DNA of 53,916 nucleotides from contig PS015223.1 of assembly GCA_048213135.1 (NCBI GenBank), forward strand, positions 133,273 to 187,188, written 5' to 3'. Position 1 is the stretch's first letter. The number at the start of each line of letters is the position of its first letter. The position numbers were made by a program, and so were the translations under genes. The stretch is from Reclinomonas americana ATCC 50394 (Eukaryota). This document shows positions 1-53,916 of the stretch, piece after piece. Under the pieces are notes generated by a model. The model was given only the letters and a program-made list of their open reading frames with translations, was not told the DNA's origin and ran no database searches.

Positions 1-56
1 CTCTGTGAAGAGTATGGTAGCCGGTGCATGAGCACTGATGATCATGTGGCATGCAG

Positions 57-147
57 AAAGGAGCGCTACGAGCAGACCATGTCGCAGATCGAGCGCGACA
101 TTGAGAAGCTGTCGAAGAAGTTTGTGTATGTGCACGAGGACTTTTAA
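57..147 (+). CDS. ENKUR: Last exon of an enkurin-family ciliary protein (gene starts upstream of the window)
   Basis: After acceptor tgcag (ends 56) the exon reads KERYEQTMSQIERDIEKLSKKFVYVHEDF, TAA at 145-147. This resembles the enkurin C-terminus (KxxxExxxxQxExDIxxxxKxxxYV). Only about 30 aa are visible. Confidence 0.6.
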
Positions 148-246
148 ACGCAGCAGCGGTCGCGACGGAGGATAAGTGGTGAAGGAGATAAGAAGCAAAG
201 TGTAAATTCAAGTCTATCGACGAATACAATCACTGTGAGGGAGAGC

Positions 247-1162
247 ATGGGGAGCATTGTGAGCGCCATTATGGGCGCGCGGCACAACAGCACCGCGGCT
301 GCATATGCGCCGGTGATTCGGCGGCTGGCGGTGGCACAAGTGATCTTTGTGGCGATTGAGATCTATCTGATGGTGGTGCTCTCCACGTGCATTCAGACCA
401 GCACCAAGTGTCACGTGCTCTTTGCCATGGCCACCACACTCATGGCCACGTCGTCCATTGCCATCCCCGTGGGCTGGTACGCAGCGCAGTCGCTCGGCAA
501 AATCTCCGCCATTGTGGTCAGTGATGCATGCATGCATGCATTCACGGCAAAAAAAGAGCGAGACGTGTGTCTGACTGCATTGTTCGCCACACGCACACAC
601 GCAGTTCATGGTCTTGGCCATAGCTCGCTTCGGTGTGAGCGTGGCGCAGGTGGCGGTGTACTTTGCGTACGGAGCCTCCACACAGGCCATCATTGCCGTC
701 GTCGTGCTCATTTTGCGAGTGAGTGTCCGCCTCCTCCTCTCCCTTCTTCTCCTTCTTCACTCACAGCCGTGCACGGCTCAGGTGGTGTGGTTGTACGCCG
801 CGATCTACTTTGTGTATCTGCTGTACAACCGCCCGGGCGAGCCGACGGTGATGGGAACGCCGCTGATCCGACAACCGCAGCCATTCGCGGCCGCGCCGCC
901 GCCTGTGGCCTACTCGCTGGAGCCGCCACCATCGTATGCGTATGCCATGGCTCCGCCACCGTCACCGCCACCGCAGCAGTCGCCACCTCCGCCATATCCG
1001 TACGCAGCAGCTGGAGGAGGCTCGTATGTTCCGCCGAGCTTGGTGGGTGAGCAGCGACCGCCACCACAAAACCCAGCATACATGTACAGGCAGCCGCCGA
1101 GGCACGGCAAGAACAACGACGACGACGACGACAACAGTTTCGGAAAACACGTGTCGCTGTGA
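247..1162 (+). CDS. Four-TM membrane protein with a proline-rich, PPxY-containing C-terminal tail (3 exons)
   Basis: ATG 247; GT-AG introns about 517-604 and 719-781 join ORFs 235..1050 and 608..1162 in frame. Four hydrophobic segments are followed by PPPSY and PPPPY motifs. Confidence 0.7.
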
Positions 1163-1223
1163 CCCCTCCTCCCCCGCGTCTTGTACAATCACTAAATAAA
1201 GAGAAACCAAGCTGTGTAACTGT

Positions 1224-2407
1224 TCATTTGGAGCTGGCTGCTAGTGCCGCCGAGGCCAGATCCAACAAGTCGCGTGCATCCATCACCTGCGGAGCCTCGC
1301 TGTTGACGGCCAGTCCACGCAGCAGCTGCTCGCCCTTGACGGTGAGATCCTCGAACACCTTGGCCACGTACTCTTGCAGAATGAGAAGCAGGGCGCGCTC
1401 TTTGCGCACCAGAGCCTCGGCACGAATCGAGCGCGTCAGCTCCTCGGCCAGCTCCGGCGCCAGCTGCGCTTTCCGCCGGTGCACCAGCTGCTTCATCACG
1501 GCCGGCGACGCATCAAACGCCTCCTGCTGCTGGTGTGGTTGCCGTGCGCGACCCTGCTGTTGATGCTGTTGCTGCAGTGGCTGCTGCTGCTGCTGCTGCT
1601 GCGACGATGACGACATGGAGGAGGCTCCTCGAGAGACGGTCGACGAGGAGGACGCCGGCGACGAAAACGTCGACAGAGCACTCTTTGGTGACTGCTCCAG
1701 CATTGAGCTGTCCTCGTCGCACAGCAGAGCGTCGTCCACCGACGCCGCCGCAATCGCCGACTCGGTGCGATACAGCTGTGTGCGTGATAAGAGTGAGCAA
1801 AGGCGGGAGACAGGGGGGAGGATCCAGGCAGAAGCAGCTCACCAGTGCCTGCAGCTCCACGTTGCCGAGGTGTGCGTACTTGTCCTCACTCGGCGGCAGC
1901 ATGCTCAGTCGCACGATATCCTCATACAAGTCGCGCTTGGCAGCGTAGCCGGCCGCCAGCAGTCCCACGCACAGTTGATCGAGTCGCTGTCGAGTGACCG
2001 ATCCACACAGCGTCTCTCTGCGCAATCGTCAGTCAGCTCGACGAGAACTAATAGCATACCACCGTTACCGCCACCACCCTCTTCGCAACTTGAGCAGATA
2101 GCCCAGCTCGCCCAGGCTGTCGGAGACACTGCTGAAGCGCTTTCGTATTCTCTCCAAGCCCGGTTTGTTCTGGCACAATCGCTTGTACGGACTCTCCAGT
2201 GGCCTGCACATACACACACACATCCATCGTCAGTCAATGCCACCCCTTGTCCTCACAAGGAAGAATGGGAGTGAGGGCGCACCGCTGCTCCACCAGATCG
2301 CGCATGGTGGTCTCTCGTGGTCTCTTGCGACCGCGACCCAGAATCTGGAACGACTGACTGCCGGCACTGCTGACCGAGGAGGGCGAGGAGAACGATTCCA
2401 CTTGCAT
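1224..2407 (-). CDS. Hypothetical protein with Ser/Gln low-complexity middle and helical C-terminus (4 exons)
   Basis: MQVESFSS...EDKG|PLESPYKRLCQ...LRR|GETLCG...LQAL|LYRTESA...ASSK; three phase-consistent GT-AG introns. No family recognised. Confidence 0.6.
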
Positions 2408-2614
2408 TGTGCTGTACTCGCGCGATAGAATGATGATGGGAACGCGGGTGATTTTGTCGCAAAAACAACAAAATTTGACTGTAACGGTCGACGCGGGACC
2501 TGCGGACGGTGACGTCGAGTCAAGTCCCCCTTCCCCTTCCTCCTCGTCGCTCATAAACAAACATGTTTACCATTTACAATCATTTCTTGCTCATTCAGCT
2601 TCTCACGATTCTCA

Positions 2615-3603
2615 TCATGCAAACTCAAACTCGCCAAACGAATAACCCGACGATCCGCCCGGCACCAAGTCCAACTGCACGCCCTGGAACGGACGCAGCT
2701 CCGGGTCACAATAGTAACCTGCACACAAGGGAAGAAGAAGGCGTGTAAGCTGGGCATTCAGTGTCTGTGGAGAGAGAGACAGACAGACACATGCATGCCT
2801 TCAATGTGGCCCGACGCCGTGTCGTAGCACATGTAGTAGAAGCCGCTGATGGTGAGCGAGCATTCAGAGTCGGTCTTGAGGAAGCATTGCTCCTTCCAGC
2901 GCATGAACCTTGCGGTATGGCGAGAGTGCAACATGAGTACGTCGTGAAAAGAAAGCACCATGCGCTATGATTATGGCGAAACTTGTACTGCGAGCGACTT
3001 GCAATGGGAATGCAGTCGCACCCGATGGACACAAAGTCCTTGTGGAAGGGCGCAAAGGCCGCGAACCGCTCCCAGTGCTTCCGGTCCGTCTCAAAGTCGG
3101 CGCGCCACCGGTTGGTGAGGAAAAAGTAATTGATGTTGTCAATGATCTGTCAAAGTCGAGAGCGAGCGAGTGAGTGAGTGAGAGAGGGGGGAAGGCTGAG
3201 TCACGTACCTCGCCCTCCCAGTAGGTGACAGACGAGGAGTGGCGAGTGGGATGTCTGGCCTCCATGCTGAGCTCGACGAGTGAGCGCACAGAGAGAGAAG
3301 AGTAAACACAGACAGCACGCAACGTTCCATACACCAAGCCATTGGGGTGATCAAAGTCAAACACCTCCTGTGCACACACACATGAGCGACACTCACACAC
3401 GCGCACACTCGCGCACACAGCAAGAGACTGACCACTTCCACATCCCACATGCCCTCCTCTGGTGAGGCATTCATCTGTTGCACACCAGAGAAGCGCAGGC
3501 CTCCGCGCATTGTGCATATGGTGGAGGGTGCAGCAGAGAGTGATGATGACGAGGAGGAGGAGGAGGAAGAGGAAGAGGCCACGCTTCGACCTCGCTCGTG
3601 CAT
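2615..3603 (-). CDS. GID4: GID4/Vid24, substrate receptor of the GID/CTLH E3 ligase
   Basis: Spliced motifs LRFSGVQ, TYWEGEIIDNINYFFLTNRW, KFMRWKEQCF, LTISGFYYMC and IEGYYCDPELRPFQ...GYSFGEFEFA match the Vid24 family. Five introns, the last one GC-AG (2719-2798). Confidence 0.9.
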
Positions 3604-4274
3604 TTGAGAAAGAGTGAAATTGCGCACGAAACTCACTCTCTCTCAAAGGTGAGCGTGCGAGTGCGTCTCATGTGCTCGGTGGCCTCTCTCTCTCACTCAC
3701 TGTGTGTGCGCTCAGAATACNNNNNNNNNNNNNNNNNNNNNNNNNNNNNNNNNNNNNNNNNNNNNNNNNNNNNNNNNNNNNNNNNNNNNNNNNNNNNNNN
3801 NNNNNNNNNNNNNNNNNNNNNNNNNNNNNNNNNNNNNNNNNNNNNNNNNNNNNNNNNNNNNNNNNNNNNNNNNNNNNNNNNNNNNNNNNNNNNNNNNNNN
3901 NNNNNNNNNNNNNNNNNNNNNNNNNNNNNNNNNNNNNNNNNNNNNNNNNNNNNNNNNNNNNNNNNNNNNNNNNNNNNNNNNNNNNNNNNNNNNNNNNNNN
4001 NNNNNNNNNNNNNNNNNNNNNNNNNNNNNNNNNNNNNNNNNNNNNNNNNNNNNNNNNNNNNNNNNNNNNNNNNNNNNNNNNNNNNNNNNNNNNNNNNNNN
4101 NNNNNNNNNNNNNNNNNNNNNNNNNNNNNNNNNNNNNNNNNNNNNNNNNNNNNNNNNNNNNNNNNNNNNNNNNNNNNNNNNNNNNNNNNNNNNNNNNNNN
4201 NNNNNNNNNNNNNNNNNNNNNNNNNNNNNNNNNNNNNNNNNNNNNNNNNNNNNNNNNNNNNNNNNNNNNAAGCA

Positions 4275-4498
4275 ATGTCGGGTCGCAAGGGAACGACTGT
4301 GATGGCGTACGCGTGCCGCGCGTTCAGGGATTACCACGAGAAGTACATTGTTGCGTCTCTCACTCTCTCTCGCACACACACACACAGACACACACACGCA
4401 CACAACACACACACACACACGCGCACACGCACAATCACTCAATCGCATCACATGCATTCATGGTGCAGTGTCTCGCTCCCCCTCTCTCCTCTCTTACA

Positions 4499-4530
<32 letters not shown>

Positions 4531-4748
4531 CCTCCCTCTCCTCTCTCCATCGCTTTCTCGCTGCGCGTTTGCGCGTTTGCGCCTTGCCATGTCGCGTCAT
4601 GTTGGTCTCTCACTCTCACTCTCTCTCTCTCCACTCCACAGGCACAGGGCAAGATCAACCCGGTGTTCCACATTGGCATTCTCGGCGGCACGCTCGGCTA
4701 CCTCATTGAGTTGCCGCACCTGCAGGGTCAGTCATCATCAATCACCTT

Positions 4749-4779
<31 letters not shown>

Positions 4780-4881
4780 TGCTCACGTCTGTGTGTCACA
4801 GCGCACAAGGCGCACGAGAAGGCCGCTGCCGCTGGTGCTGGTCACGGTGCCGATCACGGCCACGCCAACGAGCACCACTGA
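4275..4881 (+). CDS. ATP17: Mitochondrial ATP synthase subunit f (5' end may lie in the preceding gap)
   Basis: Spliced AFRDYHEKYI|AQGKINPVFHIGILGGTLGYLIELPHLQ|AHKAHE...HH resembles plant/protist subunit f (DxYxxKYIxxxSxxPxxH + TM + His-rich tail). Introns start at 4350 and about 4727. Confidence 0.7.
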
Positions 4882-5096
4882 GAGGAGAAATGCCAGTCTC
4901 TTGAGAGGAGGCCATTGATTTTCTCTCATCCTCTCCTCCTCCTCATCATCATCATCATCATCGTCTCGATGCTCAATGCAGGCGACCTTCTGTGTGTGTA
5001 TATCATCTACACCCACCCAGCATCTGGCGGCGTCGTATTCATTCTGTGTTGTCATCCGCCACGTAATTGTGTCATGATTTGGTGGTGAAGGTGGCA

Positions 5097-8000
5097 CTAG
5101 TTCTTGACGCAGGTGAAGAACAGCACGGCCAGCATGAAAAAGAGCGTGGCGTAGGCCACGGTGGATGGTGCAATCGCCGAACGCACTTCCACCGTTGCCG
5201 ATTTGAATGTCTCCACCAGCGCGGCCGCACACGGCTCCTCTGGCTTGCCGCTCAGGTGTCGCGAGATGCGGTGTGCCTCGGCCAGCAGTGGCTCCGCCGC
5301 CTGGTGGTTGTGCTGGCGCAGGTACACGGAGCCGAGGTGCGCCAGTGCGGCGGCCAGCTCGGCCAGATCTGCCTCGCGGAACATGCTGCGCGGGCACTCA
5401 GCAAGGCGCTTGTACAGCGTCACCAGGCTCGCCATGTCGTTGCGCGCGCGATAAATCTCCACCAACAGCAGCATTACTCGGGCCGACTGGGCCGAGCACT
5501 TGCCACCCGCCTGGTTCAGCGACGCCTCCAGCGCCTTCTCCAGGTACGCCGCACGCTGGTCTGCGTTGCGTTCCGAGTTGGCCAGCGACAGCAGCAAATC
5601 CACATAGATGGGGTCCAGTGGCGACACCAGGTCAACCTGCAGCCGCATGGCTTCCTCCTCCTTGGCCAGCGCCTCCTGAGTGCGCTCGGCACGCTCGAAC
5701 AGTGCCGCCAGTGCGCGCAGCAGCTCCACGTAGCCCAGATCCTTGCCCGACAGCTTGTTGTGCAATCCCAGCGCCTCCTTCAGGTAGGCAATCGCCTGCT
5801 CCCAGTCACCGCCACGTGCCGCCACATCACTGGCCTGCTTCAGCAGCTCCAACAGTTGCGCATTGGCACCTGTTCGATCAACACTCAGCAACACCGTCGC
5901 ACACACGTGGGGCCAACAAGCAAAACATCAGCTCACCACCGCCAACTTTGCGGGACAGAGCCAGCAGGTCGGGCATCAGTTTCATCGCCTCGCTAAACTT
6001 GCCCAGATGCTGATACACGGCCGCCAGCTGACTCAACAGCTGCGCGTAGTTGGCCGACTCCTTGTCCTGCTCCAGCTCCAGCAGTGTCGTCAACAGCAAC
6101 TCGGCCTCCGCGTCCAGCTTGGCGTCCACCAGCGCCGCAGCCAGCTCGCCCAGCACCTCGATCATCTCCCTGCGTCGCTCCTTCAGCGTCTTGTTGACGA
6201 TCTTTGCCAGGCTCTTGCGTGCGTCGTCAACCTCCGTGTCCACTGCAGCGGTGCGTGTGAGCCCACGCCGACTCTTTTTTGTTTGTACATGCATGAATGA
6301 AGGATTACGCAACGCTTCCACAGCGAGCCGCGAATCAAGTTGAACCACTCGCGCTCCTCCGGCTCGATTGGTCGCTTGATCACCGACTCCAGTGCATCCA
6401 GAGCACGGCTGTAGAATTCCGTGGCCTCGGTGTGCTTGCTCGACTTGGCCGACTCGGCGATGAAGTCAAAGCGCACACCCAGCAGGAATTGCGACAGGGC
6501 GTACGTGAACGACTGCTGCGGCACCAGGCGATTGATGCTGTCCTGCATCTCCTTGTACGCCTGCTCGGCCTTGGACTGCTCCTTGCGCAGATCGTGACGA
6601 ATGCCGACCACAGCCAGGTACGCCGAGTACCTACAAAACGCCACATCTATCTCAGCATCCACCTGCATGAAACGCACACACACAAATGTAAGCGCACGCA
6701 CCCAACAAAGTCCGAGCCAAAGTAGTCCTGCAGCGCCTGGATGTACAACCTCGACGCCTCCTCGGTGCTTCCGTTGTAGTCCTTGTGCGCAGCGAACAGA
6801 CCGTAGGCCAGAGCACGCACCGGGCTGCAAATGTGACGTGCATGAGATAATCGACACCTCCCTCTCTCGTTCCCACTCTTCCGGGAACACACCTCTCCGA
6901 ATCGTAGTGCTTGTTGATGATGCTGAGTGCCTCCGACGCCTTCACGTCGGCCTCCTCCTGTCGACCCTCCGCGTCAAGTCGAGCCGCATCGAAACCAATT
7001 GATGCGGCCGACAAGGCCGAGCGGCGACCGAATGCACGACGTGCCGAGCGCACCGCATCGTCAAAGGCTGGTGTTACGGGCACGTGTGAGATATGAGACA
7101 GCACGCAACAGGATGACGGCACACCACTCACCCGAGTCACTGGCAGTCTGGCGACCAAGCAGCTCCTCGCGCAGTGCCACCAACACCTGCACCACCGCGT
7201 ACATGGTGTGCTTGGCGCCCAACGCTGCAATGAATAGGCGTCACAATGACAAGCACGTATCAATAGATTTTCGTACTTCGACACGCAACTGCTCTCCACC
7301 GACGACAGCGTGGTGTGTGCCAGTTCGTCGGCCTCGTCGTGGAACCCCAAAATGTCGTGCACCACGGTGAACACGCCAAACAGGAGCGGGTTGAGCGGGG
7401 ATCGCACACGGTTCAGTGCCTGTCGCGACGCGACAAGGGCCTATATCGACACACACAAAGGGAGCGATGAGGGGGGGAGCGCCTTCACGCACACCAACCC
7501 TGGCGACGCACCTCCTTGGCGCCATCCTGGTCGCCGGTCCGCTTCAAATCCCAGGCCGAGAAGGCGTGGAAAGCCGCACGTCCGAGTTCCGGCGCATCGC
7601 TCGACGCAAACGCCTCACGCGCCTCGGCCCACAGTGACTCGGCTCTGCTCGATCGGATAAGCACCACAAAAAATCACACCATCCGGCCTGTAACGTCACA
7701 CTCACCGCTCCTCGTCGTTGTTGATGCGGTACAGCGAGGCCAGCAGAGCCTTGGAGGTTCCCACCAGTGGTGAGCTGCTGCTGAGTCGCGTCTTCTGCCA
7801 GTCCAGCGACGACTGGCACACGTTGATCGCTGTGCAATCGTCGACTCGTCAGGCACACGAGGAGGATGCGAAACGAAAAACAACTCGTGTTCACGACGCA
7901 CCCGGCTGTGGGTAGCCGTTGTGGCCGAGCAGGGCGGCCAACAGGCAGTTCGAGAACGGCAGCATCGACGCACGGAGCACTCGCGACGACAAGTCGCCCG

Positions 8001-8817
8001 TCAACGACAACAGTCCCGGCACGTCGGTCGTCGTCACACTGGCAATCGTCTCTGCGCGCGCGCGCTCCCCCCAGGTCAGGCAACGACAAGCGCAACTGCA
8101 ACCCGAACAAAGTCGACGCAACTCGGCAACTGGCTAGTGAGCAAGCTCTCGAGGTTGTCGCCGGCAGCCGATCCCGATCGCAGCAGCACCTGCAGCGCCA
8201 CCAGTCGTTCGGCCAGCTCGAAATCCTTGCTCTGCACCTGCTTGGAGCTTCCGCTCTTCTTCGCCTGCACAAAGATGTTCTTCCAGTAGTACGAGTAGTA
8301 CGACTCGAAGGCGGCGTGGAAGCGTTGCACCAGCTGCGACAGCGATGTAGTCGAAGTCGTCGACGACGCATCATGCTGCTCCTCCTCCGCATCGATGTTG
8401 TCCTTGGCCACGTACTCGTCCACGCGCGTGACCGTGTACTCTTTCAGAATGACAAACTCCCCGTTCGCATCCTCACCCTCCTCCACCTCTGCGCGTGTGT
8501 GAGAGAGCGTGCGCGTGCAGATGTTCGGCATGTCATGTCCTCACCGTGCGCCTTTTGCACGACCGTGGCGGCAACTGTCTCGTGATCGAGCGTCACCTCC
8601 ACCTCGTGCGCAATGCCTGCACACATACACACATGCGTATAGACAAGAGTGAGTGAGCACATGCAAGTGCACCCAAACGAAAGAGGGACAACTCGCAACT
8701 CTCGTCGGTGTCATCGTCGCCGGCCGACGAGTGAACGAACGCAAGTGATGTGAGCAGGAGGAGAGCAACGAGGAGCAGCGAAAACAGCACAAGCTGGTGG
8801 TTTCGCCGCGTCGTCAT
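5097..8817 (-). CDS. Multi-exon TPR-like helical repeat protein with N-terminal signal peptide and C-terminal TM segment
   Basis: Starts MTTRRNHQLVLFSLLLVALLLLTSLAFVHSSA; about 11 GT-AG introns traced. Kinesin-light-chain-like TPR units (LAAVYQHLGKFSEA; LAHLGSVYLRQHNHQAAEPLLAEA). Ends VAYATLFFMLAVLFFTCVKN, TAG. Confidence 0.7.
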
Positions 8818-9240
8818 GACGAATGAATCTCGTGTGAAATGGCGGGAGCGAACGTCGAGTGTCAGTCGAACCACACTTGAGAAAAGGGAGGGCTACTGTT
8901 GTATATGTGTATGTGAGAGAGAAGGGGGCGTGGACTCTGTCGGTGAAGGCGATCGTGGACGACGGGGTTTCATGATCATGTTCGGAACTCAGCGTGCGAC
9001 GTCGCTGTGTTTGCGGTGAGAGGCAAACGCGCTCTAGTGTGAGTGTGAAAGGCTATCCACATGGACCGCCTTTACCCCTTTGCGTTGTGATGTGCTGTGA
9101 GCTAACGTCGCGTGCGTCTGCCGGAAAGCAATGAAATCCGGCAACTTGTTTTTCGCAGTCTTCCTCGCTGCGCAGTGCACAGCCCCCTCTTCCTCTTTTC
9201 TTGTTTCCTCCACCTCTTCAGCAGCAGCATCACATTCGCC

Positions 9241-10556
9241 ATGGAGAAGCCTGTCAAGTGTGTGGTTCGTTGCTTTCTGGCCTCACGCTGTCTGCGAGTC
9301 ACCTATCTCTCTCTCTCCCTCTCTTTCGACCAACTCTATCGCTGCGTGTGTGTCTGTGTGCAGATTGTTGGCGATCCCTCCGTCGGCAAGTCGTCCATGG
9401 TGCGTGTGTACGCGTGTGTGCTTGTGTGTGTTTTCTTGTCAGATGTGTTGTTAACACCCTCGTTCTCTCTCCCACAGACGCTCATGTTCAGTGCGTGTGC
9501 ATTCCCATTCTCTTGTTTCCGCGCGTGTACGTGTGTGTGTGGGTGGTTTCCATCGCCTCTGACATTCGAGTATTATGTGTGATTGGTTCAGTTCACGGTC
9601 AATTCCCCGAGAACCATGTTGCGTTCGTGTGGCACTCGCGCGTGTGTGTATGCATGCCTGCGTGGTGTATAGGAGCGTGGAACAGTGACACTGACTTGTT
9701 GATATGTATGTTGTCCGCTGTGCCACCAGGATCCGACAATAGGTGAGAGCGTTCATGCATTGCTTTTTGTGTGTGATATGTATGCTGACAACAACACGAC
9801 ACGACACGACGCGCAGCTGACACCTTCCGCAAGTCGGTCCGTTCAAAGTCTTCGCCTATTGCTGGCCAGCCGGCTCCACTGGCCAACATGAGTTGCGTGC
9901 GCCCTCTCTGCCGTGTCTCTCCTGCACCTGCTGCTGATATCGATTCTCTCGCAGCGCTGTTCGACACGGCCGGTCAAGACGAGCTCACCAACCTGCGCAA
10001 ACTGGCGTATCCAGGCACCGATGTGGTCCTGTTGGCGTTCAAGTGCGTCACTGTGCCTCGCGACAGCGATCGATTCAGAACTCACCGTGTTCTTGTGCGC
10101 AGCATTGCAAACTCGGTGTCGCGCGAAAATGTCACACGCTTCTGGTGGCAGGAGATCAAGGCCTGCGTGAATCCGCCAGCCCCAAGTTGCGATCACGCAC
10201 AAACATACTTGTGTGTGTTTATAGTGGGATTGGCTGACACTGCAGTGCTGCGCAGTCATTCTCGTCGGCACCAAAGCCGATCTTCGCGACGATCCTGAGT
10301 TCGCCAGCAGGTGCTCGTCTCGCGCAGACGGTGAAACCCTGGCACAGCACATTGGCGCCCACTGCTACATGGAGTGCAGTGCCAAGCAGGGGCAAGGACT
10401 GCGAGAGGTGTTTGAGCAGGCAGCCACCGTGGTACGTTTTCATCTGCCTGTCCATGCACGCTGCTGGGATATCTCACCACCACCACCACCACCCACCCGC
10501 AGGTGCTTGTACCGCCCGTGCCCGTCGACGACGGATGCCGTTGTGTAATCATGTAA
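9241..10556 (+). CDS. Rho-family small GTPase with CaaX box (10 exons)
   Basis: Spliced KCVIVGDPSVGKSS, DTAGQDE, LAYPGTDVVLLAF, IILVGTKADLRDD, YMECSAK, ending CRCVIM-TAA. Nine GT-AG introns keep the frame, including two 13-nt exons (9478-9490, 9730-9742). Confidence 0.92.
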
Positions 10557-10753
10557 GCGGTCCCTAAATTCCTAGGCATCGACAAGTGGTAGTGAAGTGA
10601 GAGAGCGCGCGTTTCGTTTCATCACAGCCGTCGTTCATTGGTTTGTTTTTTAACGTACGAATAGAGCGCGCGCACCAAGATGCGCGTGTTGCGTGCGGCA
10701 TCGCACACAGTTGGGTTGTTGGTTTTGCATGTGAGACGAAGCGACAGGATGCC

Positions 10754-11578
10754 TCAGAAGACAACGACAAGGAGGTGAACGGCGGCGGCAAGGGTGACGA
10801 GCACGGCAATGTCCCACACGAGCCAGCGCAACGGCTGCACACGGGTGATGAAAAACAATGAATGCAACAGTCGCATCAGCGTGAAGATGCTGAAGTAGAT
10901 GGTGGAAGCCAACTGACTGGCGTGATTGAGCCCCCTCGTCAGCACCAGCAGGAAGCCGATGATGAGGAAGATGGGGATGTGCTCCACATCGTCCCTGTAG
11001 ACGACAGGGGGCAGAGATGAGCTCACATGAACGACACACACAACACAAAAAAGCTCAAACAGACAGCACACGGTTCGGGTAATGCAAGAGAGGGAAAGAG
11101 AGCGTACCTGAGCATGGCGAGACCGCGATCGACTTGTGTCAGGATGCTGCTGCTGCCACCGGCCACGCGGACCTCAGGTGGCACCGCATGCGCACCCTTG
11201 CCAATGGCCTGCGGCTCTGGTGGAAAGTCCTGCCATCACGTACAAGTGGTGGTGAGAAACCGCTGTGACGAATTTCCTCGCACGAGCGAATCATTCTCCC
11301 CCCTGAAAAACACAAAAAAAAAACACGACTCAACTTCTGGCGCCAGTGGGCGTCCTTCCTTGCGCCTGCCCACTGTCACGTAGACAGCAGAGGCGAAGAT
11401 CTGCGGCGAGAGGTGTGAGGAAACCCACAAACAAGGCGATTGACACATTTTAGGGAAAATACTGCGGCAGCAGCAGAAAACAGCAGTGGTGCACCTTGAC
11501 AAACAAGGCCACAGAACAGACGGCGAGCGTCTGCGCGGCCATGTTGGTGTCATCGTAGATGTTGTCAATGTCGGCCAT
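10754..11578 (-). CDS. MAPEG-family membrane protein (MGST1/PTGES-like), 4 exons
   Basis: Spliced ALFVK|IFASAVYV...APE|D...VDRGLAMLR|DDVEHIPIF...FTLMRLLHSLFF..VQPLR; PED, DxE..P.F, RxxH and QPxR pattern with four TMs. Confidence 0.8.
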
Positions 11579-11901
11579 TGTGGCAGAGAGTGGGGCGAGT
11601 AATCACAGATGGGATGAAGATGCTTGTGAACAACAAGAGACAACTGCGACACAGTCGGTACAATGTGTGAGGGCACAGTAGCTCGGTCCCACTGCCCAGA
11701 ACACAAGCATACACACACCTGCAAGTGAGCCTGTCACACGTCGGCAGTGTGTGCTCCAAGATCCGCTGTCAAGATGAACGAGGATGAGATTCTTCCGTCG
11801 GCGCCAAGTCACGAGTTTACCCGACGAGCCTGGAGACAACAATGATCACTGCCCCCGTCACGCAGTCTTGCTCTCTCATTCTTTTCTCTCCCTTCACTGC
11901 G

Positions 11902-12165
11902 TCATCTTATGAGAATGTCGAGAATGTTGGCCAATGGGCTCTGCCTTCTCTCAAAGAACTCGGTGAAACCACACTCGACACAGGTCACAGTGTCGAACTT
12001 GCGAGTTTGGATGTTGAGCAGCTTGGCCACGAAGCTGCCAACGGAAAACGTCTTGCCTCTGTGTCGTGTTGTGTGAGTGAGAGTGACTCGTGCAGTCCAT
12101 GCATGCATGCATACGCACTCTTTGAACTCGCGGGCACCACACTTTTCACACGTCCAATGTGGCAT
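11902..12165 (-). CDS. Small Zn-ribbon protein of the prokaryotic DUF2082/COG3478 type, one intron
   Basis: Removing the 60-nt intron 12059-12118 gives MPHWTCEKCGAREFKEGKTFSVGSFVAKLLNIQTRKFDTVTCVECGFTEFFERRQSPLANILDILIR, with CxKCG ... Q.RKF..VTCxxCGxTEF and the N(I/L)xD tail. Confidence 0.8.
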   Translation of the reverse strand: MPHWTCEKCGAREFKECVCMHAWTARVTLTHTTRHRGKTFSVGSFVAKLLNIQTRKFDTVTCVECGFTEFFERRQSPLANILDILIR

Positions 12166-12299
12166 TCCAGTGGTGGTGACCAGTGGCGCTGAGCGAGGTT
12201 CGTCAGTGGGGCCCGCAACGCGAGTGAGCGCCGTTGTCTCACTGTGTGACATACATGCAGCGATCGATGGGACAGCAGTGGTGGGGACGACGAATGCAT

Positions 12300-13795
12300 T
12301 CACTGAAGTGAGCACTGTGGAAGCGTGATGCCAAACACGCCACGTCGGGTCGACGCTGTCGTCGGGCCTGATGGTGCTGCGGCCGATCGAAAAGGCACGA
12401 GCTGCATGTCCAGACGTCGTGAGTCGCCGTCGACGATTATGTCAGCCTCCTCCACACCACTGTCGTCATCGTCGTTGTCCGCGCTGACCTGCACCGTGGA
12501 TGTGCCGCCGCTGAGATGCGGAATAATCAGGGTGGAGACGGACGACAGGGTGAGGGGCGGCGGCTTGCTGGAGAACTCCAGCAGTTGTGCTGCACCACTG
12601 CCGGCATCATCGTCTGGTGCCTCCGTGGATGCACTGGCGTGCGGAGACAAGAGTCGCGCAAAGTTTGGCGGCAACTCACATGTCGGTGACATTAGCCGTC
12701 GCAAGTAGTACTTGAGGGAGGGGTTCACATGTCCAGGCAGCGCCACCGAGAACCACACCAGCAGACCGCCGTGCACACTGCGTCCCGACGACTCCACCCA
12801 CGGGAATTCGGGCAAGCCAGCAAACTCTATCCAGCGACACTGCGCAGGGTGGGTGACACAGTCGGTGCACTCGACGCGAGCGCGTGAACCGTCCAACAGC
12901 TGGATCCGTACGGAGAAGCCACGGATTGCTTCCTCCACACTCAGTGTGTGCTGCGTCAACAAGTGCGCTCCACATCTCACGAAACGCGGATGTCGACGCA
13001 CCCGCACAATCACTTGCACCTCGTGACTGTCCAACACAATAACGTGCCGATCCGGAACACCCGCTGGCACCGACACCTGCACACCGTCACGATCGACGGC
13101 AGTGGTCCACCGCGAGCCGCGACACTCTGCGCACACTTGCACATTGCGCTCCCCACGACCCTGGCAATCCGGACAGTGTACCACCAAGCGTTGCACTACT
13201 CCCGTTGACAGCGTGCGCAGCAGCACCTTGCGACCGTCGCCCTTTATGGTCGAGTGAGAGTGAGACAAGTGGCACAACGTAACACGAGTCACGCACTCAC
13301 AGACCTTGCACCGACGACAATACTCCAGCTGACCGCCGGTGCCGCCGCACACTGAGCACACTCGCGTCCGCGGCGGGAGGCGAATGCGACGCACCACGCC
13401 CGTGTACACCTCCTCCAGTGACACGCGCAGCACGAGTCGCACGTACTGTGGCGCCTGTTCGATTGCTGGCCTCGCCTCACTCGCACCGACTTGCAGCGGG
13501 TTCTTGCTGGCGAGCCTGTTGTGTGCACCAGAGAACGCTGCAAACAAGTTCTCCAGCACGCCGGGCAGGCCAGTGGTGGCGCCAAACTGCGACTCGGTGC
13601 CGATCTCCGCGAATCCATGCTGCTCGGTCACGTCGTCACCAGCACCACTGATCTGCACAAGCGCAGGAGAGGTGAGTGTGGTGCAGAGTCGACAGGGCGA
13701 CGCAGACAGACGCACCTCCAGTGCCGAAGCGCCATACTTGTCGTACAGTGCACGCTTGCGATCATTGGACAAGACAGCGTATGCTGAAGATGATG

Positions 13796-13837
<42 letters not shown>

Positions 13838-14116
13838 TCAGTAGATGCACGACGACGAGAGACAGACAACTCGCTGGAACTCACGCACCCTCGCGGATCT
13901 TCCGAAACTCATCAGTGGCATTCGGATTCTTGTCGGGATGCAAGCGCAAGGCCAGTGCACGATACGCTCGCTTGAGCTCCTCTGCCGTGGCACTGCGCTC
14001 TGCTCTCGCCACAATGAGGAGGACGAGAACAAGAAAGCAAAGGAGGAGAGAGACACGCAACTAACGCCGAGAATGCGGTACAACTCGGTGGCATCGAATG
14101 CCAAGTGGCGCTGCAT
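12300..14116 (-). CDS. Type I DnaJ/Hsp40 co-chaperone (DNAJA/Ydj1-like)
   Basis: J domain [33 protein letters not shown]...[16 protein letters not shown]; four Zn motifs ([32 protein letters not shown]); C-terminal CaaX-like CSLQ. Confidence 0.9.
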
Positions 14117-14262
14117 TGCTCAGCGATGAAGCACGAGGGTGTGTGTGTTGCTTCTCTCTCTCCCCTTCGCTCACTGCACAACAACGATGAACAGCGAACG
14201 TCGCGACGTTTTCAGAGGACGTCGCGGAGATTAATTGAGCTTGTGTTGCACAGAGAGAGAAG

Positions 14263-14620
14263 ATGAGCGTTTCCGTTGGGCAACTCTTGTGTCCCTACTC
14301 GTGGGTAGTGTGGTTGCTCGCGTTGCTTCGACTGGCGATGCAGCTGTTGCGCGACGGAGTGCTCACAGTCGTCGGCAAGTCTCACTTGGCGTCGTCTTCC
14401 GCTGCTTCTGCTGAGGAGCCAGTGTCACCCGAACCAGCCGTGGAGCAGTTGCGTGCTCCCCCTCTTACGTCAGCGACATTCATTCTCCATTTTCTCCGAC
14501 AACATGTGTTGTCGCAGTTCAAAGCAGCAACCGGAGGCCGCGGCAGTAGTGCGACAGAGATCGCAGCGTGGTGATGGCGGCAGTGGCGAGCATTCCACCA
14601 CTGCCGCGCTCGACGAGTGA
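14263..14620 (+). CDS. Possible small hypothetical protein of about 70 aa (3 exons)
   Basis: ATG 14263; candidate introns 14275-14343 and 14448-14517 give MSVS|LLRDGVLTVVGK...VEH|SKQQPEA...LDE, TGA. No homology support. Confidence 0.35.
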
Positions 14621-14654
14621 ACAATCGCCCGTCTAGTCTGTATGCGCTTGTTAG

Positions 14655-16087
14655 TCAGTTGGTGTCGCAATTGTCGCACTCGAGTGCATCGTCGGCGAGC
14701 AGCATGTCAGCCGCCGTGCTGACGGCTACTGTGGCGTATCCGCGTTGCTCGTACAGGCGCTGTGGGGGTAAGATTGTGTGAGGAGGAGCGGTTAATGCGG
14801 CGCAATCGAGGTGGCGTACAGTACCTCGTTCATGTTGACGCCCTGCACGCCAATGTTGCGGATGCGCGAGAGCTCTGGCGCCAGGTATCGAGACGGTAGC
14901 AGGCCCGCTCGCTGCAAGCTGGTGAAGCATATCTGCGCATGGCGAAGGGGGGCTTGTCTCGTCAGCATCTTCGACAGTGAGCGACGACACGCCGGGTTCT
15001 CCGCAACATCCCAGCCGTTGGCACACTCGCGAAACTCGCGCTCGTGCTGCTGCAGGAGGTTCCACGTGGAGCGCGGTAGCAGGTAGCCGGTGTTGCTGAG
15101 TCCCTCCAGCACGTGCACTCGCTGCGCCAGGCTGTGTGTGCCCAGCGGCGGGTGTCAGCGGAAGATGGAAGTCGGCGAATGTGATCCGCACTCTCTCTCA
15201 CACACACCTGCGCTCGGTCGAGGCCGCATTGTAGAGACTGAGGCCCCAGCAGCCGCGGCACATTGTGTGCCACTCTGCCACCATGCGATGCGACATGGCA
15301 AACAGATCCGCGCTGCTCACGTGGTCCTCCTCCACAAACAACACCTCGTCCACCGTGGTGCCCAGCAGCTCCGACTCAAACACCATGTGCTGAATCCACC
15401 ACCAGTGCTCCTTCAGGGCCATAATCGAGCCGCCCTCGTTGGTCGTCGGACGCACAAACACAAACAACTGGAGCAGGGCGATGAGAGACGGATGATGATG
15501 ACGACGCTGTTCAAGCACGCAACTGGACAGGTGTGCTGATTGTCTTCACGGCCCCTGCCAACTGCCTCCGCGCCCACTGCGTGCGGGTACTCGCGTTGTA
15601 GAAAGTCCATGGTTTGCGGCATGGCGCCGTCGAGGAAGAGCAGAATGACCGGCTCAAACGAGCGATCGTCGCGATGTGTGTGCGACGGGCCAGTGACCAC
15701 CGTCTCCGTCTCGGCCGCCCGACACAGCGACCCCAGCGACTCTGTCAGGTACTGCGGACGACTCTTGGCGTACATGGCCACCACGTGTGGCACACGGCGC
15801 AGGCGCGTGGCCCGCTTCGCCACGAATCGCTGCAATCGATCGCGTTGCAGGGCATTGTACGACGAGACTCTGTGCCGCACCTCCCAGTCACGCATTCGCA
15901 GAGAGAGAGAGGAAGGGTGATGTGCGCAGGCACACAGCTCACGCAACAGATGCGTCACCATGTCTTCACACACCACGCCCGAGTGATCGCATTGCACACG
16001 CGTGTTGGTCGTCCACACCAACCCCACAATCATGCTCACCAGCACCAGTGCCAACAGTGACACGGCCGCAATCGCCAAGCACGGCAT
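14655..16087 (-). CDS. MGAT2: MGAT2/GnT-II-like (GT16) Golgi glycosyltransferase, type II membrane
   Basis: N-terminal anchor, then RPQYL, LKEHWWW, LFVEEDH, C..C..LSL, SNTGY, NGWD|I and RIRNIG. These follow the GnT-II motifs KHHWWW, LFLEEDH, NMG, NWD, RIFHxG. Confidence 0.8.
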
Positions 16088-16389
16088 ACCGTTGCTTCTG
16101 AATGCAAAGTGAACACATGTGTGATGAGGAACAATGCCTGCTTGTATGCGTCACCTCACAGACGGCAGTGCATAGGGATGGTAATCGCCACCCCGGACAG
16201 GGGGGTCGCGCTCGCGAGTGAGTCGAGCAAACACGATGAATGATCGCTCTCGGCGACGGACTAACGACGATGATTGACAGAGAGGACACAGGCACAAACG
16301 ACACTGTACACTCCTCGCAAGCGTCGGCTATAGACAGCACACGCATACATACAAACACAACAACAACAACAACAAAAGAGAAAGAAAAC

Positions 16390-17018
16390 TCAACGCGACT
16401 GCGTCGAGTTGCGCTGCTGTCGTTTTGCCTCCGCCACTGCAAAGCACACGGGAGTGAGCACACCACCAACAAACGAGCGTGAGTGCGAGCGGAACAACGC
16501 ACTGGCTTCATCGATCCTCCGCTCCAGTTCTCTGTTGTCGAGCCTCTTGACTGCCACCTGCTCACACACACACAGTCGATCAGTGTCCGACATGACGATC
16601 TCTCCAACTGCTGTGCTGCGCAGACGACGAACCATGTCTTTGAGTAACTCGACACGCCATCGTATTTGCTCTTGCTCGGCGAGTAGCTCGTCACGCTCTC
16701 TCTCCAGCTCCTGCAGCGCTTGCGCACGATCCGTGCTTATACCAACTTCGCCTGCTCACATGGATCATTAGCTGCTGCCTGTGCTCTGGATCAAAGAGCA
16801 TACACGCGTGCGTACCATCAGTGTGCCACTCGCCACCGTGGAACACAAACTCACGCTCGCCGAGCATAAACAGAATGTCGTCCTTGTCAATGTTGGGCAC
16901 ACTGCGAGAGTGCGTGATTGTGTGAGCTCTCGCAGAGTGTGGAAGGTCGTCGCGTTGAGACACACCTCTGTGGTGGCTCTGGAAGAGGCTTGGCCCCAAA
17001 CCGAAACAGCGACACCAT
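16390..17018 (-). CDS. Chibby-family protein, copy B
   Basis: Spliced MVSLFRFGAKPLPEPPQ|SVPNID..ILFMLGEREFVFHGGEW...LQELERERDELLAEQEQIRWRVELLKDM|VA; matches the Chibby LGxxxxxFxxGxW motif plus a coiled coil ending LLxDM. Confidence 0.75.
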
Positions 17019-17299
17019 TGTCTTTCTCTCTCTCCGCGATTGATCCCGGCGACCGTTACACCGCCGACGTGCAGGACCGTCAACTCCCCCTCAACTTCCG
17101 CAGAGAGAACACGCACGCACACACGTACACACTCTCTTCGCTGGTGAAGCCATGGGAAACNNNNNNNNNNNNNNNNNNNNATCAGGATCAGGATCACACA
17201 AAACAGAATCTATACAATGAACGCTGTGTGCGGCTACTCTCGCGACACGGGGACTGGCGATACAAACAAAAAAAAGGGACGGAAAGAAAGCAAGAACGA

Positions 17300-17712
17300 T
17301 CATTGCCGTGAGGCATCGGCCAGCAATCCCTCCTGTGAGATCGACGCATCGGCAAGCTGCGACACGCGGCACGATGTGAGTGGCTGCTCGAGACGGTGCA
17401 TGACCACGAGGTACCGCCCCTCTCACCATGTCTTTCAGCACTCGCTCCTCCAGTTGCAGTCGTAAGTTTGCCACTCTGAGTTTCCGTATCTCCTCCATCA
17501 GTTGCCTTCCTCGCAGACCACCACCCGCCGACTCTACACCGCCACAGCATCAGCCACCCATCACACTACTCCTGTGGTTCCCTGCTGCACTCACCTCCGG
17601 CAATCCTCCACTCGCCCTCCGCAAACTCAATCTGCTTGTCGCCGATCGCAAACGAGATGGGCGTGGTGTCGATGTTGGGCACCGACGGTGGCGGTGGCGG
17701 CAGGATGATCTT
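17300..17712 (-). CDS. Chibby-family protein, copy A (5' end in gap)
   Basis: PPPPPSVPNIDTTPISFAIGDKQIEFAEGEWRIAG|...EEIRKLRVANLRLQLEERVLKDM|LADASISQEGLLADASRQ, TGA at 17300-17302. Confidence 0.75.
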
Positions 17713-17980
17713 NNNNNNNNNNNNNNNNNNNNNNNNNNNNNNNNNNNNNNNNNNNNNNNNNNNNNNNNNNNNNNNNNNNNNNNNNNNNNNNNNNNNNNNN
17801 NNNNNNNNNNNNNNNNNNNNNNNNNNNNNNNNNNNNNNNNNNNNNNNNNNNNNNNNNNNNNNNNNNNNNNNNNNNNNNNNNNNNNNNNNNNNNNNNNNNN
17901 NNNNNNNNNNNNNNNNNNNNNNNNNNNNNNNNNNNNNNNNNNNNNNNNNNNNNNNNNNNNNNNNNNNNNNNNNNNNNNNN

Positions 17981-20900
17981 CCAGATGATGATGATGGCGG
18001 AGCGCCGCCACCGTCAGCGGCTGCCGCCGTCATCCACCGCTCGATCAGTGCGCTCAGCGATGTGGCACCGTCGCCGGCCAGACGGCGAAGCACACGTCGA
18101 CACGGCGACAGCCCGTCTGTCACGCCCTCCGCTTTCTGCTCGTCCTCTGGGCCTGTGCTGACAAACACACAGTAGCGCTCGGCGCTCGGGAGCACGTCGA
18201 TCGGGCCGTCGCCGTCGCCTTCGTCGTGACGATGGCGCGCGGCCTGCAGCAGGCGCTTGTTGCGACGATACTCGTCAATGTCGTGCAGACCGACGTGCTC
18301 AACAGTGCCGTCCGTCGACTGTCGACTGTCGTCCTCCATCACGGTGGTGGACGCCAAGAAGTGAGCGCGGAGGCGTTCTTCCAGCTTTAGCCGACGTCGC
18401 AGGATTTGTCGCAGGAAGCGATCGGCACGCAGAGGAACGCTGTTGTTGTGCAGTCGACTCTCCAGTACTGGCACGCCCGGGGCACCCATGTCGGCGGTGA
18501 TCCGCGGCGGCGTCGAGCTTGGTGCGAGGTCGTTGGAGGTGACGCGCGGACCACTGACCGTCATGCCCCAGTTGGTGCGGAACACCTGTGCCGCCACCCG
18601 ATTGGCGGCCGCCCGTCCCGATACCCACTTGGCACAGGGCCACGGACCGGCCACTGCGGCCGTGTCGACCACCACCGGCGTCAGCATCTGCACAAGCGAA
18701 TCGCCCAGCAGGTGATGAACGGCGCGTTTCACGGCAGCTGCATACACGACACGTCCGCTATGGTGCGCCAGCAGCAGCAGGCGCGCTCCCTAGCACACCC
18801 ACATAGTAGGGAAAATCCCCCAAGCAGCAAGTGAGTCCACGGGCATCAACATGCTTGTGTGCGGTGACGCAACAGGCGAGAGTGCGAACGGCACGGCCGA
18901 GGCACTGCTGTTGTCGTCGGCACACACCCATTCCAAGCCGAGTAACGCCGTGGACATGCTTCCGCTGGCCACCTCCACACCCTCCCGATCCGATGTGCGC
19001 TCTTCCCAGTTCAGAAGCCAGCCGGCAACATCCCAGAACGCCTTTTGCTCCACCGCGCGAGCCACCTGTCGATACAACTGATCCGTGTCGACACGTACGG
19101 ATGTTGTTGTTGTTGTTGTTGTTGTTGTTGTGGCACTACCACCACTTGCGCCACCGCGTTGCTGCAACAGTGGAGCACATCCCATCTGTGTGCCCAATGG
19201 TCAAGCGAAGAACAGGCACTGCGAATGCACACGCTGGATGCACGAGACCTTGTCACCAAGTCGTGCGCGCAGCTGCAATGCAGTCTTGTCGCGCTCCGCC
19301 ATCGCATCAAACGTCCACAGTGCTCGCGCCTCACCGACTTTTGCCACCGGCAACAGCACGCAGCGGCCGAGCACAATCGGCATCTTGCACCGCCAAAATG
19401 CATCTGCCACCACAGCACCTCTAGATGAGCTGTTGCTGTCTTTCTCTCTCTCTCTCTTCAATTTCCACTTCACCAGCATCATCGACGGCAGCACAGCATG
19501 CGTCCAACCACGAAAGAGCTTGCAAGCCGCGACTCCACGCCATCGCCTCTGCGTGGCTCACAGCAATCCAGCTCAGTCGGTAAGCACCACAGTCGACCAC
19601 CATGTCGACACCCACGAATCCGGATTCCACAGCAGTGTAGCGTGCTGCATTAACGAGAGTGAGACAGCAACACACTCTCTCCTCCGACAGACGTATACTC
19701 ACGTCGGTGAAACGAGACTCCGCGCACATCACCCAGGCCATGTGCGAGCACTGTGTGGATCACAAATTCGATCACCTTGTTGGGCACTGTGGTGCACCAA
19801 AAAAAAACAGTGAATTACATGGAGGGACAGGCACAGTGGTACGCACACGAACCAGGTGAGGCAGAGTGTCGACAGTGCCTCCACAGCACCAAGGCACCAA
19901 TCAAGCTCGGTGATACTGGATCTCCGCCACCGAGCACTGTGCGAATGCTGTCTGCCGACGGCAGAGCCTCAGCCACCGACCAGCACAGATGCACATCCAG
20001 AAGGCAGAGTCGGAGCATGTGGCGCGCCGCCTGCAGTGATCGGTGAGTTGTGTGTAGCCAGGGAGCGATCAATCACAAAACGCACCTCACTGCCAGCAAA
20101 CTCGACTGCCTCGGCCAATCGACGCGTTAGCGCCGAGAGACCGCCGAATCGGCCGTGCTGCGCGCATGCACGAGTGAGACGGACAGCAAAGTCTCAACAC
20201 AAGTCAGACTGGCAGGACTCAACCTGCACACTCCACAGTCGCGCACATACGATGCACGGACACGCACTCGTAAACTGTTGGTGCACTCGAATGCACAGTG
20301 ATGCCGCCAGTGCATGCCAGCGTGCTGCAGCGGGTTCTGTCAGCCAGGCGACAACGGAAGGCGCGAAAGATTTTACGTGCGCACCTTCATCGGCATCCAA
20401 TGCTCGGAGCACGGCCGGCATGACACCACGCAGCACCGACGGCAACCAACTGACTGCCACTCGATCCTGTTGACGCGTCCGTGGATCGCGACGCAACATA
20501 GTCACAGGCTGCTGTTCGTCTACTGCCACTGTCGGCAACTCTACCACATGCAACGCAAACGCGCCGACAGCCACTGTGTCCAAGGCAGCCGACGGTTGAC
20601 TCCAAAAGGAGCCACTTGCCAGGTTGACTGTGTCGGCTACCGGCGCAGACTCGGGTGACAACACGCCGAGTGCCACATGCCAATAGTCGGTATCCATCAA
20701 CGCGTGTGAGCACAGTACCCACGCGTTATAGTCGCTTGACTCCTCCATCGACGACAGGGAGCGTTCCAATTGCTCCGTGGCCGACATGGCACAGTGTACA
20801 GTGCCCGCAGCAAGCACGATTTCGTCTTCCATTGTTGTGGCCATTGTCGAGTGCATCAATGAGAGTAGAGTGCACGGAACCTTCCACCCGAGCAGCACTG

Positions 20901-23900
20901 TGCACAGAGCACAAAGCGAGTTGGCAGTGAGGGGAGCACGCACGATGCACATGAAAAGTATGCACACCATTGTGCATCTTTGAGCGTTCACGATGTGACA
21001 CAGTAATGGTCCACAGCTGGTCGGCATCCACTTCCAGATTCGTCTGCGTTTGGCGCTCCTGCTGCTGCTGCGGTGGCACATCGCCACACAATGCGCTCCA
21101 CAGATGCTGGTCGGCATTATCAGCCGCTGCAGACAACGACCAGAGTTGGCATGATGAGCGAGTGGGGCAACCATGAATGACGGCAACGTACCGTGGTGTT
21201 CATCTGGCAGTCTCGCCAACTCGGCCCAGAGACGCTGACTGCACCGATGCACCAGCGCACTCATGTCACGAACAGGCGATGTGGCGACATTGCGTCGTAC
21301 TTCGTGAACGAGTAATGACCACATGCTGTTGGCTTGCGCAGTGTCCAGCGGTACTCGACGCGCCTGCAAGCAACACAGGCTGAGGAACGCTCATGAGCAT
21401 TGGCGAACACGAAATGCAACTTTCAAGCACTGCTCCAGCACGAGTTGCTGAAAGGTCTCGCGACTCCGACTGCTGAAGGCAGCAGTTGACGACGCAGGTG
21501 ACGGCACGCCCACTGCGCAAGCAGCCAGAGAAGGCAGGTGAGCTTCTCGCTCGTATCAGCGTGACGGCATTGGCTGCATTAATCACCACACATTGCCGCA
21601 CACTGCAGCAAAGCGAGAAGCACACTGGGTGTCGAGTTGACAACCACTCGCAGCAGTTCCACTGCAGCAAGGCGCCGTTGCTGACCGAATGGAAGCGTGG
21701 ACACCGACTCATCAGTCGACAGCGACTGGGAATGGTCCGTGCGCTCCACGGCAAAAGTACAGTGGACGGCAGAGTCACGATACAGAGCGACAAAGTCATC
21801 TTGGGCATGCGGACCAGTGAGTCCAATAACAATGTTGGTGAGGAGGAGAAAGGGAGAGAGACACACCGACTGAGCACACAATGCGCGGCTGGCCCGTGGC
21901 GCGACCGCCGACGCTCACCGTGACAGTCAACAAGTCGTCCACCGCGGTACTCTTGTCGCAGCTGGCCCAGTATACAAGCAGCACACACAGCAGCTCCGTC
22001 TGAAGATCGCAAAGGGGGTGAGCGTGAGTGTTGACTGCACAGGGACACTGGGAATGACGGTTTCACCAGCTCCGAAGGTTGATGGTACATTTGCCATGCT
22101 CGCATCCAGCCTGCCGCAAATGCAGATGCATCCGAAGAGCTCGACAGCAGCGATTGAAACCGCCTGACCGAGAAGTGAGCGGAAGGATGAAGCAAAGGCT
22201 CACTGCAACGTGCGTGAATCACCCTTTTCCTTGAGGCAACAAGCGCTCCTGCAGTGCGCGCTGCAGTGGATCCGATGGCGGTGAGTGGTGAATGGAGGAG
22301 AAGAATGTCAGCGCGGTTGTAGCAAACCTCCAAGGGCGTGATTCCCGCTCGTCGGCAGCACTCCTCCAGAGACTGCAACTCCATCTGCGAGCACGGTCGC
22401 TCAGTCCTCTTCGTGGCAAAGTAATGGAACACACCAAGTGACGCACTCGTGACAGCCCGCAGCCCAGTCTCCCACGCAGCAGCTGGCACAACCTCGCAAC
22501 TCCGCCGCTGCTACGACTTTCCACAATCTCCTGACACACCTGCGCAGTGTCGCGCAGCTCACACAAGGCAGCTATTCGCAAATGAGTACAAATCATTTCC
22601 TGTTGTCACGACAGCACGCAACACGCACCACAAGACGTTTGTTGCAGTCGTGCGTTGTCCCACAACCGCTGCAACGCCGATGTCGATGCAGACAGGCTGC
22701 GCACCTGCACTGCAGCCAGTAGCAACTCCAACAGCAGGGCACACTGCTGCTCGACGGCGCTCTCATCGCCAGTGCCCCAGTCGATGGAGGTCGCGAGATG
22801 CCACACCTCCGCTGGCACATCACTCACGCCCTGTGCCGACAGTGTCATCAGCACCAAGCACGTGCCATGCTGCGCGAACAGCAGAAACAGTCGTACATAC
22901 CTCGGCCGCAGCAGCGGAAACAAGCACATCCAAACAGCGAGGATGCCGCTTACGAACCGCACTCAGTCGTGCCATCAGTGAGAATGCTGCGACGAAGACG
23001 GGAACATGAGCAGCGATAGCAGCCAGTGAGGGCAGTGACCGGTGTTACGAACACTGGTGGAAAAGGTGCGCGCAGTCGGGACGACGGCTCAGCAAGCGAC
23101 CCTGGCACAACTCGCGAATCTCCAGTCCGAGTACTGTTTTCCGCACAGCAGCATGATTACCACACGCACGCACACGAAGCAGTGCTCACGTGAGACTGAC
23201 CGTCGTTGACAAAGAGCGGATGCTTTGCGAGGGGTTCGGCAAAGTGTCGGGAGAGCTCCACAATTCTCTGCGCAGAGGCGTGAGTAACATCTGGTGTGTG
23301 TACGACACGAACAACACGCACCGCAAATACTCCCGGCACATCATCGTCGCCACCGCCTTCTCCGTCGGCTCGCTGCTGTCGCGACCGAGTGCCTCGTGCG
23401 GTCATGGAGTCGGTGAGCAGCTGGGCGAGTCGAGCGTGTGCGGCTGCACATTTGAACATGGCAAACGCCACGCGAGTGAATCCAGCCGGCACTCGCTCCA
23501 ATCGCTCGACGGCCAGCAGGCCAACCAGCCGATCCCAATCACCGAGACGAAAAGCGATCTGCAGAAGAGCGGTAACATCAGCCAGCGTTGGCAGACATGC
23601 AGGAGAAAGAGGACGAGAAAAACAAACCTCCAGATACGGCAGCATGATATCCTTGCGCGCGAAGCGATAGCTTCCCACCAACCTGCAATCATCGTTGGCA
23701 TTAGTCGGGTTGTCAGACAAGTACACGAGCAGCAACGCAACGGTCCCAGCTGCGCATGTTGACATGAAGTGCCGTGTCCACTTCGCAGAAGAATGAGGGC
23801 GGCAGTGCGCCACGCGACAGCCCGTGAGCGAGCTGCACCGCTCACGGCTTCTTGTATTGCTGCCAATGCCACGTGCATGCCGTCCACCGTGGCCACTGCT

Positions 23901-26376
23901 GGTGCGACACTCGAGAGGCAGCTTGCACGTCCCCGATGATGCACACTGGCTGCTGCTTCGAGCTGTCGCCGGGCAAGGTCACGAATGTTGTTGGTGCCAC
24001 CGATTGGAGGATACGGCTGAGCGTGGAGCGCACACGTGCCCACGAGCAAGCACTCCACCCACGCCACTGACGAACTGTGGAAGGTGAGAAACACGCAAAC
24101 ACACAAGATGTCACAAATGGTAACGGCGTGTCATGTACCTCTTGTCCCACTGTTGGCGGCAGCTTTCCGGTACGCCGAGAGTTGCGCACCACTCGGTGGT
24201 GGAGGCCAGCGTCGCCCGCAAGCTATTCAGTCGCGTGTGGCACTCTCGCAAACGACCTTCTGCCAAATCAGCATGAAACTGCAGGCGTTCCTTGCGCCAC
24301 ACGTGCTCCCACGATGTGGGTAGCCAGTCGGCCAGCGCAGCACGCAAGTCCACTTGTCGTTCCGATGCATCCTGCAAGCACAAGAGGACGCGCTCTCGGG
24401 CATACACGTCGCTCGTGGGACTGCGTCGCTGCTGGCGTGAGTATTCATCTGGTTCGTTCAAGGGAGAGAAGCAGAGCAATGTGCAGGCAGACCTCAGTCG
24501 CGCCAGATGCGAGACGCGTTCAGCGGCAGCACGCGACGACAGCGTATTGTAACGCTGGCGCAGTGAGCGGGCATGCATCAACTGTGTGCGTGGAAGTGCG
24601 GGAGTGAGATGAACAGATATACTGCGTGCAGTGACGTCTGCGCAACGATGAGTGGTGCGGGCCACGCTTTCCAGACGACCTTCTTGTTACCCGGATCCGG
24701 CAAACTGTCGTCGGCCTCGGCAAATTGCAGTGCATCCGAAAACACCTGCACATCCATGAGCGAAGCGACGAGGCCGATCGACTGTTGCTTCTCCTCCGCC
24801 AGTGTCAAGCATCGCTGAATGTGCGATCGAATGCGCTGTCGCACTTTCTCGTTGTCCCACGGAGGACCCTGAGTGGAGATGAGTGACTATGATAGGACGG
24901 CTTCAGCTTCTGAGCAACAGACAGCGCATAACCTTGTGCGCCAGCAAAAAGTGTGTGTGGCTGAGTGCGTCGAGAAGAAATGCCAGCACATCGCCCGTTC
25001 CATCGAGAGACCTGTGGTGCAGATGAAAGTGAGGTGTGCATCCACTTCCCCCCCTCGGCATGATCCCATCGCAACATTTCCCGATGCACCATCTCTCCAA
25101 ACTCGCGCAGCAGCCGCACATCTCCACACTGTGCCATGCACAAGAACAACCAAAACAGTACGCCAGAACCAAATCTCTGTACAGCATGCACCGCGACAGC
25201 GACAGCCAGCAGCGACGCCTCGTTGATCACCGCACAATGCAACACGAGCATTACACTCGACTTGTCCATTTGCGTGAGCCTCGCACGCAACACTTCGGCA
25301 TCCATCAACACTGTGTGGAGAGCCGTGGCATCGGAAAAGATGACTTGCAAAGCACCCACAGCATCACCGGCCTGGAGACGAGCACTGGCTGCATTGTGTG
25401 CGGCAAATTGTACGCCCGCCACTCTCATCCAGTGCGACGACGACGACAACACCAACAGTCCAGCGTCTGACGAAAAGTCACCCACAGCATCCCCGTCAAC
25501 AGCTGGCATCTCCAGCATCGCATGACGGGCGGATGTCCACGGTAGCAGTAACGAAGCAGCACAAACACTCTCGGCAGCACCAACGGCAGCCTGCAAATCA
25601 CTGCCGGCAGCACCACTGCGCAGCGCAAACAAGCCCTCCCAGGCAAACACATTGTCGGCACAGAGTTGCACGGCTCGCCGGTAGCAGCGAAACGCGCGAT
25701 CTAACAGTCCTTGCAGCCGATACAACTCGCCCTGCACACACAACACTCGCGAATCCGTGGGCGCTCGCTCCTCGGCCTCACCAAGCAGAGTGTTCGCCTG
25801 TGTGACACAGACATGCACACTCAGAAGCCAGCAGAAGCATGCGATCGCACCACCATCACTCACGCACCGCTCCCCACCGCCCGAGTCGCATCTGCACCCG
25901 CGCCGCCACCAACAAATGTTCCGCAGCAGTCGGCCGCGCACTCTGCGCCTGCGCACAACACAACAAACACGCCTCCCACTGCTGCTGCAGCAAGTACACC
26001 TCAGCCAGATGCAGCCACGGCGCATGCGCCTGCGGCATGCACACAGTGGCCTCCAACAAGCACGACTCGGCCGCCGACAAGTCGCCCGTGAGAACGAGAT
26101 GCCTGTCGCCGAATCACTGGCTCAGCCCCTCCGACACCGCATCGCCACACACACACACACACAGACACACACGCAACACAAGACCGCAGTACAACGCCAC
26201 TGCGCCACGATCGTCATCCGTGCATTGCTGCAATGCATCGAGCGCACGCGCTGCATCGCCTCGTCTCTGCGCAGTGTGAAAGCAACGAAAAGGGAAGCGC
26301 ACACACACACGAAAAAACAGCACGCAACTGCATGAGCAAGACCGATGCGAATGCCTTTCGCTGCGTCGCTTTGCAT
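17981..26376 (-). CDS. Large multi-exon gene with N-terminal TPR repeats, function unknown (possibly more than one gene; 3' end in gap)
   Basis: ATG 26376; TPR units APWLHLAEVYLLQQQWEAC and LCVQGELYRLQGLLDRAFRCYRRAVQLCADNVFAWEGL. A chain of minus-strand exons continues to the gap. Only the first 2.5 kb was traced splice by splice. Confidence 0.5.
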
Positions 26377-26468
26377 GTTGACAGTCTGTGAATGTGGGAA
26401 TCGCGATCGATCGACCAACACTGTGACACTACACACGAGAGAGCAGAGCAGAGAGTGCAACAACAACA

Positions 26469-28301
26469 ATGGCGGCAAGTGAGGATGTGGAGGAGCAAAT
26501 GGCGGAGGTGCTGGACTGGTACGCAGCCAAGAAGGCCAAGAAGGATGAGAATCGACTGGTGAGCGATGACAGTGAGTGCGAGTGAGTGAGAGACAGAGAG
26601 TGCGTGTGCGTGTGTGAGGGAAGGGAGAGCAAGAGCGNNNNNNNNNNNNNNNNNNNNAGAATGGAAGAGGGGCGACGAGACAATGAAGAAGGAGGGAGAG
26701 AAGGATAGCGATGGAAGTGAGAGGCACAGAGACGAATACGCAGCAACGATGAAGACAGGAAAGCGAGACAGGGTAGGAAGGGAGGAAGGAGAGAGAGAGA
26801 GAGAGGCAGGAAGGCGACGACGACAGGGAAAGAAAGCGAGGAGATCGATGGGAGGGAGAGGGGAGCGTGGGAGAATGCGAGTCAGAAACGAAGCAAAGAA
26901 ATGCAAGCAGCCGCTGTGTTTAGAGAGAGATGACTTGCTATGTCAGTTTCGCTGACTTTCGTGTGCAACAGTCACGTTCGCGGCCTCGGCTTTCTGTACC
27001 TGCGCTACTGTGTGGAACCCGAGGACTTTTGGCCCATCTATCGCCAGCACTTGGACGACGAGGAAGAGTGCACCATGGGACTCGATGGCACCAAGAAAAT
27101 GTTGGGTCTCCGTCCTCTCGCTTTTCCCCTTGTCGTGTCGCTCACTGCCGCTCTCTGCCAGGTCCATCGGCGCCTTGGTTCGCGAGTTGATTCGGGAGCC
27201 CAAGTGGCAGACGGCGGTGCTGCCGCGCATTCCCGTGCCCATCCAGCGCAGGTTTATCAAGGAGATTGACGAGCACGATGGTGTAACTCGGCACGACGAC
27301 GACTCCTCCACCAAGCAGTCCTCGTTGCGTCGTCGCCAGCACAGCAACGTTCGTTTCTTCCCGCCTACTCACAGTGCTCTGACGCAGGTCGACCAAGAGC
27401 CGCGAGGAACGGATGCGAGAGCGCGAGGACGAGTTGCGAAGACACGGCTACTTGCACGCCACCGAGTCGGCATCCACCAACGCGCTCAGTCGACTGAAGG
27501 TCTTTCAATCCCCCTTTTTTGCATTCCCTTCAGTGCACTTACTCGCGCTCTCTCTCTCTCTCGACTTACTGCAGGCACTGCAAGCCATTCGCGATCGCGA
27601 CTCGCAAGCGGCAGCCTCGATTGAGGACCGCCGTGCGCGTGGTGCGTCGCACCGCGACCAGTCGTTCGACGATCCGTTCGACTACAAGCCCATCAAGAGA
27701 CCGGCGGCACTCGGCAACGGCCTGCCGATGGCATTCGGTTCCTCGAGCCACGCCGGCGGTGGAGAGGTGATGTCGGTGCAGTCATCCGCGACTGTGACGT
27801 CGTCGTCTCGCACTCACGCCTCGTCGAGAAGGCCCGAGCGTGCGCCGTCACCTCATGACCGCAAACGCAGCTCGGATCACCATCATAGGGATCGAGACCG
27901 TGAGAGGGAGTCATCGTCGCACCACCGCCGCGACCGGGAGCGGGAGAGTCGGAAGCGCTCGAGGTCACGCTCTCGATCGCGCTCACTCACCCGGTCGCCA
28001 TCGCCGTCGCGGTCACGCTCCGGGTACGTGTGTGCTGGAATGCGTGCGTGCTTGCATGAATGCCTCCGTGTTCACCTCTCCTTCTCGCAGTTCACCAGCA
28101 ACAAAGCGACGCAGCACGGGAGCGGCGGAGGCTGAGAAGGGACGCGATCTGCTGCAGACGTTCTCGCGAGTGCAATCATTACTCGGCGGCACCGTCAGCA
28201 AGGTTTGTGTCGTCCGCTCGACATTGCACAGACGTTTATGCATAGGTGCTGACTGTGTGTTTCTCCCCCCTGTGCAGCAAAGCGCCCTGTCCAAGTACTA
28301 G
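26469..28301 (+). CDS. PRPF38B: Pre-mRNA splicing factor PRP38B-like with RS/RD-rich C-terminus (part of the domain lost in gap 26638-26657)
   Basis: HVRGLGFLYLRYC..PEDFW....HLDDEEE...M|SIGALVRELI..PKW..AVLPRIPVPIQR matches PRP38B (YIRALGFMYIRY, LDDEE, FPRIPVP). Followed by RSRSRSRS repeats; TAG at 28299-28301. Confidence 0.88.
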
Positions 28302-28399
28302 AAACAAATGCACTCGAGAATAAATGGAAGTGAATGACACGAGAGTTGTCCCTGCCTTGTCCCAATACCTCTCTCTCTGCTCTCGTTTTGTGTGTGCTG

Positions 28400-30131
28400 A
28401 TGCGCGAATGGATCACACTGCAGCTGGGGCAGTGTGGCAACCAAGTCGGCCCGCATGTACTGGACACGCTTCTCCGTTGCGCCACACAAACACAAACACA
28501 CACACATCATCATCAACACTCACACACATGACGCCGACTCTCAGAGGAATGCATGCGACTGCCCGAGGCAGCTCAGGAGGTGTTTGAGCGCGTCTTCTTC
28601 ACACACAGACCAGCACCGGGGTCGCGAGTCTCGGGTCGCACAGAGCGTGGTGTGTACTCTTCCCTCATCTCTCTCTCTCTCTCTCTCATTCTCCTCTCTC
28701 TCATGATCGTCAGTGGCTCGATGTGTGCTGGTCGACATGGAGCCCAAGGCCATACAGAGCGCACTCGACTTTTCCGCACAGAGACAACAACAGCAGCAGC
28801 AGCAGCAGGCAGGCACTGGTGACAGTGGCAGTGCCTCATCACAGTCGCTGCTGTGGCGATACGCGTCAGAAGCAGTCGTGTATGGCGGGCAGGTAAGGGA
28901 GAGAGGAGGGAGAGAGAGGTTGTCTGTGCCTCTCCTTACCCTCAGCCTCGCATCCCTTCTCCTCCAGGGCGGTTCCGGCAACAACTGGGCACTGGGCTTT
29001 GTGAAAAACGGACCACTGTGTCGGGAATCGGTGTTGGATGCGGTGCGACGGCAGGCGGAGCAGTGCGATGCACTGGCGGCGTTGCTGGGCTTGTCGTCGC
29101 TGGCGGGTGGTACGGGCTCTGGTCTCGGAGCGTACGTGTGGAACGAGCTGCGTGACGAGTACCCGGCAACGGCGCTCATCTCGCACGTGGTGTGGCCGCA
29201 CGAGGCCGGCGACGTGATTGTGCAGCACTACAACGCGCTGCTGACACTTGCCGAGCTGCACCGATCGTCGGATGCGATTGCGTTTACGGAGAACGATCAC
29301 CTGCATCAGGTGTGTCGCGGACTCATGGGCATTGCACGGCCGTCGTTTGCCGACATGAATGGAGTGCTGGCGAGGGGTGTGGCGGCCGCACTGTTGCCAT
29401 CGTGTGATGCGTCGCTCGACAGTCCATCGTGGAGCTCCTCGCTGCCGTGGTGGGACTTTGCCGTCGATCCGGCCACTCGACTCACCGCCGACATGTGTGC
29501 CCATCCGGCGCGCAAACTGCTGCACAACTTTGTCGTACCGCAGGTGGCCAGCGGATCGCGCGCCTTCACCAGCCACACGTGGAGTGGCATTGCGCGGCAG
29601 CTGACACAAATGATGGCGACGGGAACGTGCATCGACGGTCAGATGGACTGGTCGTCGGTGAATGTCGACGAGCGCGGACGCCTCACCACCGATCCAGCAG
29701 CGGCGCTGCAGTCGGCCGCCTGGTGGGTCACCTTGCGCGGCAGCGATGTCAGGTTCGCAGTCAGTGTCTCCTGTTGTGCGCACACGACCTCATCATGTGT
29801 GTGTGTGTGCGGTAGTTCCGTTCGCAAGGAGCACCTGCAGCGCTTCACCGCCGTGCGGGACGTGCTCTCGCCCGGCTTCTTCCAGTTGTCCATTGCTCCC
29901 GGCGTCGATTTCGAAGGACTCGCCGGTGTCGGTGCCGCCACCGGCAACAGCCAGTACGCCCTACGCGGCCTCGATCGCCTGCTCTCCCGTGCCACCGAAA
30001 CCATGCAGAGCGGCGCCTACCTGCACCACTACGAAGCCAAGGGTGTCGACGCAGATCACATCCGCGAATCACTGGTGGAGATGGAACAGGTCGCCCAGTG
30101 CTATCGCGATCTCTCCGTGAAACCACCATGA
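28400..30131 (+). CDS. TUBD1: Delta-tubulin
   Basis: TLQLGQCGNQVG, ARCVLVDMEPK, GSGNNWALG, SLAGGTGSGLG, VWPHEAGDVIVQHYNALLTLAELHRSSDA...END.LH, AYLHHY. The VWP..GxVIVQxYN segment is delta-type. Four introns. Confidence 0.9.
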
Positions 30132-30215
30132 ACGAGAGACAAAAAAGTAAGCTACAACGTATCTACACTCGACCACCTTCACACAAATCAACTCCAGCAC
30201 AATCGGTCACAACAG

Positions 30216-30724
30216 TTATTTGCCCTTTTGCAACTTGGCCTTGCCCGGGTGCGACTTGTTCTTCTCAAAGAGTGCGGCATTGTGCGCACGAGCCTCCTCC
30301 AGTGCCTTGAGAGGGTCGACGTACTTGGGCCGACTGGCGCCCTCATTGGAGCCCGAAGCACCGCCTTCGCTCTCCACTGCCTTGGCCGCCGCCTTGGCCG
30401 CCTGCTTGGCACGTATGGCCTCGGCGTCACTACAGAGAGAGTGTGTGAGAAGAGAGAGAGAGATGGCTCGGACACCAAAAATAGAGCTCAGAAGCAAACC
30501 GTTCGCGATCTGCCGTGCCCTTCTTCGGCGCCAACTTGTCAGTGCGCGCCTTGGCTGTGTACGAGATGGAAAGAGAGTGTGTGCGCGTGTGAGTGATTGA
30601 AAACGAGTGACGTCACAATGTGGAGATTGTGGAGTGCGTGAAGAGTGTGTGTGTGTGTGTGTAGAGAGAGAGAGGCTACGCAACCGCGCTCGCGATCTCG
30701 CTCCCTTTGACTGCCACGAGTCAT
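30216..30724 (-). CDS. SERF: SERF/4F5-family small basic protein (3 exons)
   Basis: Spliced MTRGSQRERDRER|AKARTDKLAPKKGTADRER|DAEAIRAKQAAKAA... matches MTRGNQR..R.R ... RERDAxxxxxKQ. Confidence 0.85.
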
Positions 30725-31453
30725 CCGTGCTCTTGNNNNNNNNNNNNNNNNNNNNNNNNNNNNNNNNNNNNNNNNNNNNNNNNNNNNNNNNNNNNNNNNN
30801 NNNNNNNNNNNNNNNNNNNNNNNNNNNNNNNNNNNNNNNNNNNNNNNNNNNNNNNNNNNNNNNNNNNNNNNNNNNNNNNNNNNNNNNNNNNNNNNNNNNN
30901 NNNNNNNNNNNNNNNNNNNNNNNNNNNNNNNNNNNNNNNNNNNNNNNNNNNNNNNNNNNNNNNNNNNNNNNNNNNNNNNNNNNNNNNNNNNNNNNNNNNN
31001 NNNNNNNNNNNNNNNNNNNNNNNNNNNNNNNNNNNNNNNNNNNNNNNNNNNNNNNNNNNNNNNNNNNNNNNNNNNNNNNNNNNNNNNNNNNNNNNNNNNN
31101 NNNNNNNNNNNNNNNNNNNNNNNNNNNNNNNNNNNNNNNNNNNNNNNNNNNNNNNNNNNNNNNNNNNNNNNNNNNNNNNNNNNNNNNNNNNNNNNNNNNN
31201 NNNNNNNNNNNNNNNNNNNNNNNNNNNNNNNNNNNNNNNNNNNNNNNNNNNNNNNNNNNNNNNNNNNNNNNNNNNNNNNNNNNNNNNNNNNNNNNNNNNN
31301 NNNNNNNNNNNNNNNNNNNNNNNNNNNNNNNNNNNNNNNNNNNNNNNNNNNNNNNNNNNNNNNNNNNNNNNNNNNNNNNNNNNNNNNNNNNNNNNNNNNN
31401 NNNNNNNNNNNNNNNNNNNNNNNNNNNNNNNNNNNNNNNNNNNNNNNNNNNNN

Positions 31454-31823
31454 CGCCTTCGAGATGGCCGAGCTGCGCGCTCGCATCAAGGCCCTCGAGA
31501 TCAACGCACCGTACTCGTCCTCGTCACACGGACCACTGCCGCCGACCAACATCCAACTGGACGAGAACGGCGACCGCGACCTCAACAGCCCACCCAGCGC
31601 CACTGTCAGCGCCACAGCACCGCCAGTTACTGGCGGCACCACAGCTGTGTTCCTGCAACGCCACGGACGCGCTCCGTCGCTCGAGTTGCGCGACCAGGCT
31701 GCCGCCCCCATGCAGCGACCACCATCCAGTGGACTGCTCATGGTGCGCTCACCAAGTGGCCGCATGCACGAGATCAATGTCGGTCCCAGCACCAGATCCG
31801 GCGCACACGATGCCAGCGCATGA
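31454..31823 (+). CDS. Orphan 3' coding segment on a gap-flanked contig; probably the C-terminus of the 31938-33363 gene if the contig is inverted
   Basis: Open from the contig edge: AFEMAELRARIKALE followed by a low-complexity tail, TGA at 31821-31823. Confidence 0.55.
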
Positions 31824-31937
31824 GCGAAATGATGAGGAGAATGTATAGCTTTGCAATCTCTCGCACAATGATACAAAAGTCAACCAAGCTCCAATCAACG
31901 AACTTCAATCACTCGCANNNNNNNNNNNNNNNNNNNN

Positions 31938-33363
31938 AAGGAGGACTCCTGCGCGGTGCGACCGCTCTCCACGTCTTCGGCGGAGGCTGGGGACGTGCTG
32001 GCCGCTTCCTGCTGGCGACGGCGGTTGCGGATGAAGCGGAAGATGAACGTGGTGATCAGCAGTATCTGGAAGGCGAGCGAGACTGTGGCGCACTGCAGTC
32101 AGCACACACAAATGCACAGTCTATGGTCACTCACGCAACTGAAACCGCCGACAGTGCCCAAGGCGTCGAGAATGGAGCGCTTGGAGATGACGGTCTTGAC
32201 GTAGGTCGGCGCCAACTTGATGTGTGCCTGATGGAGAAGGGCCCGGGTATGAGTGAGTGAGCGCAAGTTTCTCTCCCGAAAACAAACACGTGCATCATGA
32301 TCACCTTGGACCACGTCGTGTCGATCATGTTGTTGCAAATCTGGTCGGTGATGTCGACCTGCACGGTCTCGGAGAACCACGATTTCTTCATCACGTTGTC
32401 GATCTGGTCGTCAGTCTGGTGGTGAAGCGGGGGAGTGAATGAGTGGAAGGAACAGCACATTATAACTGGTCGGCAACATCATCGTACCTCGGCGTACGTC
32501 AAGATCTGTTGCTGGCTGGTCAGGGGCGTTTGGTAGTCGATCCACTTGCCAGTGTCATCGCGGCGCGACTGGGCAATGGAGATGCCAAAGGGCGACGAGA
32601 AGCAGTAATCGGTGAGGCTCCACGGCGTGTTGCGGCTGGTGGTGCAGTTGGGCGTGCTCGGCTTCGGGATGTCGCTGTCCTTCCAGTACACCTTGAGGCC
32701 GTCAATCGGATCTGCATCGAAGGAGTTGCATGAGGCCGAGTTGTGTGCACTCCACTCACTCACTCGTACTCACCAGGCGAGTAGCAGACTGGAATACGCT
32801 TGACTTCGTTTAGACGCATGGTGGTGCACCCCGCAACAGCGCCACCGTAGAAGCAGCGAGCACTGTGTGATACGTGAGTGATCTTGGCGTTGACTCGAGC
32901 TCACTCGCGATCGCTCACTCACCCGTCGCCAATGTTGAGGTAGCCGCCAGCGTAGACGCAAGTGTTGGCGCGGCACGTAAACTCGATGACCGGCACTGAA
33001 GGAAAGAGAGAGCGAGAGCGAGAGGGGAGAGTGACGGTGAGTGGTCGATTGGCACGCGCCAGTGGTGAAAACAGGTGTGGTGCGACGCAACAAATGTCGC
33101 CAGCCGGCAGCACCTGTGTGTTCTCCACTCGCGGGTTCCGGGCGTACTGTGCGGTGATGAGTGCGACGTAGGTGATCACGCTCGTCAACAGCAGCATCGT
33201 CATAATGCCGCCTGGGTAAAAACAGTTGAGTGCGCCGATATGTTTCGACGGGCGTGATCACGCACACTCGTACAACACACTCACCGAAAGTGGTGTTGGT
33301 GTCTTGATCGCGCATCGGGCGCACGAAAGCGTCCATGCGCTTGAGATAGTCGGGGAGACCCAT
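31938..33363 (-). CDS. Two-TM protein with a Cys-containing loop, ERGIC/Erv41-46-like or DEG/ENaC-like topology (3' end missing at gap)
   Basis: MGLPDYLKRMDAF...TTFG|GIMTMLLLTSVITYVALI (ERGIC-like start and TM1); seven introns; SILDALGTVGGF|ISLAFQILLITTFIF (TM2) followed by RNRRR. Confidence 0.65.
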
Positions 33364-33679
33364 GTTTGTCTGTTCTCTCGAAGCAACAAGAAAAGAAGCG
33401 CTGTCGTTGATTAACACATTGATCAATGTTATGTATGCGCGTGCCAACTGCCTCGTCGGAAATCGCCGACCTTGCTGTTGAGCGTGCACACGGAAATGAT
33501 GGAGTGCTTTTCTTTTCGGAGCGCAGTGGAGGTGGTGAAGGTGGTGCTGGGAGTAGTACAGTGTGGTATTAATCGCGCCGATATTGGCTGGTGGAAACAG
33601 ATATCACCAACAACAAAACAGCCGCATGATGACCACCATCTTGTGAAACAATAAACAAACCCCTCCATTATATACAATC

Positions 33680-36600
33680 TCACAGAATCGGATGCATATC
33701 TACAAACTCCTCAGCAACCGGAGCGACAGGCTCTGGCAGAGGCGACGGTGGCGCCCGCAACAGCGATGAACGCCCACTCGTCGAACTGGCCGACGAAGAT
33801 CGCCGACGACTGGCCAGTCGGAGCGACAACGGAGGTGAAATGGGGTTTCGCCTGCTGTGCACGCGATCCGCCTCCACCGGTATCAGCAGGTCTCCCGGTG
33901 AGAGCACAGTGGCGCTGGTGGTGCTGCCAGAAGCCGCCGAACGAGGCGATCCTTGGTTGTCGTCATCGTCGTCGTCATCGTCCATGAGTCCAGGAACCGC
34001 GACGCTGAAGTTGGACCCGGTCGACTGACGACAGCTCTCTCCGTCAGTGATAAGGACACTCACACACACATCGCTGAACGCCGCTGGCGTGACGCAACTC
34101 GGACGTGGAACTGCGGGTCGGCGTCGCCATGCCGGTGAGAGCGCTCTGTTGCAACTGGCGACGCCAGTGTGGGGTCCTCCGACAGCTCCACGTAGTCCAT
34201 GTGACAAGCCGCGGCAGAGTGCAGAGAAGGGTCGTTGGCAGTCGGTTCTCTGAGCTGCACATTGTTGTTTCCCAGGGCCAAGTCGTGCACAGGAGTGTTT
34301 CGAATACGCGACGGATATTTGCCGCACAGTCGCTGACAGCACGTTGTCGACATGAGAGCTGCCGGTGATACATGCACGCATGCATGAGATATCAATCGAC
34401 ACAGCGACTGGAGATCACACAACAATGACTCACCGCGAAACACTCGACCAATCCATCGTGCCGCTTGCAGCACGTAGCGCAACAACGACGGCACCAACAA
34501 CACAAAGCACACGGCTCCCAGCAAGATCAGCGACGCAATGGTCTTGAAGCGGTCAGATGCTTGAGAGGCCATTAGCGTGGCAATGGCAACAAGCGCGCAG
34601 AGCGACATTGCCTGCAAACCGGTGTCAGCACAGGAGATTGCAACAGCTGCTCAGGAGACCACTGCAAAGGACAAAAAAACCTCGAGAATATTTTGCGGAT
34701 TGTGCAGATAGGGTCTCACAACCAACTGCACCGCCAGGAAGAACAGGCACACTGTCCACAGAGCCAGAGGGATGATGTTGACCTCGTTCATGGCAGCCAT
34801 GGGGAACATGACAGAGACGAGGATCAGACGGCGACTGAGTTGATACGCTGCGCGTCGTGACACGAGTCAGTCACTGACGAGTGCAACCGATCACGCCGCC
34901 ACATACACAAAAGACCTTGGAACCAGCAATACCGAGGTTGGAACTGCTCGTACAGTGCGCCGAAACGGCGGAGGATCTGCACAGAGCTCTGCTGTGAACA
35001 CACCACCACAAAAAGACGAGGGCATTCTGCAGGCACAGCCGACTCCACCTGCGGGTTGTGCAGCTTCTTGCTGCGCCGGAGCACCAGCAGCCACACAAGC
35101 AGCAAGACAGGCGACACAAGAGCGAGGAGCACGAGAATGATGTAGAGGGGGAGCATCCGCAGCCATCTGCGTGCGAATGAGCAAGAGAATGAGAACACAG
35201 TGATGCACACTCATGCGCTCACTCGAGAAGCACACACTCACATGCCCTCAAAGCACACGATGCTCGGCGAGAACAGAGCCACATGCGAATCGCCTACGCG
35301 TGAGCACGCGAAGAATGTGACGCCCGCCTCCACGATGCCTTCGTATGCGCCGATGCCGAGGACGATAGTAGACTTCACGTAGCAGTCAACACCTGCCGAG
35401 TGCCGTATCGCGTCGCGCACACGACGCCAAAAGCGCGAACACCAGCGACCGCAGCAGCGACAGCATCGCTTCCGACCTCGCTGGCCCGTCGCAGCGCTCA
35501 CATCGATATCGGCTGCGGTGATATCCACGACCGCCATATCCTCCGCTGGCAACAGGCGCACCAAGAGGCGGTGAACGAAGAACGAAGCCCACAGCAATCC
35601 AAGGTAGACAATCGGCGATATGACGCGCCCGGTGAGGTCGCCGAGTCCACTCAGGAACAGAGGGCAACCGCTGTCGAAGAACTGGGGAACCGAGAAGCTG
35701 ACGAGTTGACTGAGCGCCACAAGGCCAGAGTTCGGGTATAGCAGCAGTGCGCCGGTTTGAATGCTGAAGAACAGAGTCTCCACAGAGTCTGCGAAAGAGA
35801 GACAAAGAGAGATATTCAGCAAAACACAAAGCTGCAAAGCATACGCGTTGCTCCCACAAACCTTCGCCTTCACTTTGCGCAAAGATGTGGGTGACCACCG
35901 CGACAAACCACATCTTGAGAATGACAATCAACATGGCCGCTTTCGAGGTTTCGGTGCACTCGATGCAATCGCCTTGCCAGTGCGAGAATCCAGCCTGTTT
36001 GTTGCACAAAAATGAGTTCCTTCACAGCCACTCTCCGAGCGGAACATCTGCTCACCGAACATCCGCCACACAGTGGCGACGCAGAGTCTCGGTCAAGATC
36101 CGGGTTGCAGAAGTCAGTGCTCGGCGACAGCTCTCCCTGCTGGCCCTTTCGATCACAATAGTCGAACGGACACAGGTAGACTTGTAAGAGGCCACCGGTG
36201 GACGCGCTCACCCTCGCACCGTCGGCGAGTGCGTTGGAGAACTCAAAGTCGGACGTGACGGGGAACGTCCAGTAGCCCGGCAGCAGTGCAATATCGGAGC
36301 CTCCCTTGCACTGCGCGTTTAATGAACACGGCAAGCACTGGCTGCCGCTACGCGTCGCGTCGAGTGAATAGTAGCCGACAGGGCATGGAAAGCAACCGGC
36401 GCCGGCGAGTAGCGACATGCCCGGCGGGCACGCAGTAACGGTGAGCTGCAGCGCCGGTGTGGCGGCCGACGTGGTGGCTCCGAAAGAGCCTCGACCTGCC
36501 GCCGCCACGCTTACGTTGAACGCCCCAAGGACAGCCTCTGTGCGCAGTGATCGCCCATCTCCCTCAGCTGTGTCGACGACTTGCAACTGAAACGCCGCCA

Positions 36601-39600
36601 CTCCGGCAACAGTGCCAAGCACTTGCTCTCTGGTCTGCGCGCAGGCACACTTTGAGGAGGAGGTCGCCATGGAAAGCAAAATGCAGCGCAACGAAGAAAA
36701 CACACGCACCCCAGCACTGCAGCCTGGGCAGCTCACGGAGAAAAAGGTGCCGTCGAGAGTCGGCATCGGCTGGCCGAAAACATCAATGGCGCGAACCTCC
36801 ACAGTACGTGGCGACAGTGAGGAGGGAAACGTCACTGCGAGCGGGTCGACCGTGACATTTGCGGTGAAAAGACCTGCAAGCGAGTTGTCAGCTGCTACTG
36901 CTGCAGTGGTATGCACATCGGTTGCGACGCAACTGCTGGCCAGGTCGGCAGTGGAGCCTGTCGATGTGGAATCTGCATTATCCTCGAACTCGAGATGCCG
37001 ATCGCGCAACCACTCCGCCAAGCCACCCGCAGCCTCCACGTCAGCATACAGTGCCTGCAAGCGTGTCGGCTTTCCGGTCTGAACCGCAACAAACACCGCG
37101 CCTCCGACACCAGCTCCCTCGATGTTGGTACCATTGACGAGACCCGCGGGAAGCAAGGCATGGTTCTTCGCAAAGGTACAGGTCGTCAAGAAGATGCCGA
37201 GTGGAAGTTGTGAGAGACTGCTGTCGGTGAGTACGACATGCAGCGCACCGCCGCGGCCATTTGCTGTGTTGCTGGCAAACGAGCACCCGTTCACCACTGT
37301 GGAAGTACTGTCCAAGAGTAACAGCGCTCCGCCGTCGCCGTCATGCGCTGCGTTACTGTCAAACGTACATCCGCCAACCTCGAGATCCGCCGCACCGGCC
37401 AGAGTCGCGAGAGCACCACCAGAGAGGTGTGCAACATTCCGCGCAAAGTCAGAATCGACCACCACAACAGACGGTGATTCGTTGATGGCCACAGCGCCAC
37501 CAGAGTCCGCCTCATTGTCATGCACCTCGCATCTGTCGACGCGCGCAATAGAATTTTGCCGGATCGACAGCGCTCCTCCGGTACCCGTGGTGACATGGTT
37601 GCTGGACAGAGCGGTTTGTGCCAGCTGGAGGACAGCACTGCCGGAGACCAGCACTGCGCCACCCTCCGACACTGCCTCTCCGTCAACCATCGAACCACCA
37701 GAGTGGGACAGCTGGCCGAGACCTCCAATGTTGACGTGGCCTCCGCCAGTGCCAGCCGAATTGCCCGCGAAATGTGTTGCCACCGTTGTGATATTGGCCA
37801 GCACCGAGATGTGCAATCCTCCACCCGCGAGAACCGCGTGATTGTCAGTGAGGCGACAGGATTGCATGGTGACGACAGCTGCCCCTTCAGCATACACCGC
37901 GCCGCCGTCAGCACGCGTCGAGTTGTTGCCAGCCAGCAGCACCTGCTGCAGGTCATGGCTGCTACCTTCGCTGACGAACATGCCACTCCCAAAAGCCGCA
38001 CGGTTGCCTACCAGACTACACGAATTCCACGAAGACAGTGCACTGCCGTTGGCAAACATGCCGCCGCCAAATCGCACCGCCGCATTGTCAGACACGGTCA
38101 CTGTCTGTGAAAAGTAAGCCTGGCCAGTGCCAACCACGTACACAGCACCACCGTTGGTGGTTGCCCGATTACCGCTGAGTGTCGACGAAACGGCCAGCGA
38201 CAGGCGCGCGCCGCTGGCAACAATCGCCACCCCACCGCCATTCTGAGCAACATTGGCGGAGATGACAGTCCGTGTGATGCTTGATGAAGCAAGGGCAGTC
38301 GAGACGACAAGTCCACCGCCGCTGCCAGTGCGGCCAACTACGTTACTGTCGATGACCAGGTGATCCAGCAGTGTGCTGTCGCCAGTAACAGCCACACCAC
38401 CTCCAGCCACCTCGGCGACGTTGAAACTGACGGCGCCCCGCAACAGCAGCGAACCTGTGCCCAACACGACACCACCGCCGACAGCAGTCACACCAAGCGC
38501 CGAGTTGTCAACAACAGAACAGTCCATCACTGAGCTGAAACTCTGTACAACCACGGCTCCACCGCCGCACGCATCACCGCCCTCACTTGCCGACGACCAC
38601 GAAGCCGTGTTCAAGCGAAACTCGCTGTTGGCAACGGCTACGCTACCGGAGGCCAACAATGCCCCGCCACCACATGCGTCACCAGACTTGTGACCGTTGC
38701 CAGCACCAGCGTCAATCGCGCGATTGCCAACAAACTCACAATCGGTAACAGTGGCGGGGGAGTTCAGCACGAGGAGAGCACCACCACCATTCAGCCGGCT
38801 GCCTCGCCCATCAAGTGAGTTGGAAGCACCTCCAGAGCCGTCGAGTCGCGATTCGTTGTCGTCAAATGATGTGCGAGTGACACTCATCGCGGTCTGTTGA
38901 TGATGATGATGATGATGATGCACACAGGGTGATGAGAGCGAGGAAGACAGGCGAATTGATCACTTGTTGTCAAACGCGTACCATTTGACTCGAGGCCACC
39001 AGCAGCGCAGCACCTCCACCATTGAAGCCGCTTACTGAAGACCCATTCTCGCTTGCGGTGCCACCTGCACCGTTGCGTGTGGACTGGTTCGATCGCATCG
39101 CCACTCCGTTGATCAACTGAACACAAACGCAGTCACATAACACAACCTGAACAGATGACCCACATTGTCGCATGCATACTCTCTCACCAGACGAGACTGT
39201 GTCGATGCAGACGACGACTGGCTGTACGCCAAGACAGCGCCACCACCGCAATTCAACGACGTACTGATACCAGAGCTTCCATTTCCATCGCCACCACTCC
39301 CTGTAAAGATAAACCAAGGGAGAGGTCAACTGCAAGACTGAAAGAAGGTCGGATTGCGTTCAATCTCCTTCTTCCACTCACCATTCATCCACGCCGCGTT
39401 GTTCGAGAGCGTAGATGCCTCGATCTGCAACAAATGTGTGAGGCCAGGCCACACAATGAACCTGAGTGGGACGGCCACACGACGTGCGCACCTGGACAGT
39501 GCCCGCGGTCAACAATAGCAGCAGCGCTCCACCACCATTTCCGTATCCACTGGCCTCCCCTCGTTGTCGATTGCTCGAGCCACCACGTCCGTTGGCGACC

Positions 39601-40268
39601 GCAGAGTTTCCCGTGAAGAGGACGTTGCTCATGGACTGCGTCGTCGTCAACGCGTGAATCAGCGCAAGATCACATGCACGAAAGCAATAACAACTGTGCA
39701 CTCACCACCTGCACGCCACCAGCACCGCTCACTGACATGAGGACTGCACCACCGCCGTTCAGCGAGCCCGACGAATTTCCGTCGCCCTGCAGAGAATAGT
39801 TGCCGCCACCGCCATTGTAACTGGCGGTGTTGTTCATCAAGTTCAGATGCGTGAGCGCAACCCGCGACGAATCACGAGTAGCCTACGAGCACAGAAAGTA
39901 AGCAACACGTGTGTCTGCAGCAAAGACATGCGGACGCCATCACCGCACTCAACATTTGCTGTGCTCACAGACAACCAAAGTGCTCCGCCGCCAGTGAGAC
40001 TGCCGCTGCTGTTGGCGGTTGATGTACTGTTGCCACCGCCGCCGCCGTTGCCGACGGCTTTGTTATTTTCGAAAGCCAACACTTGCATCGTCTGACACAC
40101 GCATACACGCACACACGGAGAGAGTTGGCATGCGCACGTGCAGATAGATATATGCGGCAACAGTAACACACCTTTTGCAGATTGGTGGTGTCCACATGGA
40201 TCCACATGGCGCCTCCACCACTGTTACTTCCAGAAGTCGTACTGTCTCCGTTCAGTAGACCTGACAAA

Positions 40269-40299
<31 letters not shown>

Positions 40300-41143
40300 G
40301 CAATGCAAAGGCAATGAGCGACGACTGAGGGCACATGATTGTGAATGTGCATACGACGAACCACCACTGCCATTGTAGGTCGCCGAGTTGTCACGAAAGG
40401 TACAGTTCCTCACAGTCTGTGCGACCACGCGACGATGTCAGCGACGTACTGACAGGCAAGAGTGCGCGTGCGTCGCGAGAGGAGAGGACACAAGCCTGGT
40501 GAGTGCCCACAGAGTCTTGCACGCGCATCCACACCGCTCCTCCGCCGTTTTCTCCGAGAAGACTGCCTCCTCCGGAATCACTTGATTTACCGCCGACGCC
40601 ATTCTCAGTGACCACATTCCCTTCGAAACGACTGTCGACGACGGTCTGCAGGAGGACCATCAGCGCACTCTCTCGTCAACATTCTGGAACACAGAGACGA
40701 TAGAGAAGTGTGCATACTGAACCTGTGCAGAGGACGCAAGAGCAGCGCTGAGATACTGCGACTTGATTGCACCGCCTCCGTGTTGACCGCCGGAGACGGA
40801 CGCTGCTGACCTCTGGCTCGTGCCAAGACCACCTGCATGTGTGGTGGACAGATGAGCAATGCACCATCCACACAATCATTCATCGATCAGTAGTCTGCGC
40901 ACTTCCACCACGGCCATTGTGGTCGGCTGAGTTACCGAGAAACACGCTTTCTGTCACGGTTTGTTCCTGTGCACATGCGTTGTTGTTCAGAAGCAAACTC
41001 ACACTCGTTACACACATTCACACGCACCCGAGTGTATCCATGCCACACTGACTGCGAGTCTACGTCAAACAGAGTCCACATGGCTCCGCCGCCATCGCCA
41101 ACGGACGCACTTGTGCCATCTGTCGCTCGCTGGCCTGCATCAT

Positions 41144-41221
<78 letters not shown>

Positions 41222-44200
41222 TGAGANNNNNNNNNNNNNNNNNNNNTGTGCATAAGAGAGGGTGAGAGGGGAGAGAGAGAAGACAAAGGTACAGAGAGGT
41301 GGTGAGACAGGAGACCACTCAGTTCGAATAGTGTGTGTGTGCGTGGTGTGTGTGGTGGTGGCGATGGTGACGTACCTCCACAGCCATTGTGATGCGCTGT
41401 GTTATTTGTGAATTGGCAGGCCACGACGTTTTGCTCCTGTTACTCGACACGCACTTGTCAGCGCCGAGTGTACAAGTACCACAACACACCCATTCAACAC
41501 CGGCGCAACATACCTGCGTGGAGGTGCACATGGCAAGATACGACGTCCAGAGCGCACCACCACCGAGACGTCCGGCAGCGCTTTTCGCAATACCGAAACT
41601 CGAGTCGCCTGCACACACAAATAAAAGCACCATGGTTGTAATGCATGCGTGTAGAGGCAGCGCGCATGCACTCACACACCTCCGTTTCCATTGTATGCGG
41701 CTGTGTTTGCGCGGAATATGCTCTCCTCCAAGTTCTGCAATCGACCGATATTGAGAAGCAAGGTGCCACAGAAGTAAACTTACACGGTGTATGTCAATCT
41801 CAATCAAACCTGCACCGCCGATCCACACGACTCAAAGAATGTCCATAGCGCCCCACCTCCCGACGACCCACCTGAAGCCGACGCATCGGCGACAGTGGTA
41901 CTTGTCGCCGTGATAGTCCCTACGTGTGTTCCTATAGAATAAGGATGCAACAAACCACAAAGTAGTCGCAGCAGCACATATATAATTGTCACGCAACCCC
42001 CTCCAGCATTGGTAAGAGCAACGTTGCCGACAAATGTGCAGTTCACCACGTTCTGCAGTTGCACCTGCACGCAAAGAGTGTGTCAACATGTCAACTTAGG
42101 AGGAGTCTACATGCACGTGTGAGAGCGCCGCAACTTGTGCTATTGCATCGACGCGAGTCTGTGCGTAGAAGCTTGACCAGAGAGCACCACCACCATTGTT
42201 GAAACTCGACGAAGCCAGTGGCTGAGTGAGAGCGGTGTGGCTGGGGGCAGCACCTGTTCATGCAACAATATTTGTGAGTAGCGAGCAGCGTGCACTGGAG
42301 CAATGCTTGGAATAGCTCACCACCACCGCCGTTCTCGTTTGCACTGTTGCCGACAAAGGACGAGTCCTGCACGATCTGTACCGAGTCTTGTGAATCGGGA
42401 ATTGACGTGCACAACTCTCTCAGCTCCGCACCTGCTCGATTGAGCTCTTAGAGTTGGCAAGAAACCACACTGCACCACCGCCATTGTTGCTGGCGGAGGA
42501 ACCCCCACCAGACGAGCCTGAAAGCAAAACATACACAACATGGTAAATTGGTACAAATATGTGTTGTGTGTTCGCAAACTGAAATCACCACACACTCACC
42601 GCCGACACTGTTGTGGAATGCTGCGTTGTTGACAAATGTACACTGCAGTAGGAGCTGCACGTACACATTACGGTGTAAGACAACAGTAAATATGAAGCTC
42701 AGGATGCAAGCTGTCATGATCATCACACCTGCGCTGCGGGCTTCCCCGAGAGGAATGCAACCCAGAGCGCCCCTCCGCCCGAGTACCCACCGGCACTTGC
42801 GGACGAAAACGAATCGGAACCTAGATAGACATGTGTGCCGTGAGACCCCATCCAGCAAACGTGCAGATGCACACACCCGATATGTATCACTCACCTCCGT
42901 TTCCGTTGCGAGAAGCGTCATTGTTGGAGAACAAGGACCGTGTGACGTTCTGCTCAGCAGCTCGATGCCGGTGTGTAAGCGCAGTGCACTCGCATAGTAG
43001 TGATCAACATGCATCCTACGAAACCTGAGTTCCCTGACTGTTGAAGAGCGTCCACAAGGCGCCGCCGCCGTGATGACTGCCGATATTGCTGGCGGTTGCA
43101 GTGTACCGTGGATCTATTCCAGATCCTGTGCACGAGCAGTTGAATGCAAGCAGCATGCAGCAAGATGCACACTACGCGTTGCGGACCTGTGCCACCATTT
43201 CCATTGCCGCGCGCTTGATTGCCAGTGAAGACACAGTCGGTGATGATCTGCGACATGTCCCGTGAGAAGAAGCAGCAAGTATGAAGCAGCAAGTAGTTCT
43301 GCACACACGCGCACCTGGGTACTGACATATAGTTCCGCGACGAAGAGCGTGAGGCAGGCACCTCCACCAGTGGCCGATGCGCGGGCATCTTGAGAGCGCA
43401 GATTGAAGGATCCCCCCTGACCGTTGTCCGTCGCTTTGTTATTCAGAAACTGAGAACCGGAGATCTGTGTAAGTGCGTGCATCAGTTAGCCAGCGTGTAC
43501 GATGATCGCCGCATGAAACCACTCACTCGTTGCAATGCATCAGTTGTTCGATCAAGAAACAGTGCCAGAATGGCACCACCACCGGAGAAGCTGCCAGGAG
43601 GGTTCCAGACGCTGGTCACCGTGGTCAGTGCTGAAGATCCGTCTGTATCACCCCCTAAGTAGTTGTCTTTCCCGCCGCAGGCGTTTCCTCTTGCAACGTT
43701 GCCGGCAAACTGTGAATCCGTAACCTGCAGATGCATCGCGATCGCATCCATTCTTGTCAGCATTCAGGTCTTCAGCACGGCGTCGACGTTGGTACGCAAC
43801 GCTCATCAGTGCTCCACCAGAGACCCACACGGCACCACCACCGCAATAATATCCGGATTTTCCAGCTCCTGTGGTGTGTTCACCGCCTGCGCACAAGCCC
43901 TCAGCATGGTTGTTGTCAAACGTGGAGCCAGCAATCTGCAAGTCGACAGGAATGATGTGAGACAACTTGATGAGATATGCACCACCACTTGCAAACACTA
44001 CTGCTAATATGTGCACACCTCCAGTGCCGACGACACCGTCTCCAGCCTGACATAAACTGCACCACCACCGCAAGCGCGGCCTCCGTTCGAATCAAGAGAA
44101 CATGCACTATGCGTGCAGCCGGTGAAGCCCGAGCAGCTGTCAGTGATGCTGTTTGCCAGAAACGTAGAATTACGAATCTCCAGTCGATCGCACCCCGGCA

Positions 44201-45576
44201 CGAACAGTGCTCCGCCACCGACCGTGTCAAAACCGTCGATGAAGTTAGCGTCCTCGCCGACACCGTTGCCAGAGTTGGCCACCACGTTCCCGGACCATGT
44301 GGTGTTGTGCACGAGGATGCGTGCATGCGTGAAGATGTCTGCTGGCGTATTCGGGTTGGCGAACGCATGCACAAACACAGCACCTCCTCCGTTCACCGCC
44401 GACATCAGTATGTCTGCCGTGTTGTCGACAAACGAGGACCCCGAAATCGTGAGTTGCAAACCCGCCGAGCCTGACACATACAGCGCTCCACCACCGGCAC
44501 CGCCGTAATTGAGTACGCCGTTCAGCCCCACGTCGCTCTGCACCTGGTTACCACGAAACTGGCAACTGTCAACGACCACTTGCGCATTCTCCGTCAGCCT
44601 CGCGACTGACACAGCGCCACCAGTTGCATCCAGGCCAAACTTGTAGCAACTGGCAAACGAAGAGGTCGTGATTGTCACATTGCTGAAGGGTCCGACGACG
44701 GAGAGTGCAGATCCGAACGGCCCGTCCGAATCGATACGCGAATCGATCCTCAACATGGAAGAGCGCGTCATCTGGAAGGAGGCGCGAAAAAAGGGCGGTG
44801 GCAAGGTGTACGGATCGGCCCACGCGTCAAGCACCACGGAAACTGTGGTCCCATACGAAAACGCGCAGTCCTCAATGATCACACTGACGTCTTCCACCGC
44901 GTCCACCACCTGCTGCGTCCACACCACTGACGGACCACCAGCTGTTCTGTCGAAACCGTATGCTCGTCGCACGTGCAAGCCACGCAATGTAAAGTCAGTG
45001 GCGTTGCTCACGCGGATGATGGTGTCGCTGTCGAACTCCAGACGCGGAGGATTGCTGCCGTCTGAATTGTTGACCGCTGAGGCTCCAATGAACACTGAAT
45101 GCACGTCTGTGTCGATGGTGAGAAACAACGACAGAGAGGCTCGTAGGTGCAAAAGAGAGAGCAGTGCGCACTTGAGATGTTGAGGGCGGCGGGAGTGGAC
45201 ATGGCGGTGAGGTCGTACGTGCCGGCCAGAAGCTCCACGCGTATGTCGTACAGCACGTCACTCGTGATGAGTTGAGTACAGGCACACGAATCCACGGCGG
45301 CGAAGATTGTGCATGGTTGTGCTGTCGATTGACCGCAGTCGCACGAGTCGTCAGAGCCAGTGGGCGACACAACAACTGCGCACACAATGAAGTGGTGGTG
45401 AGAAAAGAGAAAAATCGAACAAACTGCGCGCACTCTCTCTCTCTCTCTCCTCATCACACACACACACACACACCAGTGCATGCATCCCCTGCCGCGCTGG
45501 CAGCAGTTGATGACGCGGTGCACCACCACAGCACACCCACAAGGAGGAGCAGGAAGAGGGTGGCATGGTGCGACAT
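33680..45576 (-). CDS. Very large surface protein: signal peptide, Pmp-like (GGA/FxxN) beta-helix repeats, Cys-rich region and C-terminal multi-TM domain
   Basis: MSHHATLFLLLLVGVLWW signal, VVSPTGSD..CG...PC start, dozens of FxxNxA...GGA(L/V) units, CPPG..CFPCPVGYYS..C.PC..NAQC.GG, LCGGC. About 8-9 hydrophobic segments with FGALYEQF..RYCW, RPY and NILE motifs. More than 35 introns traced in frame. Confidence 0.85.
41145..41218. repeat. (CA)n microsatellite inside an intron, next to a gap
   Basis: Uninterrupted CA run. Shorter CT/GA/CA tracts fill many introns, e.g. (GA)n at about 13799-13833. Confidence 0.95.
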
Positions 45577-47084
45577 GGCTGGCGCGAAAATCTCTCGCAC
45601 TGCTGATTGATTACTGCCACCCCCACCAGATGCAGCGTGTGCTCGAGCTCGCTGCGCGCTGCCGGGTGCGTATGTGCGCGTGTGCGTGTGTCTGGTGGTG
45701 TGTTTGCGTGTGCACGTGATCTTGTGAGTGTGTGAGAAGAAGGGCCCGCGAGAGACAGACGTTGGGGTTGGAAAGAGTCATGACCGCTTTGTCCGAAATT
45801 TGGCGAGTCGCTGCGTTCTGTCGCGCCAACTCCCACCACCCCACGAATGAAAAGGATTGTAGGTGTGTGTGTGTGTGAATTTGTGCAGCTTTGCTGCAAT
45901 ATAAGTGATGTGTGTGCGTGTTTTCAGAGACGCGAAGTATTTATGCGACCGGCTCGGTTCGGTATCATGAATGAATTGCGAACACGTTCATTGATCGCAC
46001 ATTCGATAGACATTGCAACGACGGCAAGCTCGCAGTGGCATCGATGAGGTCATGCCGCTATGCACAGTGTACCGATGTGGGTGCGCCGTCGATGTCAGTG
46101 CGGCATTTTGTGCATATTGATCAAGTTGTTGTTGAGGAGAATTCGAGTGAATTTGTTGCGACGTTGCAGCGACTGGCGGCCACGGACACAATGATAACAA
46201 CACCAACAACTTTACTAATCTAAACAGCAACAGCATGAGGATCACCGCCTTGAGCGAGCACCAGAAAGGCAGACATCATGGATCCGGGAAAAGTGAGAAT
46301 AATTCGATATGTCTATGCTGGTAAGAGAAACCACGGCTCGTGACAACACATGCCAGCAGCGCGTCGTCTCCTAAACAACAAAAAACAAGACATTCACCAA
46401 CGCACACACCAGTCTTGAGGGCAGCGGGTAGAGGGTTCTGCAAGTTTATGTGTTCACGATCGACGCTTCGAACAGGTCGAGAACTGCGATCTTCACCGCA
46501 TAAACGTGGGTGTACAGTGGATTTGACGCACTTGCATAAACGCTCAGCGTTTTCTGCAGCCGTACAAGGCACATCGAAGTTTGAGAAAGGGCCAAAAGCC
46601 AGGCAAACCATGCCAATGGAAGCATGGAGATATCGTACGAAAAAATATTTCCCCTTTCGCTACCTATTGCTCCATTTTTGACACTTGCGCAAGTCATCGA
46701 TCTTCACGCCTGCCGTGTTGCCCAGCGCACAAGTGTACATGCATCTCGCACTTATTCGACTTCGATATCGATATTGGGCGCACTCGTCGACGTCCGTGAA
46801 TCCAGAAAGTCACCCACTCTTCCAACACACAATGTGTGACAGGCGTCCATCCACCCACCCACTATCTGCACTCCTCTGCTCACCCGACCTCGGAGCACAC
46901 CGTCGGCCGGATTTGGAATCCCGACACCACATGACAATTTTACAATCTGACACTTATAAATCTATTCTTGCGTGTGCGCACACCTCCCCCCATCCCTCCC
47001 CCCTCTCCCCTCCTCGCCTCACTCTTCTATCCCTTTGTCTCCCTTCAGCTCCCCCCTCGCTCACACGCACACGCACGCACCATC

Positions 47085-49928
47085 ATGCGCCGCCGATTCC
47101 TGGTGTTTATTGCGCTGACGGCTGCACTCTTGTTGTGCGCACACTCCGTCTCCGCGCAGACCATTGGTACGTTCTCTCTCTCTCTTTTTCTTGCCCACAC
47201 CTCCCTTCCCATCCCCCTCTCGCATGCACACACACCGTCATTACGTCATGTGTGCATGCGTGTTCCATTTTGCTGCATTGATTGCCCATTCTTGTCGTCC
47301 GGCGTGAAGAGAAGCTCACGCTCCGGAGGCGGACAGATATTCTGCGCCTCTTCACTGATGCCCCTCTGCTGTGCCCCGTGCAGGTTCTGGCGTCACGCTG
47401 ACCACCGCCATCAACCGCATCAATAGCTTCTCCACGGCCATTGCCAACACCATTACCAATCGCTTCGCCTTTAGCGGCGGCGATACCGCAGGCGACACCT
47501 TGATCGTCGACGGTGGCAGTGACATGTACGACAGGTGACGTCCGCCTCTTGCCCCTCCCACATATCCGCATCGTCGTCGTCGCCGTCGTCGTCGTCACTC
47601 GCTGACTCTCTTGCATTCACAGTGGTAACACTCTCAATGCCGGCTCGCTGGTGTGCCCCTACACTGGCGGCTCCGTTTCAAGCGCGATCACCGGTGTGCA
47701 GTACGCCACGCTCAAGTACTCCGCCGGCCTCTTTGTGTGGGCAGCGCGGGCCGTCAGCGTCAGCAGCTTCTCCACCACGGGTGGCAATGGAGCCGACGGT
47801 GACGGCGTGCAGCGCACGAACCGCTTCACTCTATCGGTCAACACCGACAGCGGTAACTCCTCCTCGTGGACCGTGTTTGTTGCGCTCTCCTTCTTTGTCG
47901 TGTGCCGTGCGTGCTTGTGGGCTCTACTCACTCATCTGTGCGCAGACCAAGAACATTTGCAACAGTGGCGATCCGAGCATCAATCATGTTGCGCGTGTCT
48001 GTCATGCCGCTCCTCTCGTTCACCGTGTCTCACCAGTTTTTTTCTTGTTGTGTCTCGCAGATCTGGATGGTTCCGCAATCGCAGGCGACATCCATCAACC
48101 AGGTCATTGGAAGCACAACAGATTCGGACTTGGACGCGCTGCAGAGTGCATCTGGTACGTTCTTGGATCTGCTTGTATCCACGTTTCGGACTCGCACTCA
48201 CTCGCTCGCTCGCTCGAAAACAGCGGTGACCGAGTTGTACTACGTCCTCTTTGCTGGCACCGGTTCCTTGTGTTACTCGTCGGCCGACTTTACGTATACG
48301 GCACAAAGTTTCCTCTCTGCCGTCGTCGGCAACACGCAACCTGCACCGTCGCCTTCGACCGACACCACCGCACTCAACACGCTGCTCTCCAACCTCAACT
48401 CTTCGGCGTCATCACTCCGCAGCGTGATCCCGTNNNNNNNNNNNNNNNNNNNNTGGCGGAGATCGCAAAGTCACTTTGAGTCGCTCTCCCAGCGCTGTCG
48501 GCACCAAGGTTGCCCGTAATGTACACCGAGCTGACGCCACTCAGCTGCACCAACAGGTGAGTCGGGTGATTTCTCTCTTTGCCTCGACAGTGGACGCAAC
48601 TTGCGCGGCCCAGACAAAGAAACCTTGCTGCTTCAGAGTAAAGTACGCTCCACTCGCACCAAAGCCATAGGAGCGGCCCGAAAGGATTGTATTGTCCGAG
48701 TAAGAAATTGTTTGAGCCAAGTTTGTGTTCAGAAAGTTGCCACTGTGTGTGTCGCCGTGAAGGTGAGTTACCACAATTGAGTCTGGTACCACCACGCTCA
48801 CTCACCCATCGTACACGTCGCTGCCACCGTCGACAATGTTGTTGCCCGATGTGCCGTCGCTGAAATCGAAACGAGNNNNNNNNNNNNNNNNNNNNCGGAC
48901 TCGTCAGGCAATTTGGCCGCCTGGTCCGTGTACGTTGCGTAACAACCCCTTCTCTGTGTCCTTTTATACGTGCGCTCACCGTCGACATCACCGCAGAGCA
49001 AGAGCGTGTGCGGCTCAGGCGATCCCAGTTTGTACCACGTGCGCCTCTTGTCGTCCTTCGTCTCCGTGGTGCTCCACCATCTCGTGTATTTACAGTACGC
49101 TTCTTCTTTGTCATGCGCAGTTGTGGATCCTTCCGCAGTCGCAGTCGTCTCAAGTGACACACACGATCTCCTCCGACACGAATGACGACACTGACACGCT
49201 CAGCAATATGGACAGTTGCGTTGCGCTGGATACTCGGAAGACGCAGATGACAGACTTCTAACCGATTACACAACGCTGCTGTTGTGCAGATGTGACTCGC
49301 ATGAACTATTTCATGTTTTCAACTTCGAGCACGGTGTGCCTGTCGACGTCGCAGCTGCAGACAATTGCCACTGCGTACGCCGCAGTGGCCGGCAGCAGCA
49401 GCGTACCCTCTAACAATGGTGGTGGTTCCTCGACAACGACGACGACGACCACCACCGGCGGCAAGGCGAATATCGGTCTGATTGTTGGTGCGGCAGTCGG
49501 AGGAGCTGGCGGTCTGGTTGTCCTCATCATGTTGCGTTGGGTGGTGGAGAACGGTCATATACGTGGCCCGACAGCCGGCGCCATCTCACACTTTGTACCC
49601 GCCACGCAGTATCATTGTCTGCTGCATGCGAAACGGCTGCCCCGACTGCTCGTGGATGTGCGCCTGCTGCCGCAGTTGTTCGTGCAATTGTTGCACTCGC
49701 ATGGGATTCGCATGCCGCCGCTGCTGTCGACGCGCATGCCGCAACCCGTGCCCGAAGCCTCCGCCGGCGGTTGTGATTCCGCCAATCTTCCCCGACATGA
49801 GCGGCTGTTCTGAAATCTACAGTCCGCCGCGTGACATCGAAATGGGTGTTCTCGGTCGCCAGCCACCGCCGGGCTCGCCTCAACAGGGCAGTCCGCAGCG
49901 ATTCCTGCAAGGTCTCTTTCTCTCTCTC

Positions 49929-49960
<32 letters not shown>

Positions 49961-51264
49961 GAGTCATGGCTTGTCGATCAGAGTATCTCACGTTACCATG
50001 TTCTCTGTCTGCTCGCACAGTCGCCGCGGGCAGTTCACCAGTGCGAGTGCACGTACCGCCGCAGTTGCCAGTGATGCTCGTGGAGAGTTCAGACAGGACC
50101 GTTCATTGCATTGTGTGCACGGCTGTTGGGCCTGGTGAGGGCGGCGTTCCCATGTATCGCCTGCCGTGTACGCACGGTGTGCACGGTGGTACGTGCCTTC
50201 GCGATCACCTGCTGGCACACTGTAATGTGGGCAGTGGACTGGCACCGTGCACGGCCAGCGGTTGCACCGCCAGTTGCGTGCTTCTGTTGTCAGCATGCTG
50301 CTGATGACTGACTCGGCGCACTCACTGCTCACTGCCACCACTGCAGAAATTCCGATGAACGTCGCCGAGCATGCATCGAGTCAGAAGAACTGTCCGTTCC
50401 CCAAAGAGTTTGTGCGCTACCGAGAGCACGTCATCCGCACCGAGCAGGAACAGTGCATGCGCGATCTCAACGCGCACTTGTGCCCGAATCCGTCGGTATG
50501 TACACCTAAGCTACCCTACTCTCTTCCTTGTTGTTCTTTGCCAAACACTCATGATGCATCTTGTTCTCCCCACCTGCGCAGTGTGGTGGATGGCTGCAGG
50601 TCGAGCGGGACCGCGCTCCACGCCGAATCATCTGTGGAGGTTGCAACTGCAGGTGTGTGCTTGCATGTGTTGCGGCGTTGTGTTTTGTGGCTGCGCGTAA
50701 CTGTGGTGGTGCCGCAGTGTGTGCCCGCGATGCTGGCAACGGTGGCGAAGTGGCGCCGGATCGGCTCAGACCTGCGGCAGTGTTGAGTGCGGCCGGTTGT
50801 GGGAGGAGGAGGCCAATGAGATCTTGGCCAGGTGCCCGGTGAAGACGATTGGCTCGCACAACGACATTCCCAGCATGCGTGCTTGTCCCGCATGCCAGCA
50901 CCTCATGGGTGAGAGGGGAGACGCACATGTACAGGCAGTGTGAGGGGTCGCTTCTTTTGATGACTGATTGCATGTGCTGTAGAACACCGCGAGGCTTGCA
51001 ATCACGTCAAGTGCCCGAATACTGCGGTTCGTGTGCCGACACACCGTGGCTGCTCCCACTTTGCTCGCGCCTCACTCTATGCTTGTTTGTTCAGTGCCAA
51101 CACGAGTACTGCTTCCGGTGCCTTCGTCCGACAAAAGTCATGTTTCGTTAATGACCGGCTCCTCTTCCTCTGACTTGTCGTGCATGCACTCACATTTTCT
51201 CCTACAACCACACAGGTGCACGTCGTGCCCGGGAGTTGCTCCGCGACAAGTGCTGCACTCGTGA
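47085..51264 (+). CDS. Predicted single-pass receptor: two tandem extracellular domains, TM, Cys-rich juxtamembrane segment and cytoplasmic RBR (RING1-IBR-RING2) E3 ligase
   Basis: Signal MRRRFLVFIALTAALLLCAHSVSA; two DGGSD(M/V)YD..GN / GAD / GDPS..H domains; TM IGLIVGAAVGGAGGLVVLI|IIIV; RING1 CIVC..CTHGVH..C..C..C; IBR CPNPS|C..CGGCNC|SVCPRC; RING2 CPAC..EHREACNHVKC..CQHEYCFRC. Segment 48454-48875 is on the opposite strand. Confidence 0.8.
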
Positions 51265-51667
51265 GCTTGGTTTTTGTTATTTCCAGCGGTGCACCCGCTC
51301 ATCTCTCTGTCTCTTACCTCTCTGTCCTCCGTCTCCACTCGCTCTCTTCACGCCTTGCTAGATCTTCTGAAGTCACATTAATAAGACTCGCCGGTTTTCA
51401 TCATGATATCAAGTATGCGATGACATTTTTTTTTGCAGTTTCTGTTGGCAAGTGTCACCCACACGGCCAGTAGACCGCCACTGCATGCACTCGCGCGCCA
51501 TCTCGTCCCTTAAAAGCAGAATGCATGTGTACGAACCAAGCATACTTCGCGCACAGTATTTGCTTTCCGTCAGGCGTGGTCCTCCACACAACCCGCCACT
51601 TGTGTGTTGCACACGCAGCCACCACCGCTTCTCTCCTTTCTCCCCTCTCCCTTCTACATCAGTGCGC

Positions 51668-52733
51668 ATGGATCGAGCAACAGACGCGGTCGACAGAGGA
51701 GGCGGTGGCGAGGCCACAGACAAGGACGACGACGACCGACAGTCAGTGGACACAAGCGACGCAGATGCAGTGTACCACGACACCACTGCCGCCGGAGACA
51801 GCAGTGGCACAGCACCATCAACTCCTCCTCTTCTTCCCTCTCAATCAGCAGCGGATATGCGACAGCTGCACTCCCACATTCACCAATCGCATCTTTCATC
51901 ACTCGCCGACTCTCCGTGTGTGTCATCGGCGGCCTCGTCGGCGGGTTCGTCGTCGGGAGTGGATGGTGGGCGGTCTCCAGTGCACGGCGCAAGCATGGCG
52001 ACGCATCCTCATCACTATCATCATCATCAACACCACCATCACCACCCCCCTCGTCATCACGTGCTGCAGCTGCACCCGACGTCACCTCCGTCTGCGCAGC
52101 GCGGTTCTGTGGGCGACATGTCGGCAGGTGCGTCGTGGGTGGCCTCGGGCGAGGCCGCGGGTGAGCCGGCAGTGTCGACCGCGGAGGACTTGGCGCGTCT
52201 GACTCTGCGGAGAGTTGTCATCACTCCCGGCAGCGTCACCATGTCGCCGGGCCAGCGAGGCGGGTTGCCGCGACCGGGTGCGTTGCAGGAGGCACGCAGG
52301 AGAGCCACCNNNNNNNNNNNNNNNNNNNNNNNNNNNNNNNNNNNNNACGCTGGCCAATAGCCCCGAAATGGTCATGTCGGTGAGTTAGTTTGTGTTGTCT
52401 CTCGCAAAAAGTGATGGGGTTTCTCCGATGTGACGATTGATCGCCGCGCAGGGCATGAGCCGATCTCGCTCCATGCCACACATTGACGATGTGCCGAGCT
52501 CGGAGCGCGTCAGCAGCACGGCGTCGGCCAGTGGAGGCAGTGGCATGTCGCCAGGTGCCGCGGCTGCGGGTTTGTCCCCCGACGCGTTGCGCAGTTTGCC
52601 ACGAGTGTCGTCGAGAGAGAGCGTCACTCGCTGGCTGGACGAGCAGGAGCGGTCAAGTGTAACGATGTTTCGCCAGCTCAGTGGCTCCTCACCGCCGCCC
52701 GAAGCCATGGACGCGCCTGCACCACCCATGTAG
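51668..52733 (+). CDS. Low-complexity Ser/His/Pro-rich hypothetical protein interrupted by a gap
   Basis: MDRATDAVDR... is open to the gap at 52310-52346; after an intron (about 52380-52451) it reads GMSRSRSMPHIDD...APPM, TAG. Confidence 0.5.
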
Positions 52734-52830
52734 TCTGTTTGTTGTACACCTGCTTATTTTGTGTTTTCTGTGGGAGAAAAAGAATGAATGTTGCTTGTTT
52801 TGCTTGAACAGACGAGCCATTGGCATGCGT

Positions 52831-53879
52831 TCAATGTCTCCAGATCTTCAACACACGATCCTTGCCGCCGGTGGCCACTCGCTGCCCGTCGGGACTCCAG
52901 TCGGCGGCAAACACCTCATCCTCGTGTCCGGGGAGATCCTCACGCAGCTTGCCCGTGCGCAAGTCCCACACCTTGGCCGTTGAGTCCTTGCTGGCCGACA
53001 ACACCAGACGCGAATCGGCACTCCACGCCACCTGATACACGCAGCCGACGTGGCCACGAAGGGTGCGGATAAAACGGCCCGTAAGACCGTCCCATATGCG
53101 CACGCTCTTGTCGAACGAGGCGCTGGCCACCAGACGTCCGTCTGGCGAGAACGACACGTGATTCACCAACTGCTGGTGGCCCGTCATGCGTGCAATCGGC
53201 TTGTCGGAGGCCAGCGGTCTCCACAGATACAGCGTAAAGTCGTCGGAGCCAGTGACAAGTCGCTCCTCTCCACCCGACTGCGCCAGCATGGTGCGGTATC
53301 GCAAATCGGCCGCCTGCTGTGCCTCCTCGGGTGTGCTGAACACGTGATCAATATGATCGTAGCCGCCCGTCCGCAGCACCGCGTCTGTCGACAGCGCCAT
53401 GGTGTTGACCCAGTGACCGTGGCCCTCCAACGTGCACGCCACAGCACCCTGCGTCGTGAACATTTGAGGGCAAAGTCACACCAACACACCTGCAAGAGGG
53501 GGGTGGGGGAAGACGCAACTGTGTCTGCCTCCCACACACGAATGGTGCGGTCTTGTGAGGCTGTGTAGAGAAGACCATTGCCGCCCCACTTGATGCAGGT
53601 GACGCCGAGGGCGTGCCCACTGAGTGCCAGATTGATGTTGCCCGTCATGGCGTCCCAGATCTTGACGGCGCCGTCCTTGCTTCCCGAGGCCAGTCGCCGC
53701 ACCACGCCGCCCTCCGCCAGATGATGCGGTTCCCACGCCAGCGATGTCACGTACTTTTTGTGTGCCCGGATCGGTGCCGGCAGCGCCGCAGTGCCGTTGG
53801 CCATCCACACACGAACGTGGCCGTCGGCAGCCCCCGACGCGAGGTGCTTGTTGTCGGGTGCCCACGCCAGGCATTGCAC
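52831..53879 (-). CDS. NLE1: Notchless/Rsa4 WD40 ribosome assembly factor, 3' part
   Basis: RRLASGSKDG, CIKWGG.GLLYTASQDRTI, GHGHWVNTMALSTDAVLRTG, ERLVTGSDDFTLYLW, RMTGHQQLVN, DLPGHEDEVFAADWSPDG..VATGGKD..LKIWRH; intron 53449-53519. Confidence 0.95.
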
Positions 53880-53916
53880 CTGCGCGAGGGGGACATGTAT
53901 GAGTTCCTCTCTCGCT

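Follow-up and report, generated by a model that had tools for sequence, protein, structure and literature searches.

The locus at positions 47085 to 51264 of the window (the whole 53,916-nt stretch of DNA analysed) is best explained as one real protein-coding gene for a predicted 877-aa type I membrane protein, to which as a whole we assign a probability of roughly 70%. The architecture put forward in the first-pass annotation (signal peptide, two ectodomains, Thr/Gly stalk, one transmembrane [TM] segment, Cys-rich segment, and a RING1-IBR-RING2 [RBR] ubiquitin ligase) is encoded as claimed, with RING1 and IBR recognizable by ligand spacing only. The parts of the gene are listed in the table; feature positions in the 877-aa model were calculated from the hydropathy, pattern, and reconstructed coding sequence (CDS) results.

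Gene structure and an inverted block in ectodomain 2

The reading frame opens with an ATG at 47085 and closes with a TGA stop at 51262-51264, as read from the sequence, and the positions proposed earlier for the start codon, the RING1 exon start (50021), and the catalytic Cys codon (50997-50999) are all borne out. The 18 introns are all GT-AG and 56 to 217 nt long, with phase kept throughout; 15 of them have a CT[CG]A[CT] motif within the final 50 nt, and seven begin with GTTGCG, a hexamer overrepresented in the window (79 observed versus 57.5 +/- 6.7 expected, with 79 reached in none of 100 shuffles). The GC fraction rises from 0.52 and 0.56 at the first two codon positions to 0.70 at the third. 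A tblastn search of the window with the spliced model found no second copy of the gene. As a separate observation, relatives that align with the delta-tubulin ORF over its full length reach at most ∼34% identity.

The phase-consistent splice path that had been described is broken on the plus strand of the assembly at 48454-48875, and is recovered only when this block is flipped. The block lies between two runs of 20 N (48434-48453 and 48876-48895), and its three ectodomain 2 exon pieces read on the minus strand, opposite to the rest of the gene. With the block flipped and the Ns removed, the CDS is 2634 nt and encodes 877 aa with no internal stop, both block junctions are in phase with zero bases missing, the junction of exon 6 with the first inverted piece reads ...VIP-S-RFDF, which fits the family consensus, and the profile score of repeat 2 rises from 171.8 to 189.7 bits. 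The best explanation, as judged from these junctions, is a scaffold piece placed in the wrong orientation during assembly, and this is why 21 pieces as assembled correspond to 19 true exons. Such a piece at this locus would defeat automatic gene prediction.

Table. Parts of the gene from start to stop codon, in window coordinates.
Feature	Position	Strand	Evidence or remark
Exon 1: ATG and signal peptide, aa 1-24 (ending ...VSA)	47085..47166	+	Phase 1 donor GTACGT; hydropathy
Exon 2: start of repeat 1, N-terminal helix, RF.F..G...DGGSDMYD motif	47384..47534	+	Profile alignment, aa 32-245
Exon 3: repeat 1 core; 85-aa query that retrieved the bacterial family	47623..47878	+	18 matches at E<=1e-3
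Exon 4: 42-nt micro-exon, GDPS.NH motif of repeat 1	47946..47987	+	Collinear with intronless bacterial domain
Exon 5: repeat 1 strands beyond the PS.NH motif	48061..48154	+	Profile alignment
Exon 6: repeat 1 end, short Pro/Ser linker, repeat 2 N-terminal helix; enters N gap 48434-48453	48224..48433	+	Profile
Inverted piece 1: exon 6 continued (RFDFSDG...DGGSDVYD), donor GTGAGT	48806..48875	-	Junction fits family consensus
Inverted piece 2: repeat 2 core exon, donor GTTGCG	48601..48742	-	Splice reading
Inverted piece 3: repeat 2 GN.GAD motif; resumes past gap 48876-48895 at 48896	48454..48544	-	Reconstruction
Remainder of the exon of inverted piece 3, repeat 2	48896..48933	+	Beyond second N gap
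Repeat 2 42-nt micro-exon, GDPS..H motif; position matches exon 4 of repeat 1	48997..49038	+	
Repeat 2 exon, donor GTTGCG	49121..49214	+	
Repeat 2 end, Gly/Ser/Thr8 stalk, first part of TM helix	49290..49530	+	Hydropathy, KD max 2.7
TM end, juxtamembrane Cys-rich stretch, Pro-rich linker; donor GTCTCT, phase 1	49610..49911	+	
Intron between membrane part and RBR, 109 nt	49912..50020	+	GT..CAG, CTCAC at -34, 41% T
RING1 exon, C-x2-C-x16-C-x-H-x2-H-x3-C ... C-x4-C	50021..50272	+	Ligand pattern; Atlas lead to RING clusters
Helical linker from RING1 to IBR, with the first IBR Cys pair	50347..50495	+	Ligand pattern
IBR (BRcat) middle exon	50582..50652	+	Ligand pattern
IBR end, tether, first C-x2-C of RING2/Rcat	50718..50908	+	Pattern and Rcat profile
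Rcat exon with predicted catalytic Cys (codon 50997-50999, C-N-H; Cys845 of 877-aa model)	50983..51026	+	Rcat profile
Rcat micro-exon, 23 nt	51095..51117	+	Rcat profile
Final exon: last candidate Zn ligands (Cys, His), then the TGA stop	51216..51264	+	

A bacterial-type tandem ectodomain on a single predicted membrane anchor

Hydropathy finds exactly two hydrophobic stretches in the model, in keeping with the signal peptide and single TM originally assigned. The signal peptide stretch covers aa 1-25 (KD max 2.19, from hydropathy only), and the sole predicted TM segment is N-terminal to the RBR, with no hydrophobic stretch C-terminal to it, placing a predicted ∼470 residues outside the membrane. 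The Thr/Gly linker and the Cys-rich stretch are both present; the Thr-rich stalk is probably O-glycosylated, and the juxtamembrane stretch (16 Cys in 44 aa) is a candidate palmitoylation or metal site.

The two ectodomains are homologous, as had been recognized, and are 35% identical (E 3e-43). Searched against 1.84 billion representatives, exon 3 gives 18 matches at E<=1e-3, of which 12 carry one to three full copies of the domain, for a total of 26 copies. A profile built from these 26 copies in 12 bacterial proteins aligns with both repeats of the spliced model from one end to the other, with 162.2 bits for repeat 1 and 189.7 bits for repeat 2 (profile positions 6-214 and 4-212 of 218), and in phmmer comparisons with the 12 proteins the repeats have domain scores between 36.8 and 108 bits. 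Both repeats are thus full-length, collinear matches to a ∼215-aa domain of large bacterial surface proteins and keep the family motifs DGG.DMYD.GN, YFT.K.PGLF, G.GADG.G, and PS.NH; this collinearity with an intronless domain validates the splicing of the ectodomain. The other six matches (P0008, 10, 11, 12, 13, and 17) are repeat proteins of the SBBP or Flg_new type that match in several short stretches and show no domain match to the spliced repeats; they were regarded as spurious and excluded from the profile. The ∼215-aa domain has no counterpart among Pfam or NCBIfam models, and a PDB profile search with the ectodomain alignment gives no match at E<=10.

The bacterial carriers include T9SS-tailed proteins named Aureispira, Reichenbachiella, and Marivirga, and SdrD_B/P-domain proteins named Pirellulales and other Planctomycetes. 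Tandem copies are common to both sides, with two in this gene and one to three in the bacterial proteins, but the bacterial carriers are intronless, are secreted or anchored to the wall or outer membrane, and carry the domain alongside Ig-like, PKD, HYR, TSP3, or peptidase domains; the TM and RBR tail is absent from them (0 of 120 listed). Likewise, PF01485 occurs in none of the 120 ectodomain relatives listed, of 135 matches among longer proteins. Ten Pfam-less ectodomain relatives of ∼800 to 930 aa, similar in length to the model, proved to be nine Asn-rich repeat proteins and one TSP3-like protein, none with an RBR. In a tree the two eukaryotic copies are closest to each other (support 99/95) and adjoin the copies of bacterial protein P0016 (94/93). 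Outside this gene the domain is found in secreted or surface proteins of bacteria, so that a bacterial origin with later duplication is probable; its occurrence in an intron-rich gene of a eukaryote suggests transfer between domains of life and a subsequent exon-shuffling-like fusion.

An AF2 model of one bacterial copy (pLDDT 90.3) is a beta-sandwich, and the module is best explained, from this prediction, as a helix/beta-sandwich/helix fold. VIA-align of this model, which is of a bacterial copy and not of the window's own protein, gives a best Z of 9.4 (7fe3_A; rmsd 3.7 over 170 residues), with Z>=8 in 6 of 48161 chains. The best structural neighbors are the N-terminal beta-supersandwich domains of GH65, GH94, and PL enzymes, and the Z of 9.4 for a galactose-mutarotase-like beta-supersandwich fold (N-domains of GH65/GH94/GH15, PL4, and YidC P1) is barely above the 7-8 that is typically the best without true relatives. 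Foldseek against the PDB with the same model finds no match at E<=1e-3, with TM-scores of at most 0.32. The predicted fold of the bacterial copy thus weakly resembles the N-domains of sugar enzymes.

The RBR module and its probable linkage to the receptor

The RING1, IBR, and RING2 modules lie at aa 648-863 of the model, in that order within ∼220 residues. The claim of a complete RBR stands in ligand spacing for all three modules, with profile support for RING2/Rcat only. None of 20000 shuffles has all three Cys/His modules in the canonical order, a lenient test because the patterns were drawn up after sight of the sequence. RING2/Rcat scores 20.7 bits against a profile of four Rcat segments from giant-virus ORFs positive for Pfam IBR, IBR_1, or IBR_2; the best of 5000 composition-preserving shuffles scores 13.2, and the alignment spans three exon junctions (four exons). 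The segment also contains the Rcat pattern C-(N/x)-H plus C-x(1-5)-C-x(3-4)-C-x2-C, found in 2 of 20000 shuffles, and the predicted catalytic Cys is intact, as reported, in an A-C-N-H motif within the profile match. The protein ends 14 residues beyond the Rcat C-x2-C, and the final two Rcat ligands are guesses, to be taken as candidates only; if the last junction is left unspliced, an early stop follows CFRC and nine residues. The profile match shows the Rcat to be homologous to that of RBR ligases, and any ligase activity would reside at Cys845.

RING1 and IBR are less regular. RING1 deviates from the canon in having His as ligand 5, with a 3-residue spacing, and the relaxed pattern that fits its exon also fits 555 of 20000 shuffles; the exon has an Atlas lead to RING clusters (0.86-0.89). 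The IBR/BRcat consensus is C-x4-C-x14-30-C-x1-4-C-x4-C-x2-C-x4-H-x4-C, and the Cys spacing here conforms to it, with Arg in place of the expected His; the relaxed IBR pattern also fits 536 of 20000 shuffles. Pfam searches of 10 single exons return no RING, IBR, or ectodomain family at E<=10, only DZR (E 0.013) and noise; the IBR is split over three exons, and these searches covered exons singly. Against PDB sequences the RING1 and IBR/Rcat exons reach a best E of 0.31, and RING1 retrieves only RNF165 (E 1.2). A word-indexed search of longer proteins with the RING1 exon yields 81 candidates, none at E<=1e-3; metagenome and viral scans with the RING1 and IBR/Rcat exons give no confirmed relative, and no match arises when one bacterial genome and 14 control genomes are searched for Pfam IBR.

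The membrane part and RING1 are separated by only one in-phase 109-nt intron, on DNA free of N from 48896 to 51264, which covers the latter half of ectodomain 2 and everything up to the end of the RBR. Because this intron is ordinary, resembling the other 17 in its GT..CAG ends, the CTCAC motif at -34, and T-richness, and because it is in phase on gap-free DNA, the receptor and RBR appear to be fused in a single transcript. The locus could instead comprise two adjacent or nested transcription units, a receptor ending after the Pro-rich region and a separate small cytosolic RBR ligase, with the fusion an artifact of gene prediction. An RBR-only product could begin at one of the ATGs present at 49966 and 50074 in the RING1 frame, the frame stays open past the donor at 49911 to 50135 (stop at 50136-50138), which could yield a receptor-only read-through product, and the fused architecture is seen in no other protein among the relatives found or listed. 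However, such units would need to overlap each other on one strand, the parts are only 109 nt apart where flanking intergenic spaces are several hundred bases (stop at 51264, next ATG near 51669), and a linking intron typical of the gene maintains phase, so that two units are unlikely.

A decaying or nonfunctional chimera is more improbable still. In this case the inversion of 48454-48875 would be real, or the RBR would be degenerate and incapable of ligation, leaving a surface adhesin with a Cys-rich tail. The assembly itself shows the block inverted, RING1 and IBR are deviant, and their exons go unrecognized by Pfam and PDB, but the limits of the block coincide exactly with the two scaffold gaps, flipping it restores phase and family consensus without loss of a base, and no stop interrupts the 877 codons across 21 pieces. 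Moreover, both repeats retain the family motifs, and the catalytic C-N-H motif and Rcat match are intact. As read from the DNA, the most probable gene product is a true type I "receptor RBR ligase."

Comparison with known ligases and a possible function

RNF144, RNF19, and RNF217 have TM segments C-terminal to the RBR and are not known to carry a signal peptide or large ectodomain. The protein described here differs as the first-pass annotation noted, its sole TM preceding the RBR with nothing hydrophobic behind by hydropathy, so the C-terminal TM of the membrane RBR subfamily is absent. RNF43/ZNRF3 and the PA-TM-RING proteins (Goliath/GRAIL/RNF13/RNF167) combine a signal peptide, a binding ectodomain, a single TM, and a cytosolic E3, and ubiquitinate neighboring membrane proteins, leading to their endocytosis. 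They use a PA-fold ectodomain and a RING-H2 that acts as an E2 scaffold, whereas this protein has an unrelated bacterial-type tandem module, with no PA family found by Pfam in the ectodomain exons, and three Zn modules including an Rcat, that is, a predicted thioester-forming RBR; the distinction drawn earlier from RNF43/ZNRF3 therefore holds. The known RBR ligases are cytosolic or tail anchored and are controlled by auto-inhibition, and to our knowledge the known receptor-type E3s have simple RING-H2 domains. Human RNF144A/B, RNF19A/B (Dorfin), and RNF217 are described with one or two TM segments (PMC9285105), and they share with this protein a membrane anchor and the RING1-IBR-RING2 order with a RING2 catalytic Cys (predicted here). 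The C-N-H catalytic motif followed by C-x4-C-x2-C is shared with Ariadne/HHARI-type RBRs, but an Ariadne, UBA-like, or acidic region is missing here, RING1 ligand 5 is His, and the IBR lacks the canonical His.

No signal peptide/ectodomain-TM-RBR architecture is described in the full-text literature searched; the database searches covered single exons and the ectodomain alignment, and a description elsewhere may exist. With PF01485 absent from all 120 listed ectodomain relatives and no relative of the RBR exons found in the collections searched, there is no independent second instance of the architecture.

In what would be a poorly sampled, centriole-bearing eukaryotic host, the signal peptide would be cleaved and the two tandem ∼215-aa modules and Thr-rich stalk would face outside, with the juxtamembrane Cys cluster, Pro-rich linker, and RBR with Cys845 on the cytosolic side. 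The ectodomain may bind a polymer outside the cell, perhaps a glycan on the surface of prey or of bacteria. In RBR ligases, RING1 recruits E2~Ub and ubiquitin passes to the Rcat Cys and on to the substrate (PMC3940038); here the RBR would load ubiquitin from an E2 onto Cys845 and pass it to itself or to neighboring membrane proteins, so that binding at the surface would feed into endocytosis or sorting. Binding of a ligand and a response to it, as proposed in the first-pass annotation, together with ligase activity and the coupling of the two, are presumed from the domain content. A more speculative scenario, which we regard as doubtful, is that a bacterial surface-binding module was captured by horizontal gene transfer, duplicated, and joined via one TM to an RBR, such that polymer binding clusters the receptor and relieves RBR auto-inhibition, gating ubiquitin signaling from outside without kinases or adaptors.

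The ectodomain belongs to a family that is widespread in bacteria and has neither a Pfam or NCBIfam model nor a solved structure. If the architecture is correct, a type I receptor with a thioester-forming RBR would represent a new coupling of extracellular events to ubiquitination and would be a natural test bed for the release of RBR auto-inhibition across a membrane.

Gene structure and predicted membrane topology

The gene under study lies in a eukaryotic window with short GT-AG introns and with delta-tubulin and DnaJ-type genes, and it codes for a predicted 877-aa type I membrane protein along a splice path from the ATG at 47085 to the TGA at 51262-51264. The first-pass annotation placed the start of the RING1 exon at 50021 and the Cys of an A-C-N-H motif at codon 50997-50999, both correctly, and described the splice path as phase-consistent; the reading phase is indeed kept at every junction, but the plus strand is not continuous, the block between two 20-N runs being inverted. 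There are 18 introns (56-217 nt), all 18 with GT-AG ends and 15 with a branch-like motif (CT[CG]A[CT]) within the final 50 nt. Seven of the 18 start with GTTGCG, a hexamer that the window contains more often than expected (79 times versus 57.5 +/- 6.7, with at least 79 in 0 of 100 shuffles) and that may represent a 5' splice-site consensus particular to the lineage. In the proposed frame, GC content at the third codon position is 0.70, higher than at the first (0.52) and the second (0.56). The next gene begins ~400 nt beyond the stop codon (51669 onward, plus strand) and codes for an acidic Ser-rich N-terminus without a Pfam match; the spacing gives an indication of intergenic distances in this genome.

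Between the 20-N runs at 48434-48453 and 48876-48895 lies a block of 422 nt that, read on the opposite strand, supplies the missing middle of ectodomain 2 as three exon pieces separated by GT-AG introns. With the block flipped and the Ns deleted, the CDS runs for 2634 nt, made up of 877 codons and the stop, and is free of internal stops, both block junctions are in phase with zero bases missing, the first of them reads ...IP-S-RFDF, resembling the family consensus, and the profile score of repeat 2 rises from 171.8 to 189.7 bits. The simplest reading is that the block is a contig wrongly oriented by the scaffolder, which is probable, rather than a biological inversion. As it stands, the reversed block (between the gaps of 48434-48895) would break automatic gene models at the locus.

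Kyte-Doolittle hydropathy gives exactly two hydrophobic stretches, in agreement with the signal peptide and single transmembrane segment (TM) proposed earlier, and the TM is split by a GTTGCG-donor intron with the phase retained. The Thr/Gly linker of the first-pass annotation is recovered as a Gly/Ser/Thr8 stalk N-terminal to the TM, and its Cys-rich segment as 16 Cys in 44 residues, plus several Arg, after the TM, with a Pro-rich linker next. Its two homologous ectodomains are likewise evident as repeats sharing 35% identity (E 3e-43).

Features of the predicted receptor-RBR gene and protein (residues in 877-aa numbering; intron starts in window positions)
Feature	Position	Strand	Basis
Signal-peptide-like stretch, ending VSA	residues 1-25		Hydropathy
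Predicted TM	~26 residues long		Hydropathy
RING1	aa 648-700		Ligand pattern
IBR	aa 748-800		Ligand pattern
RING2/Rcat, predicted catalytic Cys 845	aa 832-863		Ligand pattern and profile
GTTGCG intron starts in gene	47879, 47988, 48934, 49215, 49531, 50273	+
GTTGCG intron start in inverted block	48595-48600	-

Ectodomain repeats and their bacterial relatives

Single exons had no match to an ectodomain family in Pfam. An exhaustive phmmer search of 1.84 billion cluster representatives (E<=1e-3) with the 85-aa exon 3 (47623-47878), the core of repeat 1, gave 18 matches, 12 of which are large bacterial-type secreted or surface proteins that contain SdrD_B, CarboxypepD_reg, PKD, HYR, CUB, TSP_3, P_proprotein, Peptidase_S8, dockerin, Planc_extracel, and T9SS Por_Secre_tail domains. 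The other six, repeat proteins of the SBBP or Flg_new kind, are not matched by the spliced repeats and were taken as spurious. The 12 bacterial-type proteins carry 26 copies of a ~215-aa segment, one to three per protein, that is covered by no Pfam or NCBIfam model and is characterized by the motifs DGG.DMYD.GN, YFT.K.PGLF, G.GADG.G, and PS.NH. Against a profile built from these copies, the spliced model gives two matches, covering 6-214 and 4-212 of the 218 profile positions. Because the repeats are collinear with intronless bacterial domains, all of the ectodomain splice junctions are independently validated, those of the inverted block and of two 42-nt micro-exons among them.

A wider profile search covering longer proteins gave 135 matches at E<=1e-5, with Pirellulales, Lacipirellulaceae, Aureispira, Reichenbachiella, Marivirga, Lewinella, Latescibacteria, Verrucomicrobiales, and Fidelibacterota as source names among the matches listed; several of the longer proteins listed have no Pfam domain whatever. 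The domain is widespread (database proteins P0001-P0132), usually in 2-3 copies and in proteins named as Planctomycetes or Bacteroidota or with T9SS tails. P0122-P0126, P0128, and P0130-P0132 are Asn-rich repeat proteins of ~800-930 aa with the same domain, which there looks circularly permuted or one and a half copies long, the DGG.DMYD motif following the sandwich core.

In an unrooted maximum-likelihood tree of the 26 bacterial and two eukaryotic copies, with small sampling and eukaryotic rows of deviant composition, the eukaryotic copies are sisters (99/95), and the pair adjoins copies of P0016, a T9SS/HYR protein (94/93). A bacterial origin of the ectodomain repeats followed by internal duplication fits this tree. 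The same eukaryotic window contains a further bacterial-looking type of surface protein, a 1029-aa open frame (35870-38959, minus strand) that matches Beta_helix (E 7e-16) and Chlamydia PMP repeats.

AlphaFold2 modeling of a bacterial copy (P0005 residues 44-264, 14-row alignment) predicts an N-terminal helix, a ~12-strand sandwich, and a C-terminal helix (pLDDT 90.3, pTM 0.89). Foldseek comparison of the model with the PDB returned nothing at E<=1e-3 and the ectodomain profile matched no PDB sequence; the family is without a solved relative there. The top VIA-align matches among 48161 chains are the N-terminal beta-supersandwich domains of GH65, GH94, GH15, GH92, and PL4/PL26 enzymes, together with YidC P1 and mutarotases, at Z scores of 6.5-9.4 (Z>=8 in 6 of 48161 chains), which are slightly over the tool's stated background. 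A sugar-binding-like fold is thus a lead from the model, not a finding; the bacterial company of the ~215-aa domain, which is of adhesin-type and peptidase domains, suggests that it is a binding module.

The RBR module and known ligases

The complete RING1-IBR-RING2 (RBR) ubiquitin ligase module of the first-pass annotation stands in that all three ligand patterns are present in canonical order, with a profile match for RING2 (Rcat), while RING1 and IBR are recognized at pattern level only. The patterns were written post hoc with the sequence already in view, and with that proviso none of 20000 region shuffles has them in canonical order, the RING2 pattern itself being rare (2/20000) and the loose RING1 and IBR patterns each occurring singly more often (555/20000 and 536/20000, respectively). 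RING1 deviates in having His at ligand 5 and x3 spacing, and IBR has Arg in place of the canonical His; their exons, compared singly with Pfam and PDB sequences, match no RING or IBR family. In the protein atlas, the RING1 exon neighbours RING-finger clusters (0.86-0.89), which is a lead only.

For an independent test of Rcat, viral contigs were scanned with a short catalytic-loop motif, giving eight loci, four of them with long ORFs called IBR, IBR_1, or IBR_2 by Pfam. A profile of the four viral Rcat segments scores 20.7 bits against the Rcat of the spliced model, compared with 13.2 for the best of 5000 composition-preserving shuffles, and pairwise alignments locate the match at the same place in the model for all four. 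The aligned Rcat stretch is built from four exons and therefore supports the last three splice junctions; with the final splice omitted, the frame stops 9 residues past C-F-R-C, without the last two ligands. By its Rcat and module order, the predicted protein is an RBR. Giant-virus MAG ORFs of ~980 aa in L009 (949-3921, minus strand) and L013 (5148-8063, minus strand) end in an IBR/Rcat domain with a GGCNHM catalytic loop, have further Cys-rich modules upstream of it, and look like viral RBR-like ligases.

The protein does not match the RNF144/RNF19/RNF217 type, for which PMC9285105 tabulates the TM counts of the human members, its TM being on the wrong side of the RBR; nor does it match the PA-TM-RING/RNF43 type in either ectodomain or catalytic domain. 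In the literature covered by full-text search, no description of a signal peptide-ectodomain-TM-RBR protein was found, and excerpts of a survey of ubiquitin-system architectures (PMC4327156) mention neither transmembrane segments nor signal peptides.

A probable single fused product and its possible role

One gap-free stretch of DNA, from 48896 to 51264, carries everything from the second half of ectodomain 2 through the TM and Cys-rich segment to the RBR, which makes these parts physically contiguous. Two transcripts could nonetheless code for the membrane part and the RBR separately: on read-through of the donor the frame is open until 50135, the RING1 frame has ATGs at 49966 and 50074, and scans of protein, metagenome, and viral collections with single RBR exons found no relatives. 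However, the 109-nt spacer at 49912-50020 resembles the other introns of the gene (GT..CAG, CTCAC at -34, and 41% T in the spacer), its flanks are on the gap-free DNA, and its removal joins the membrane part and the RBR in phase. We favor the receptor and RBR as a predicted single fused product, at a probability of about 0.7 to 0.75.

The nearly single-exon delta-tubulin ORF (28707-30131, plus strand) has its best relatives in rotifers, green algae, oomycetes, and MMETSP protists (~34% identity, 99% coverage), and none above ~34% identity at full coverage was found among 5.8 billion clusters; this, and the RING1 exon being without a near relative, implies a centriole-bearing, poorly sampled eukaryotic lineage. 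A 526-aa open frame at 12300-13880 (minus strand) matches DnaJ_C and, weakly, DnaJ CXXCXGXG.

RBR enzymes use RING1 to bind E2~Ub and move ubiquitin first onto the Rcat Cys and then onto the substrate (PMC3940038). By analogy, RING1 of the fused product would take E2~Ub and its Rcat Cys would accept ubiquitin before transfer to a substrate. If it resembles receptor-type RING ligases, the protein would reside in the plasma or endosomal membrane, where its two sandwich modules would bind an extracellular polymer. Ubiquitination of itself or of neighbours would then lead to uptake or sorting. Its juxtamembrane Cys cluster is a candidate palmitoylation or metal site. Of secondary interest is that an unmodelled and widespread bacterial domain family is now found within a eukaryotic gene.
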